Positions 1 through 64,000 are shown, counted from the stretch's first letter. The stretch: DNA of 64,000 nucleotides from Entomortierella parvispora E1425 (GCA_020891255.1 BQFW01000012.1:2604001-2668000), one strand, 5' to 3'. Made by a program: numbers and translations. Notes: generated from the sequence alone by a model not told the origin.

Positions 1-2
1 AC

Positions 3-2987
3 AAGCAACAACAACAACAACAACAACAACAACAACCACGGCATTATCAGCGACAACAACAGCGACAACAAAATCAGGAGCATCGCGAGCAAAATCAATC
101 CGAGAATGACCAGGATTATCCACCGCATTCGGAAGAACGCCAACCATACTCATTAACGCATGGTGATGCATCTTCGCCTGCTCGTGAGGAATACTCTTGC
201 ACTTCGGACGAGGATGTGAAGCACCCTCAGTATCAGGGTCGGCAACATATTCTTCGGTCACGGCAACAAACACCCGAGCGCAAGTCGCGGCAGCACTATC
301 CAGAATGGTGTGGACCACAGAGACGAGGATCAAGATATCTCTTCTCCATGATCCATCGAAGTCAGAGAATTGACCTTGAACGAGAGGTGTCCAGGTAAAG
401 GGCATAGTGCCACTCGTGCTGCTCCCAAAGGCAAGCTATGAGTATCATTCTACCCGTCGTGCAAGATCTCCTTACTAAGTGACAAAGTACATTCCTCTTA
501 TTGTTTCCCTACAGCGCTGAAGAGCTCTTTGAAACGCGTCCACGGCTCCTTTGGTCAGAGAACTACGACCCCAATCTATCGCCTGATATCTCGGACTGGG
601 ACGATGAACCCATCCTTCAACCCTGGCTGGCCAAAGAGATTGCCGCAGAAGGCGACGATGAATTGAACAGCGCGCAACATGATGCAAACTCGAGCAACGA
701 GTTCGATACCCAACACCCTCAACGGAAATCTTCCGCACCTGTGGTCTCTTATCCCCCGGGGACCACTGTACCGGCAACTGCGGTGGAAGAAAAAGGTGCA
801 GCTGAAGTGGACTACGAAGACTTTGATGAAGAGCCTGGTGAAGAAGCTGACGATGAACGCGATGACGATGATGAACGGCCTCTCCGGAAGCGTCGCCGCA
901 CCCCAGAGTATTCGGGCTCTACACCAGCCGCTCGACAGCCTGCCCCGCTCTCGAAACAATCGGCCGCATCCGACGAAGGCTATTTTGATATTATTGCAGC
1001 CTCGCGGCTACCGTGTGCAAATGATATCCCAGAGGTTGGTCCCTCTTCCGCTGCAATGGCCATCGCCCCTGTCGCTGCCTTCCATATTCGACCTGATACT
1101 CCCGAGATAGAAAAGGGCCTGCAACATTCAGGAGACAATGTCGAGAGCTCAGCACCCTCCGAAAAGTCTGTTGACATTAAGGAGAGCATGGACAAGGAGA
1201 ACAAGGACAAGGAGAACAAGGACCTGACTGAGGTTGATGCCGTTGGAATCCATGCTGACGGTGGCAAGCCGGACAAGGAGAACCCCTCAGATGTCCATGC
1301 CAAATCAACGCCTCAAGTTGATCTTAAGGAGCAACTCGGCCTACCAATTTCTGACCAAGAACAGCCAGCAGCAGCAGACGACGTGTCCTATGAATCTCAA
1401 GATATGTACTACGAGGACGACATTGAAGCGGATCTATCGGCTTATTTTGACGGCGATACTAAGCTGTCTGCAGTTCTCAACGACGAAGATGATTCTGATA
1501 AGGAGAATCAGGAACCATTTAACAAGGATGACTACAATCCGAATGATGGCGCCCAATCAGGATATGAACCGGTTGAAAGAGACGCTCGCGCTACCGAAAG
1601 TGGGGAGTCTGATCAAGAGAACGCCCCCATTTACACCACAACCCTACCTCCATCCATACCAGAGGAAGACGAAGAATCGGACAAGGAGAACCAAAAGCCG
1701 ACGTATGGGACAGATGAACATCTCCAAGAAGCCGCCCAGGAGAGCGATTACGAACGCGAGTCGATCGAAAGCGAGGTTTTCATTGTTGGGGATGACTACT
1801 CTGATGGTCCGTCTGATAAAGTGGATGACGTGCAAGTATTCAACTCGAAATATCCTCTTTACTTTGACGACTCTGGATTTGGGCACTCGGAGTGTTTCGA
1901 TGGCGCGTGCAGTCCATCGGGGCTTGTTCAAGAGGCCGACTCATTCTCCACACGCGAACCACAGCATCACAATGACACCCCTTGTACGCCGCTTTCACGA
2001 ATTGGATCGCGATATTCAGATGCTGGACTGGATGCCGAGTTCTTCGGAGGGGCCCCACATAGCGACGATGAAGAGCAAGGATCTCAAAGGTGCCTTTCGA
2101 CACCTCGGGGCCGTGCTTACTTGTCCGAATCCGTCTCAGAGTACGACGACGACGTGGCGAGCACTACAGGGGGAAGGACGCCGCCTCGAAAGTCAGACAG
2201 GCTATTATATTCGGACTGTCCGCCAACTGTTTCGAGAGGGTACACATGTGAGGCTCTAGTGTCGGTTCAAGAAGAACACGTGGATTCACCATTGCCGGAC
2301 CCATTCTCGAGCAACAAGGCCATTCCGTCACGGAGGGCGTCATACCACTTCAAGGATGACGACAACTCATTGGAGACGAGAGGACCCGCCATCTATATTT
2401 CAGAAGCCTTCTCCTCAGTAGACAAAGGACACAAGCACCCTCGCGACGTAGAGTATGATACTGCTACCAACAGAGAGTCTAGGCGCGATGATAAGCGCCG
2501 TGGAGTCCAACCTTCACAGTAAGTCCAGGGCAACTACCTGATATATCAGAACGGATGGAGATTGCTTGAGATTGCGCTATGGTCCTAATCGAATCCACTC
2601 TTCCTTTGAACTTTTTTTAGACCAACAATCACGATCCCAGTCCCTGTCGGGTCTGTATGTGACCGAGGAGAAATCATTACCCCCGCAGTGATGCAGGTGT
2701 ATGTACCCCGACGACTGGACTTTTCACAACCAAGAGCACAGCCACCATTGCTTCGCCCGTTCGCAGGACCCTTAGCGGATGCTCGAGGCTGGAAAGCCCA
2801 TCAAGAATCCGTGACCATTGCATCCAGCACTACCAATACCAGTACAGCCAACACCACTGCTGCTGCCGCCGCCACGACCACCACTACCACTGCTACTACC
2901 ACTACCAATGATGCAGCTTGGAGAATCTGCAAGGTTCGAGTCAAAACGACACTCTCTGCCGCTGAATTGGCCCTCCAACGGAAGTGA
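3..2987 (+). CDS. 5'-truncated hypothetical protein: poly-Q, acidic and disordered, with multiple KEN boxes (exons <3-394, 515-2518, 2621-2987)
   Basis: Frame 3 is open from base 3 (KQQQQ...). Intron 395-514 (GTAAAG...TACAG, branch TACTAAG) joins it in phase to ORF 501-2522. That ORF's TAA lies inside a perfect GTAAGT donor at 2519. Acceptor TTTAG at 2620 joins in phase to ORF 2688-2987. Confidence 0.75.
6..35 (+). repeat. (CAA)n microsatellite encoding poly-Q
   Basis: About ten tandem CAA units read directly, in the open frame of the first gene. Confidence 0.9.
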
Positions 2988-3243
2988 AGGAATAAGCAGC
3001 GTCACCCATGGCACCATGTACACTATCCAACCAACCTACCAACCAACAACAACAACTTGTAAAAACAGTTCATCACGATGTACAATAGAATAATAAATGA
3101 GAAGAAAAAAAAATTGAGTCATGAGGTGATGTTTATTTGAAATCATGGTGAAAATAAGGCGAAAATTAGAAAGGTTGTGCAAAGGCAGTATGTCCATTGC
3201 CAGCAGAGTCGGATCATTCATGTTGCTGTTTTCACGTTCCTGT

Positions 3244-5885
3244 TCAGTAGCGAACTCCCTATGGAATGAAAGAAGGTACAAGTGGGCAATGCATCATCAT
3301 TAGTCGTCTTTTTTCATCCTTTTTGTTTCTTTTTTTTTTTTTTTTTTCTTCCTTTGGTTCCCTGTAATGAAATAGTTGTCTTTACCTGAACAACAGCAGG
3401 CCAGGTCTCGCGGATACGCTCAAACAGCTCGGGTTTGGTCCTGGCCAACGCGGCAGGATCCTCGGCCAGACAGACAAAGGTGGTGGCGACGCCCGAGTCG
3501 ATAACAGTGCCGATCGTGAACATGATCTGAACTCCCATGACAAAGCCCATGACCACCAGCACCACGGTAAAGTTGCCGCTGGCATTGAACGCTGGGTCTG
3601 CAAAGCGAAGGTAGAGATAGGTTCCAAGTCCTGACAACACCTGGAGAATAATAAAAAAAAAAAAAAAAATCGATTCGCACAGGGATTAGCTCATCTAGGT
3701 CAAAACAGTCGAAAATATAGGACCAAAACGGACAACATGACTTACTCCACAGAGGATGGCACCCATCGAAAAGACGTTGCCAATGAGGTTGTCGTTGATC
3801 AGTTGCTCAATGCCGCGATCCTTCAAGATGGTCCAGGTATCCTTGGCTGCTGGAATGTAGGCCTTGCCGTAGATGGCGACTTGACAGAAGGCGTACTTGT
3901 TGATGTACTCTGCGATGCCCTGCAAACAGGCTGGTGATGATGAGGTCCAAGACAAGTGGAGAAATAGGTTAGCGTACAAGGCCAATCAAACCTAGAGAAT
4001 TGACAAACAGGGCTGTGCTGTTCTAAACCTGGGTTTTACAATACAGCCACCCCCAATATCACTGCATGGAAAAACTTACCAAGAAGACAGTCAATCAAAC
4101 AGGCGACAAAGGCCATGATACCATCACTGCCGTCGCCTCGAGCCATTTGAGCCACGGCCCTCAAAGTTTGGATGATGGCAATGACCAAAGAGCCGAAACA
4201 GATACTTCCAATGGAGGTGGTGCAAGCCCGCTTGAAACTCTCGATTGTAGGAGACTTGGTCATTCCCTGTTCCGAGCCCATCATGAAATAATAGGTTGCA
4301 AAGAGTCCCGAGATGGTGACATGGACAATGTTCTCCATGACTTGTGATGTCCAGTAGAACGAAAAGAAGCAAAAGACGATCAAGACCTTGAGCTTTGTAG
4401 GAGTCGAGCCAGTCAAGTTGTCGTAGTAGAGCTCGTAACATCCCGAGATCACGGTCATAAAGTAGACGCTATAAGCTATCTGGAGAACAAGTCCTGCGAA
4501 CGCGAGCACATAGGTAGCCCAGTATCTGCGCGAGACTGAGGTCACCGTCGCCAACATCACCTACAGGTAGAAAGAGCAACATGTTGGGTGAGTATTGTTC
4601 CCAGGTAAATGATCCTTCCGTTCTTTTTTTCTTTCTCTCTTTTCCTCTCCTGATCCTGTAAGCGAAGGATGTTCCGAAGAAAATCAAGCAAAGGTGGCGT
4701 CAGAGCGCAACAAACAAGTTGGCGGATGGTTACAACTTTGTTGAATTAGATAAATGAAACCCGGCTGTTGGATCCAACTTGTCTGCATTGAGCACCCCCA
4801 GGGCTGAAAATCAAACCCCCAGAGAGCAACCGAGACTCAGTGATCGGAGAGTTCATGAAAATAGCAACAACGACTATTCCCGTGGCGACTTTTTTTTTTT
4901 TTTTTTTTTTTTGCATGACACAAAGAAAAACGATATCTCTCGGGAAGGAAAGAAGGGAAAAAGACAGAAAGAGATGGGGAGCAAGGAGAGGCCCCAGCAG
5001 CCCACAGCCCACAGCCTCCTCCGAGGTTCAAGCCCAGGTCGGCAGTAACATCATCAATGACGTGCGGGGTCACACACACACACACGCACACACAGAGTCG
5101 CTCAAACAGTGAGCGACACACATGCAGTACTACTTACAGCTGAGAAGGCAATCCTGTCCCGCCAGAACCACCACATCGAGGCATACAAGACCGCAAACAC
5201 CAGGCCGATGATACCAGGCAACCACAGACGACGGTAAATGTAATAAATTGCAACGGCCAAGTACAGGACAATCGACACTGCGAACGTGATCTAAATCATC
5301 ATCAATCAACAACGGTCAGAGGTCATTTCGTCAAATCAACGGGTCAAGGAGACATGAAACAAAGCGCTGTCGTGTGTTGCCCTGCGGTACCTTGATGATC
5401 TGGCGTGGGAAGGCCTGGATGAGAATGAAATAGAGGACACTAATGACGGCACCCACACCGATCGAGATGCAGAGCGAGATCAGGCCGCTGGTTGAGAAGA
5501 TGCCCAGCGCAGGTCCCGTCGAGGTGTTGTTGTCGCCCTTCACTTGGCGGATGGCGAAATACGACAGGACCACGAAGGCCGCCAACTGGACCAGGAAGAG
5601 AAAGAACGCCCAGAGGTCGTTGTATTTGGGCTTTGGGTTGAACTTTGCTGGCAGGCCCGAGTCTGGGTTGATGACACCATCGTAACTCGGGGGCACAACT
5701 CCAGTCATGGGCTGGCCCTGGGTACCAAAGTACTGCTGCTGGGGCTCCTGCTGAAGACCCCACTGCTGTTGTTGCTGCAGTGGCTGGTAGTGTGGCTGCT
5801 GTTGAGGCTGATAGTACGAGTGTGGGGGTGGAGGGGCACCGTATGGCTGTTGTGGCGGCGGGTAGCCGTATTGCTGCTGGGCCAT
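3244..5885 (-). CDS. PNS1: Choline transporter-like (CTL/SLC44) multi-pass membrane protein, Pns1 type; multi-exon
   Basis: Q/P/Y-rich N-terminus, then PKYNDLWAFFLF, HVTISGLFATYYF, SIGSICFGSLVIAIIQ, YINKYAFCQVAIYGKAY, NDNLIG, DSGVATTFVCLAEDP. Last exon 3244-3258 (GVRY*) follows intron 3259-3385. Confidence 0.92.
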
Positions 5886-6168
5886 GACGAGGACTCTCGA
5901 CGCGAGTGTACAAAGGCGAGGGAAGTGAAAGTGTGGCGAGAGTGAGAGGAACAAGTGCCTCCTAGATACAAAGGGGGTTTGCTAACAAAGACAAGGAGGA
6001 AAGGGACAGAGAGGACGAGAAAGAGATGGACAAAGGTGTTTGTTTTGGCAGAGATGAAAAGATGAAAAGAGAGCGGCAAAGAGAAACAAAGGGAGAAAGA
6101 ACGAAACGAGAGAAAAAACAGGCACTATTTTTATATTGGCTTGTTGACATCAGCGCTGTGTCTGTTTT

Positions 6169-7028
6169 TTATTCGGTTGAGAGTGTGGAACAACTCTCGT
6201 CCTCGAGAGCACGAGCACGGGCCGGTGCCATGATGCCAGGCAATTCCTGGACCATAGCCCTGACCCGCTCCCGCATCACCGTATTTGCACATTCAATCGA
6301 CAGCGCTACATAGGGAGGTCGTACATGTGCGCTGCCCATAATGTGGACGATCGGGTCGTCCTCGGTGGACTCGACTGGGATGCGTTTCTAAAATAGCAAA
6401 GGGGCCCAAGGTTGACACAAGGAATGATGAGTAGACTGTCACGTCATGCAGCTTTCATGCCTTTTCTCTGCGCCACATGCACCGCCCTGTCCTTGTCCAA
6501 CATCCGATCTGAACTTACCGACTTTAACAACGCCACCAACGCCTCCTTGCGACCCTCCAGGTCAATACCATTGGAGACGAGCGGAGAGACACCCACCAAG
6601 GCATCCATTTCTTTGGCACTGAGGCGATCTTGGCTGGATTCATCTAGCAAAATATCGAATGTTTACCTCTCTTCAGATTCTCCAGGGTCTTTCAGCAAGG
6701 TGCTGGCGCTGACACGCGCGCCTTTGTCATATCTTGAAACCGTACCGAAAACAAAGTCTTTCAGGGCAGGGTGACGCACAGCGACTACGGTTGCCGCGGC
6801 TTTATCGACTGGTGGACCTTCTTCCGAGGTTGTCGCAACCATGAGCAGTAGCAGCGTCTTTGTTTCGGGGTCAACGCTGTACAGCCTTCCCTTGTAGATC
6901 GTGGCATTGTTCAAAGTCGCGATGCATGAGGCTCCTAGATTCTGATGCATGTCCCGCAGCGATGCGCCAAAGAAACTCCATGGGGTATCTATCTGCCTCG
7001 GCTGCTGCTCCTTGTGCTGCTCCTGCAT
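6169..7028 (-). CDS. GEMIN6: Gemin6-like protein (Sm-like fold plus C-terminal AD domain); exons 7028-6746, 6643-6519, 6387-6169
   Basis: YKGRLYSVDPETKTLLL, DLEGRKEALVALLKS and KRIPVESTEDDPIVHIMGSAHVRPPY...CANTVMRERV parallel Gemin6 (YKGWVLTTDPVS, DLEERK, IPI...TIDPPY...SSNEIILSRV). Both splice phases are consistent. Confidence 0.75.
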
Positions 7029-7241
7029 TCCATAGACAGCGATTGTGATGGGAGGAAAGGATGGAGAGAATCAATGTTGGTCCGTCTTTCTTCTCTCCAG
7101 GGCGAAGCAGGCATCCAGTCACCACGTGACTAAAACATACTTTTGATGTGCTTCGCCTTTCTTGCCTTTTTGTTGGCATGGTCCTGTCGTTCCTCGCTCC
7201 TCCTTTCTTTCCTCCCTCGACCCTCGACCCCCGACCCTACA

Positions 7242-8597
7242 ATGGCGGACCGCAAGGCAACCAACAAGTACTACCCTCCGGACTGGGATCCGTCCAAGGT
7301 ACAAATAGGACCAACCATGCACAGGATTTCGCCCATGCTCATGGACATTCCCACCGTCCAGCAGCTAACACGACTCGTCTTCATTCCCCTAGGGCTCCAT
7401 CAATACATACATGGGGCAGCACCCCTTACGTGACAGAGCACGGAAACTGGACCAAGGAATCCTGATTGTCCGGTTTGAATTACCGTATAATATCTGGTGC
7501 AATGGATGCGGCAACCCCATCGGCATGGGTAAATGAATCAACTGTTTCTTGGCATTCAATTCATTCTGTCCTTCCTGAATGAACAAAGTCTAATAATCTC
7601 TTTTTGATGGAATTATTGATAGGCGTTCGCTACAATGCGGAAAAGAAAAAGGTTGGAAATTACTTCTCGACCGCGATTCTCAGCTTCAGGATGAAATGTC
7701 ACCTTTGCGATAACTGGTTCGAAATCCAAACAGATCCAAAGGTATGTATTGTTATTGCAATCACTTGTCATGAGGTACGACGTTGTTGTCGCTAGCTGTT
7801 CAAATTAACTGAGAGATTCCTACTGTCTGATGTTATAGAATGCTGCCTATGTCATAACTTCAGGAGCACGCAAAAAAGTGGAGGACTATGATGCAGAGGA
7901 TGCAGAGACATATGAGCTAGGCACTGAAGAGGAGCGCGAGAGGCGAGAGCTCGACAAGTTTGCGAAACTGGAGCACGCTCAACTGGATGTTCAAAAGGCA
8001 AAATCTGGACAAACTCGCCTGACTCGATTACAAAACTTGAACAAACAGCAATGGGGCGATCCATATATACTCTCGCAGCACCTACGCAAGAAGTTCAGAG
8101 ACGAGAAAAAGGAACGGCTCAAGGAGGAGGCAGAATGCAAGTCCGTGGCAGATCGTATCGGCTTTGGTTTCAATGTCTTGCCAGAGTCTGAGCAGGATCG
8201 GGAGAGATCGCGGATGATCCAATTTGATTCTGGTCAAAAACAACAGATGGAGCTTCGCCTTCGACAGGTCAAAACGGGAGGACTTTTTTCAACAAAGTCA
8301 TCTGTCGGCTCATTACGTACCTTGACGACCAGATCAAAGCAGCTGGCTTCTGGAACAAATAGCAGCGGCGAGAGCGTAGCGAAGAGGCTGGCGTCGACCA
8401 TTAGTGCCAACACAAAGCTACAAACGGATCCGTTTCTGACAGGTCAGGCTGTCATAGGAAAGCATAGACCCAATGGTTCAGGCGTGACCCTGAGGGCAAT
8501 GTCAACACCCTCTGATACCAATACCAAACCTACGCCTGTGTCTTTGGTCTCGTATGGTCAGGACGAGAGCGACGACGACAACGACGACAACACCTAG
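7242..8597 (+). CDS. YJU2B: CCDC130/YJU2B (Cwc16/Yju2 family) splicing factor; 4 exons
   Basis: MADRKATNKYYPPDWDPSK, HPLRDRARKLDQGILIVRFELPYNIWCNGC, GVRYNAEKKKVGNYFST, FRMKCHLC...EIQTDPK. Confidence 0.92.
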
Positions 8598-8900
8598 AAT
8601 GACTCTTTATTTTTTTGGCGAGATAAGGGCCCGTTTTGTAAATAACTTATTTGTATATTAAACACCTGGCCTTTGGGGCACCACTCTATCGTCATACATC
8701 ATCCTTCGCCGTGCCGCAGCCAAGTGAAAGTATACCCGCAAGAGAGAAAGAACAAAAAGTGGGATGGACAAGGTTTCACAGTCACGTATCTGCCCCAGGT
8801 ATGAGCGATAAAAAGGGCAGCTGAGCTGGGCCTGAATGAATGAAAGCGCCAGCCACTGTGCGACGGTGCGCGGCCTTTTTTCCTTTCGGACTTTGGGCCG

Positions 8901-8907
8901 TATAAAA
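8901..8907 (+). promoter_or_regulatory. Putative TATA box upstream of AMP deaminase
   Basis: TATAAAA about 220 nt before the ATG at 9125, followed by a CT-rich leader. Confidence 0.45.
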
Positions 8908-9124
8908 GGGACCCGTTTGCGCAACTCCCTCCTTTTCGTTTTTTCTTCTGTCTTTTTCTTTTTTCTTGGGTGGTTCTGTTCTTGCTTGGCTGGTTGGGCT
9001 TGTCTTTGTCTCTAACCCTTCACACTCCCACACCCCACACCCCACACCCCACACCCCTCTCCACTCTACCTGAATCAATTCTTCACTCGCACACCCACAC
9101 CTACACCAGTTCAAGACTCATTCC

Positions 9125-12100
9125 ATGTGCAACCATCACCTTGACGTTCTCGACGGGGAGGCTGAGGCCCCTACCCAACAGCAGCGCCAGGACCATCAAG
9201 ACCATACCTCGGCCCTGCCTAGGGAGGACTCATTCGAGGTGCCCGACAACCGTGCGGATCTGGAAGACGCCAAGACCACGGACAACGGTCCCCTCGAGAA
9301 CGAGCACGAGCACACACCCTTCTATTCGTACCACGCCGAGAAGGCGCTCAAGTTGGTAGGTTGTCCTGTGTTAGGTTTAGACGTGCATCGCAATTAAGCG
9401 TCTCGTCTGTGTTTTGCTGTGTGTCAACACACTGAGGCCGGGGTACCGTGCGAAAATTAAGAGCAGCGGCCGACCTTAAATTTTCCAATGTCCGTCCGAT
9501 ATGTATCACCGTTACTCACTCCTCCTCCCTTTTGATCTCTAGGAGGACAACAAGTACTTGGCCCATGAGACCCATACCCCATCCAAGCCTGGTCTGCCTA
9601 CTCTTCCCAAGAAGCCAAAGACTGGCGTCATGCTCTTTGACAACACCCCTGAGAACTTGCGCAAGCTCGATGCCGATGCTGGATTCATGGAGGAGACCAA
9701 GGCTGAGGAGAACACCAAGCCCAACTTTGCCCCCAATGACGAGATCACCCTTGAGCTTCAGTCACTCTACACCAACTTTCAAAAGTGTCTTGATCTTCGT
9801 GAGAAGTACATGAAGGTCTCGTGCCAACGTGTCGGTGACAATCCCAGCGATAAGGACGATTGGGTCATCTATCCTCCTCCCCCACCTCCTTCGTGGCCCA
9901 TCACCGAGGACAAGGGTCGTGTGACCGATGGCCCCGACAGCATCGGTAACGACTTCATCCCCGGTGAGATCCCAATCCCAGGCCCCTGCGACTTCGTCTA
10001 TGAGATGGACGACACCGGTATCTTCCAGGTAAGAATCCTCCTAGCAAACATGAAACATCAATTGCCGAATGAATTTATTCTGATCACCGAGCCCATTCGC
10101 AATCTTTTTTAGGTCTACGAGAGCAAGGATGACCTTGCCAAGAACAACCCCATTGTCCAGGTGCCTACTCCCAAAGAGTACTTCCAGGACTTGGACTTTG
10201 TTCTTTCCGTCATCTCGGATGGCCCCACCAAGAGCTTTGCCTTCCGCCGCCTAAAGTACCTCGAGTCCAAGTGGAACATGTACATTCTCTTGAACGAGTA
10301 CGAGGAATTGGCAGAGGCCAAGCGTGTGCCCCATCGTGACTTTTACAACGTTCGTAAGGTCGATACCCACGTCCACCACAGTTCCTGCATGAACCAGAAA
10401 CATTTGCTCCGCTTCATCAAGGCCAAGATGCGCAAGACTCCAAAGGACGTGGTCATCTTCCGTGATGGAAAGGACTTGACTTTGGAAGAGGTGTTCCAGA
10501 GTTTGAAACTCACAGCTTACGATCTCAGTATTGACACCATGGACATGCACGTACGTTGGTCATTTCAGATGTGTGGTTCGGCTGTATGAGTTCCAAACTT
10601 GATTTGGAGACATTTTGTATTAACATCTGATGTATATGAATGATAGGCCCACAAAGACTCCTTCCATCGCTTTGACAAGTTCAACTTGAAGTATAACCCC
10701 ATCGGAGAATCCCGTCTCCGTGAGATTTTCATGAAGACCGACAACAAGATCCAGGGCCGATACCTCGCAGACATTACCAAAGGTAAGATAATTTTATCTT
10801 TTTTTTTTTTTTTTTTTTTTTACAATTGATGGCTGACCCGTCACCTGTTTGTAGAGGTCATCTCGGATCTGGAGCAGAGCAAGTACCAGATGGCTGAATA
10901 CCGCATTTCCATCTATGGTCGTAGCGAGGACGAGTGGGACAAGCTCGCTGACTGGGTGGTGAACAACAAGCTGTTCTCTCCCAACGTCCGCTGGTTGATT
11001 CAGGTGCCTCGTCTCTACAATGTTTACAAGGCCACCAAGACGGTCGAGAACTTTGAGCAGGTCATCCAGAACATCTTCAAGCCCTTGTTCGAGGTCACTT
11101 CCGACCCCTCCAGCCATCCCAACTTGCACATCCTTCTGCAGCGTGTCATTGGTTTCGATTCCGTCGATGACGAGTCCAAGGCTGAGCGTCGCATCTACAA
11201 GAAGTACCCCTACCCCCGCGTCTGGAACACGGCCATGAACCCACCTTACAGTTACTACATCTACTACATGTTCGCCAACATGACCAGTCTCAACCGTTTC
11301 CGTCAGAGACGTGGATTCAGTAAGTTGTCGTGCTGCGGCTATGGTTGCCATTCAAAACTTGTTTGTTGCATCCGGCACCTAACCAGCAATCTCTTTTCTT
11401 GTAGACACATTCGTTTTCAGACCTCACTGTGGTGAAGCTGGTGATACCGATCATTTGACCTCTGCGTTCTTGACCTCGTTTGGTATTTCCCACGGAATTC
11501 TTCTCCGCAAGGTGCCAGCCCTTCAGTACTTGTTCTACTTGACCCAGATGGGCATTGCCATGTCGCCTCTCTCCAACAACGCCCTTTTCCTCGATTACGA
11601 GCGCAACCCCTTCCCAGCCTTCTTCCATCGCGGACTTAATGTCAGTTTGAGTACCGATGATCCTCTCCAGTTCCACTTTACCAAGGAGCCTCTGATCGAG
11701 GAGTACAGTGTCGCTGCTCAGGTATGTATCTATTTTCCACCTTTTTTTTTTTCGCGACCCACAGTCTAACGATTCCTTTCCTCGTCCTTTCCCTCGTCTC
11801 GTTTTAGATCTGGAAATTGTCTGGAGCTGACATGTGCGAGATTTCTCGCAACTCGGTCAAGCACTCTGGTTTCGAAAACAAGGTCAAGAAGCACTGGATC
11901 GGCAAGAAGTGGTACCTCCCTGGCGTCCAGGGCAATGACATGGAAAAGACCAACGTGCCCAACATCCGTGTTGCATTCCGTCACGAGACCCTGCGTGAGG
12001 AATTGGACATGCTCCAGCGGTACTCTCAGTTGGCCCACCCTCCCATGTTCACGACGGCGACCCAGGACTTGAGCAAGCGTATGGCCTCCAGCACGCCTTC

Positions 12101-12458
12101 GCCTGCCACCTTCTTGTACGGTCATAACAGCCACTCGGGCTCCGTGAGCCCCTACCCCAACGTGCCCAACTCTCCTTTTGCCCTGAACCCTCAACCAACC
12201 TTGGCTCCCGGTATGGTGGACGTCAGCGATATGAACTTGGTGCAGACCCACCCTCATTTGCCCAGGACCTCGATCGAGACTGTCCATGAGACGGGCGATG
12301 TCATCCACACCAACGTCATGACGGTCGCTCATCAGCTGGGCATGCTCTCCGTTGTGGCTGGTGTCTCGGAAATGGCTGAACGTGCGGCTGCCAAGAAGCG
12401 CGAGCGCATGCGTTTGGCGGCAGAGCAGAGAATCGACGAAGAGGAGACCGAGAACTAA
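9125..12458 (+). CDS. AMD1: AMP deaminase; multi-exon
   Basis: [100 protein letters not shown]. Confidence 0.97.
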
Positions 12459-12656
12459 GTCATTTTTTTTTTGTTTCATTTTTTTTCAACCCCATCCATA
12501 TCCTAATAAATGGACCCAATTCATATGGAGCGAAAACGACTTTTTTTTTTTTTTTTTTTTTTCTATCTTTGCACTGAATGTCTTTTTATTTTCCAGCACG
12601 CACGAATCATTATGATGGCTATGTACAGGTAAAAAAAATACGATATCCTCTCTTCT

Positions 12657-14471
12657 TCACAGAGGATCAAAGTTGGACGTGTCAAACAGACTACCCGAGC
12701 CCCCGCTTCCGTCCTGGAACTGGGGTGCGCGTCGCTCAAACGTGTTCAGGTCAGAGACATTTCCTGTCGACACGATTGCGCCCACTGCGGCACTGGAACC
12801 TTCCTGGGGCGCGTTGGTGGTCCGTTTGGCAGCTGCAGGGATGGTCGCGATCCTAGGGGAGGACAAGGATGACAGTGGCGGTGGAACGTATCCACTCTGC
12901 GACCCCTGTCCACTAAAAGTAGGACGGGTTGAGACGTTGGCAATTGGACGCAGTGGTGGATTTTGAGCCATAGACGAGTATTCATGGAAAGCCGACAATC
13001 CGTCGCGTCCAGTGCTGACCTCCCCTGGAGCAGGCGCGGCTGGCAGGGCCTCATTGAATCCTGACCTGTTCGTTGCAGAGGATGGGAATCGATCCAGTCC
13101 GCTGTTGTTGAGTGGCAAGGGTCCGACTGTCATGGATCCCTCGGCAGGCATAGATGTCATATCTACGAGTCCTCCCCAATCGCCTGCAGAGCTGGTAGGC
13201 GATCCTGGGATCAGCACGGTGTACTGGTCGGACGTGGGTCGCGTCGCCTTTCTCAGCTCCACAGGATTCACTAGTAAAGGTGGGGGAATGACTGTGGGTC
13301 CTGCAGGTGGTGGAAGACCTCCTCCTACTGCTGGTGGGGCAGGGGCTCCCCCTCCCGGTGGACCAGTGGGTTGAGTTGAAGGTGAAATCTGGGAACCTCC
13401 ACCAACATTAGTCAGACCTTGATTACCACCACTGCTTGTGGGCCCCGGCTGATGGAAACCATGTCCCAGAGTCTGTTGCGCTCCTCCTTGATCAGGCAAT
13501 CCAGATTGCGGTTGAACTTGCTGTGCCTGGCCCTGCGATGGATCCGAATGTCCCTGCCCTTGGGAGTCTGGTTCTTGATGATGATGCTGAAGAGGGTGCT
13601 GGTGCTGTCCATCTCCATGGTGGCTCGTATAATGATGATTATAGTCGCTCCCGTGATACATGGGTTCCATTTCATGGTGCTGATCATGGTCGCTATGATC
13701 CTGGTAATGATGATTATGTGGGTGGTAGCCGGCGTTGCTCATCAGCGGGGCAGGGGGCGTGTGGTCAATTGGTAGATGGTCAAAGTCGTGTTGACTCAGG
13801 GCCTTGTGATGTCTCTTACGGGCCTTCATGACGAACACCGTGCTAAAAAAGCCAATGAAGGCCACACCAGCAACAGCGATGCCAACAATGGCAGAAGTGG
13901 GCAGACCACTGGACCCTGGATCGGCTTTGACATTTGTTGGAGCGACTAGACTGCTGCCGGTTGAAGAGGTAAGAGAACCTATACTGTCTGGTACGAATGA
14001 AGAGAAGGATGATAGGATTGAGGAAGAGGACAACAAGGACTTCATAACCGCGGACGAGGACGTGGCATAGGAGGAAGATGCAGGGGTGGTGAGGGTAGTG
14101 GCGGGAGTTTTACTTGTCATCGAGATCGTAACGAAGAGCGAGGATGTGACACGGGAAAGAAGTGGAGGAGTTGTGGTAGTGGAAGTGGAAGTAGTGGTCA
14201 GCGTTTTACTTGTCAGCGTGTTCGCAGAGAAGGTCGTATGGATGGCGCTGGTTGGCACAGCAGGTTTTGACGGGGCGATGGTTGTAGTCGGTGCAGGGGG
14301 AATGGTGGTGGTCGTGGTGGTCGTCCGAACGATGATTGTGGTGGTGGTAGTTGTTGCAGGACGAGTTGTTGGGGGAGGAGCTGCAGTTGTAGTTGTCGAA
14401 GGGGCGGTGGTGGTCGTGGTCTTCGGTACTTCTGTGGTCGTCGTGGGACGAGGGATAATGATAACATCCAT
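12657..14471 (-). CDS. Thr/Ser-rich single-pass membrane protein (mucin/Mid2-like) with a His-rich and Pro-rich cytoplasmic tail
   Basis: Long ORF with a T/S-rich N-terminal half and one TM segment (AIVGIAVAGVAFIGFFSTVFVM) followed by KARKR. First ATG is at 14471; an upstream exon is not excluded. Confidence 0.75.
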   Translation of the reverse strand: MDVIIIPRPTTTTEVPKTTTTTAPSTTTTAAPPPTTRPATTTTTTIIVRTTTTTTTIPPAPTTTIAPSKPAVPTSAIHTTFSANTLTSKTLTTTSTSTTTTPPLLSRVTSSLFVTISMTSKTPATTLTTPASSSYATSSSAVMKSLLSSSSILSSFSSFVPDSIGSLTSSTGSSLVAPTNVKADPGSSGLPTSAIVGIAVAGVAFIGFFSTVFVMKARKRHHKALSQHDFDHLPIDHTPPAPLMSNAGYHPHNHHYQDHSDHDQHHEMEPMYHGSDYNHHYTSHHGDGQHQHPLQHHHQEPDSQGQGHSDPSQGQAQQVQPQSGLPDQGGAQQTLGHGFHQPGPTSSGGNQGLTNVGGGSQISPSTQPTGPPGGGAPAPPAVGGGLPPPAGPTVIPPPLLVNPVELRKATRPTSDQYTVLIPGSPTSSAGDWGGLVDMTSMPAEGSMTVGPLPLNNSGLDRFPSSATNRSGFNEALPAAPAPGEVSTGRDGLSAFHEYSSMAQNPPLRPIANVSTRPTFSGQGSQSGYVPPPLSSLSSPRIATIPAAAKRTTNAPQEGSSAAVGAIVSTGNVSDLNTFERRAPQFQDGSGGSGSLFDTSNFDPL

Positions 14472-15613
14472 CTTGAGGGAATTTCCAAGGATGGGCAATG
14501 TAAGGGGATAATGAAGTGAAGAGAAGAGAACAACGAAAAGAGAGGAAAGAAAAAAGAAAAAAGAAAAAGCCTGGTCTTCATTTTGACGTTGCCTTCTGCG
14601 AGCAGCAGCAACTGCCCTTTGACAGGGCCTCGGGTCAAGTCGTCAACTTTGTTGTTGCGATGCACTGCCTTTACTACCGTTCTCCCCCCCTCCCGGGATG
14701 AGCGAGCGACCATCTCCGTCTGTGGTGCTTGAGGAGTCGACGTTTATAATCCCCAGATATCCCTGCACCGATGAGGTCGAGGCCTAAAAAAATCCTTTTT
14801 TTTTCCTTGCAAGTGAGAGCCCCTCTTCCCGGTGAACAACCTCCACTGCAGTAGCCGTGCGTCGGAGTCGTTCACAAAAAAAAAGCTGCGATCGAATGGA
14901 CCCTGGCCTGGCCTAGACCTTGAATGGTTGACAATACACCTGGACAAATAACCCTTTTTGGCAAAAGGAGACGAGATGACTTTTTTAAATTCGTGGCAGT
15001 GCTCTCTACAACCACTCCCCTGTCGCCGCCGTCGTTACTCTTGGAACAGCTGGAGCAGCCCATGTGCTGGATGCGGGGGGCTGATTACAAAGTAGCACCG
15101 CCTCAACTTGCTGTCGACCCTGATCGGCATGATAGTGATTGTCCAGGCCACCTTTGTCACCTACCTTGGGGGGAAAAAGTGGGGAGAGGCAGGCGTACTC
15201 AACGTTTGACGACAAAGAATGCCATGTTCTTGTTGTTGTTTCCACCCTTGGCTGTGGCAGCACTGATTAGGCTCATGCATGCAAGTTCTCGACCCTTTTT
15301 GTGGTGCAAACTCGTGCTCGTTCTGGGAAATGAAATTGCATGTTCTGCAAAGCAGGGCAGGCAGCCCCTCCATTTTTCGCGCGAATTCTCCGTTGCAATC
15401 CTACTTTTCCATCCTCCGGGGAAGGCCAGGAAGACATGCACACTGCCGTAATTGACATTCGTAGAGGAGCTCCTGCGGCGACAACGCAACGCGAAAAAAA
15501 AAAGGGCCAAAGGCAAGTCACGTGGTATGCACGCGTCAGTCCTTTTTTTTGTCGTGTGCGCCAAAGCAATGCATGCATCGCTCCTGAATCTCTCCTCATT
15601 CCCAAAACTTGCC

Positions 15614-18600
15614 ATGGTAGCAAAGAAGAAAAAGACATCCAAGAAGGCCAAGGGCAAGGCACCCCAGAAGAACAATGCCGACTTTGAGACCGGTACTGCC
15701 CATGGTCCATCCTGAAATGCATGTTTGCCATCCCTTCCGCAGCGTCGGTACTTCGAACCAACTTGCTAACCACCACTCGATCAATCCCGTTACTGCAAAT
15801 AGACGAGGCGATAATGGCTGAAGTCATAGAAGGATCCAAAGCAACTGCGAACAATGCTGGGATCGCAACCGTAGACGAGTCCGTACTCTCGAGCGCCATC
15901 GAGGCTTCCTTGCAGGATCAACAACAACCAGCGTCATTAGATACCGATTTGTCAGCGGAGGACATTTTGGCTCTACAGGACCTGCAAGGGATTGAAAAGT
16001 GCCCACATGCTAAGGACTCCATCAAACTACCTGTGTTCCGGAAAACTATTACCGACCAGAAGGACTGGGATCACTGCACGACCTGTCTAGGTCTTCAGGC
16101 TCAATTCAAGACGGTACCAGTGAACATGCGTCCCTTGATGGCGATGCTCCAGAATGGGTTCACGGCCGAAGAACTCCCAGCAACGGCGCTGTGGATCTGT
16201 TTGACTTGCGGGGTGATTAACTGCGGAAGGGCATTGAGAGAGCACGCAATCGCTCATGAAAAGTCCACCAACCATACCCATCCGCTGGCTATGAATCTTG
16301 CGACGTTGGATTGCTGGTAAGCGCTCTTTCCTCAAATGAGGCCGACAGCATGGTTTCCTATTCTGCGATGCTGATTCCTCTCGACCCTTTTCTTTTCAGG
16401 TGTTACGAGTGCGATGGTCAATTGTTGACGACAAAAGGCAAGAATTCAACTGTTCAAGAGTGTCACTCTATTTTGTCAAAGACACTTCAGGCAAAGCAGG
16501 CAAAGGCGAGAGGTACTATTTCCTCAGGGTATGATTGCTTTGATCGAATGGATGACCCAATGACTAACAGTAAGGAGAACACAACTATTAGCGATTTCTG
16601 AGGCCAGAGCAAAAAACTCCAGGGGCGCTCTTGTTAATGGTGCACCGGCGAAAGCAAAGGTCCATGCCCCAGGACTCCAAAATTTGGGCAACACTTGCTT
16701 TTTCAACTCAGTGGTGCAGGTAATCAACAGCAATCAAACAATCCCCGCTTCGTCATTGACTCAGGAGCTTACAAACGCGATCGATTGTTCTCATTTACAC
16801 CATAGGTCTTGATAGAGACAAAGTCTCTCCAGACAATCTTTTCCGAATCTGGAAGGGTCACTTTCCCTCCTTCTCTATCGATCAGTACCAATAAGGGCCT
16901 AGGACCATTGACAACGACTTTCAAGGACTTTTTGTCGACCATGTGGAAGCAGCAGGGAGGGATCGTTACACCGAGGGATCTTTTTACCCAGATTGCAAAA
17001 AAGTGGAAGGTGTTTCAAGGATTTCAGGAGCAGGACAGTCAGGAGCTGATGCGACATCTTCTGGATGGAATCCGACAGGAGGAGGTGAACTTGATTAAGA
17101 AGCAAGCTGGAGCGACTTCTTCAAATGACCCTAACGCCGCTTCATCATCAGAGTATGTCCCGTTTATTGACAGCTGCTTTTCTGGAAAGCTCGTCAGTGT
17201 TATTGTCTGCGACGCATGCAAGAAGGTACAACAACAAGGAGAATTGTCAACCGTTTCTTTTTTTTTTTTTTTTTTTTTTTGGCCATTGGGCCATTTTTCT
17301 TGCACATTTACAGACTTTACTAACTGAAGACTTTTCACTATGTAGTGTTCCTATGCATACGAAGACTACTATGACTTGTCCTTGCCGGTCAAGGGAATTG
17401 CAGAGGTACTGCCCGTGATTCTGTTGCTGGACGTGTATTGTCGGATATCATGTCTTCACCTTGACTCACATGCTCTTTATATTGATGCAATAGCCTGCAG
17501 TCAGTGAGGGAGGAAGCTTAAAGGAGCTGCTGCTAGCTCGTTCTAGGGCATCTTTGAACAATATTCCTGCTCCAGACAACAACAACTCTTACGGGATCTC
17601 CAAGGAGGACCAGGGCTCGGAAGCCCACTTGCGTCACGTGGAAAAGCTTCTCAAGACTGTGCCCATGCAGTCCAACTCGAGGATCCTCTCAATTGAGCGC
17701 TCACTGAATCAATTCACGAGCGTGGACTCTTTGGATGGCGATAACAAGTTTGCATGCGAAAACTGCTACAAACTATCCAAGGATGGCCGGATCACGCCAG
17801 TTCCAGAAGATGAAGAGATGGCCAATGGCAGCGCCAAGGACTCAACAACTGAGGATCAACAGAAAGATGAGTCAAGCGAAACCAAGCCGAAGATCGAGGC
17901 GAACACAGAGAAGGAAGAAGAACCGAAACACATCCTTCGAAGGGCCTACAAGCGATATTTTGTTTCGAGCCTGCCTCCAACATTAGTGTTGCATCTGAAG
18001 CGATTCGAGCAGTCGAACTCACGATTTGGGATGATGAGAAAAATCGAGGATGAAGTGGATATTCCGGCAGAGCTGGATATGGCTCCATATTGTATCCCCA
18101 GGAGTGAAGTTGAGGAAGAGGAGACTGCTGAGGCTGTGGATCAGGAGTCCAAGGTCAGGTCTTTGGCCGTAAACGAGACAAAAGATGGCAAACCTGTCTC
18201 GACAAAGTACCGGCTGTACGGAGCGACGGTCCATCAGGGGTCCTTGGCCAGTGGCCATTACACAAACTACGTCTTGTCGTCCAAGGTTGAAGTAGCACCT
18301 GCACCGGAAAAGGACAAGGTTCTGCCTTCGACGGCAGTGACGGCTGCAAACGGGCAGGTGTTGCCGGATGTACCCCTCTCAGCCTTGATAGCTCAACAGT
18401 CAAAGAAGAAAGGCAAAAAGGGTGGCAAGAAAAGTGGCGGGGGCAACGGCCAGGCAAGTCAGCCTGGCAGTACAGCGGCTGCGAATGAACCTGCGGTGGT
18501 GTTGGACGCGACAGAGGAGAAAAAAGATGATCCTCGTCAATGGATCCATTGCAGCGATACCATTGTCCGACTGGCGACATTGGATGAGGTGCTCGATAGC

Positions 18601-18633
18601 CGTCCGTACCTGCTCTACTATGAGCGATGCTAG
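15614..18633 (+). CDS. Ubiquitin C-terminal hydrolase with zf-UBP domain, USP16/USP45-like; multi-exon
   Basis: zf-UBP (CPH...CTTC...LWICLTCG..NCGR...HA..H), Cys box GLQNLGNTCFFNSVVQ, QEQDSQEL, His box HQGSLASGHY, WIHCSD, YLLYYER. The start in a Lys-rich first exon at 15614 is inferred. Confidence 0.9.
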
Positions 18634-18975
18634 CCTGGTATTCCTTTAGAAGTTTGACCGTAGTATTTATTCCAAAAAAAAAATGTAGAATCTGCTGGCA
18701 CATGCACCATCGTACATGTATGGTCTGACAATGAGAGCCATTGAGTAGCGTGACCAGAGTCGATTGGGCGCAGCCAGCCAAGGTGAGCCTTCTTGGTGGA
18801 AGCTTCGAGGTGAATGGACGAGGACGGAGCGTCCAAGGCAACCGAGACGAGACCGCGCCTTGCAAGGGATGGACGTGTCATGAAGACGCGCAAGGGGCGC
18901 TTGACTTGACTCGTCACGTGGAACAGAGACATTGAGGACGACTGGGAGCGGGTCGCCGAGGCGTGAGAGTCGCCT

Positions 18976-18982
18976 TATAAAA
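18976..18982 (+). promoter_or_regulatory. Putative TATA box upstream of the Stf2-like gene
   Basis: TATAAAA 185 nt upstream of the ATG at 19161, with GTCACGTG at 18913-18920. Confidence 0.45.
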
Positions 18983-19160
18983 CCGCCTGTCTTTTCGTCT
19001 CTTGTTTGCCTCTTCATCATCAACCTTTCACTTTTTGTTTCTCCCCCACTCGTCCTCTGCTCCCGCACAACAAGTCAGCCAGGTCTAACCAGCTCTCTAC
19101 CGGTTCTCGTTGCAACCAAAACTCTTTCACCCTTCCTCGTCCTCCTTTTCGAAACTCAGG

Positions 19161-20086
19161 ATGACTCGCACCCGCACCGGCGACTACAAGGACCCTACCA
19201 ACGCCCCTCGCGAGCGCCGCCAGTCTCGGTAGAGTCACCTGCTGTTCATCTCTACCTGAACTTGCACCTAGTTTGATACTGGGTAGATAGTTTTCTAACC
19301 GTCATTTTGCTTTGTATTATCTGCAACGCGTCTTCGTTCGACTTGCTCTCAGAAATGGCCTTGGTGACCCCAGAGCGATTCCAAAGAAGGCTGGAGCCGG
19401 AAACGGAAACTGGGGAGTTCTCGGTGTGGAAGTCAAGGACTTGGAGCAGGATTCCTTCACTGGGTAAGATATGGACAGAGGTTTGGACCCACCTCCGCCA
19501 GCACAGCAAATAGACTCTATGTCAGCCGACTGACTTGGGAGAAAGGTGGAGTGGAGTGGAGAATTCGACCTTTGTGCTCCCACGCTCAATTAACTGCCGA
19601 GTCGCGTGTACAGAGACAATTTTGTTCTAACGGCCTGCCTTTCTCCTTTCCTCCGTTCTTCTTTCCTAATCTTGACAATCATTTTTGCTGCTCTGCCTTA
19701 GAGCTGCAAGTTCGTCCCCTGTCGAGAACAAGATCTCTGTAAGTGCGACAGAACTTTTTGCTGAGTTGCTGCCTGTTGACCCTTTTTGTTGCACTTGCTC
19801 ATTTTATTCCCGCAACCCGTTTTGTTGCATGAATTCGAGCGATTCAAAAAATGGGTCGTCACACGATCAACCCCACTCTAATTTCATGTATTAACCTGGG
19901 TCGTATCCCAAAACATTTTTTTTTTCTTGGTTTCTTCCAAAGGTGACTGACGCAAAGACCTTCAGCTTCTTGCAAGGCAATTCGGGTCAGGCAAACAACG
20001 ACAACAACGCCGCTGCCAGCAATGGCTCCAGCACTGTTGAACAGGCCTCCAATGGCAATGCCTCGTCCTCAAACTCGGCCAAGTGA
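19161..20086 (+). CDS. Small Stf2/Tma10-like protein (HABP4/PAI-RBP1-type motif); exons 19161-19228, 19353-19463, 19702-19738, 19943-20086
   Basis: All three introns splice in phase: MTRTRTGDYKDPTNAPRERRQSRNGLGDPRAIPKKAGAGNGNWGVLG...SAK*. KKAGAGNGNWG resembles the Stf2/Tma10 KKQGSGKGNWG motif. Confidence 0.72.
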
Positions 20087-20466
20087 AACTGACGTGGCTA
20101 CGGCTACGTCAGGAATCAATTGCGTCCATCCTACCGGATACGCAAGCCCAGACGCCTCTTTTTTCGTTGCTAATCCAAAAAAATACCAAAAAAAAGCAAG
20201 TTGTTTCCATACTGTCCTTTAGTTCCTCTCTTGGCCTCTCTGTTGGTCTTCTTTGTAAATAGTGTAGCTTCAATACAAGTTTTTTTATTCTTATACAGCT
20301 CGCGCTAAATCCTTCACAGTCGTCAATCCAGAGGCATTTATCCATTGATTTCTCTCTAGGAAAAGCAAAGCACCAAGAAAACCCCATCTAAACCAGCAGA
20401 AAAAAAAAGCGTTGCTGTCCTGCTGATCCGAGTTTCGTCCACGCAATAGCTGTTGGAAGGCGGTCC

Positions 20467-21106
20467 TTATCCTGGTCCGACCTTGGGGATATCGTAATGC
20501 TCAGTCATCTCCTCGAGCTTTCGATTCAGTTCCTAGAGTGCACAAAAGAAAGAATGAAGGAATATCAGATCACGAAGTACAAGTGCACAGATCGATCGGA
20601 GGGGACTTGACAAACTTGGGCAACACTTACGGCAACCTTCTCCTTGTGTGATTTCATGGCCGACTTCAAGACCTTTTCCTCTTGCTACGAACACGCAGTT
20701 AGATTGTAAAAGCGGGTTAGATCCGTGCAGTGGTTGGCTGGCTTTTTTTTCCTTCAGGCAGCTCAGTTTGAGACTGATATCCTTACTCTTTTGCGCTGCA
20801 CTTCAAGGAACTTGAGCTCGGCAGCGGTCTTCTCAATAACCTTAATGGGCTTTGTGGAAGGAGGAGTTGATTCCCTGGCTTCCACAGCAGCCTTGACTAC
20901 TTTAGAAGCATCGGTTTTTTTCTTTTTCCTGGAAGGGCAGAGAGGTACCAGACATGGAAGGACATGGAAACAGAGTCAGTGAATGAACGCGCCGAAATGA
21001 AGAGCAGAATGATAGGGTTTCGCTGGAGGGGAGCGAATTACTTCTTGACGATGCCGCCGCCCTTGAACTTGAGCGAGCCTCCGCCGACACTTTCGTATTC
21101 GGACAT
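20467..21106 (-). CDS. FAM32A: FAM32A-like (DUF1754) protein; 4 exons
   Basis: MSEYESVGGGSLKFKGG..., KTAAELKFLEVQRKR, KSHKEKVAELNRKLEEMTEHYDIPKVGPG*. Confidence 0.88.
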
Positions 21107-21438
21107 GAGAACGTTGCGCTGTGGGAGTAGGGAGTGTGAATGGGTGTGTTGTTGCTGACATGCTTCGCATGCTGCAGCAGGCTGAGCAAAAACGAGAAGA
21201 AAAATCAGTCACGTGCACTCATGAAGAAAAAACAGTGAGCAAAGTGAAGGCGCAGGACAAGGTCGAAAGGAAAAAGAAAAAAACATCTGCCTTGCCTTTC
21301 TCATCCCATTACATCCGTTGCTATCACGAGGACCCAACAGGAGAAGCAGACTGCATCACAAGACAGGGCTCAATCGGACACAACCCAACACCAGGAATCA
21401 GGAAGGATCCCCGTTCATTCGTCTATACACCCACAACA

Positions 21439-22155
21439 ATGGAGATTATCAAGGCCGACTCGGCCATGCTCAGTAACTACGAGGTCATGACCCTTCTCAG
21501 CGACCAGAAATCACAACGGTTAGCCAACCATGTAGCAGGAAGTCATGAAGTCGCCGAGAATTTGCGCACAGTTGAATTCGAGGTAAAGGAGCAGCTTCGC
21601 TTTTTTTTTCACTGCTGGATCAGATATCACCGCAGGAGATCATCTTGGGCGTTTGCTCTGGAAGCCTCACCCACTAAGGATGCTCTCTCTTTCTCTCTTG
21701 TCACTCTACCAGGTTCAAAAGTATCTTGCCACTTCGCCTTGCTCTACACAGTCACCGGATCAGATTTCAGCATTCAAACTGGCCTTTGCAGGATATGGGC
21801 TAATGAAGGTCGAACTCCTCCAAATCTTGAATCTCAGGCCAAGGTCTGCAGTCGAACTCTTGCTGGTAAGATCCTTAAAGCCGTTGATATTTGATCTTGA
21901 TAACATTGGTGTAGAAAGAGAAAAAGCAGTAACTTTGCTATGTGGTAGAACCTCGACCGTTTTTTTTTTTGCTTCTGTGTTTCTGATACCCTTTATTTGT
22001 TTGATCCCTCACGCGTGAAATAGGTCATTGAGGAATTCGAGGAGCGGTTTACTATGGATGACTGTGAACAAATGCTCCAGTCCATCAGAGAGTACTTGCC
22101 CCGGGACGACGATGTTGCGGACGAGGACATGGAAGAAGCCGAGGAGGAAGCATAA
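21439..22155 (+). CDS. RPC17: RNA polymerase III subunit RPC9/C17 (CRCP family); 3 exons
   Basis: MEIIKADSAMLSNYEVMTLL, NLRTVEFEVQKYL, LMKVELLQILNLRPRSAVEL, VIEEFEERF. Confidence 0.9.
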
Positions 22156-23028
22156 AAAGCCATTTGGAATAAACAAAAGGGCGTTGTACAACATTTTCAG
22201 GGATCTTTTTGTGGTGGTGGTCGTGAAGACAGCAGGAATCATCCGAAGTTCTTTCGCATGGGCGAGAACCACCTGGAGCTGGGTACTGGAAAGGGAAGAC
22301 AAAAGCTTTGGACAAATCACGCTGCCGAGAGCAGACGATCTGGGGCACTCCCGCTGCTGATTATTCCTCTTTGTCCTGATGTCCGCGGGTCGGGGTGACA
22401 ATCAGGCAGGTTTTTGCTTTTGCCTCATCTTGACCCCTATCACTCTCTGAAGAGACGCTCAGTTTGGAATCCAAAGAAAGAGCTGCAGAAGCGAGCAGGA
22501 TGAACGCAAGCGGAAAACAGCGCGCGGGACCACGAAAGCACAGTTGAGTGATCACCGACAACCCGAGGCCGCGCACTCATCATCTTCATGCACCCTCTTT
22601 TCACCCTCTGTCCGTCCTCTCCACCTCTTTTCAAGTAATCTGTTGCTGCTGTCTTCCTCTTCGTCTCCCCTGGTCAGTAGCCCATTTCCACCTTCCTTCC
22701 TCTCTTCCTCTGCCCTTTGCGCCTCCACCCCTCTCCGTCTCCAGTCCTGCGCGGGCTCTCCTGACTTAAATTTCACGCGTGCACCCGTCTGTCTCCTTAC
22801 GTTTTCTCTTCTACTCTTGGACCATCTGTCTTCTCCTTCCTGCCTTGTTCTATCCTTTTTCCCTGTAGTGGATCTCTGTTGCCATCTATTTCTCTCCCGT
22901 TCGCTCCCTCTCTGACTCTTCCCTTCGCTACGTACTTCCGTTATTCTTTTTCCATCCTACCCTCTCCTCCTCTCTCGCTTTCTCTCTCGCAAGAAAAAAA
23001 AAGCTCATTTCTCCTTCACTGACAAACC

Positions 23029-24441
23029 ATGCATCGACAAAGCAGCCCTTGGTCGAGTCCTCAGGACCCTCACAACTTGAAGCGTCGGCACACGCGTGGC
23101 AACACTTCCCAATCACATTCGTCCCTGCACTCGCTGTCGTCCTCTCCAAAGTCCTCCACAAAACACCATCCAAACTCAAAGCGTGATGAGGACGCCCTTC
23201 GATCGACCCCGCCACCTCCAGTGCGCTCTCAAACTTCTAAAAAATTCAACGACGATCAGGACGGGGACGACAGCTTGCAACCACACACCGCTACTGTGCC
23301 GACATGGTTTGGCTCTTTGAGAAGCTTTGCCCTCTCTGCCAGTACTAGCTCTCGTGGCGCCTTCACCCCCCTTGTGTCATCCAACTCTTCCAACAACCTC
23401 GCTCGCTCACAATCCTCCAACGCTTCACCGAGTCGTGGACGCTCCTCCTCGATCTACTACGCGGGCACTCTGGACGATCCCGACAGTGACTCTGACGAGT
23501 CTTGTGAGCAGGATGAACCCGTTACGAGTAAGAATGGACTCAAGGAGAACCGGATTCGAGGACCAAGGATGAGCTGGGCCATGTTGGATCCTTCCCTTGG
23601 TGCCGTGTTCGGATCGCAGGGCTATTCGGCCGTCCCGGGGAGGTCAGAGTCAGAATCTGATCTCTCCTCCCCTTCGTGTTCATCTTCATCTTCGAGCTCT
23701 GTGAGTTCACCAACGTTCTCGAGCGTGGAAGAGTTGAGTAACTCGGAGGCAAACTATCAAGATCAGTCCAAGACGAGCACAACTTCAGATATTCCGTCCA
23801 GCCTTGGGCACACCGTCCCTCCACCAGACGCCACCCAGGCCTACGCAACCGCTTCATCTTCTGGGTATACAAAGCCAGTACCGTCTACTTTTGCATTCTT
23901 GAAGTCCTATGTTCCTTCGTTTCCGGCCACAACTGGAGCTATCTCTCTTGGCTCTGACGACGAACCTCGCAAGTACAATAAGAACAAGCCCCCATCAACC
24001 AAACCTACCTCTCCGACCGCGTCCTGGTCCATTCGAAAGCTCTCTCTGAATTTTTTGAACAGTAATCAATACGAAGCTGTGCAAGTTACGGAAAAGAATG
24101 TTGACAAGGACGAAGACAAGGAGGAAGAGGAAGACGGGAACGTTGTTACGTTGGACATTGGAACAGTACCCCGCTATCGCGATGACTTTGAGGACGAGGA
24201 ACGGAACAATGATAGGGAAAGTCGTGCTCACAACAAGCCGGGACCAACGAGCTTGGCAGGCGCTTCGATTTCCTACCTGGGATCAATGTTGTCCAGCAAT
24301 GATGGATCCACACGGACACCCAACGACAAGAAAACGGATACTGTGAAGCCAAAGCAATACATCTCGTCCGATTTGCGAGACACGTTGGAGCAACTCCCGG
24401 TGACGAACCGGAGTCTTCGGAAGCAGGGACGCACTGACTGA
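23029..24441 (+). CDS. Ser-rich, probably disordered hypothetical protein (470 aa)
   Basis: Uninterrupted ORF flanked by a CT-rich leader and an AT-rich trailer. No domain recognised. Confidence 0.7.
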   Translation: MHRQSSPWSSPQDPHNLKRRHTRGNTSQSHSSLHSLSSSPKSSTKHHPNSKRDEDALRSTPPPPVRSQTSKKFNDDQDGDDSLQPHTATVPTWFGSLRSFALSASTSSRGAFTPLVSSNSSNNLARSQSSNASPSRGRSSSIYYAGTLDDPDSDSDESCEQDEPVTSKNGLKENRIRGPRMSWAMLDPSLGAVFGSQGYSAVPGRSESESDLSSPSCSSSSSSSVSSPTFSSVEELSNSEANYQDQSKTSTTSDIPSSLGHTVPPPDATQAYATASSSGYTKPVPSTFAFLKSYVPSFPATTGAISLGSDDEPRKYNKNKPPSTKPTSPTASWSIRKLSLNFLNSNQYEAVQVTEKNVDKDEDKEEEEDGNVVTLDIGTVPRYRDDFEDEERNNDRESRAHNKPGPTSLAGASISYLGSMLSSNDGSTRTPNDKKTDTVKPKQYISSDLRDTLEQLPVTNRSLRKQGRTD

Positions 24442-25190
24442 GGTCGAGGTGAAGCCAAGGTGGGGAGTCTCCCCCAGGTTAGCAGTCGAAGTAGACACCA
24501 TCATAAAATAATACCATATTTCAAGAAAGAGAGAGAGCGCAAGTGTGTTTTGTTTCTGTTGTTTTTCGTTGTTTGTAAAAAAAAAATAAAGGAATGTGGA
24601 AGATATAAGATCTCTTCGGCGCTTGATAACCCAAAAGCCAAATTAATGACAGAGTCGCATGCTTCTTTAAAGATCTTCCCTCTTGCGAAGTGGTGCGGTG
24701 ACCCGTAGGTCAACCACAACCTTGGCACTCACGTCGACGATGGTCCGGTTGTGAGACCAAAGACCGTCAAGTGAGCGTGGCAATGACGCGTGCTTTTTTG
24801 ATAAAGATTCTCCAGCTGGCCCGGATCTTGGCTCTTTTTATACCGCCCAGTCACTGCCCCCTTGCGGGGTTTCTGAGTATCTCGGTCGCAGGGGTGACAG
24901 TGGCGCTCAGCTCTTGCTGTCTGAGACTTGATTTGGTCTTCGATCGGACTCAATTAATGAGCAATGATTTCGATCTGCAAACGAAAAGAGTGACGGTGCT
25001 TCCCGCACAAGTGCGTGTGCCAGGAGTGCGTAGGCTGGAGGGGGAGGGGGCCTGAACTTCTCCACGGACAGAGTGGAATCAATAAAAGACATTCAGTCCT
25101 CCAGTACTTTCTCATTTCAAACCCGTTTTCCTTTCATCCTTGACCATCATCATCTTCCCTCTTCACTAATCCCACATCCCGCCTTCTTCA

Positions 25191-26259
25191 ATGGCATCTT
25201 ACTTTGACGACCACAGTCTTGAGGACCCCTACAAGGCCCGCAGACCCAACAACAACAACGCCAACAGCAATAGCCGGTTCAACCCCGACCTCTCACACTT
25301 CATGCCACGCGAGGACACAGACGAAACAGCACAAACTCCTTATCAAATGGGCGCCACTTCTATGCCGGGTGAAGGCGACTTTCGACGATTGGCACAGTAG
25401 GAACAAAGCGAGCCCTCGAGAAGCAGCAATTGAAGCAGTAAAATCCTTGCCGACTGACAGATACCACCTTTCTCCTTCCTCGACCTACTGTAAAATTTGA
25501 CTCCTCTCAGGTTGTTTGGCACCTTTCGTCAGCGCGAAGAGGCTCTTGGCGATGAAGAACACCAAGAGTTCCTAGATAACCTGATCACACAACTTATGGA
25601 TGAGGCTGGTGCCAGGTCAGTTCGATCTTGCCATGATCTTTGAGGAAAGGTTTTTGGAGCATCAAAGAAAAAAAAGAAAAAAAAGAGACTAACACCAAAG
25701 TGTTCAATTGCTCAATTGATTCAAACAGTGGCAAACATGGACCTCCTCCAGCTTCCAAGTCGTTTATCCGTGATCTTCCTTTTGTCCCTCTCAAGGAAGT
25801 TAAGAGAGGTACTAAGCTGACTCTTCAATTGCTGGATTTCACTCGATTCACTGGCTCAACCAATACTAAAACTCTCTCTCTCAATTCTGGACCTGACTTT
25901 TTCCTGTAGATGATGCCTGTATTATTTGCAATGAAAACTTTCAAGAGAACGAATCCAAGGCCGGGATCACCAAACTTCCCTGCAAGCACTTTTTCGACCG
26001 CGATTGCATTGTGCCTTGGCTTGAACTTGTAAGTGAGAATAGCATCACATTTCATCGACTTTTTTTTTTTTTTTTGATTTGATCATCCTCTCACACATTC
26101 TTTTTTCGCTCTCATCTTCACTCCTAGCACAACAATTGCCCGGCGTGCCGAGCAGAAGTTCCATCAGATGATCCAGTGTGGATCAAGAAGAAGCGCGATG
26201 CTGAGTTGGCCAAGTACGCTGCCGAGGCCGAAGTCGATGAAGATTGGATGTACTCGTAG
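25191..26259 (+). CDS. RING finger protein, RNF181/YBR062C-like E3 ligase; 5 exons
   Basis: MASYFDDH start, GPPPASKSFIRDLP, CIICNENF...[26 protein letters not shown], C-terminal EVDEDWMYS*. Termini resemble yeast YBR062C from memory. Confidence 0.88.
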
Positions 26260-26553
26260 ACAACAGAGCGTCCAGAAGAATGTACATGTGATATCTAGAT
26301 GTGAAGGAGCAAGAGAGCGTGTGCTGGCGTGTGCTGTCTGTACCTTGAGAATAATAAATATCTTTTAGACCATGCCGTCATGTGCCTGTGTAACCCATCA
26401 ACGACTTTTTTTTAAAAAAAAACGTTGAGTTTCCCGAAGTGGTTTTCTTTCTTTTCTTCTTCCACCCCATCCTTTCGCTCTCATCACACGTTATCCTGTA
26501 TCTGTACTGTACAGTACTCACATTTAGTTTCCTCAAACGGCACGCTGGCAGCA

Positions 26554-27906
26554 ATGGCTCAAAAGGCGCTCCGTCTTCCAGAAATCGTCCTCCACATTGT
26601 TGGGTTCCTGGAGTTCTCTGACCTGTGCGCCGTCGCCCGGGTCTCACGTCTCTGGCACCAAGCCGTCTCTCCCTCTCTGCCCTCGGGAGACTTTAGTTGG
26701 GACGACAATGCAGCTTGGAGCGAGAGCTGGGGAGATTATGACCTGGACCTCGAAGACCGGGATACGGTGGTGGCTCAACTTTCAGGTACCAGAAAACCTC
26801 GGTCCTTGACCTGCGACTTTAAAGAGTTCCCAGGCATGGCGATATACACCAATCAGTACAGGGACATTCAAAAACAGACCTGGCAACCCATCTTGGACCA
26901 ACTGATCTCGGGTCAATCCTGCCCGTACCATCTGGATTCGAATGGACGCAACGATTTTTTTACCTTTCCCATACTGATGAAGGCAACCAAGCTTCACCGA
27001 GTGACTCTCTGGACGGGAGACGTGAGCCAGTTGACCCAAATCTTGAATCTGCCAAATTTGCAGGAAACCCTCCGGATATTGTCGCTCAAGAGCTGCTGGT
27101 GGCCCAGAACGGGTTTGCCCTTTGCCAACAAGATGCGATTTCGATTAACACGACTGGACATGGTAATGACCGAGATGTCGGACCCGGATATGAAGCGACT
27201 ACTGGAGGCTTGCCCAGACCTTCGGTCGTTAAAATCTGTGGACGTGATGGCCCGTTGGAATGTGCCTTTGATAAAACACTTGTCAACGTACAATCCACAG
27301 CTCAAAACCTTTCGATTCTCCTGCAAGCCTAGTACAGGCATGGCGGGCGTAGTGGACGATGCACAGTTGACATGGCTGGTGGAGAACCTGAATCAGGACT
27401 TGCGAACCCTGGGATTGTACCGGTTGAATGTCTCGTTGGAACCCTGGGAAAGGTTCTTGAGTAGATTTAGGAACCTGACGAGATTGGAGTTGCTTGGCAA
27501 GAATCACAAGAGCAATGGAGAGCGGGTGTATCGGCTCTTGGAGCACTCAAAAGTTTTGGAGCATCTCATCACAGAGAATGTTCACATCCCCATGGCCATG
27601 ATCGAGGCACCGATAGCCAGGTGTGCTTGCAAAGGACTCAAGACATTGGAGATTGGATTTGGATCTGGGCATTGGGAAAATTTAGGGAAAGAAAATAAGG
27701 ACGAGGTCATCCACGACTCCAGGACCGTGTTCACGTTCCTCGCTCGCAATTTAGTCGACTTGGAGCGACTCTTGATTAGGAAGAATCGTCTGGCGGCCAC
27801 CAAAGAAGGTGGAGTGAGTGAACTCCAATCCATGACGCGACTCTATTCTTTTCAGATTGAGGTGGAAGGCAAAGAAGTTGAGTCGCTGTCGTCAATCTTG
27901 GAGTAG
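26554..27906 (+). CDS. F-box/LRR (RNI-like) protein, copy 1
   Basis: N-terminal F-box ALRLPEIVLHIVGFLEFSDLCAVARVSRLWHQAV, followed by degenerate LRRs and the CKGLKTLEI motif. Confidence 0.85.
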   Translation: MAQKALRLPEIVLHIVGFLEFSDLCAVARVSRLWHQAVSPSLPSGDFSWDDNAAWSESWGDYDLDLEDRDTVVAQLSGTRKPRSLTCDFKEFPGMAIYTNQYRDIQKQTWQPILDQLISGQSCPYHLDSNGRNDFFTFPILMKATKLHRVTLWTGDVSQLTQILNLPNLQETLRILSLKSCWWPRTGLPFANKMRFRLTRLDMVMTEMSDPDMKRLLEACPDLRSLKSVDVMARWNVPLIKHLSTYNPQLKTFRFSCKPSTGMAGVVDDAQLTWLVENLNQDLRTLGLYRLNVSLEPWERFLSRFRNLTRLELLGKNHKSNGERVYRLLEHSKVLEHLITENVHIPMAMIEAPIARCACKGLKTLEIGFGSGHWENLGKENKDEVIHDSRTVFTFLARNLVDLERLLIRKNRLAATKEGGVSELQSMTRLYSFQIEVEGKEVESLSSILE

Positions 27907-28220
27907 CTCTCTGTCGGGTCTGCGATGGGGGTCTGGAGTAGATAGTACTGTAGAGATGGAGAACAATAATCGGGAACGAGAGCAAGACTGACCTGACCCT
28001 TGAAGCCAGTTATGTAAAAAAAAAAAAAAAAAAAAAAAAAGACGAGAAAGGGGTGCGCGTTCCAAGCTCAATTGAGAGCATGCGTCAAAAAGCTGACGCC
28101 GCCGCAGCGGGCCACAGCTTCCTTTCTGTGTTCTCATTCCATTTCGATGCATCTCTTCATGTTCCATTCCTTCCCTCTTCTTTGCTTCTTAATACCTTTA
28201 TTAAATAGCTTTTGTTTAAA

Positions 28221-29678
28221 ATGGCCCATAAAGCTTTGAGCATCCCTGAAATCGTGCTCAGCATTGCCCAATCGCTCGAGTTTTCCGATTTGGTCGTCGC
28301 CTCTCGAGTTTCGCGTCTCTGGTACCGGGTAATCGCCCCTGATCTCCCCACAGATGACTTCTGCTGGGATGACCGTCCTCTGAAAGCAACTGAAGACCTT
28401 GACAGAGTCCACAAGCAGCTTGTGAATAGCCGCAACCCTCGGTCCATGAGCTGTACCTTCAGGTCGTTCAGTGGCAAAACAAATATCGTGACAAACGAAT
28501 GGAGAGAACAGCAATTCCATAGCTGGCGACCCATCCTGGACCCTTTGATTTCTGGCAAAGTCCAACTCTATGACTTGTCCACGAATCATGGGCATCTGGA
28601 GACTTTTCTCCTCCCCACTCTGCAAAACGCCAATCGACTCCACCGATTGCAACTGTGGGATATCCCCATGACGGACGAGTTGAACGAGGTGTTACGATGG
28701 CCCGAGCTGCAGACGTTGAGGATCTTGTCCTTCCGGGGTACTGGGGGTACTAGGCGGGATTCATATCAGATGCGACTTAAAGCACAGTTTCCATGGACGT
28801 GCCTGGAATTGGAATCGGCCTTTATTACGGAAAAAACACTCAAGCAGGTCTTGGAGTGTTGTTCGAATCTCCGTGTACTGCGTGTGGTGGATTCCATAGA
28901 CCGTTGGAGTGAATCACTGTTGAGGCATCTGTCAGTTTGCAACCCTGCATTGAGGTCGTTTCGGCTGTCGTGCAAGTTTACAGACTCGCGCACAGGAGGG
29001 GACATTAAAGATACTCAACTTGAAGTGGTGATTGACAATTTGGACTTAGATGTGAGTACTCTTGGACTGTATCATATGAATGTCTCGACAACATGTTGGC
29101 AACGGTTCCAGAAGAAGTTTGCGAACCTGACCAGGCTGGAACTACTAGGTGCGAACCATGAAAGCTGTGGACCATTGGTTTATTGGTACTTGGAAAAGTC
29201 AGCCAGATTGGAGCATCTAGTCACAGAGAACGTTTACATCCCCATGTATCTCATCAATGGGACAACGTCCAAAAAGTGGGTTTGCAAAGGACTGAAAACA
29301 CTCGAGATTGGATTCGGTCCTGGACCTGCAGCACTTTTGGAAACAAGGGATCAAAACCATGTTAGAGCCGAATCGAGGGTCATGTTTGCGTTCCTGGCTC
29401 GCAATGCGCCTTTCTTGGAGCGACTCCTGATCAGAAAAAGACGCGTGGCAGCTACTGACATTGGGGGCATAGGGATGCTCAAGGCCATGGAGGGGCTGCA
29501 GTTTCTTCATATCGATTCGGAGGAAGACATCTGTGAAACTGGGTCGCTGTCATCTATCTTGGCGCAACTCTCCGTAATGTCTGATGTGGAGGAATGCTTC
29601 GGGGACCAGAGTCTCTTGCACGCACGCGTCGAGAAGACTTGTTTGCAATCCTGTCCACCACAGTGGACTTCTGAGTAG
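28221..29678 (+). CDS. F-box/LRR (RNI-like) protein, copy 2 (tandem paralog)
   Basis: ALSIPEIVLSIAQSLEFSDLVVASRVSRLWYRVI. Shares NLTRLELLG.NH.S.G, LEHL.TENV.IPM, CKGLKTLEIGFG and LARN...LERLLIRK with copy 1. Confidence 0.85.
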   Translation: MAHKALSIPEIVLSIAQSLEFSDLVVASRVSRLWYRVIAPDLPTDDFCWDDRPLKATEDLDRVHKQLVNSRNPRSMSCTFRSFSGKTNIVTNEWREQQFHSWRPILDPLISGKVQLYDLSTNHGHLETFLLPTLQNANRLHRLQLWDIPMTDELNEVLRWPELQTLRILSFRGTGGTRRDSYQMRLKAQFPWTCLELESAFITEKTLKQVLECCSNLRVLRVVDSIDRWSESLLRHLSVCNPALRSFRLSCKFTDSRTGGDIKDTQLEVVIDNLDLDVSTLGLYHMNVSTTCWQRFQKKFANLTRLELLGANHESCGPLVYWYLEKSARLEHLVTENVYIPMYLINGTTSKKWVCKGLKTLEIGFGPGPAALLETRDQNHVRAESRVMFAFLARNAPFLERLLIRKRRVAATDIGGIGMLKAMEGLQFLHIDSEEDICETGSLSSILAQLSVMSDVEECFGDQSLLHARVEKTCLQSCPPQWTSE

Positions 29679-29896
29679 AAGTGCACTCACGATCACGAAT
29701 CGGCTGCAGCATCCCAGTGTCGGATGTGCTTCAGAGGACAGAGAACCTAGTCTCAGCAGGATCGCTTTCACTATCATCGCAGACAGAACAATTAGACATG
29801 CTCTCCTTGGAGGAATGAATGTCGTTCCTGCGCCAATAAAGTAATATTTCTTATTTTCTTTTTTGCTTTATTGCTTTTTTTCCGAATGACATGAAT

Positions 29897-30631
29897 CTAC
29901 TTCCGTTCGTAGACAGTGTACTCGTATTGGAAGGATCCTTCTGTGATAAGACCTCCTTCCACAGGCTCCTGCAACAGTTCTTCCAAGTGCTTGTGTCCCT
30001 GTTGACTTGGGAGTAAGGTGTACTCTGACTCTTTGATCTCTGGAAAGAAGGTATCGCATTCCACAGTGGCGTGGACCCTTGTCAAGTAGATGTGTTTGCA
30101 GTCCTTGGACAGAACGCCTTCGTTGTAGAGCTGGGCACCACCAATCAGATAGATGTGATCGACCTGTGTTTGGTCTGCAGGAGCCGAGGGGACGGAGTAA
30201 TGAAGAGACTCTGCAAGACTCAAGGCGGCTTCAAGAGAAGAGGCAAGTCGGACATGAGGATTGGACTTTTCAGGTTTGTCGCTACTCAGGATATTTGATA
30301 AAAGTCGAGTCAGTTCCCTTGACTCAGCCAAAAACAAACTTTCAATAAATTAAATAAAGTCAAACGCTTACTCAAGGTAATGAGGATCACGCGAGACAAT
30401 GATGTTGAGCCTGGAGGTCAGAGGCCTGAACTTTTGGGGGATGGATTCCCATGTCTTTCGTCCCATGATACACGCGTTGATGGCAGAGGGAGGAGAGGAG
30501 GCGGAGGTCTTTGAGGTGAGCTTTGCAAAGAAGGCCATGTCCTTACGCAGACGCCAGGGCAGAGTTCCATTGAGGCCGATTCCATTGGCGAGATCAGCCG
30601 CGACGACAATGGCAAATGATCGGAGGGACAT
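29897..30631 (-). CDS. DFR1: Dihydrofolate reductase; 2 exons
   Basis: [68 protein letters not shown]. Confidence 0.97.
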
Positions 30632-30689
30632 TGATGCAGGGATGGACAGAGAAGGAGAGAGAAGGAGAGAGGGAACGGCGAACAGCAAG

Positions 30690-30831
30690 GGACAGACAGA
30701 CGGACAGACGGACAGGAGAGGCGAGGACAGTCAGACAGGGACAGAGTGAAGAGAGAAAGAGACAGAGAGCGAAGCGGACGCGTGCCTGTGGTGACCAGCA
30801 GGGAGGGAAGGAAAGCAAAAAAAAAAAAAAA

Positions 30832-30862
<31 letters not shown>

Positions 30863-31240
30863 GGACCAACCAAGGGCGGGGGAACCTGGTTCGTCCGTTC
30901 ATTCGTTTCGTCCGGTTCGTTGATTTTGTTCGCTCGTTCCATGTGCGCCCTGACCTGCCATGGGCTGGCTGGATATGGCTGGCTGGATATGGCTGGCTGG
31001 ATGGCTGGATGGCTGTGGGACAGGGACAACGAGCGAGGGACGAGAGACGGGAGGGATGGATGGATGGATGGCGCTCTCTCTTTCTTTCCCTTTCTTCTTG
31101 CTCTCTTCCCTTCTCTTCTCTCTTCTCTTTTCTTTCCCTCTTGTCCATTGTCCGTTCTGTCCCCCATCCCCACTCCATCCTCCATCCCTCTCCCCTCCTT
31201 CCGTTCTTCCTTCCTTCCTTCCTTCCTCCTTTCCTTTCGT
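30690..31240. repeat. Simple-repeat-rich DHFR/SSD1 intergenic region: (GACA), (GA), (GGAT), GGCTGGATAT and (CCTT) arrays
   Basis: Read directly. These arrays generate the many overlapping low-complexity ORFs in the track. Confidence 0.75.
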
Positions 31241-31440
31241 CTTCCTTCCTCCTCGTCTCGTCTCGTTCCTCTTGTCTATATCCCCCGTGTGTCCCTCTGC
31301 GGTATCAACCTTCCACTAAACGGTTGCACGCATATACAGAGCACGCCCTACCAGACCGAAGGATCCCTTCCTTGACCATTAAAAAAAAAAAAAAAAAAAA
31401 CGCCCTGCACCAATCATAGCTCTCTCGTTCCATTTCCGCC

Positions 31441-34400
31441 ATGGATCCCACCGTGGTCACCCCAGCCGAGAGTCCCTCTGCCTCCCTCGCTGCATCCTCG
31501 ACTGCGGCCCCCGCCTCGTCTCGTACCCAGAGAACCCCACGCAACAGTGTCCCCAAGAAAGACACCCCTGACAGCTCCTCGTCCAAGGACAGCGCCTCCA
31601 AGGGCCCCGCTGCTGCCCCTGCCAAAAAGACTGCCGACTCGCCTTCCTCGCCTACGGGGCGTCAAGGCGCGCCAGCCAAGAAGCACGCTTCGTCCAAGAC
31701 AAAGTCCGAGTCAGGCGCTGATGGCAGCACTCCCGCCGCAGGATCATCTGCCGATGGCTCATCGTCATCTTCCCCCAGCAAGAGTCGCCCTCAACAAGCC
31801 TCCTCATCTTCAGCAGATGGGGCCAAAAAGACTGGCGAGCGCAGCACCATCAAGAAGCAGCCACAACAGCAGCCTGGCAAAGGCAAAAATACTGATGGAG
31901 CTGTACCCTCTTCCGCGGGCAATGCTGCAGAGTCGTCCTCGACGCCCAAGCGCACTGAAAGGCTCTCGACCGCCAGCAACACCAGCACATCCAGCAACAA
32001 CAACAACCCTGGCAAGAAAAAGGGCGCTACCATTGGCAACAACGGAAAAGAGCCCACCAGGGCATCCACCAAAGGCCCTGATGCCGATACAGACAGTGGC
32101 AGCAACGTGAGCTCAGACACCACGGCCACAAACGCCAAACGATCATCCAGGATCAGAGGCGCCGCAGTAGGCACAACAGCCCCATCCACAGCATCGGCAT
32201 CATCGACGGCCACATCTCCAAAGAAGGCCGGCGCCAATAGCCGCGAAAGCAACAAATCCAAGACTGGTGCACGTCAGCCCAAGGACAGTGCCAGCGCCTC
32301 CGCCATTCGTCCTTCCTCCATCACATCCTCAGGTTCGCTCTTGACGTCTTCTTCTTCCATGTCTCCATCATCCCCTACCTCCCCTGCTTCTTTTGCCTCC
32401 TCGCCATCCTCTCCATTGGCCTCGTCTGCCTTGGATCAGTTCTCTGCTGGTGAAAACGAACATCACAGCCGTCGTGAGGACTCGCCCTTCAAGCAAGGCG
32501 GTGGAGCAGATGTATCCCATATCAAGACTTCGGCCATGAGAGAGCCTTCAACGTTGGGCGCCGGAACTGGCTCTGCCCATTCACCATTGAGTGGTAGCAG
32601 CCCTTCGAGTCGCCGCTCGTCTGCTTTGAACCCGCTGGCAGACAAGTTTGGATTTGGACGACTTGGCGGCCTCCCTACTGTCGAAGAGACAGTCTCTGAG
32701 AAGAAGGGCTCTCCAGAGCCCCATTTCACTGCCACCACCACCACCAACACCCCCACGAGCCAACCTCCTGCTGGAGCAGCTAAGCGTGGACATACCAGGA
32801 GTTTGTCAATGAAGGAGCAGTTGGACCAACTTGGCCTGGAGAACGGAAAGGAGGGCACGCCAAAGACCCTTCAATCGTTGCAGGATATCATCAGCAGTCT
32901 CAAGAGCTTGCCCTCCAGCCATGCAAGCACCGAGGCTGCAGGTAGCACGTCTCGCCATGAGAAGCGTCTCTCCATGTCATCGCTGCCCAACAACAGGAGC
33001 TCTGTGGGCGGTCCCCTGAACCAAAGCCCCTCGACAACCACACTCCACATCTCTCAGCCACCTAGAGGAACCAACATCGAAACAGCGCTGCAGTCCACTG
33101 TCGCCACCCTTCGTCGTCTTTCTCTCTCCGACTCCAAGAGACCCGTTATCAACCTCAAGGAAGAAGAGGCAGGTTCCAACGATTTTTTATTAGCGCCATG
33201 AGAATGAAGGGCAGAGAACGAATGATTGGAATGTACTAACTGTGATCGCATTACCCTGTTTTATACAGACCACTAGCTCAGCTGAAAAGACCAACAACAG
33301 ACGTTCCGTTGCCTTTGCTCCTCGGGACTTGGCCTCAACAGCAGAGGATTCTCTGGAAGGCAGACATAACAGGCGATCTGCCGTGATGGGAGGAGCATCT
33401 GCAGACACCTACACGGCGCCCACTGAATCGTCCTCATCTGCATACAAGCCCAATCGTCGCTCAGTCGTTATTTCACAACAGGAGCTTGATGCCCTCAGAG
33501 AAGGACGTGCCTATGTTCCCCCAACTTTTGGATTCGCCAGTGATGATGAAGAGCCAGATGCGATTGCCGATACACTTTCGGCTTTGGAGGGCAAGGGATC
33601 TCTTAGCAACCGATCAAGCTTCGCTGCCAAAGGACCCCAGAGAGGAGGTTCTGGTGCCAGCGTGGATCCAGACTCGCTTGCGGAATTTGCCTCTAATCTT
33701 CCCAGTCATATGAGAGGTGTTGCTGGCGCTGCTCTTGTGAACAACGATGATGCTCAAGACCGCCGTCGCTACACTACTGCCTTCCACTCTATGGGGCTTG
33801 GCTCGAACCGTGCCTCGGCACTTCCAGCTTCAGGTGCATCAGGAACAGCCAACAAGCGTCTCTCGATGGTCCCTACTACTCGCGAATCGGATCGCAAAGA
33901 TTGGCGCAACTGTATGTTATTGCCTCCTCATACCGCACTATGTGGATATATTGGAGCGTTGACTAACGCTTATTGTTATTCTTTTATTCTGAACAGCAAC
34001 TCCCGTTGCTATGCATGGATCCAATCGCGACAGCATTTCATTCAAGGATAGCGCAAATGGCCGTCGACCACTGTTCTTGGCCCATTTGACCTATTCTGAT
34101 TTCCACTCGCTCTTGACCAAGCAAAAGCACAAGTATGTCCAAGGTGTGTTGCGTATCAACAAGCGCAACCGCTCAGATGCCTACGTCACGGTTGATACTC
34201 TCCCAGAGGGCGACGTCTACATTTGCGGCAGCAAGGACCGAAACCGTGCGTTGGAGGGAGATGTGGTCGGAATTGAATTGATTGATCCCGAGGAACTGCC
34301 TCAGCAGAAACTGGAGGGCAGCAAAGACAAAAAGAAGAGCAAGCGGATGGACGATGCTGTGGGCGAGCCTGCTGAGCCTGATGTCGACGAGATCAAGCCC

Positions 34401-36819
34401 AAGTACTGCGGACGTGTCGTTTCCATTGTCGAGCGCTCTCTCTCGCAAATGTTCTCAGGAACGCTTACCCTTCAGCGACCCAGCGGCTCAAGCAAGAAAA
34501 ACGACCGCAAGAAGCAGGACGAGGATGACGCCAAGGGTCAGCCCCGTATTGTTTGGTTCAAGCCTACGGACAAGCGTGTTCCTTTGATTGCCATCCCAAT
34601 CGACCAGGCTCCTGCCGACTTTATTGAGAACCATGCATCATATGTCCACAAGCTCTTTGTGGCGACTGTGAAGCGCTGGCCTTTGAGTTCTCTGCATCCT
34701 TTCGGGCAGCTGGAGCGTGAGTTAGGTGACATTGGCAATATCGAGATCGAGACTGAGGCGCTCTTGGCGGACAACAACGTTACGACAACTGCCTTTGGTG
34801 AAAAGGTTGAGAAGTGCCTGCCTGACCTGCCTTGGTCTATTCCCGAGAAGGAGCTCAGTCGCCGTCGCGATTTGAGACAGGATTGTATCTTTACAATCGA
34901 TCCTGCGACCGCCAAGGATCTGGATGATGCAGTGTCGTGCACTCGACTTGACGATGGCGCCTATGAGATTGGTGTCCATATTGCCGACGTGTCCCATTTC
35001 ATCAAGGTCGGATCTGCGTTGGATCGCGAAGCAAAGTCCAGAGCAACAACCGTCTATCTGGTCCAGAAGGCGATTCCCATGTTGCCCAACGTACTTTGCG
35101 AGGACTTGTGCAGTTTGACGGCGAATGTGGAAAGGCTGGCGTTCTCTGTTTTCTGGAAGATGACGGAAGATGGCGATGTTTTGAACACGTCTTTCTCAAA
35201 ATCTGTGATCCGCTCCTGTGCACAGTTGTCTTATGATGATGCCCAGAGAGTCATCACCACAGGATCATTGGACCCCAAGGTGGAGGTCTTTGGTCAACCT
35301 CGCTCTTTGGTGGAGGACAACATCAAGGTCTTCTTTGTAAGTGCATCATGAACTGCTTCAGGAGCTGGTTGATATTGTCCGGATTCGAAATGGTTGGGAC
35401 GAAACTAATACTATGATTCATGTTACAAATCCCAATGATAGAAACTGTCACAAATCCTTCGCCAAAAACGTTTCGAGAACGGCGCCTTGTCCATCAACTC
35501 TATCAAACTCAACTTTGAAACGGACGAAATCTTCAACCCTCTTGACGTCTCCGTCTATGAACTGAAGGAGTCTAACCGCCTGATTGAGGAATTCATGTTG
35601 CTTGCCAACATGTCAGTTGCCAAACAAATCTTTGAATTCTTCCCAGAGCAGGCTCTCCTTCGTCGCCATGAGCAACCCCTGGAGAAGCGCATGGTTGACT
35701 TTATTTCTCACATGAACAAGATTGGTCTGGACTTGGACGCGTCGAGCTCAGGAGCGTTGCAGCAGTCTTTGGATGCGATTCAGGATCCGGACGTTCGCAA
35801 GGTCGTGAGGCTATTGGTCATCAAGCCCATGCAGCGCGCAAAGTACATTTGCACAGGCATGCTTTCACCCGAAAAATACCACCATTACGCATTGAACGCG
35901 CCCCTGTACACCCACTTCACATCTCCTATCCGTCGCTATGCCGATATCATCGTTCACCGCATGCTGGAAGCCTCATTGACTGGAGGTAAGGACAAGCGCA
36001 CCAGGAATTAGTTTTGTTTCCAGGACTGTTGGCCTCGTCTCTTTACTAACAAGGTCTTTTTGGTCTTTTTTTCCTTTCTCCCTTTATACGCTTTCAGATT
36101 CAAAATTTTACCTGGGCAAGGAATCTTGCCAAAAGAGTGCTAACCACTGCAACATCAAGAAGGACGCTGCTAAATTGGCCCAGGAGCAATCCAGCCACGT
36201 CTATCTCTCGGTCTTGCTCCACAACATGACGGAGTCCAAAGGCATGGTCATCCGTGATGCCATTGTTGTGCAGGTTCTAGACGCTGCTTTTGATGTTCTG
36301 GTGCCCGAATACGGTTTGGAGAAACGCGTCTATGTCGACCAATTGCCCTTGGATCGACATGCCTGGAACGAATCCTCGGAGACTCTCAGACTTTACTGGG
36401 GCACTGATGCATTCAAGGTCCCTACCGAGGACGACGAGCTCGACAACAGCAAAAACAACCAAAACAAGCGTCTTTCTGCTCTGCCCGCTCGCATGGAGTC
36501 CATGGATCATCCTGACGATGCCACGAACGCTTACGATGACGAGCGTGGTCTCTTTGATGATGAGAGTGATTACGAAGATGAGGACGAACACTCGAGCGGT
36601 GGAAACGGCGCCGGAAGCGATGATGATGATGCCGAAGGTGATGACGAGGCCCGCCGTTTGACTCGAATCAACATCTTTGGACACGTCAAGGTGTTGATCA
36701 CGGCCGATACTACTGTTTCGCCTCCTGTGATCAAGGTCATCGCCGTCAACCCCTATGCCACCACGGAACCAGATACCAATGCCCCGGTCGGCGCCTTTGC
36801 TGCTGGCATCGAAGCCTAA
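31441..36819 (+). CDS. SSD1: Ssd1/Dis3L2-family RNB-domain protein with a long disordered N-terminus; multi-exon
   Basis: RPLFLAHL, GVLRINKRNRSDAYV, YICGSKDRNRALEGD, VWFKPTDKRVPLIAIP, WPLSSLHPFG, TIDPATAKDLDDA, GVHIADVS, SNRLIEEFMLLAN, LLRRH, HYALNAPLYTHFTSPIRRYAD. Confidence 0.92.
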
Positions 36820-37384
36820 ACCCCTTTTATATTCTTGCTCAAGTTTATCTCCCTTTCTTTTTTTCTGTTGCTCTTCGTTCTATATCGCTTCTTCTCTCTC
36901 TCTTTTTTTTTTCCGGTCCAAATAAAATAAAAATTCGCTTTCTCAAGACCTTTCCAGGTACCATCATCGCCACAATGAAAATGAAGATTGTCTGTTCCCA
37001 GGAAAACACATGGCGACTTAAGTTGCCAGGCAAGAACAACCATCGCACTGTGGTGGAGACTGGGCGCAATTCCCTGGCGGAACAGGTGGTTACGGGGACT
37101 TGAAAAAAAGGCTATTATCTCTTCATCGACAGTGGGGGGTCATGGCGCTGTCGCACAGAGCCTTGTCGCAAGAGCGCGAATCAAAAAACTAGGAGAAGGG
37201 GTCATTGGGGTTGGCTTTTCTTGTTTCGAAGAGGGCAGGTCAGCAGCATCTGCTCTTCTTTGCAGGACAATCCATGCACTCTCTTCCCTTGCTTGTCAAT
37301 GAGCTGGGTAACTTGCACAAAAAAAATCAAAAAAAAAAAAAAAATGGACCTTTATTTCAACAGCGTTCGTTGGGGCAATGATAA

Positions 37385-37954
37385 TCAGTGCGTGCCTGAG
37401 CGAGAAAGGGACTTTGACCGTGACAGCTCATCGTAAGCAGGAGGATCAAACAGGTCGGTCGACCGCAGTCGAGAAACGGCGGGAGGCGGGGCGCGTGGTC
37501 TTGAGGGCGGGCGTGTGGCTCCAATCTGGACTGGCGCACTCTCATCCAGCCGTCGGTCACTCAAGTGAAAGTGATAGTCGGGCGGCACTGGGGACCGGAG
37601 CAACCAAGGAGTGCAAAGGCAGAACGGAAAAAAAAATACATGTTGAAAAAAAAAAAAAAATGAAAAAACTTGCGATGGTCAGCAACGGCCTCATGTCGTA
37701 TTTCACAACTGTTTGACCGTGGTTGTTGGCTCATTACCTTCACAATCGTGTTCCTTCTGCAGCTGTTTCTTTGCTCTTCTCTTGGCGAGGTAGACTCGGC
37801 CAAAGAAGGCCACAGCAACCAGGAACGCCACACCGAGGATCACATAGATGTAACTTCCAGATGTATCAAATTCAGAGGCATCGGCACTTCCCGAAACCTG
37901 GGCTGGGCCCAATGTGGTGGGACTGGGATTGAGGGATACAGGAGTAGGAGACAT
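37385..37954 (-). CDS. Small single-pass membrane protein with PPxY motifs (A); exons 37954-37738 and approx. 37588-37385
   Basis: MSPTPVSLNPSPTT..., TM YIYVILGVAFLVAVAFFGRVYL, then AKRRAKK. A phase-1 intron joins to VPPDY...DPPAY. Confidence 0.7.
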
Positions 37955-38834
37955 GGCAAACAAGATGTAGTAAAGTGGAGTGGAACTTGTTGGGTGGTTT
38001 TTCTCGTTTCTCGTTCTTTGAGGGACGGATGAAGTTGTCAAATGTCGACTGGAGGAGCAATGCAGATGATGGGTATTCGAAGGAGTTGTATGGAGAATCG
38101 TGAAATAAAGGTTGAACAAGAGACAAAAGAGAAAAAGAGAGAGGCTGGCGCTGGGCAGATGGACAAGTGAATGTGAAATGAAATATAAGAAGATGATGAA
38201 AAACTGTCCAAGAAGGGAGAGCGTCTGTCCTTTGTTCATGAAGACCGCCGCTCCTAGGGGGCAACAGAGGACACGGTCAATAAATGCAAGCTATCCAACT
38301 GACCACCCCTTACTTTAAACAATCCAATTTCCACCCTCCATGGGGGAGGCACCGAGCGCTGTTGCAACGGAAACTAAACCCCTCTTGCCCCCTTGTTTGA
38401 TCCTGCAACTCGGGCAACCACAGGTGGTCTGGCCGTGTGTTTTTTTTTTTTCTTTTTTTTTTTCTTGGACTGGACTGAGCAACTGAGCAAATCAGCCCGA
38501 TTAGCTGTGCAGGGACCTTGATCTCGAGGCGCTCTGGGCTAAGTAGCTGACACCGAGCTGGGATACCACGCGGGTTCTTTTTATTCCAAGGAATGGGGTC
38601 CAGTCTACTCTCAAGATCGGGGTCATTGGACTTGATCTGCGACCGTCCAACGGCTACGACTTTTAAAATAGACTTGCTTCCACACATTCTCTCTTCCTCG
38701 GAGGATGTCTTCCACCATTCAAAGCGTGCGTTCTTTCCTGAATACAGCGCCGATTGTTTTGTTACAAAAGATGAAAAGTCAATGAGTGCGAGAATGTTAT
38801 TATACAAAAAAAAATGTGGAGATGGGCAAACTAT

Positions 38835-40142
38835 TTAGTTATAGTCTGGTGGTAGTTGTGGTGGCGCTTCTTCTGGAGGCAAGGGGATATATGGAGGGGG
38901 ACCTTGGCTTCGAAGTCGATTAAGGGTTGGTTGCAAGATACCGGAACGACTGATACCACCAAGCTCTGTCATCTGATCTTCCGTATTGCTTTCAGGTGCT
39001 GGGTTCTGGACCGCAGATCCGCGCCTTCCTCTAGACCCAGCTCCGCGTATGTGTCTGTCAGCAGTGAAGCTAAAGACCGGAGAGGGTGCACTGATCGCTG
39101 GTCCAGCAGGTGATTGTGTGATTTCATTGGGAATATTAGCGCTGGGGGCAGCAATTGACCGAGTGAGAGGTGAGGTCGGTGGAGAAAGAGTGGTGGTGGT
39201 AGTCGTCGTTGTGGTCGTGGTCGTGACGGTCGTGAGGATAGGTCGGGATGTATTCGGGTCGATTTGAAGCGGCGATTCAGATGGTTGTTCGGATCCAAGT
39301 AAACCGTGTTGCGACGAGAGCGAGTCTCGCTGGCTGCGGGTGCGTTGCGTCGCCAAGTGCAGCTGGTAATGAACTTGCTCCGGGTACGCCACTGATATCT
39401 CTGGGTCCACATAAGGTTGGTCAAGGACATAGGCGCGGTACTGGGGCGGCGGGCATCCGGCTAAAAGGTTCATGAAAAAAGAGAACAATAAGCTTAGTCG
39501 GGGAAATTTAGGTCTGTGCAGCTGGCTCGCGCTGTCACGATGACGATCTCTGAATTTCATTTTTTTTCCCTATCTCTCTCTTCACTGCTCGTTCCTGCGT
39601 CCCTCATTCTCGCTGTCCCCTTATTCCATCAGGGATGCAATGAGAGCCACTAGCCGGCAATCTGGAGCAAGAGGGGTAGGAGGAGGAGGAGGAAGGGGGG
39701 GAGAGAAAGGAGAGGAGAGACTCTCCGCTGCGGAGCCCAGTCTCTGAGACGTAGATCTGTGGACGTTGTTCTTACCTTCGTCAACCTCCTCTGCGCGGTT
39801 TGTGCCTCCGTGTACGCTCCCGTTCTCTAACTGTCCTTCACCACCTTCAAGAGCGAGTCTTCGTAACCTGCGGTCGCGTCGGACCTTGTGAATAGTATAG
39901 AGAATCGCGGCCAAGATACCCAAGAAGACAACAAACGAGACGGCCATCTCGACAGATTGTCCAGCCCCAGAGCCACCAGAGGTCGAGGTACCGCCGCTGA
40001 CTGTTGTTGTTGTGGGGGCAGGCGCAATTGAATCTGTTGGAGTGTAAGAGGGTGGTATCGTGAAAATGGAATGTGTGGCATATGGCACTGTGTAGGTGGG
40101 TGACGCCGAAGAGGACGCCGTTGTGATCAATGGGGTCGCCAT
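38835..40142 (-). CDS. Single-pass membrane protein with PPxY motifs (B); exons 40142-39776, 39460-38835
   Basis: S/T-rich N-terminus, TM MAVSFVVFLGILAAILYTI, then HKVRRDRRLRR. Phase-1 intron 39461-39775 joins to AGCPPPQY...GPPPY...LPPDYN*. Confidence 0.75.
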
Positions 40143-40801
40143 TGGAGTTTTCGATATGCAGGGACAGAGTAAAGCTCAATGGTGTAGAAGAGGTGTCTGA
40201 GAAGAGGGTGGGGTTGGCGGATGAAAAAAAAAAAAAAGGTTGCAGGACGGAAAGGAAGAGGATGAAGAGACAGACAGCCAGGACGAAGATGAACTAAGAG
40301 GCCGTGCCCCGAGCACATGTGAGTATTTATATCTTTGTTTTTCCTGCCCTAATGCCCACCCCTCGTGCAGACATCTCTCAGGTATCAACAGTTGCGGGGG
40401 GTGAAAAGGCACGACCGAGGCCCTGCCATCAATTTGTCTCTGCCGTTTTTTTTTTTTCTTCTTTGCGCCAGGGGCACCTGGTACTTTTCATCCCGCTGGA
40501 CAGGGCATTGATAAGAGACGAGAAGCTGCGAGCCCTTCATCAACCCCATGCAATCGAGCAACACACACGCTCACCATAATGACGACAATTGCACTACCTT
40601 TGCACAAACAGCGCCCGGGTGAATGTGTTTCCCGGCAGAGCACCCCTTAATTTCAACATATGTTACCGGGCGTGGGTGTCACGTTCTCACGTCACCGTCG
40701 TCCTCCTCCGCCCAGGCCACTTTCTTTGATGCACCAACTCACACCACACTTTATTTTTTTTTGCCGCTCTTTTTACGTCTCCTCAACTCAGCATAGGCCA
40801 G

Positions 40802-41281
40802 CCCTTCCTCCCCTCGTGCACCTTCACAATTATCGCTCTGCATCCCTACCGTTCCTTCCTCCGTCTCCTGTCCCTCCTCCTCTCGTTCCTTGCCCTTGTT
40901 TTGGCCATGGCCCACCGTTTCGATCTTGCCACCTATACATACTTTGATGTCAAGGTCCAGCCAGAGGCCGTGGACCAGGTCCTGGCCTCTACTCGCGCCG
41001 CCTCCGCCTCTCACAATGGCTCTCTAGTAGGGGTCGAGTACATGGGCCATGTAGGCGAACTCACCAACCACCTCCTCTTCCGGGCGCCAAAGCACAATCC
41101 TGCTTACCACTCCAGCCAAGGACCAGCGCTTCCTACTGGATCGGGTCCGCAACCACATGTTGACGAGGAGCAAGAGGATCAAAGAAATAAGCAAATTGTG
41201 GACACTATTTCAGCCATCCATGGAGTCGTTCATGTGGATGTCCAAAGTCTGCGTCAACGTCCAAAGAGAGATGAGCTTTGA
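40802..41281 (+). CDS. Stand-alone subtilisin/kexin (S8) prodomain-like protein ending in KRDEL; true start uncertain (ATG at 40907, or upstream exon near 40660)
   Basis: YTYFDVKV...GVEYMGHVGELTNHLLFRAPK...AIHGVVHVDVQSLRQRPKRDEL*. An in-frame hydrophobic stretch RSFLRLLSLLLSFLALVLAMA precedes it. Confidence 0.65.
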   Translation, partial: PFLPSCTFTIIALHPYRSFLRLLSLLLSFLALVLAMAHRFDLATYTYFDVKVQPEAVDQVLASTRAASASHNGSLVGVEYMGHVGELTNHLLFRAPKHNPAYHSSQGPALPTGSGPQPHVDEEQEDQRNKQIVDTISAIHGVVHVDVQSLRQRPKRDEL

Positions 41282-41493
41282 GTCGTGGTGCCGCAAGTGT
41301 CACCTTGACGGCGTGAACATTCATAGAAAATACTGTACATAATATATGAGGAGGAATTATCTGATCTGTTTTGTCCGAGAAAGGTGATTTCTTGGCCCAA
41401 GGTTGCAATTCGCCACGTAGTGTCTGCGGAGGAAATTGTCGTCCACTTTTGCGGGGCGTGCACACGATCACATACCAGCTGAAGCACAAGTCT

Positions 41494-43588
41494 TTATTCA
41501 GTTCGCATAGATACCAGTACATCCGTATGACGGAGCCTTCCGACTATTTGTTGAACAAAATCCATGGCTCCCTGGTCAGGCTGAGGGTGTTTGTCAAGAT
41601 AGATGACGACCATTGAAACGTGAGGATCTACCCTCGCAACATAATACGTGCATCCAATCTTGCGATCGTAAAAATATTGGGTGCGATATTGCTGTAGAAT
41701 GTTGATGCTGCCCTGCATGATGGATATAATGTTTGGCCAGTGATCGCGAGGCGGGTCCTATTGATGAACAAGATGCTCAGAGTCAATAGACAATCAAAGG
41801 TCTGAAAGTAATAACATCCTCTCGTACTTACTGGAGGGTAACTGTAAATGCAGGGAAATGAGTTGAGGCCTGTGGGTGATTCATAGGGAGCGTTTGCACT
41901 CACAAACCCCGTAGGTGAAAAACGCACCTCAGGCGAAATTTGATACACAAATGACACGCTGTGTGCCCCTGCCTTTTTCCTGAATATCCGGATCCTATAG
42001 GTGTACGAGCAGCGATGTTATTCAGAGGAAAGGTCAATGTCATTCTGAAGGATTTTGGCGCTCATTCTTACAGTCCATGCAAATCTGGGTCCATGTTTGC
42101 CCACAAAGTTCTTTCGTCTCCGCCGAGAAGCTGCTCTTTTTCAAGCAAATTATCCATAAAGTACAGGGTCATCTTTGTTTTCTCGCTTGCAATCCAACGT
42201 CCGAGCCAGAGCAAATGGTTTGGGTGAAGATTCAGTTTCCCAGACTTGTTAGATTTGCTCTATCGGGAGAAACAAGTTTTAGTATCACACGCTTTGGCTG
42301 AGTGAATGCAGGGTGGTTTCTATTCTCAGTACCTTGTCCTCTCCACTGGAAAATAGGCTGTAGTGCCACGGTGTTTCTTCTGGTCGATGTAATGATTTCT
42401 ATGGCAAAAACAACAATCGATTAGAGGTCATTGTGTAGATGGATGGAGATCTTGAGAAAGAGCAAAGTACTTGAGTCTTACCTCTGCGTATTCCTGCTCT
42501 AAAGTCATTCGTCGCCACTCTGATAACGAAGTTCCAGCTAAATAAAGGTTGGTGGCAGACTTTTGGATTTCATATTCGACAACAGCCTTGTGCATCAGTA
42601 GCCCATGAACCAGTGCCAAGATCTCGCAGTGTAGCCCAGCGCCAAGAACTGTCTGCTGAATTTCCTTCACCTTGGTATTAAACACTTCAAGGACATACTC
42701 GGCTTCTGGCAGTATCTCTGAGGCCTCGATCTCAACTGTCGACAACGACAATTTGCGGTAGCTACCATTCAGGTTTGAAGAACATGAGTTACAAGGTCAT
42801 TCTAGCAAGTGGCAACACTCGATGGTATCCTTTTTGCATCTGTGACTTACATCCCGATCAGTAGCATCCGAAGGATACAGAGCTCTCTGAGAATTGTGTA
42901 CAAAAGAAGTTGATCCGCCACAACGTCTTCTTGTTTCTGGAAACCACTCTGAAGGTGAAGAGTGTTTGTTGGAGAAACATTTGCGGAGGTGAGCTCACCC
43001 GATCGCGTGTTGTTTGGAGATTCTTTTGAGAGCTGTTGCTGTATTCCACCAACATGACTGGATTCTGACATGCCCAGGATTGGTGAAGTATGTCCCGAAG
43101 AACTCTGCCTTACAGACTTTCTCCTGCTTGACTCTGCTGCAGCTATAGATCCTGATCCAGAGTCGTGGTATTGTGACAGTTCGCGTTCAATGTCGCTGAC
43201 AAGCTCGCTGTAAAAATGATAGAGGTGCTATTCAGATCCAGTCCAGAGAAGGTAGTTGACTTGTCAGCATGTGGCATCGCGATCGTGTCCAACATGAAGT
43301 ACGGTTTGCCTTACGTCCTCCCTCCTGAAAATCTTTGGCTTTAGGAACTGCATCGAAGTATATATGCCTTCGGCTTGTGAGATCCTCGAGCAAAAGAAAC
43401 CGGCGGTAGGATGCACCTAAAATTCAAAGACTGACATGTGTTGGTCCGAGTTTGATATCTTTTCAGCGCGTTGCCAGTCAGAAGAAACCCCGTCCCACCT
43501 TGCTCAAGCGCATCATGTGCTTGTTTGCACATGCATAGTCGAAGGAGCCCAGAGCCTTGATGTATTCAGCACAGTCTCTCGAGAACAT
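41494..43588 (-). CDS. KICS2: KICSTOR subunit 2 (C12orf66) homolog; multi-exon
   Basis: Colinear blocks: YIKALGSFDY, SQAEGIYTSM, HPNHLLWL...KMTLYFMDNL...NMDPD, YESPTGLNSFPCIYSYP, DHWPNIISIM, YFYDRKIGCTYYVARVDPHVSMVVIY. These match C12orf66 blocks as recalled ([76 protein letters not shown]). Confidence 0.82.
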
Positions 43589-43857
43589 TGCGTCCGTGGT
43601 CCTTTAGATTTCCCTGGTAGCTCCTGCAGAAGTTGTCCAATGAAGGCGGGGCGTATGAGAAGATGCATGCGTCGTTGCAAACAGGCTTTTTTCCACTTCC
43701 ATCAAACCCGAGGCAATGTGCCCCTTAAGTCACCTCTTGTCCATCCATCTGTGCATGATGACAGCATTGCCCCCTCGATTTGTCCCTTGGAAACCATCCA
43801 TCCATCCATCTCTCCTCCCTCTTCTTCCCGCCTCCATCCATCACCCTTATTCTCACC

Positions 43858-45015
<1,158 letters not shown>

Positions 45016-45508
45016 GATGGGACCTTGAGGACTCGATAGATAGAAAAAATAATGGTGCGGGTCTACTCTGTCGTTGAAAACGCCATGAATAAACAACAAC
45101 TATAATTGCCAATGGAAGGATGGCGTAACGTAACTCGCAACTTGTAGTTAGCCTGTTTGGACGCGGTGTACGCCAGGGCTGTTTCCACAGAGAATGATAA
45201 TAATGAAAGACACAGACGCGACCGAGGCAAAGACAGCACCAGGCAGGAAATAGAACAGGAAAAGAGAAAAAGAAAAAAAAAACTATTTTTAGCGTGAACA
45301 CACACATGTCCGTCGCCATCGTCCCCTGGCGGGAAGGGAAACTTCGCGCACGAACAGTGCCCAAAAGTCCAGTTTTCTTTTTTTTTTTCTTCTTCCTCCC
45401 TTCTTCCCATTGTCGTTCGCTTCCTTCCTCTCTCATCTCTCTCCTTCCTCCCATTTCCCCCTTTTTTTTCTCCTTCCCCCCATACTCGTCATACCCAGCA
45501 CTCACCGC

Positions 45509-46819
45509 ATGCTGCCCACTCGACAATCAACCTCTCCCAGGACAGGAATTGTGGCCCTGGCTGCCCTGGCTGCCCTGGCTGTGCTGCTTCTGCCAAGTTC
45601 AGTCCTCGCCCAATCTGATCCCATTATCCAGTACTGTTCTACAGTTGGATGTGATACCGTCGTTACGCTTCTCGATCCATGCGGCGGTGGTGCCACCAAT
45701 GCCTCGCTGCAGCAGGACCTCATTTACACTCCCACGCCCATTCTCGGCTCTTGCGAATGCAACTCGCAGTTCTTCAATGCCTTCTCCTCCTGTCTGTCCT
45801 GCATCACTTCTCAGGGCAAGAGCAGTCCACAAATTGACAATCAGCAAAACTGGGTTGCCAGCTGCAAGACCTACGGCTTCAACTTCACGGACGCCCCTAT
45901 CAACTTTACACAGCCCATCGTCGGCGGCGACAACAGTGGCTCAGGTGGTGGTATCTCCAAAGGTGCAATCATTGGAATTGTCGTTGCTGTACTTTTGGTG
46001 GCGGCTCTGGCAGGAGCTTTCTTCTTCCTCCGGAATCGCAAGAGAAGGACAAAGGGCAGCATCTTTGAGCGACCTTACATGGCAGCTGGTTCAGGGACTG
46101 GAAGCTATGCAGCCACACCCACTGGATTCAACACAAACTCACACTACCAGAATGCAGACTACCCCCAGGATGACTACACGCCCCAAGGACTGCATGGAGA
46201 CTCTTATTATGACTATAACCAAGGCACCAATACGCAACAATTCCAGCAGTACAGCTCCGAGCAGAACGAGGATGACCTGATGATGACCAACTTGCAACAC
46301 AGCAATTATATCCCACCACCAGTCCCCATGTCGCCCACAGCTCTCGCCGCCGTTGCCTCGCCTCGCCCCTCCGACCAATTCCCCCAAAGCTTGAGGAGCA
46401 AGCCCCTAGGATGGTCTGCCAATCAGCAGGAGGTGACCTCTGACCTGTTGTCGAGCGATCTTCTTCTTCACAACGACAAGGCAGTGTATGAGGACACGGA
46501 CGAGATTGAGCCACCTCGCTCACGCGATCGATTTGTGCACGACCGTGACAACTACTCTGCCCGATCATTGACCCCACCCCGTGCCACCATGCAGTCCTAT
46601 CGCGACGACTTTAGCCGACCCAGCTTTGAGCGTGAACCAAGGTCGAGCGTTGATCGAAGCTGGAATGCCTCCCCTCGAGCAGGCCTAAGAAGCACTCAGG
46701 AGACGGACGATGAAGACGATCGGTCCGCAGGACGGGATACTGTTGCCCAGGAGAGCCCCGAAAGTGCACGAAGACGCCGAGCTGCAGAACTCTTCTCTGC
46801 AGAAGGCACGAGGCGCTAA
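45509..46819 (+). CDS. Type I membrane protein: signal peptide, 8-Cys ectodomain, one TM segment, disordered tail
   Basis: Signal GIVALAALAALAVLLLPSSVLA; eight Cys including CEC and CLSC; TM AIIGIVVAVLLVAALAGAFFFL followed by RNRKRR. Confidence 0.8.
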   Translation: MLPTRQSTSPRTGIVALAALAALAVLLLPSSVLAQSDPIIQYCSTVGCDTVVTLLDPCGGGATNASLQQDLIYTPTPILGSCECNSQFFNAFSSCLSCITSQGKSSPQIDNQQNWVASCKTYGFNFTDAPINFTQPIVGGDNSGSGGGISKGAIIGIVVAVLLVAALAGAFFFLRNRKRRTKGSIFERPYMAAGSGTGSYAATPTGFNTNSHYQNADYPQDDYTPQGLHGDSYYDYNQGTNTQQFQQYSSEQNEDDLMMTNLQHSNYIPPPVPMSPTALAAVASPRPSDQFPQSLRSKPLGWSANQQEVTSDLLSSDLLLHNDKAVYEDTDEIEPPRSRDRFVHDRDNYSARSLTPPRATMQSYRDDFSRPSFEREPRSSVDRSWNASPRAGLRSTQETDDEDDRSAGRDTVAQESPESARRRRAAELFSAEGTRR

Positions 46820-47034
46820 AAAAATAGCCCAGAACATGTCTACCCATCTATCTCTTGCATTATCTCATTTGGTTCTTTTTTTTCCATAATTCCTTCTCCC
46901 TCTCCAACTTATCTATAATAAAATACTGAGAATCGAGGGTAGCGATGGTGTTTGTAAATTTTATTTAAATCTTTGAATGGATTCATATGCAACAGTAGAT
47001 CCGAGAAAGTAAACTTGTTGCAAAAGAACCCCTC

Positions 47035-48596
47035 TCACTCTTCTTCTTCCTCATCCTCTTCTTCGTCGCCACTGCTCCCCGTGGTAGGTCCATTATTTGA
47101 TTGAGAAACGGGCAAAGACCCCGCTGAACTTTGAGTGGATACTTGGTCATTCCCTGGCACTGAAGCTATGGAGGGATTGTTTGTTGATGCGGCCTTTGTC
47201 TCCAATGCTGAGTCTTGGTCATCCATGTCCCTATCCTCGTCGTCGTCGTCTTCGTCCACGAGGATTGTTGATCCAGGTGGCAAGGGCGGCGTATCAAAGA
47301 CAGACGGGGATGGCATGGCCGACGGAGGTCGGTATCCTGGACCGTTGACAGTATGATGGTTATTGTACAAACTGGTGGGTTGATAATTAGGATCCATGCT
47401 GGCCGATATTTGAAGAGTCACTGTTGAAAAAAGAAAAACATGGAAACCACCACAAACCGTCAGTACTACGATTCTCTTTTTGGCGTTGCTTCATTTTTTC
47501 TTTGTGTTTTTTTTTTCTCCCTCCTTGTCAACTTACAAAAGACATTGAGCGCGTACGCGATGAAGAGTCCAAAGGTCAAAGCGGTAGGCCCGATCCGATC
47601 AAAGTAGCGGTCATCGTTCTTTTTCCGGACCACACCCAAATGGCGCCAATGGAAAATGGCAGTCGCGTAGGTGAGGCACAACATGCAGATCACCAACAAC
47701 GCGACACCCACCTGCTGTCCAATCTGGCCAGCTCGACGCGCCAGTTCTTGATCTGGCACGCTTCTTTGGACACTCTCGCCCGAAAAGTTGAGCAGCGTCA
47801 TGGCCAGGGCTCCCAACAGCATCCCAAACTTGATCCAATGGATGAATGTACGCTCGTTCGAGAACAGGACCTTACCCGTCTTGAAGGCATCCTTTTGGCT
47901 TTTGTTCCTTTTTCTTGGATCTACATATCGTTTCCCTGAGGGGGAAATCCCAGTGGCCGTTGGAGGGGGAGGGGGAGGTGCCAAGGGTGTTGATGAAGGC
48001 GACAGAGTATGGAGCAAGAAAGCAGAGGAAGGCTGTGACAGTGGGTCCTTGCTATCCGGATTCCGGGTTCCAGACATCCCATAGACAGAATGTAGGGGTG
48101 GAGGGATGTCCAATGTGAGTTTGTAGGGATTCCAAGAACCAGAGTTATTGTTCCCAATGGTCGAGGTTGTCGTCGCAGTTTTCTGCATGTCTTCTTGTGT
48201 GGCAAGTCCAAGACCCTCTGTCAGCGTCCTGTTGCTGTCTTTGCTTGCTTGTCTTCCATCTTTAATGTAGGGCCAGGGTCGGGGTTCTGAGGAGGGCTTC
48301 GAGCCTCCTAGACCCAAGGATCGCCTCCAGGACATCTTTTGTGAAGCTGGTTGTCCGTCGTCGCTTTTCTCTTCATGTTGAAAAGATGATAGATGGGCTG
48401 AGAGTTCAAGTCGTGGAGGGGAGGCAGCAGAGGTCGACAGATGTGAAAGCCCATCCTCCAGGTCAATAATGGTTTCAGAGGTATCAGCGGCTCCCTTCTC
48501 TGGATGAGGTACTCCAGAAGAGGGCGAGGAATTGTATGTGGAAGCGTTCATGGATCGCGGTGGCGATCCTTGGAGAAGACTCTGACCGACATTCAT
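47035..48596 (-). CDS. Vtc1-like / DUF202 three-TM protein with long N- and C-terminal extensions; 2 exons
   Basis: KVLFSNERTFIHWIKFGMLLGALAMTLLNF, two further TM segments, and YFDRIGP. Start ATG inferred. Confidence 0.75.
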
Positions 48597-49290
48597 GAAG
48601 GAGAGGATGGATGGAGCAGATGCGCCGTTGTAAAAAAAATGGAGAGAAGGTGCAAGGAAGGCCAGAGAGTTGAAACTCGGAGGAAAAGAGAGAAAAGAAA
48701 AAAGGATGGCCGATGCGCGGAATTCGGCTGCTGGGATTTGCAAATGGGTCCAGGACAGGAACCAAAGGGTGATGATGGGGTCAGACAGTAACGAAAGGGT
48801 TGCACAACCAAACAGGATCAAGAAAGAGAGGGAGAGAGAAACATGAGAGAGAAATTGGGCAGATAACGATGATAAATGGCTGCCTTGGACCATGGTGTAT
48901 CTGAATTAAAATTGTGTGTGTCGACCAGGTCGTGTGAGGTGGCCGTCGGGGTCGGGCACGGAGACACGATGGAAGAAAAAAAAAGACGCCAGTGAGGCAC
49001 GTCTCCTTGATTGGAGACCCAAAAATCATATCCTCTTCTGTTCTGCACTGCAAGGCAAGGGACAAGGGCAAGGAGACGCGCAGAGCATGCGCTTTTACAG
49101 ATACAACCCTTGTCCACCGCCCATTTGCCAGCACCACACGATCAACTTTTCTCTTTTGATATATTTACAACGATGAACACTGAAAGAGGGAAAGGGGTAT
49201 AAACTACCAACATGGATCTGCTTCATAACACAGGTACACTGGGAGTTGAGATGGAAAAGAGGGGGTATGGAATGAAAATGAGGAAGAATC

Positions 49291-50582
49291 CTACAATGAG
49301 AAGAATGCAGACACGGCGACGAGCACCACGCTGGTGGCCGTCAAAGCCAACTTGTTGGCGCTAGCAGCCTTGGCCTTGGCTTCAGTGACCACGCCTTCCT
49401 CCGATCCCTCTGAGGGGATGTTCTCGTCCACCACTGGCGTCACCTCCTTGGGCTTCACGAGTGGCGTTTGCTCAGTGCCGACATTCTTGACACCGACCAC
49501 GGGGGCCTTGGCAGCGGGGGCCTTGGCAGCGGGCTTCTTGTCGAGTGAGTTTTGGTAAGGATTGGGGTCATTCACACACTGTGCAATATCCATGGGCTCC
49601 AGACCCTTCTTCATGCCCATATCCAAAAGTGGTCCTGCGACATTGACAGTCTGGGTAAAGAGATCATGTTCAAGAGTGATGACGCCTCCCTTCAACTTTG
49701 GCACAGTCGAAAGCGCCCACTTGAAGTTCCTGAAGACCTCCTTGTTGGTAATGGTCTTGTCAGGGATTTGCCAATCGTTCGAGTCCCACTCCTTGGTCCA
49801 GATCACGGTCACATAACCAAGTTGACGCAAGATCTCGCGGACGCGGTTGTCGACATCACCATATGGGGGGCGCCAGTACTTTGTCCTAAGCCCCGTTACA
49901 TCAAAGACAATCTTCTCTGCCCACTTGACCTCGGCCACAATCTGCTCGTTTGTCAACGAGGTCATACCCGCGTGGGACCAGGCTGGGGAAAAAAAATGTG
50001 AAGACATGAAGGACGGTCAGGTTCAAGATCAAATGACGGCACCTCAACCTTTTGTCCTCAGTCAAACAACAGAGCGATCGAAAACTTACTGTGCAATCCA
50101 ATGTGATGGCCATCTTTGACTTCCTGAAGGAGGGTCTCTGGGTACTCAAGGACACGGCTTCCGACCACGAAGAAGGTACTGGTAACATTGGCCTGCTTCA
50201 ACTTCTTGAGCAAGCGTGGGGTTTCCTCACTTGGGCCATCATCATAGGTCAATCCCCAAGCCTTCGCACGTGGACAAACCTCGATGTCGTCCTTGGCCAC
50301 ACATCCATCACAGGTCCACCAACAGGCGTCCTTTGGGATCAATTTTTTGCTGGAGGGGCAGTCAGGACAGTCGGGGTACTTGGCCTTGGCGAGGGGCAGT
50401 TTGGGGACTTTAGACCAGTCGATCTCAGCAACCCACTTTTTCACAATAGCAGAGTTGACGTCAGGGAGCTCATCTTTGGGTGGATACTGTTTTTGCTGCT
50501 TCTTGCTCATCTCTGCAAAGGTGGAAGGCACCATGGTGACAACAGCCATGACCAAGGTCACGGATAGGAAGGAGGGACGCAT
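49291..50582 (-). CDS. CDA: Chitin deacetylase (CE4/NodB), secreted and probably GPI-anchored; 2 exons
   Basis: Signal peptide, GLTYDDGP, spliced HTWSH, YWRPPYGD, LEHD, and a hydrophobic C-terminus. Confidence 0.93.
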
Positions 50583-51107
50583 CGTTTTTGCTGTGCTTTT
50601 TTTTTTTTTTGGGTGACGGGAAACTCTGTGCGCGTTTGAAGACTAGAGGAGGAAATTAGTCGAAAAAGAAGGAAGGGAGAGGATGGAGAAACAGAAATGA
50701 AGGAAGAGCGGGAGGTGAAAGGGTAGAAGGTGTCTGTTCTCGTCTGTCCATTCCTAGGGTAAACTCTTCCCCCAAAGGAGATCCGGGTTTGGACCGAGAG
50801 TCAAAAGGAGAACGAAAGGTGATTTCAGACCAAACTGAACGCGAGCATTTCGTACAGCGATAGAGTTACCCCTGGCCACAGGTGGTCTCTTAAAGTGGAG
50901 CAGATGGGATGAATGAGGATCGCACAAAGGGTGCACAAAGTGAAAACTTGTTCGCTATCCTTCCATGATTCTACATCAGTCGATCAATCGACTTGGACTC
51001 CCCTTTATCTCACAAGAGCACAGCGCAGCCAGGTGGCCAGGTGGGGGGGCAGATGGACTGTTGCACTTTCATTGGACTGTGCTAAAACGCACTTTTAGTA
51101 TTTAGAA

Positions 51108-52484
51108 CTAGAGAAGGGCCTTCGTGGAACGACGCTGCTTGAGGTCCTCAAGGCAAGACTGGAGTGCTTTGTTGGTCTCGTCAGGCTTCTCCACCATGAC
51201 AAAATGACTGGCTGTGATCGAGGTAGTCTTGAGCTGGGGGATAAAATCCTTCATCTTGGCGGCCATGTGGGGTCTCAAGAACATGTCGTTCTCTGCAAGA
51301 ATGATCCATGCGGGCAGATTGATGTTTTTCTGGTCCACCACTGAGCGCTCATCGTCAAAGTTGATCCTCGTTGTCTTGTAGTAGTTGAGAGGTCCACGGA
51401 AAGTCGAGTGCTTGAATTGGCTGACAATATACTCCAGGTCTTGATCGTTCAAGTTTTCCATGGCCAGCACATTGCCAAGTATGGCGTCCACCTAAAAAAA
51501 GGAAATCAACAATTGCATCCTGCTTAGCCTCTCTTTCTCTTTTGTTTCGTTTTCATTTCAATGTTTTTCCAGTTCTTCACTTACGGCATGGTCCATCTTG
51601 GCCAAGGTCTCGGGATTGGCCAAACTGAGTTGGTATTCAAACTCGGGGATGGCCTTGACAATCTCCTCGAGCGATCGGAACGCAGGTGAAGGTGGGTTGT
51701 ATGGGGTGCAGATGCTGTACGTCCAGGGCAGGGGATTCACCTTTTAGTTGGACAGGCCTCTCTCATAATAGTCAAAGCAGATCCATTTGAGCTGCATCAG
51801 TATGGTGGGGGTGGGGTTTGTTTGTTGCAGTTACCTGATGATTCCATGGACTCGGTTAGGATGGTAAAGTCCAAAGCGCCAGACGATAGCTCCACCCCAA
51901 TCGTGGCCAATCAAGGTAATCTTGGGGATGTTGAGAGCATCGAGGAAACCAACGAGTTGGTCACAGATACTCTTTAGCCCGTATACTTGCAGCTCTTGTG
52001 GTGCTTCCTATATGAGAAAATGCAAATGTGTGTTCAGAGAGCGTTGGTGTTCACAATTAGCTCAAACGCAACAATGCATCCCTGATATTCTCATCTGGCC
52101 ACATTTTTCTCCTCAACGGACTTACCGTTTGACCGTAGCCGAGAGTGTCGACAACAAGGACACGGTATCCGAGCTTTGCCAAGAAACCAATCTGGTGTCT
52201 CCAGCCATACCAGATATCAGGGAATCCATGGACAAGAAGGAGAGGCTCTCCCTTGGGATCGCCTTCCTCAACATAGTCTATCAGGCAAAAGTAAGAAGAG
52301 CAGACATCAGTTGGAGTTGAGAGTTTGCTTTAACGTGTCCGAACGACGTGAATCTCAGGAGCGTTCTCATACGGTATTTGTAGCCGCGAGTGGTAACAAA
52401 CTTGTGGTGGAAGCTATAGAACAGGATGTCCAGTCAAGAATGACAATAATGTGAGAAAGCCGTGAGAAGAACAAAGAGCCTCAC

Positions 52485-52515
<31 letters not shown>

Positions 52516-52559
52516 GAACGAGTCTTTTGTTACCTGTTAGGGTCAATGTGAGCAGACAT
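51108..52559 (-). CDS. Soluble epoxide hydrolase-like alpha/beta hydrolase; multi-exon
   Basis: Spliced start MSAHIDPNSFHHKFVTTRGYKY, HGFPDIW, DTLGYGQT, IGHDWGGAIVW, GPLNYYK, HFVMVEKP. Confidence 0.9.
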
Positions 52560-52930
52560 GATGTTTGGGTAAAAGAGAGTGGAGGTGGATGGGGCAAAGA
52601 GAAGGAGAGAAGGAGAGAGAAGAGGGAAAGAGAAGAGAGGAAAAGAAAAAGGAGGATGAAGTCCGTTCCACGAGCCGATGAAATTGCGATGCAAGGCGAC
52701 ACGACGCCGAGGCCGACCATACGATTGCCAATTTCTCGATCACAATTGGAACAGTTGCGTCGGGAGGCGGAACCCGTGGACGACGATCCTGCCTGAGAAC
52801 GGGAGAACGGGAGGCTGTTTGCCACCAATCTTGGGAACAGTCACAGTTGTTTTTGTTCTTTTTTTTTTTCTTCCTTGTGCACAGGCATGTTCTACATCTC
52901 CTGGCAACCCAACGCATCACAACTTCAAAC

Positions 52931-54486
52931 ATGGACGCAATGGACAAGGCCAAGGACTCTTTTCTCGAGTTGCTGGCTACTCTGGAGGGCGATGAACTTC
53001 TCTCGTTTGAAACCTTTGTTGGTGTTGCTATCGGTAACTGCCCGAGACACCACAAGCTCTGATCCCGGCGAAGAGGCAGGAAACTCATCTTCAGGAAACT
53101 TGTATTCACACGGCCTGCTTTTCTTGACCTCTATAATAGAGGAGAGACTCCATATCATGAACAAGGAGAATGAACAACTGCAGATGCAGAGCCAGGGTCA
53201 AGATCAGGGTCATGAGCACCACGCAGGATGCAACCACGATCACGCCAACACAGGGACGATTGAGCGCTCTACAGGCTCAAAGATCTTTAGACTGAACAAG
53301 ATCATCCAGGACCTTCGAGACAAATTACCTATCAACGCAGAGGCTCCCAACGAGCAAGTCACGATTCCAAAGTCAGAAGAGGTAATTTTGAAAGCCGGCG
53401 GCAATGGAACGCTCTGAATGACCCCCTCCTTGAGAAAGGAACGTGGTATTAACCCCTAGTCTCAAATCGGTTTGTAGTTTGAGGGTTATACCAAGGACAA
53501 CGTGGTCCATGTGGATGGCTTTTTGTACACGGAGGATGATGTTGACGAGCTTTGCGACAGTGGAAAGTTGTCTCGTAACATTTGTCTCAAGTGCGGATCC
53601 AAGGACACCAAGCCCCTCAACTTTATCTCTCACTCTGCCACAGTCGTTCAACTCCAGTTTTTGTACCAAGTGCTGCTCAAGGATGCTTCTAAGGGCAAAA
53701 CTATTCTGGATATTGGTTCTCGATTGGGTGCCATGCTCTATGCTGTAAGTACCCGTCGACTTTTCTTTTGACTGAAGACCACAGCAGGACCGGTCCATTG
53801 AAGCTAACATCCTCGTCGACACTGACAACAATAGGGATACTTGTTCACGGATGCCAAGAAGTTGATTGGTGTGGAGATGAACGACTACTTTTGCAAACTC
53901 CAACAGGATATGGTCAGGAAACACAGAATGCAAGACAGGATCGAGGTAAGAGATTGCATCGTGCAATGTTTTTGCTCTGAAGTACAGCTTTCGTCAACTC
54001 ATGATTGACTCCTTTGGTACGCTCTGCTTCCACAATGACATTTAGATTGTGCACGACAACTTGCTGAACCGTGATGCGTTGTTGCAAGGAGCGGATATTG
54101 TGATCATGAACAACGTCTTCCAGTTCTTTGCCCCAGTAGAGATTCAACGTCAACTTTGGGAGTTTGTATACAACAACATTCGTCATCGTAAGGGAACATT
54201 GTTGATCACCATTCCCTCTCTTCAGGAACAACTCAAGGATGCTGGCTTTGACATGGGCGGTAAAAAGCCGAAGAGCAAAAAGAAGAAGGTTCCTGCCAAG
54301 CCTCCAGGTGCAGTCTCCGCACCCTCCACGCCATCAAACGAGTCCGAGGCCACCATCTCCATTGGCAACATCACGAGCTGGCTCAGAGTGGTCGATGTCC
54401 GCGTCACTGGCGAGGAGTTTGTAGAAGAAATGACAGAAGACGATCTGGAGGACCTCAAGATGATTCACATCTACGAAGTCATTTAA
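52931..54486 (+). CDS. Uncharacterised class I SAM-dependent methyltransferase with a CxxC motif; multi-exon
   Basis: HVDGFLYTEDDVDELCDSGKLSRNICLKCGS, ILDIGSRLGAMLYAGY, IGVEMN, DIVIMNNVFQFF. Resembles the vertebrate 2700097O09Rik/zgc:109986 family from memory. Confidence 0.8.
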
Positions 54487-54642
54487 GCGTGTCCTTTCTG
54501 TTTATTTAAAATACATTCTTTTTTGTTTGAAATGCTATGCTACTTGTCGATTCGTGTGTGATGGGGGGGGGTAGCGGAGAGAACTAGGGGACATTACATG
54601 AACAGTGAGTTTTTTTTTCATCTCTTCGTGCAATATCAACGA

Positions 54643-57162
54643 TTATGAAGAAAGTTGAGATCTCGATTGATGGTCGAAATTTTCTGGCGCTGTTACGGCT
54701 CGATTGGACGAGAACTCTGCCTGAGGACTCATGGCGACAACAGCTGCTGGCTCGGCATCTTGGGCAGTGGTGACCAGGGTCGCACCATCCTCCTCATGAA
54801 ACTCTGTCTTCTCCGTGAGAGGTATAAGAACAGCGTGGGTCACTTCCGTGTTGGCTGGCCCTGAATCTGAATCTGAGAAAGCACCATCCTGAGGTATTTG
54901 ATGTGGTGTATTGGCCTGGTCTGCCCTCCGCTTTCGACGCCCAAAAACGCTGTTGCTCGAGAAAAGTCCGCCATTATTGTTGTTATGGCCGGTGCCTGGA
55001 ACAGAAACCGATATGGGCGTCGCTGGAGCTGTAAAAGGGGTCCCGGGCATCGTACTAGCTCGAACCATTTGACGGATGGCATCAAAAGGTACAGCGCGCA
55101 AGCCTATCGGTCCCAAGTCCAAGTTTTCTTTTTCGTCCTCAAGTGTACTTTGTTCGTCGTCGTCATTTGTGTGAAGGTCGATTGTACTCTTGGATTTCTT
55201 GATTGTTTCTGCTTGGGAAGCACTCCTGGATGTCTGGAGAAGCACAACTCCTGCACAAATAACAAAGAATCCAAGGACAACTGTCATGATCGAAGCTGGA
55301 CTGGCCGAGAAACCCTGAAACAAGATGACAGAGGCAACCAAAGAGGCACTGGTGAAGAAGACGTAGTACACAGGTGTGACCATTGCAGTGTTGAACAAGT
55401 TCAGAGCCTTGTTCAGGTAGTTGATCTCGGTTACCAGAGTGCAAAAAACAAACACAATTGTCACGTAAATGAACCAGTGGTTGAATTGAGGCGTTCCTGT
55501 CGTAATGTTGTGGACAATCGCCGCACCCAGACCTTGAGTGGCAACAACGGACAGCGATCCGATCAAAGAGCAGACCGTGATGTAGACCAGCATGTGCTTC
55601 TTTCCGTATTTTGGCGCCACTTTCCAGATAATGCTGAAGCTTACGAGGATCACTAGACACATGTACACCAGAAAACCTAGAAGGGAGCAGACAAGCAAAA
55701 AAAAAAAAAAAAAGGAAGAACTTGTCAGTCTTGTTGGATGGGCCTGTTTATATCTGCACAGTCACGACGCTCTCGTTGCCACAGCAGCACAGCAACGCTC
55801 CGCAGCCGACCTCTTCGATGACTGGCGCTCAAGCGCACTCCAATGGACGTCAACCATCCAAATGAAATCCCAAAAGGAATATAAAGCCAGGACGACCATT
55901 GTTTGAAAAACGCTTTACCTGGCTGAATAATGAAGTGCTTGAACTCATCAATGTCGGTGACCGCGGCCTGGGCTAAAATCAAGAAGAGGAAAGGGAGAGC
56001 AGCACCGCTGGTTAGCCGATCAGTTGCTGCTCCAACTGAATCACAATGGCAAGTTCTTGCATGGCGAATAACATACCTGGGGCATGAAGGACAATGACAA
56101 TTGCGCCCACAATACACAACGCACACCCGATTTTGCCATGAAGGTTCAGTTTTTCCTTGAGAATAAAGGAGGACAGGACCGCGCTAGATTCGACAAGGGC
56201 GAAAACATGGTTATTGCTTCTGGTGTAGAAGAGAGCGTGACTTGAAAGCACCGCTGTGCGCACTCTTTGACACCATCGCTACATACCAGACTACGACACT
56301 GAGAGCTCCCAGTGGGGTAACAATCAGAGCTGGCGCAAACGAATACGCTACAAAGTTACATATTTCACCAATGATCACTAAGAATTCCCAAGGTTGGAGA
56401 GACCGGGTGGTTAATGTCGACCCAACACGGACTGGATGGCACCATCACTCAAGAGAATAGATGTGGCAAAGGAGCAAGAAACACGACAATAAGTTGATGG
56501 CAGATAAAAGGGTGGTTGAGGTTGATCTCACTTACTAATGACCATGCCTGTCCACCACAATGGAGAACGCAGATACGCATGTCCTTCGCCTGCAATGACA
56601 CTAGTTCGAAGTAGTCCCTTCTTTTTCAGGACAAAAGAAGAGCCGATAAACATGCCTATCGCACAATCGAAAAACGGAGGAACGTAAGGCATTCAGTCAG
56701 TGTCAGTCAGTGTCAGTCTGCCTCGGCGAATTCTCGGATTCCAATCTTCCCAAGAATATGACACAAACAAACAGAAAAAAAAATACGCGCGCGCAACGCT
56801 GCCAACCCCATCAAGAACGACAAGGCAGGGAAAAGGGGGGAGATGAGAACGAGGAGAGGGACCGATCCTCGGACGGGTGAAGAGTTGCGACAGCGTACAC
56901 GGGGGGAAGTAGTCTGAGATAGAATCGGTGTCTTTTACAAAAAACGAAAGTGCAGTTTTTCATGAACTCTGTGCTCACTCTCTGCCATTGTCGAATGCGG
57001 TGGAATGAGCATGCGGGTCGAATGAGGAAAAGTAGGAGACAACGAAGGAAAGAAGGCGGCCATACCGCTAGAGACTGCAAGGGCCATGCCGATGAACTTG
57101 TAATACGTTGGAGGCGGAGCTGCCCCGCTGCCTCCAGGGGCAGATGCAGAAGAGTCGGCCAT
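54643..57162 (-). CDS. NIPA-family magnesium transporter; multi-exon
   Basis: [84 protein letters not shown]. Confidence 0.93.
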
Positions 57163-57786
57163 CAAGGATTGGTGGTGATTCGAGGAGCCGGATTGCAGGG
57201 GGAGAAAGGGAAAGGGGAGGACGGGAGCGGCTGTATGTGAGAGAGAGTGTGTGAGTGAGAGAAGAACCGAAGGACTGAAAGGTGGAGCTGTCAGTCAGTT
57301 GAACAAGAAAGGGATGAAGACCGGAAGAAAGAGAAAGGAACCTGCAGGATGAAGAAAGCAAAAGGAGCGAAGGGCGCAAGCAGGCAAGTTGGAAGGACAT
57401 GCCAAAAATAAAAGGGCCCTTTGGTTTGGACAGCAAAACACCATTGCGGACTGAATGATCCATGGTCTGTCCCTGTTCTTCTGCCCTTTCACTCTATCTG
57501 CGTCTGCTGTTGCCAATCAAGACCCCGGATGGACCATGTCGTAATGATTTTGCCTCCCGCAGGCCCGTGCTGCGAACAGACGCTGGCTGCATGTGCCACC
57601 GTACATCGGAGGCTATCTCCATCAAGCTTTCACCTCTGCGGTCATTGTTTTTTTGGCAAGAAATGACGGTGCGCCACCAATCTTTGGGGACGGTCACCCA
57701 AGGACAGGATCTTTCTGTATTATTAGGATCTCTCAAGGTCCCTCTCTCTCTCTACAGGTGCAACGTCTACACAACCATCCGTTTTT

Positions 57787-60577
57787 TTACAGCATGCCAG
57801 CCGCCATCGCAACAAGCAATCCTGCGGTGAATGTCCGCCACAGCCCCGCGTTCTCAGGAGAGAGCAACAGTGGCAGTCCGCTCGCACCGCCCATCAGGCG
57901 GATCGGACCACCGAATCCTCCAAAGTGTATCTGATGCACCTGACTATTGTTGGCCGCAGAAGGCGCCGAGGCGGCCGTCGCCTTGGGGGACTGAGCGGAT
58001 GAGTCAATGTTGCCATGGCTGCCACCACTCCCAGCGAGTCCCAGTGTGCTGGCGTTACTTGTGGCCGCTACACGCACCACGCCGATCTTCTCTGCAGCTT
58101 TGGCTAATCGGCCCTCGCTCGCCAGCACATCTACAGAGCCATGGTCAGAGGGGCCAAAGCAATTCTGACCTCGCCCAAATCCGATCCTGCCAAAGTCTGC
58201 ATCCCCTGGCTGAGCATCGTCGTTTCCACGCTCGAAATAGACCACTTTGCCAGCGAAGAGGGTCTCGCCCAAGATCGTGCCCACACTCCCCGGCATCACG
58301 GCTCCTCCACTAGCTGCCTCAGACTCGATTGCATCCGGTGATGTGCTCGAGGCGAATCCTATTACAGTAAAGACGAACAGTCAAGACTTTAGTTTTTTTT
58401 CTTCATTGAGATGGAGAGTTGCGATCAAGCGGTCGAGAAACAATAATTCAATAGACACTTTTTTTCTTACCATGCCACCAAAAGTCAACGTAGCCCGGAG
58501 GGGCCTGTCCGGCAGGCACGGCCTTGATCCTCAGAAAACTGGATGTGTAAATTGGAATAGACACCCCAGACATGACCACCTCTACCGCCCTTGCAGCTGT
58601 GGCGATTTGAAAACTGGAGCGCGGAAGTCTCAAGACCGCGTTCTTGAACCAAAAGTTGTTTACATCCTGCTGAGGGATCAAGCTGGACCACTGCACAATC
58701 GAGGACTGGGCCAGAGCTTGGATCAGGAACTGGAGATTGTAGTGGCTCATCAGAATGTTGGTAGTGCCGCTGTCAACAATTGTCTTTGGCAAGTTCAGGT
58801 TCTGCATGCCTTCGATCTTCTGGCCCATGACTTTAAATCCATCGAGCTGAACTTGGTACCAGTCCTTCTTGACCAGAGGGACAAACTGCATCGGCTCTGC
58901 CAGGTGTGCTTTGGAATAACCCCCGAGGAACATGTTGCCCGACTTTGTAGTGTTGGCTGTTCGTCCACAGAGCTGTAATGCAAACCCGTTGGGGATCTTC
59001 ATTGCAGCCGACAAGGTGTCAAACAAGGTCGGTTTGCGATCTACACTTAGAGAGCGATACCCGAGACCCCAGATGCCATGCTGAGCCCCACACTCCTGAC
59101 TGAAGAAGCCCGAATTTTCCATGATGGCTGCAAACTCGACGTTGGTTTCTTTTTCCATGGTGATTTCAGAGTTCAAAACCGTAGCAGAAAGGCTGGTTTG
59201 GTTCTTGCTGTCCTTGCTGTCTTTGTTGTCATTGATGGGCGTTGCCACTTTGGCCATCTCCAGTGTCAACAAGTCGGATGTCATCACGCCATTCCAACCA
59301 ACAGAATGCGATTTGATCCCGTAGCTGACACGGATCGTCTGACCATGCTCCCGGGAGGTGCTTGAGAGAGGGTAGAGATTCTCTGCGGGAGCCACCGCCA
59401 ACACTTTCCCTGGAGGCGTCGTTTGTGCCTTCTGCGTCTGGATCGATTCTTTTGCTATAATCTGATTAAATTTTGGGGTCGAGGCGAGGTTGTTTTTCAG
59501 AGCTGAAGCCATGGACTTCAGCGTGCTCTTCCGTGCCAAAAAGTCATCCATGTTGCCTCCATTGGTGTGTTGTGATGAGATGCTATGATAAGGCACAGAG
59601 ACTGGCGAAAGCGGAGCCCCAGGAATCGGGCCATGTGGAAATTCAAAACCAGGGTGAGGAGATGGTCGTGAGACTGGCGACGTCATGAACAGCGAGTTAA
59701 TCGTGGTGGAGGTGGTCACGATCGAAAGCGTTGCGGGTGATATCGCAGCTGGTTGAGGAAGACCTTCGTTTTTTGGTGGTTCTGGACGGACAGTGTCAGG
59801 TCGTGTGATGATATTGGAAGGAATAGCACTGGTCGCGGTCCCGGTCGCAGCGCTGGGTATAGGATTGCGTATTGGCTGAAGACTAGATGCCGCAATAGGC
59901 TTGACTAGAGGAACCCGCAACAGCCTCAAAGATTCCTGATTCGTATTGGGAACACTGAGGGGATCTCTGTCGATTGGGATCTCTTCCTCTTCATTTGGGC
60001 GAAAGTGATCCTTTCGTTGAATGACACAGTCGCGGCACGCGCTGGATGCAACGGCAAAGTGGGCACTTCCGGTGTCAATGATCACATTGTACTAGTGTTT
60101 CCAAATGTTGAATGCTAGGAGTAAGAAATGTTGCACTGAGGGGATTGTTCGCGCGCTTGAAGAGAATCATCTGGGTTCAACTCTTACCTCTGAGCCAGCA
60201 ATGCGAATCTTGGTGGTGTAATCGCAATTTGGGTCCCCCTCTAGGTCAAGCTGAACAACGCCATAGTCTTCTGCAGAAACTATTACATTTGCCGATGACG
60301 GGGCTGTTGTCCCTGAAGTCTCCTTGACAGGAGTGACCACGTCGGGTGTATTGCCTTCCTGTTTTGTTTCTCTATGGGGATGAAGCAGATTTTCAATTGC
60401 GTCGGTAATTGGAGTCCAAAGAGCGGGTGCGGCTGAGCAGACTGAAGGGGAAAGGAAGGAGGGGCTGAATGAAGGACCAAACAGGAGAATCGCCACTGAA
60501 ACAAGTGCTAATTGTTGATGAACGGTCCAGATTTTGGGTGGATAACGAGCATGGCGCGAGCGCGAATGTAAGTGCAT
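57787..60577 (-). CDS. Pepsin-family (A1) aspartic protease, BACE-like, with a hydrophobic C-terminus; 3 exons
   Basis: Signal peptide, NVIIDTGSAHFAV, GIWGLGY, FALQLCG, MFLGG, WYQV, IVDSGTTN, GTILG...VVYFER...RIGF. Confidence 0.88.
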
Positions 60578-61120
60578 GGAATTGAGGCTTTGAGGTATTA
60601 AAGAGAAATGGTTGGAGTAACAAAGAGGGAAGGCAGCAGCGGAGCGATGATGGCTAGGAGCAGCGATGAATGGAAAAAGAGAGGACTAACAACGGCCGAG
60701 TGGATATTTTATCAGCAGACGGTCTGCTCTTGTTTGCTGATCAGTGCATCTGCACGGCGTTCAGGAACCGACAACGGCCAGAAAGCCATTGACTCGCAGC
60801 TGCAGCTGCAGCCGGAGCCACACATTCCATTGTACCACTGATGCACGCTATGACAGCAACTAACAGGTTCGAGCTGATCCTGGCGTCTCTCCAATTTTTA
60901 GTGAGAACAGGATAGAAAGGCATGGCGCGCGATTTATTATACTTTACAGAAAGAACAAAAAAAGAGGGGACGAAGGGAGATAGTATGACGATGAATGGAA
61001 GGTATATAACTGATTTTGACAATGAAAAAGAAAATGCTGATGGACGACAAAAACGGAGGAAAAAAAAGTTGGAGGACGCGCGTGCAAAGGAAGAGAGGAC
61101 AAAGCCGTGAATGGCTTCCA

Positions 61121-62215
61121 TCATTCTTCTCGAGACTCTTCCTTGTGGGCGCCATGTGCAAGGACTGGGGCCGGCTCACGCGACTGCATCACTCCAAGCT
61201 GTGTCCGCGCCATGGAGAGACCATAGGTCAGCTCGACCACCTCATTGTCCATAGATCCACATCCATCCCGTAGACCAGCCGCCAACTTGACGAGATCCCG
61301 AGCAATGTTTTCAAGGACGCGTGCGTGTCTTTCTCTTTCTTCTTGCTCCGTCATCAAGTTCCTGGTCTTGCGCACCTTTTCATGGAGACGGCTTTCAACA
61401 ATCTCTCCCAAATCCGTTGTAGGGATGGTATCGCATCCAATGAAGAGCTCCATCCATAGCTTGGGGCTGTTGCTGACCCAGAATTGGCCATCAACGGCCC
61501 GGTAGAAAAAAGGATTCGAGGCAATGTCCAGCTCGATCATCCCCTGCTGAACACATTGCTCCTCCAAGCGGACATTCCAGCTGGGGACCACGATCAGTTG
61601 GATGTACCAGTCGCCGACAACACGATAGTGATCTGCGAAATACAGCTTGAAATCTGGGAACAGCTGTCGTTGCATCTGACCAAACTCGACCTGGAACCGC
61701 GTCTTGCCATAGGGCGAAGTCGCGACCGGACCGCCGGCACCGGCGCCCGTTTCGTCCAACTCGCTCTCCAGGGGAGAGCCCGTTGCACAAAAAAAGAGTC
61801 CAGAGAGATTGAAGAAAGGATTCACCACGGGCGAATGGTCATCCTCTCGGACCAGATTGTACTTTTCTGCAGGGTACGAGAGTAGGAATCGGCTCTTGGA
61901 TTGTTCCAGTTGTTTCTCCTGGCGCTGTTGGTCGTCCGGATGCCAGTTTCGGTAGATGCGGCGACAGGGTTGGGATGTGGGTGGGGAGCAATAGACGAGA
62001 GCCTCTTGGTAGCGCTTTTGGATCAACGATTCCAGCATTTTGCAGTAGGCTTCGACAGGTTCGTAAGGAGGAGGGTTGTGTTCTGGAGTGTGTTGAAGAT
62101 GTTGCATTTGTGGTTGCTGCTGCTGATTTTGTTGCTGTGGCTGTTGGTGATGGTGGTGGTGGTGTTGACGGTGCTGACTGAGATCCGCAGCGAGGAAAGA
62201 TTGAATAGCACCCAT
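61121..62215 (-). CDS. PHYHIP/PHYHIPL C-terminal-domain-like protein; single-exon CDS
   Basis: IYRN, GLFFCAT, SPYGKTRFQV, KLYFADHY, LDIASNPFF and WMELFI parallel the PHYHIP motifs FYRN, GVFFSCN, SPYGRWRFQI, NLYFADFY, LDIACNKFL and LEII as recalled. Confidence 0.75.
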   Translation of the reverse strand: MGAIQSFLAADLSQHRQHHHHHHQQPQQQNQQQQPQMQHLQHTPEHNPPPYEPVEAYCKMLESLIQKRYQEALVYCSPPTSQPCRRIYRNWHPDDQQRQEKQLEQSKSRFLLSYPAEKYNLVREDDHSPVVNPFFNLSGLFFCATGSPLESELDETGAGAGGPVATSPYGKTRFQVEFGQMQRQLFPDFKLYFADHYRVVGDWYIQLIVVPSWNVRLEEQCVQQGMIELDIASNPFFYRAVDGQFWVSNSPKLWMELFIGCDTIPTTDLGEIVESRLHEKVRKTRNLMTEQEERERHARVLENIARDLVKLAAGLRDGCGSMDNEVVELTYGLSMARTQLGVMQSREPAPVLAHGAHKEESREE

Positions 62216-64000
62216 TGGAGCGTCCTTGGAGTGAAAGTCTTGAGGGAGTCTGATTGAAAGGGAAAGGGATTGATTGTAGAAAAAAAGAAAAAGAAAAGTC
62301 AGCCTTTTTGAGCGGAGGTTATAAAGAAGAGTCGGACAGGATTGGATGGGAGGTCATGGGTAAATGAATGAGGGAAGGAAATAGTGAGCAAGTGTCGGGT
62401 TTGAGCATTGTCACAATTCTCTCCCTCTTTCTCTCTCTCTTTCTCTCTTCCAGGCCATGAGAGGGATGATATTAATAACGGGTTGACTGAGCAGATGGAA
62501 GACAATGGGCTGGGCTTGGACTAGACGGGCTGCAAGGGGTGGGGCCTCCAGGTCTTCTTTGTTGCCAATTGCTGCAATATCACAATATCCACATGTTGTT
62601 ACAAGTGACAAGTTGGTCGAAAGCGCAATCAAATGGAGCGGGGAGAAGCCAAAAAGAATAAAGGAGGTGCAGTCATCAAAGAAGAAAGAACCAGAACAGG
62701 CGATCAAAGAGAGGGGGGAGGGAGGGGAAAGTGGGGCGGAGGAAGGAGGACTGCATCAAACACTGCAGCTAGTCTGCACCGAGCTGCAAAAAATGGCTGT
62801 GGATGCGGTGTGGGGAAAGCAGGAGACAAGACGCAGAATGGAAGGGCAAAGGGAAGAAGGATAACGGATGATACCGCTTGTGCAGGTGAAAGTCGAGGAA
62901 ATGAAGAGGTTCTCGATGCAGGACACCAGAAAACGAAGAGTTGTATTAAAAGAACGTGTCCTGCCATATCCCCTTTCCTTCCGTTCATTTAACCATCTGA
63001 CTCAGGGACAGTGAGCGGGGTCATCGGCCCCCCCCAGATGAAGGGAGAAACTAAGGAACAAAAGAAACAAACGAACAAGCCAAGAACACCGATAAACAAG
63101 GGGTAAGATGGTGCAAACAAAACGATCAACGTGAAGGGCAAAGGTGCTTGGGTGCATGCATGGATTCAGGTGTGGCTTCTTTGTTCGAACACAGGAGTAT
63201 TTTTCTCAGATTGCCACCATTTCATGTGGAAGACAGAAGGCTTTGTGTCCCGCTTTTTTTGTCCATGCCCGCTGTTGGCCAGTCCCATGTGCATGTTTAT
63301 CCATGTCACCCTGCCGCCCATCGATTCTCACTCGTACTCCCTCGCCTCTTTTTGCTCTCACTCTCCATCTCCCTCCCTTCCCTCTTCCCTCTTTTCTCTT
63401 TCCCTCCCATCTATTCTTTGATCATCTCTGCTCGCTCGAGGCGAGGGAGTCTTGACTGTCTCGTACCTGAGTAGAACTTCAGACGGTAGGTGCAGTGAGG
63501 CTGGAATGGTGGAAACGTTCCTTCTTGATGAAGGTATGGTAACAATGGGAGAGGGGTGTGCTGCACTAGGGAGGCAATGAGCCAGGGATCAAAGGAATGT
63601 GTGGTACCCTTTGTTGCAAAGTGGTCAAACAAGAGCAGGAGCAAGAGAAAGGGCGGGAAAAGACCGGGAGTGTGATTGCGTGAGATAGAGGATGTGGATG
63701 GTAGTGTGGTAAGGTTGTGTGCGTGTGGATGTGTTTCTGTACGTTTGCGTGTGTGCCTGTGTGTGATGTTGAGCAAGACAAAGAGATGAGGATGAGAGGG
63801 GGGAGGGGAAAAGAAAGTGCGAAAAGGAGAATAAGAAGGGAAGAAGAAGAAGAGAGGAAGAGAAGAAGAGGAGCGTTTTGTTCTCTTTCTCGGGCAAAGG
63901 GATTGTCTTCATTCTCTGCATGTTTACAAGTGTTGCGCCATCCTGACCTGTCCTCTGGTTGCTCTCTCTGTTTGCATGGATGGACTGGCATCGCTGCATT

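Follow-up and report, generated by a model that had tools for sequence, protein, structure and literature searches.

Putative stand-alone kexin-type prodomains in two fungal phyla, with a candidate AUU-initiated endoplasmic reticulum form in Mortierellaceae

Secreted proteins, pheromones, toxins and effectors mature under the control of convertases of the kexin/furin type. The prodomains of these enzymes fold the catalytic domain and, after autocleavage, stay bound to it with the R-x-K-R carboxy terminus in the active site; they also carry a second, internal and inactivating cleavage site in a loop that matches residues 63–84 of the protein described below. Dedicated protein partners of convertases are, to our knowledge, known only in animals, where 7B2 and proSAAS, small proteins of the secretory pathway, act as both helper and inhibitor and carry a dibasic C-terminal segment that is cleaved by the enzyme. 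The stand-alone inhibitors of MEROPS family I9 include yeast Pbi2, which is cytosolic, and Pleurotus POIA1. Among the convertase prodomains, solved structures are available for PC1/3 (1KN6 and 9FIC, and 9FID/9FIE bound to furin), and the corresponding Pfam family is PF16470. A PC1/3 ectodomain lacking its prodomain is rescued by the co-expressed prodomain, in trans (PMC13419460). In Plasmodium, SUB1-ProM is a stand-alone propeptide-like inhibitor of a subtilase (PMC6993865), and an I9 inhibitor has been described in Trichoderma (bioRxiv 10.64898/2026.05.05.722857). Two fungal systems are relevant for translation initiation: the 6-phosphogluconate dehydrogenase (PGD) of Ustilago has an AUU start (AGG AUU) that adds a targeting signal (PMC7214817), and Neurospora cpc-1 has conserved near-cognate AUU, CUG and ACG codons (PMC5487733). 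Our literature searches returned no description of a free prodomain of the kexin/PC type or of the family reported here.

The gene analysed here lies in a 64,000-nucleotide stretch of the genome of Entomortierella parvispora E1425 (the window; all positions are counted from its first letter). On the plus strand, 40907–41281 encodes 124 amino acids and a stop codon (41279–41281), beginning at an AUG in strong context (GCC ATG G) and ending in ...VVHVDVQSLRQRPKRDEL. The last strand of the predicted fold (strand 4) and the tail, VVHVDVQSLRQRPKR (41225–41269, plus strand), run into RQRPKR (residues 116–121; 41252–41269, plus strand), a furin/kexin-type R-x-K-R motif at the prodomain-like end. Only D-E-L and the stop codon follow (41270–41281, plus strand), and together with R121 these residues form a C-terminal RDEL. 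Towards the 5′ side, on the same strand, are an N-G-S sequon (N37; 41015–41023) in the loop that joins helix 1 to strand 2, the core motif GVEYMGHVGELTNHLLFRAPK of strands 2 and 3 (41030–41092), which aligns with a segment of the PC1/3 prodomain, and a variable loop (residues 63–84; 41093–41158) that has low model confidence and differs between species in both length and sequence. The frame is open throughout 40802–41281 and upstream as far as 40730, reading ...HPYRSFLRLLSLLLSFLALVLA up to the domain Met, with no in-frame ATG between 40730 and the ATG at 40907; the stretch RSFLRLLSLLLSFLALVLA is encoded in this frame and adjoins that ATG on its 5′ side. No S8/subtilase domain was found among the ORFs within ~7 kb of the gene, which comprise a DIS3L2-like exonuclease, RCR-like and DUF202 proteins and others without assignment. 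The downstream neighbour is a C12orf66/KICS2-like gene on the minus strand, and its counterpart at the syntenic Gryganskiella locus contains PF09404. Coordinates, sequence and the survey of neighbouring ORFs agree with the original prediction in its description of the locus—an ORF ending in RQRPKRDEL-stop, no subtilase domain after it, the next gene on the opposite strand and an in-frame, signal-like stretch before the ATG at 40907.

To place the protein, we searched 177,635 PDB sequences with family profiles of 14, 29 and 102 sequences. The 14-sequence Mortierellaceae profile ranked the PC1/3 prodomain first (E = 0.027). With the 29-sequence profile, which covers two phyla, three PC1/3 prodomains—9fid_D (9.2e-6), 9fic_A (1.2e-5) and 1kn6_A (2.6e-5)—were the only matches below E = 0.01, the next PDB match having an E value of 1.4, and the 102-sequence profile recovered PC1/3 prodomains at 5e-4 to 1e-3. 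In the profile alignment, the family consensus GVEY-G-VGEL-NHLL-F pairs with the core of the PC1/3 prodomain, and ...V-HVDVQ--RQR-KR falls column for column on ...VIWAEQQYEKERSKR, the C terminus of that prodomain and its primary cleavage site; the RQRPKR end is in register with the terminal RSKR. PF16470 (S8_pro-domain) was the commonest Pfam match when 29 members were scanned singly (10 of 29; best E = 1.8e-4). All of these matches were sub-threshold (highest member score, 20.2 bits; gathering score, 25.5 bits), and they reach profile position 79 of 79, on the terminal KR. The 124-residue window protein itself gave no PF16470 match in Pfam even at E = 10, PF05922 (I9) was absent from the Pfam matches of every member tested (E up to 10), and no kexin was among the matches of an exhaustive profile search at E < 1e-3.

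Structure prediction gave a compatible picture. Two AF2 models (pLDDT 73–74) have a beta-alpha-beta-beta-alpha-beta topology, with a disordered loop at residues 66–83 (pLDDT below 50) and a floppy C-terminal tail. The furin-bound PC1/3 prodomain 9fid_F superposes on the model over 72 of 72 residues (Z = 7.0; rmsd, 2.9), and the PC1/3 prodomain was fourth in the Foldseek ranking, where it exceeded the other top rows in sequence identity. This fold is widespread, ferredoxin-like domains of the ACT, LRP/AsnC, NapD, MgtC and Mesd types being tied at Z ~7. The fold match is therefore compatible with prodomain membership and non-decisive, and the argument for homology is built on the sequence profiles together with a tail that aligns in register; the fold search with Foldseek and VIA-align, in which dozens of ferredoxin-like domains tie, was dropped as proof of family.

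These data bear on the possibility that the likeness to prodomains is convergent, or too distant, and that the protein is a generic ferredoxin-like domain (of the ACT, NapD or Mesd type) with some other role, such as that of an ER chaperone for another client. Such a reading draws on LRP/AsnC, NapD, ACT, MgtC and Mesd/Boca being level with or above the PC1/3 prodomain in the fold comparisons (Z 7.0–7.6; Foldseek and VIA-align), on Pfam matches that are all below threshold and on a library-wide profile search that returned no kexin. We nevertheless consider it improbable, because the sequence profiles select PC1/3 prodomains alone, with E values that improve when the family profile is broadened; the match spans the G-x-[IV]-G-x-L-x-[ND]-H hallmark, with R-x-K-R in register at its end; and the fold-level competitors show no sequence signal. 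Remote homology to the convertase prodomain is well supported and, in our estimation, highly probable. Judged from its sequence, the protein is a stand-alone prodomain derivative, one that scores below formal Pfam membership and has no link to a catalytic domain. The original reading of the ORF as a stand-alone kexin/furin-like prodomain is thus upheld by the family profile, which reaches PC1/3 prodomains with an alignment extending to R-x-K-R. The HMM and structural comparisons proposed with it came out in part as expected, in the AF2 topology and the sub-threshold PF16470 matches, and in part not, given scores that stay under the gathering score and the lack of PF05922 matches.

The family extends well beyond the window. 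A word-based search found 13 orthologs, all of them in Mortierellaceae, unnamed and without a Pfam domain, with sequence identities of 71% in Gryganskiella and 57–67% in Dissophora, Mortierella, Linnemannia and Haplosporangium. An exhaustive search with a Mortierellaceae-only profile gave ten matches in all and added Actinomortierella, a Ceratobasidium protein and a metagenomic cluster; P0020 and P0021, considered as relatives from this search, were set aside as low-complexity or cystatin-repeat proteins. Searches with mixed alignments brought the family to more than 130 relatives, typically some 90–130 amino acids long (87–221 at the extremes), in Mortierellaceae and Agaricomycetes, the latter including Rhizoctonia, Psilocybe, Lentinula, Mycena, Agaricus, Amanita, Tulasnella, Jaapia and Russula. 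None of these has a Pfam domain, and nearly all are annotated as 'hypothetical protein' or unnamed; the nearest matches in the ESM Atlas were unnamed Basidiomycota clusters only.

In an alignment of 102 sequences (28 from Mortierellaceae and 74 from Agaricomycetes), Y12, G47, Q113 and R118 are invariant, and the stop codon lies 3–5 residues past the dibasic pair with few exceptions. Across the family, G47, G50 and L57 are invariant or nearly so, R121 is nearly invariant and the domain-start Met is common to both phyla. The Mortierellaceae share an invariant R-Q-R-x-K-[KR]-D-E-L end (28 of 28), and the gene is intact although synteny varies between lineages. On the basis of this conservation, 40907–41281 is a conserved gene rather than a decayed piece of KEX2. 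A prodomain standing alone, with a stop codon three residues past the cleavage motif, is what might be left of a KEX2-type gene that had lost its catalytic part, and decay of this kind had been named at the outset as one of the findings that would overturn the prediction. The alignment contradicts it: stop position, length and tail are the same in the 28 Mortierellaceae and slightly varied in the 74 Agaricomycete sequences, core residues are invariant in the family, the gene stays intact where synteny changes between lineages and downstream S8 remnants are absent among the ORFs within ~7 kb. We regard a decayed fragment or pseudogene as excluded by the invariant residues and the fixed stop distance across the 102 sequences, with a negligible residual probability.

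Directly upstream of the domain, the window encodes a leader of 26 codons (40829–40906, plus strand) whose inferred translation, (M)IALHPYRSFLR-LLSLLLSFLALVLA, resembles a signal peptide, with basic residues in its n-region, an h-region of 14 residues and V-L-A at positions −3 to −1. We compared 13 loci—11 from Mortierellaceae (ten species besides that of the window) and two from Agaricomycetes—among which L006 and L007 are duplicates and L001 and L003 close relatives. Most Mortierellaceae loci are rich in pyrimidines over the 120 nt that precede the domain ATG, and each of the three frames is usually open there; as an open upstream frame is therefore no proof of coding, frame-specific hydrophobicity was taken as the coding criterion instead. 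A signal-peptide-like stretch was found upstream of the ATG in the gene's frame alone in 10 of the 11 Mortierellaceae species (window included), at 11 loci. At nine loci, the maximum Kyte–Doolittle value over 15 residues (KD15) was 2.2–3.4 in frame 0 versus ≤1.5 in the other frames, and the Lunasporangiospora locus (L013) has the same in-frame hydrophobic stretch (read by eye). Within the leader, second codon positions are enriched in T (0.46–0.60). When translated, the Mortierellaceae leaders have a short n-region ending in Arg, followed by an apolar run of 13–23 residues; the residues that immediately precede the conserved Met are small (for example, VLA, TLA, VIA, TVG or VDA). The leader of A. 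wolfii (Actinomortierella) is weakly hydrophobic, and in L. selenospora an in-frame TGA, with no near-cognate codon before the h-region, makes the hydrophobic stretch unreachable.

No usable in-frame ATG for the leader was found in the loci that carry the hydrophobic stretch. The 'M' starts of P0013 and P0047, which would make them ATG-initiated signal peptides, are really TTG and CTG codons chosen by a prokaryotic gene caller. The original prediction was that the leader could be reached by splicing 40660–40671 to 40802. This model (ATG at 40660, donor at 40672, acceptor at 40801) was abandoned, because the closest relative has neither the ATG nor the GT donor nor the AG acceptor at the aligned sites. 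Systematic enumeration yielded no ATG-plus-intron model reaching the leader in five of eight loci, and in two of the eight a YAG acceptor between the last in-frame stop and the h-region is absent.

The leader may instead begin at a non-AUG codon. AUU is a weak start codon; the candidate in the window, ACA ATT (40826–40831, plus strand), has A at −3 and lies 26 codons ahead of the domain ATG in the same frame. An in-frame A[CA][CA]ATT occurs 78–105 nt before the domain ATG at eight loci from seven species, within a conserved island that reads ACC ATT CC. At this island, Gryganskiella has AAA ATT and the window has ACA ATT; the form is ACC ATT in L001/L003, L004, L005, L008 and L009, which represent four species and a metagenome contig. 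At each of the eight loci this ATT is the sole in-frame ANNATT within 300 nt upstream. Haplosporangium has GTC ATA at the matching place, and Actinomortierella wolfii has an in-frame ACC ATG CCC TCT where others have ACC ATT CCC TCT. Counting from the ATT, a conserved Arg (His in L004) occupies position 8 of the leader in the window, L001/L003, L004, L005, L008 and L009; Gryganskiella (L002) differs, with Arg at leader position 4. There is no ATG in any frame between the ATT and the domain ATG, and at most loci none within ~100 nt upstream either. The codon is ATT, and never ATC, in all eight loci with the island, which lies in a C-rich region; this suggests that it is the codon, and not isoleucine, that selection maintains.

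A conserved, in-frame near-cognate codon in a Kozak-like context, the lack of a stop or ATG between it and the domain ATG, and a coding signature, features expected of a non-AUG extension, are found together here (L013 is the exception), and we consider it likely that AUU at 40829 is a translation start that supplies a signal peptide in Mortierellaceae. At every locus, the domain AUG is flanked by a purine at −3 and by G at +4; with this strong context the downstream AUG would also be used and give a second isoform, and the two starts possibly yield an ER form and a cytosolic form. Standard gene callers miss an AUU start, and nearly all gene models of the family begin at the downstream AUG. 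The conserved ACC-AUU makes a clean candidate for an ER signal peptide supplied by a non-AUG codon.

The C terminus and the sequon were compared between the two lineages. KDEL-type retrieval signals follow the pattern [KRHQSA]-[DENQ]-E-L (PROSITE PS00014), which the RDEL end of the window protein fits. A survey of orthologs for KR[DH]DEL-like ends, suggested with the original prediction, found KDEL or RDEL in all 28 Mortierellaceae members. The loop before strand 2 contains an N-x-S/T sequon in 23 of the 28, versus a sequon at any position in 8 of the 74 Agaricomycete members. P0015, P0048 and P0049 have N-E-S at this loop and an N-G-T variant also occurs, so it is the sequon itself that is kept and not the exact residues; we infer glycosylation at N37. 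The Agaricomycete relatives have no leader upstream of the Met, and their tails after the dibasic pair (74 members) are GGDEL in 35, GGEL in 8, DEL in 7 and GDEL in 4, with GEEL, DEF and AGGDL among the others. A ubiquitin-like 'RGG' tail in the mushroom proteins was considered and rejected: the predicted topology is ferredoxin-like and not beta-grasp, and GG is missing in many members.

The contrast between Mortierellaceae, with leader, sequon and [KR]DEL, and the mushrooms, which have none of these and yet carry the same dibasic-acidic tail, calls for explanation. Because the Agaricomycetes lack the leader, have few sequons and end in GGDEL or GGEL, the shared tail cannot be an ER signal only, and its presence in apparently cytosolic mushroom proteins lowers our confidence that it means a kexin site plus retrieval and nothing else; the ancestral role may have been cytosolic. 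In Mortierellaceae, [KR]DEL, sequon and leader form a lineage-specific package that supports an ER-lumenal form, which we think on balance probable. The ER residence originally proposed therefore stands as plausible for Mortierellaceae, on the evidence of [KR]DEL, the sequon and the frame-specific leader, and is weakened as a general meaning of the tail, which is not universally an ER signal.

Alternatively, the protein could be made from the AUG at 40907 only and be wholly cytosolic, a prodomain-derived domain reused outside the secretory kexin pathway, with the leader untranslated and the basic-acidic tail serving as a binding or localisation motif. Several observations fit this account: the domain-start Met is conserved in both phyla and has a strong context at every locus, nearly all Mortierellaceae and Agaricomycete gene models begin there, Agaricomycetes keep an R-x-KR-(GG)-DEL tail without a leader, and open frames are cheap in a pyrimidine-rich upstream region. 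Pyrimidine richness, however, does not explain hydrophobicity that is restricted to frame 0 in all ten species carrying the stretch, and the account also leaves unexplained the enrichment of T at leader codon position 2 and the in-frame ACC ATT at a fixed distance from the Arg (ATG in A. wolfii). Furthermore, the strict [KR]DEL and the sequon are confined to the lineage that bears the leader. We therefore consider an exclusively cytosolic protein unlikely, if still a serious competitor to the dual-start reading.

Taken as a whole, our preferred reading—a free-standing kexin prodomain with two starts, whose ER form is retrieved by [KR]DEL and binds kexin in trans—has in our view an even chance of being correct. 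Initiation at the AUU at 40829 would add a 26-residue signal peptide and bring the domain into the ER, where the N37 sequon would receive a glycan and the protein, on reaching the early Golgi, would be brought back by its [KR]DEL; the product of the AUG at 40907 would be the same domain in the cytosol. The free prodomain would bind the kexin catalytic domain in trans, either to help it fold or to restrain premature cleavage at dibasic sites, and the ER-retrieved prodomain would assist or restrain kexin before the late Golgi. A cut after KR would remove DEL and create a product-type end like that of the natural prodomain, a bound inhibitor. No dibasic site is conserved in the variable loop (residues 63–84) among the members aligned, and the protein would therefore, in the proposed mechanism, be a longer-lived binder.

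The functional part of this reading, that of a kexin regulator acting in trans as inhibitor or chaperone, is drawn by analogy and remains tentative, its chances being close to even at best. A more specific version is that of a self-limiting regulator, produced for two compartments by a single mRNA, in which [KR]DEL would keep the ER form cycling until active kexin cuts after R-x-K-R; that one cut would both remove the retrieval signal and make a product-type inhibitor that leaves with the enzyme, while the cytosolic AUG form, the only form in mushrooms, would have a separate job; this we regard as speculative and rather unlikely. We know of no prodomain acting in trans on kexin or furin that has been described as limiting itself in this way. 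If the preferred reading is true, a natural free prodomain paralog in two fungal phyla would offer a new handle on convertase restraint in the early secretory pathway, as well as a ready-made scaffold for specific convertase inhibitors.

The closest comparison is with the kexin/PC prodomain itself (PF16470; 1KN6, 9FIC, 9FID/9FIE). Both are beta-alpha-beta-beta-alpha-beta domains of ~80 residues with the core G-x-[IV]-G-x-L-x-N-H-[YL]-L-F, and in both the last strand is followed by a flexible tail ending, in register, in R-x-K-R. The family differs from it in that no catalytic or P domain is attached and D-E-L alone follows KR, in the lack of a conserved internal dibasic (second cleavage) site in the loop, in scores below the Pfam gathering threshold and in the long variable loop of Mortierellaceae. 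With SUB1-ProM and the I9 proteins it shares a separate gene for a propeptide-like domain only, and the characterised cases inhibit their cognate subtilase in trans. Those proteins, however, correspond to propeptides of the subtilisin/proteinase K type or of SUB1, whereas the type here is kexin/PC with no PF05922 match, and we know of no protein of the SUB1-ProM/I9 type described with an R-x-K-R-DEL end. Stand-alone subtilase propeptide-like proteins are thus known already, and what is new is one of the kexin/PC type with this end. The likeness to 7B2 and proSAAS is conceptual—a small secretory protein dedicated to a convertase, as proposed here—whereas these two are unrelated in sequence and fold, are not prodomain-like, have no KDEL-type end and occur in animals only. 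With the fungal non-AUG extensions of Ustilago PGD and cpc-1, the Mortierellaceae leader has in common a near-cognate codon that is conserved, has a good context and shares the frame of the main AUG, with no stop or ATG between, and a sorting signal in such an extension allows dual localisation; it differs from them in its kind of signal, which would be an ER signal peptide instead of a peroxisomal signal or another type.

An out-of-frame ATG at 40729 on the forward strand of the window would, if transcribed, open an ORF (40729–40947) that overlaps the domain ATG of the kexin prodomain-like gene (40907). Therefore, the transcript of this gene probably has its 5′ end no more than about 100 nt before the ATT at 40829, the candidate non-AUG start of the signal-peptide-like leader. 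Actinomortierella wolfii carries ACC ATG CCC TCT in frame, 19 codons 5′ of the annotated start (L010:2440–2503), at the same place as ACC ATT CCC TCT in other Mortierellaceae. The second ATG is the one used in the deposited gene model; the 18-aa leader shows only weak hydrophobicity. In Lunasporangiospora selenospora (L013:2400–2500), a hydrophobic stretch (WFLSLVLILSIILAS) lies in frame before the ATG, with no start-like codon ahead of it and a TGA 32 codons upstream. CCC ATC CTT CCT TGA in this species looks like a decayed ACC ATT CCC motif; the TGA and missing start could stem from a faulty assembly or an intron, or could mean that the ER form (the leader-bearing product of the upstream start) has been lost. 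The loop sequon (N-x-S/T between helix 1 and strand 2) is also absent from the L. selenospora homolog.

In many Mortierellaceae (flanks of L004, L006, L009, L010 and L013), the prodomain-like gene lies between genes for CybS (succinate dehydrogenase subunit D) and an M16 peptidase that looks like a mitochondrial processing peptidase. By contrast, the Gryganskiella copy and that of the window adjoin a C12orf66/KICS2-like gene; given these different flanks, the small gene has been relocated yet remains intact. Two deposited models from Lobosporangium transversale (P0017 and P0018) retain the first ~62 domain residues followed by unrelated sequence, which in P0017 represents fusion to the adjacent M16 peptidase; both probably reflect mis-splicing in the gene prediction, not genuine variation. 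Elsewhere in the window, three consecutive forward-strand ORF pieces (34011–36819) with OB_Dis3, RNB and Dis3l2_C_term domains resemble a DIS3L2-type 3′–5′ exoribonuclease gene split by short introns. Two Ser/Thr/Pro-rich ORFs on the reverse strand (38835–40142), upstream of the prodomain-like gene and divergently oriented to it, lack Pfam matches; 12 consecutive Thr occur in one, a single hydrophobic segment in the other.

Agaricomycete homologs, such as those of Psilocybe cubensis (L011:2501–2788) and Ceratobasidium (L012:2501–2806), are single-exon genes encoding ~95 aa. They have no signal-like leader and are apparently cytosolic, and most end in R-x-KR-GG-DEL, so that the furin-type dibasic site and the acidic-Leu end are both retained in these homologs.
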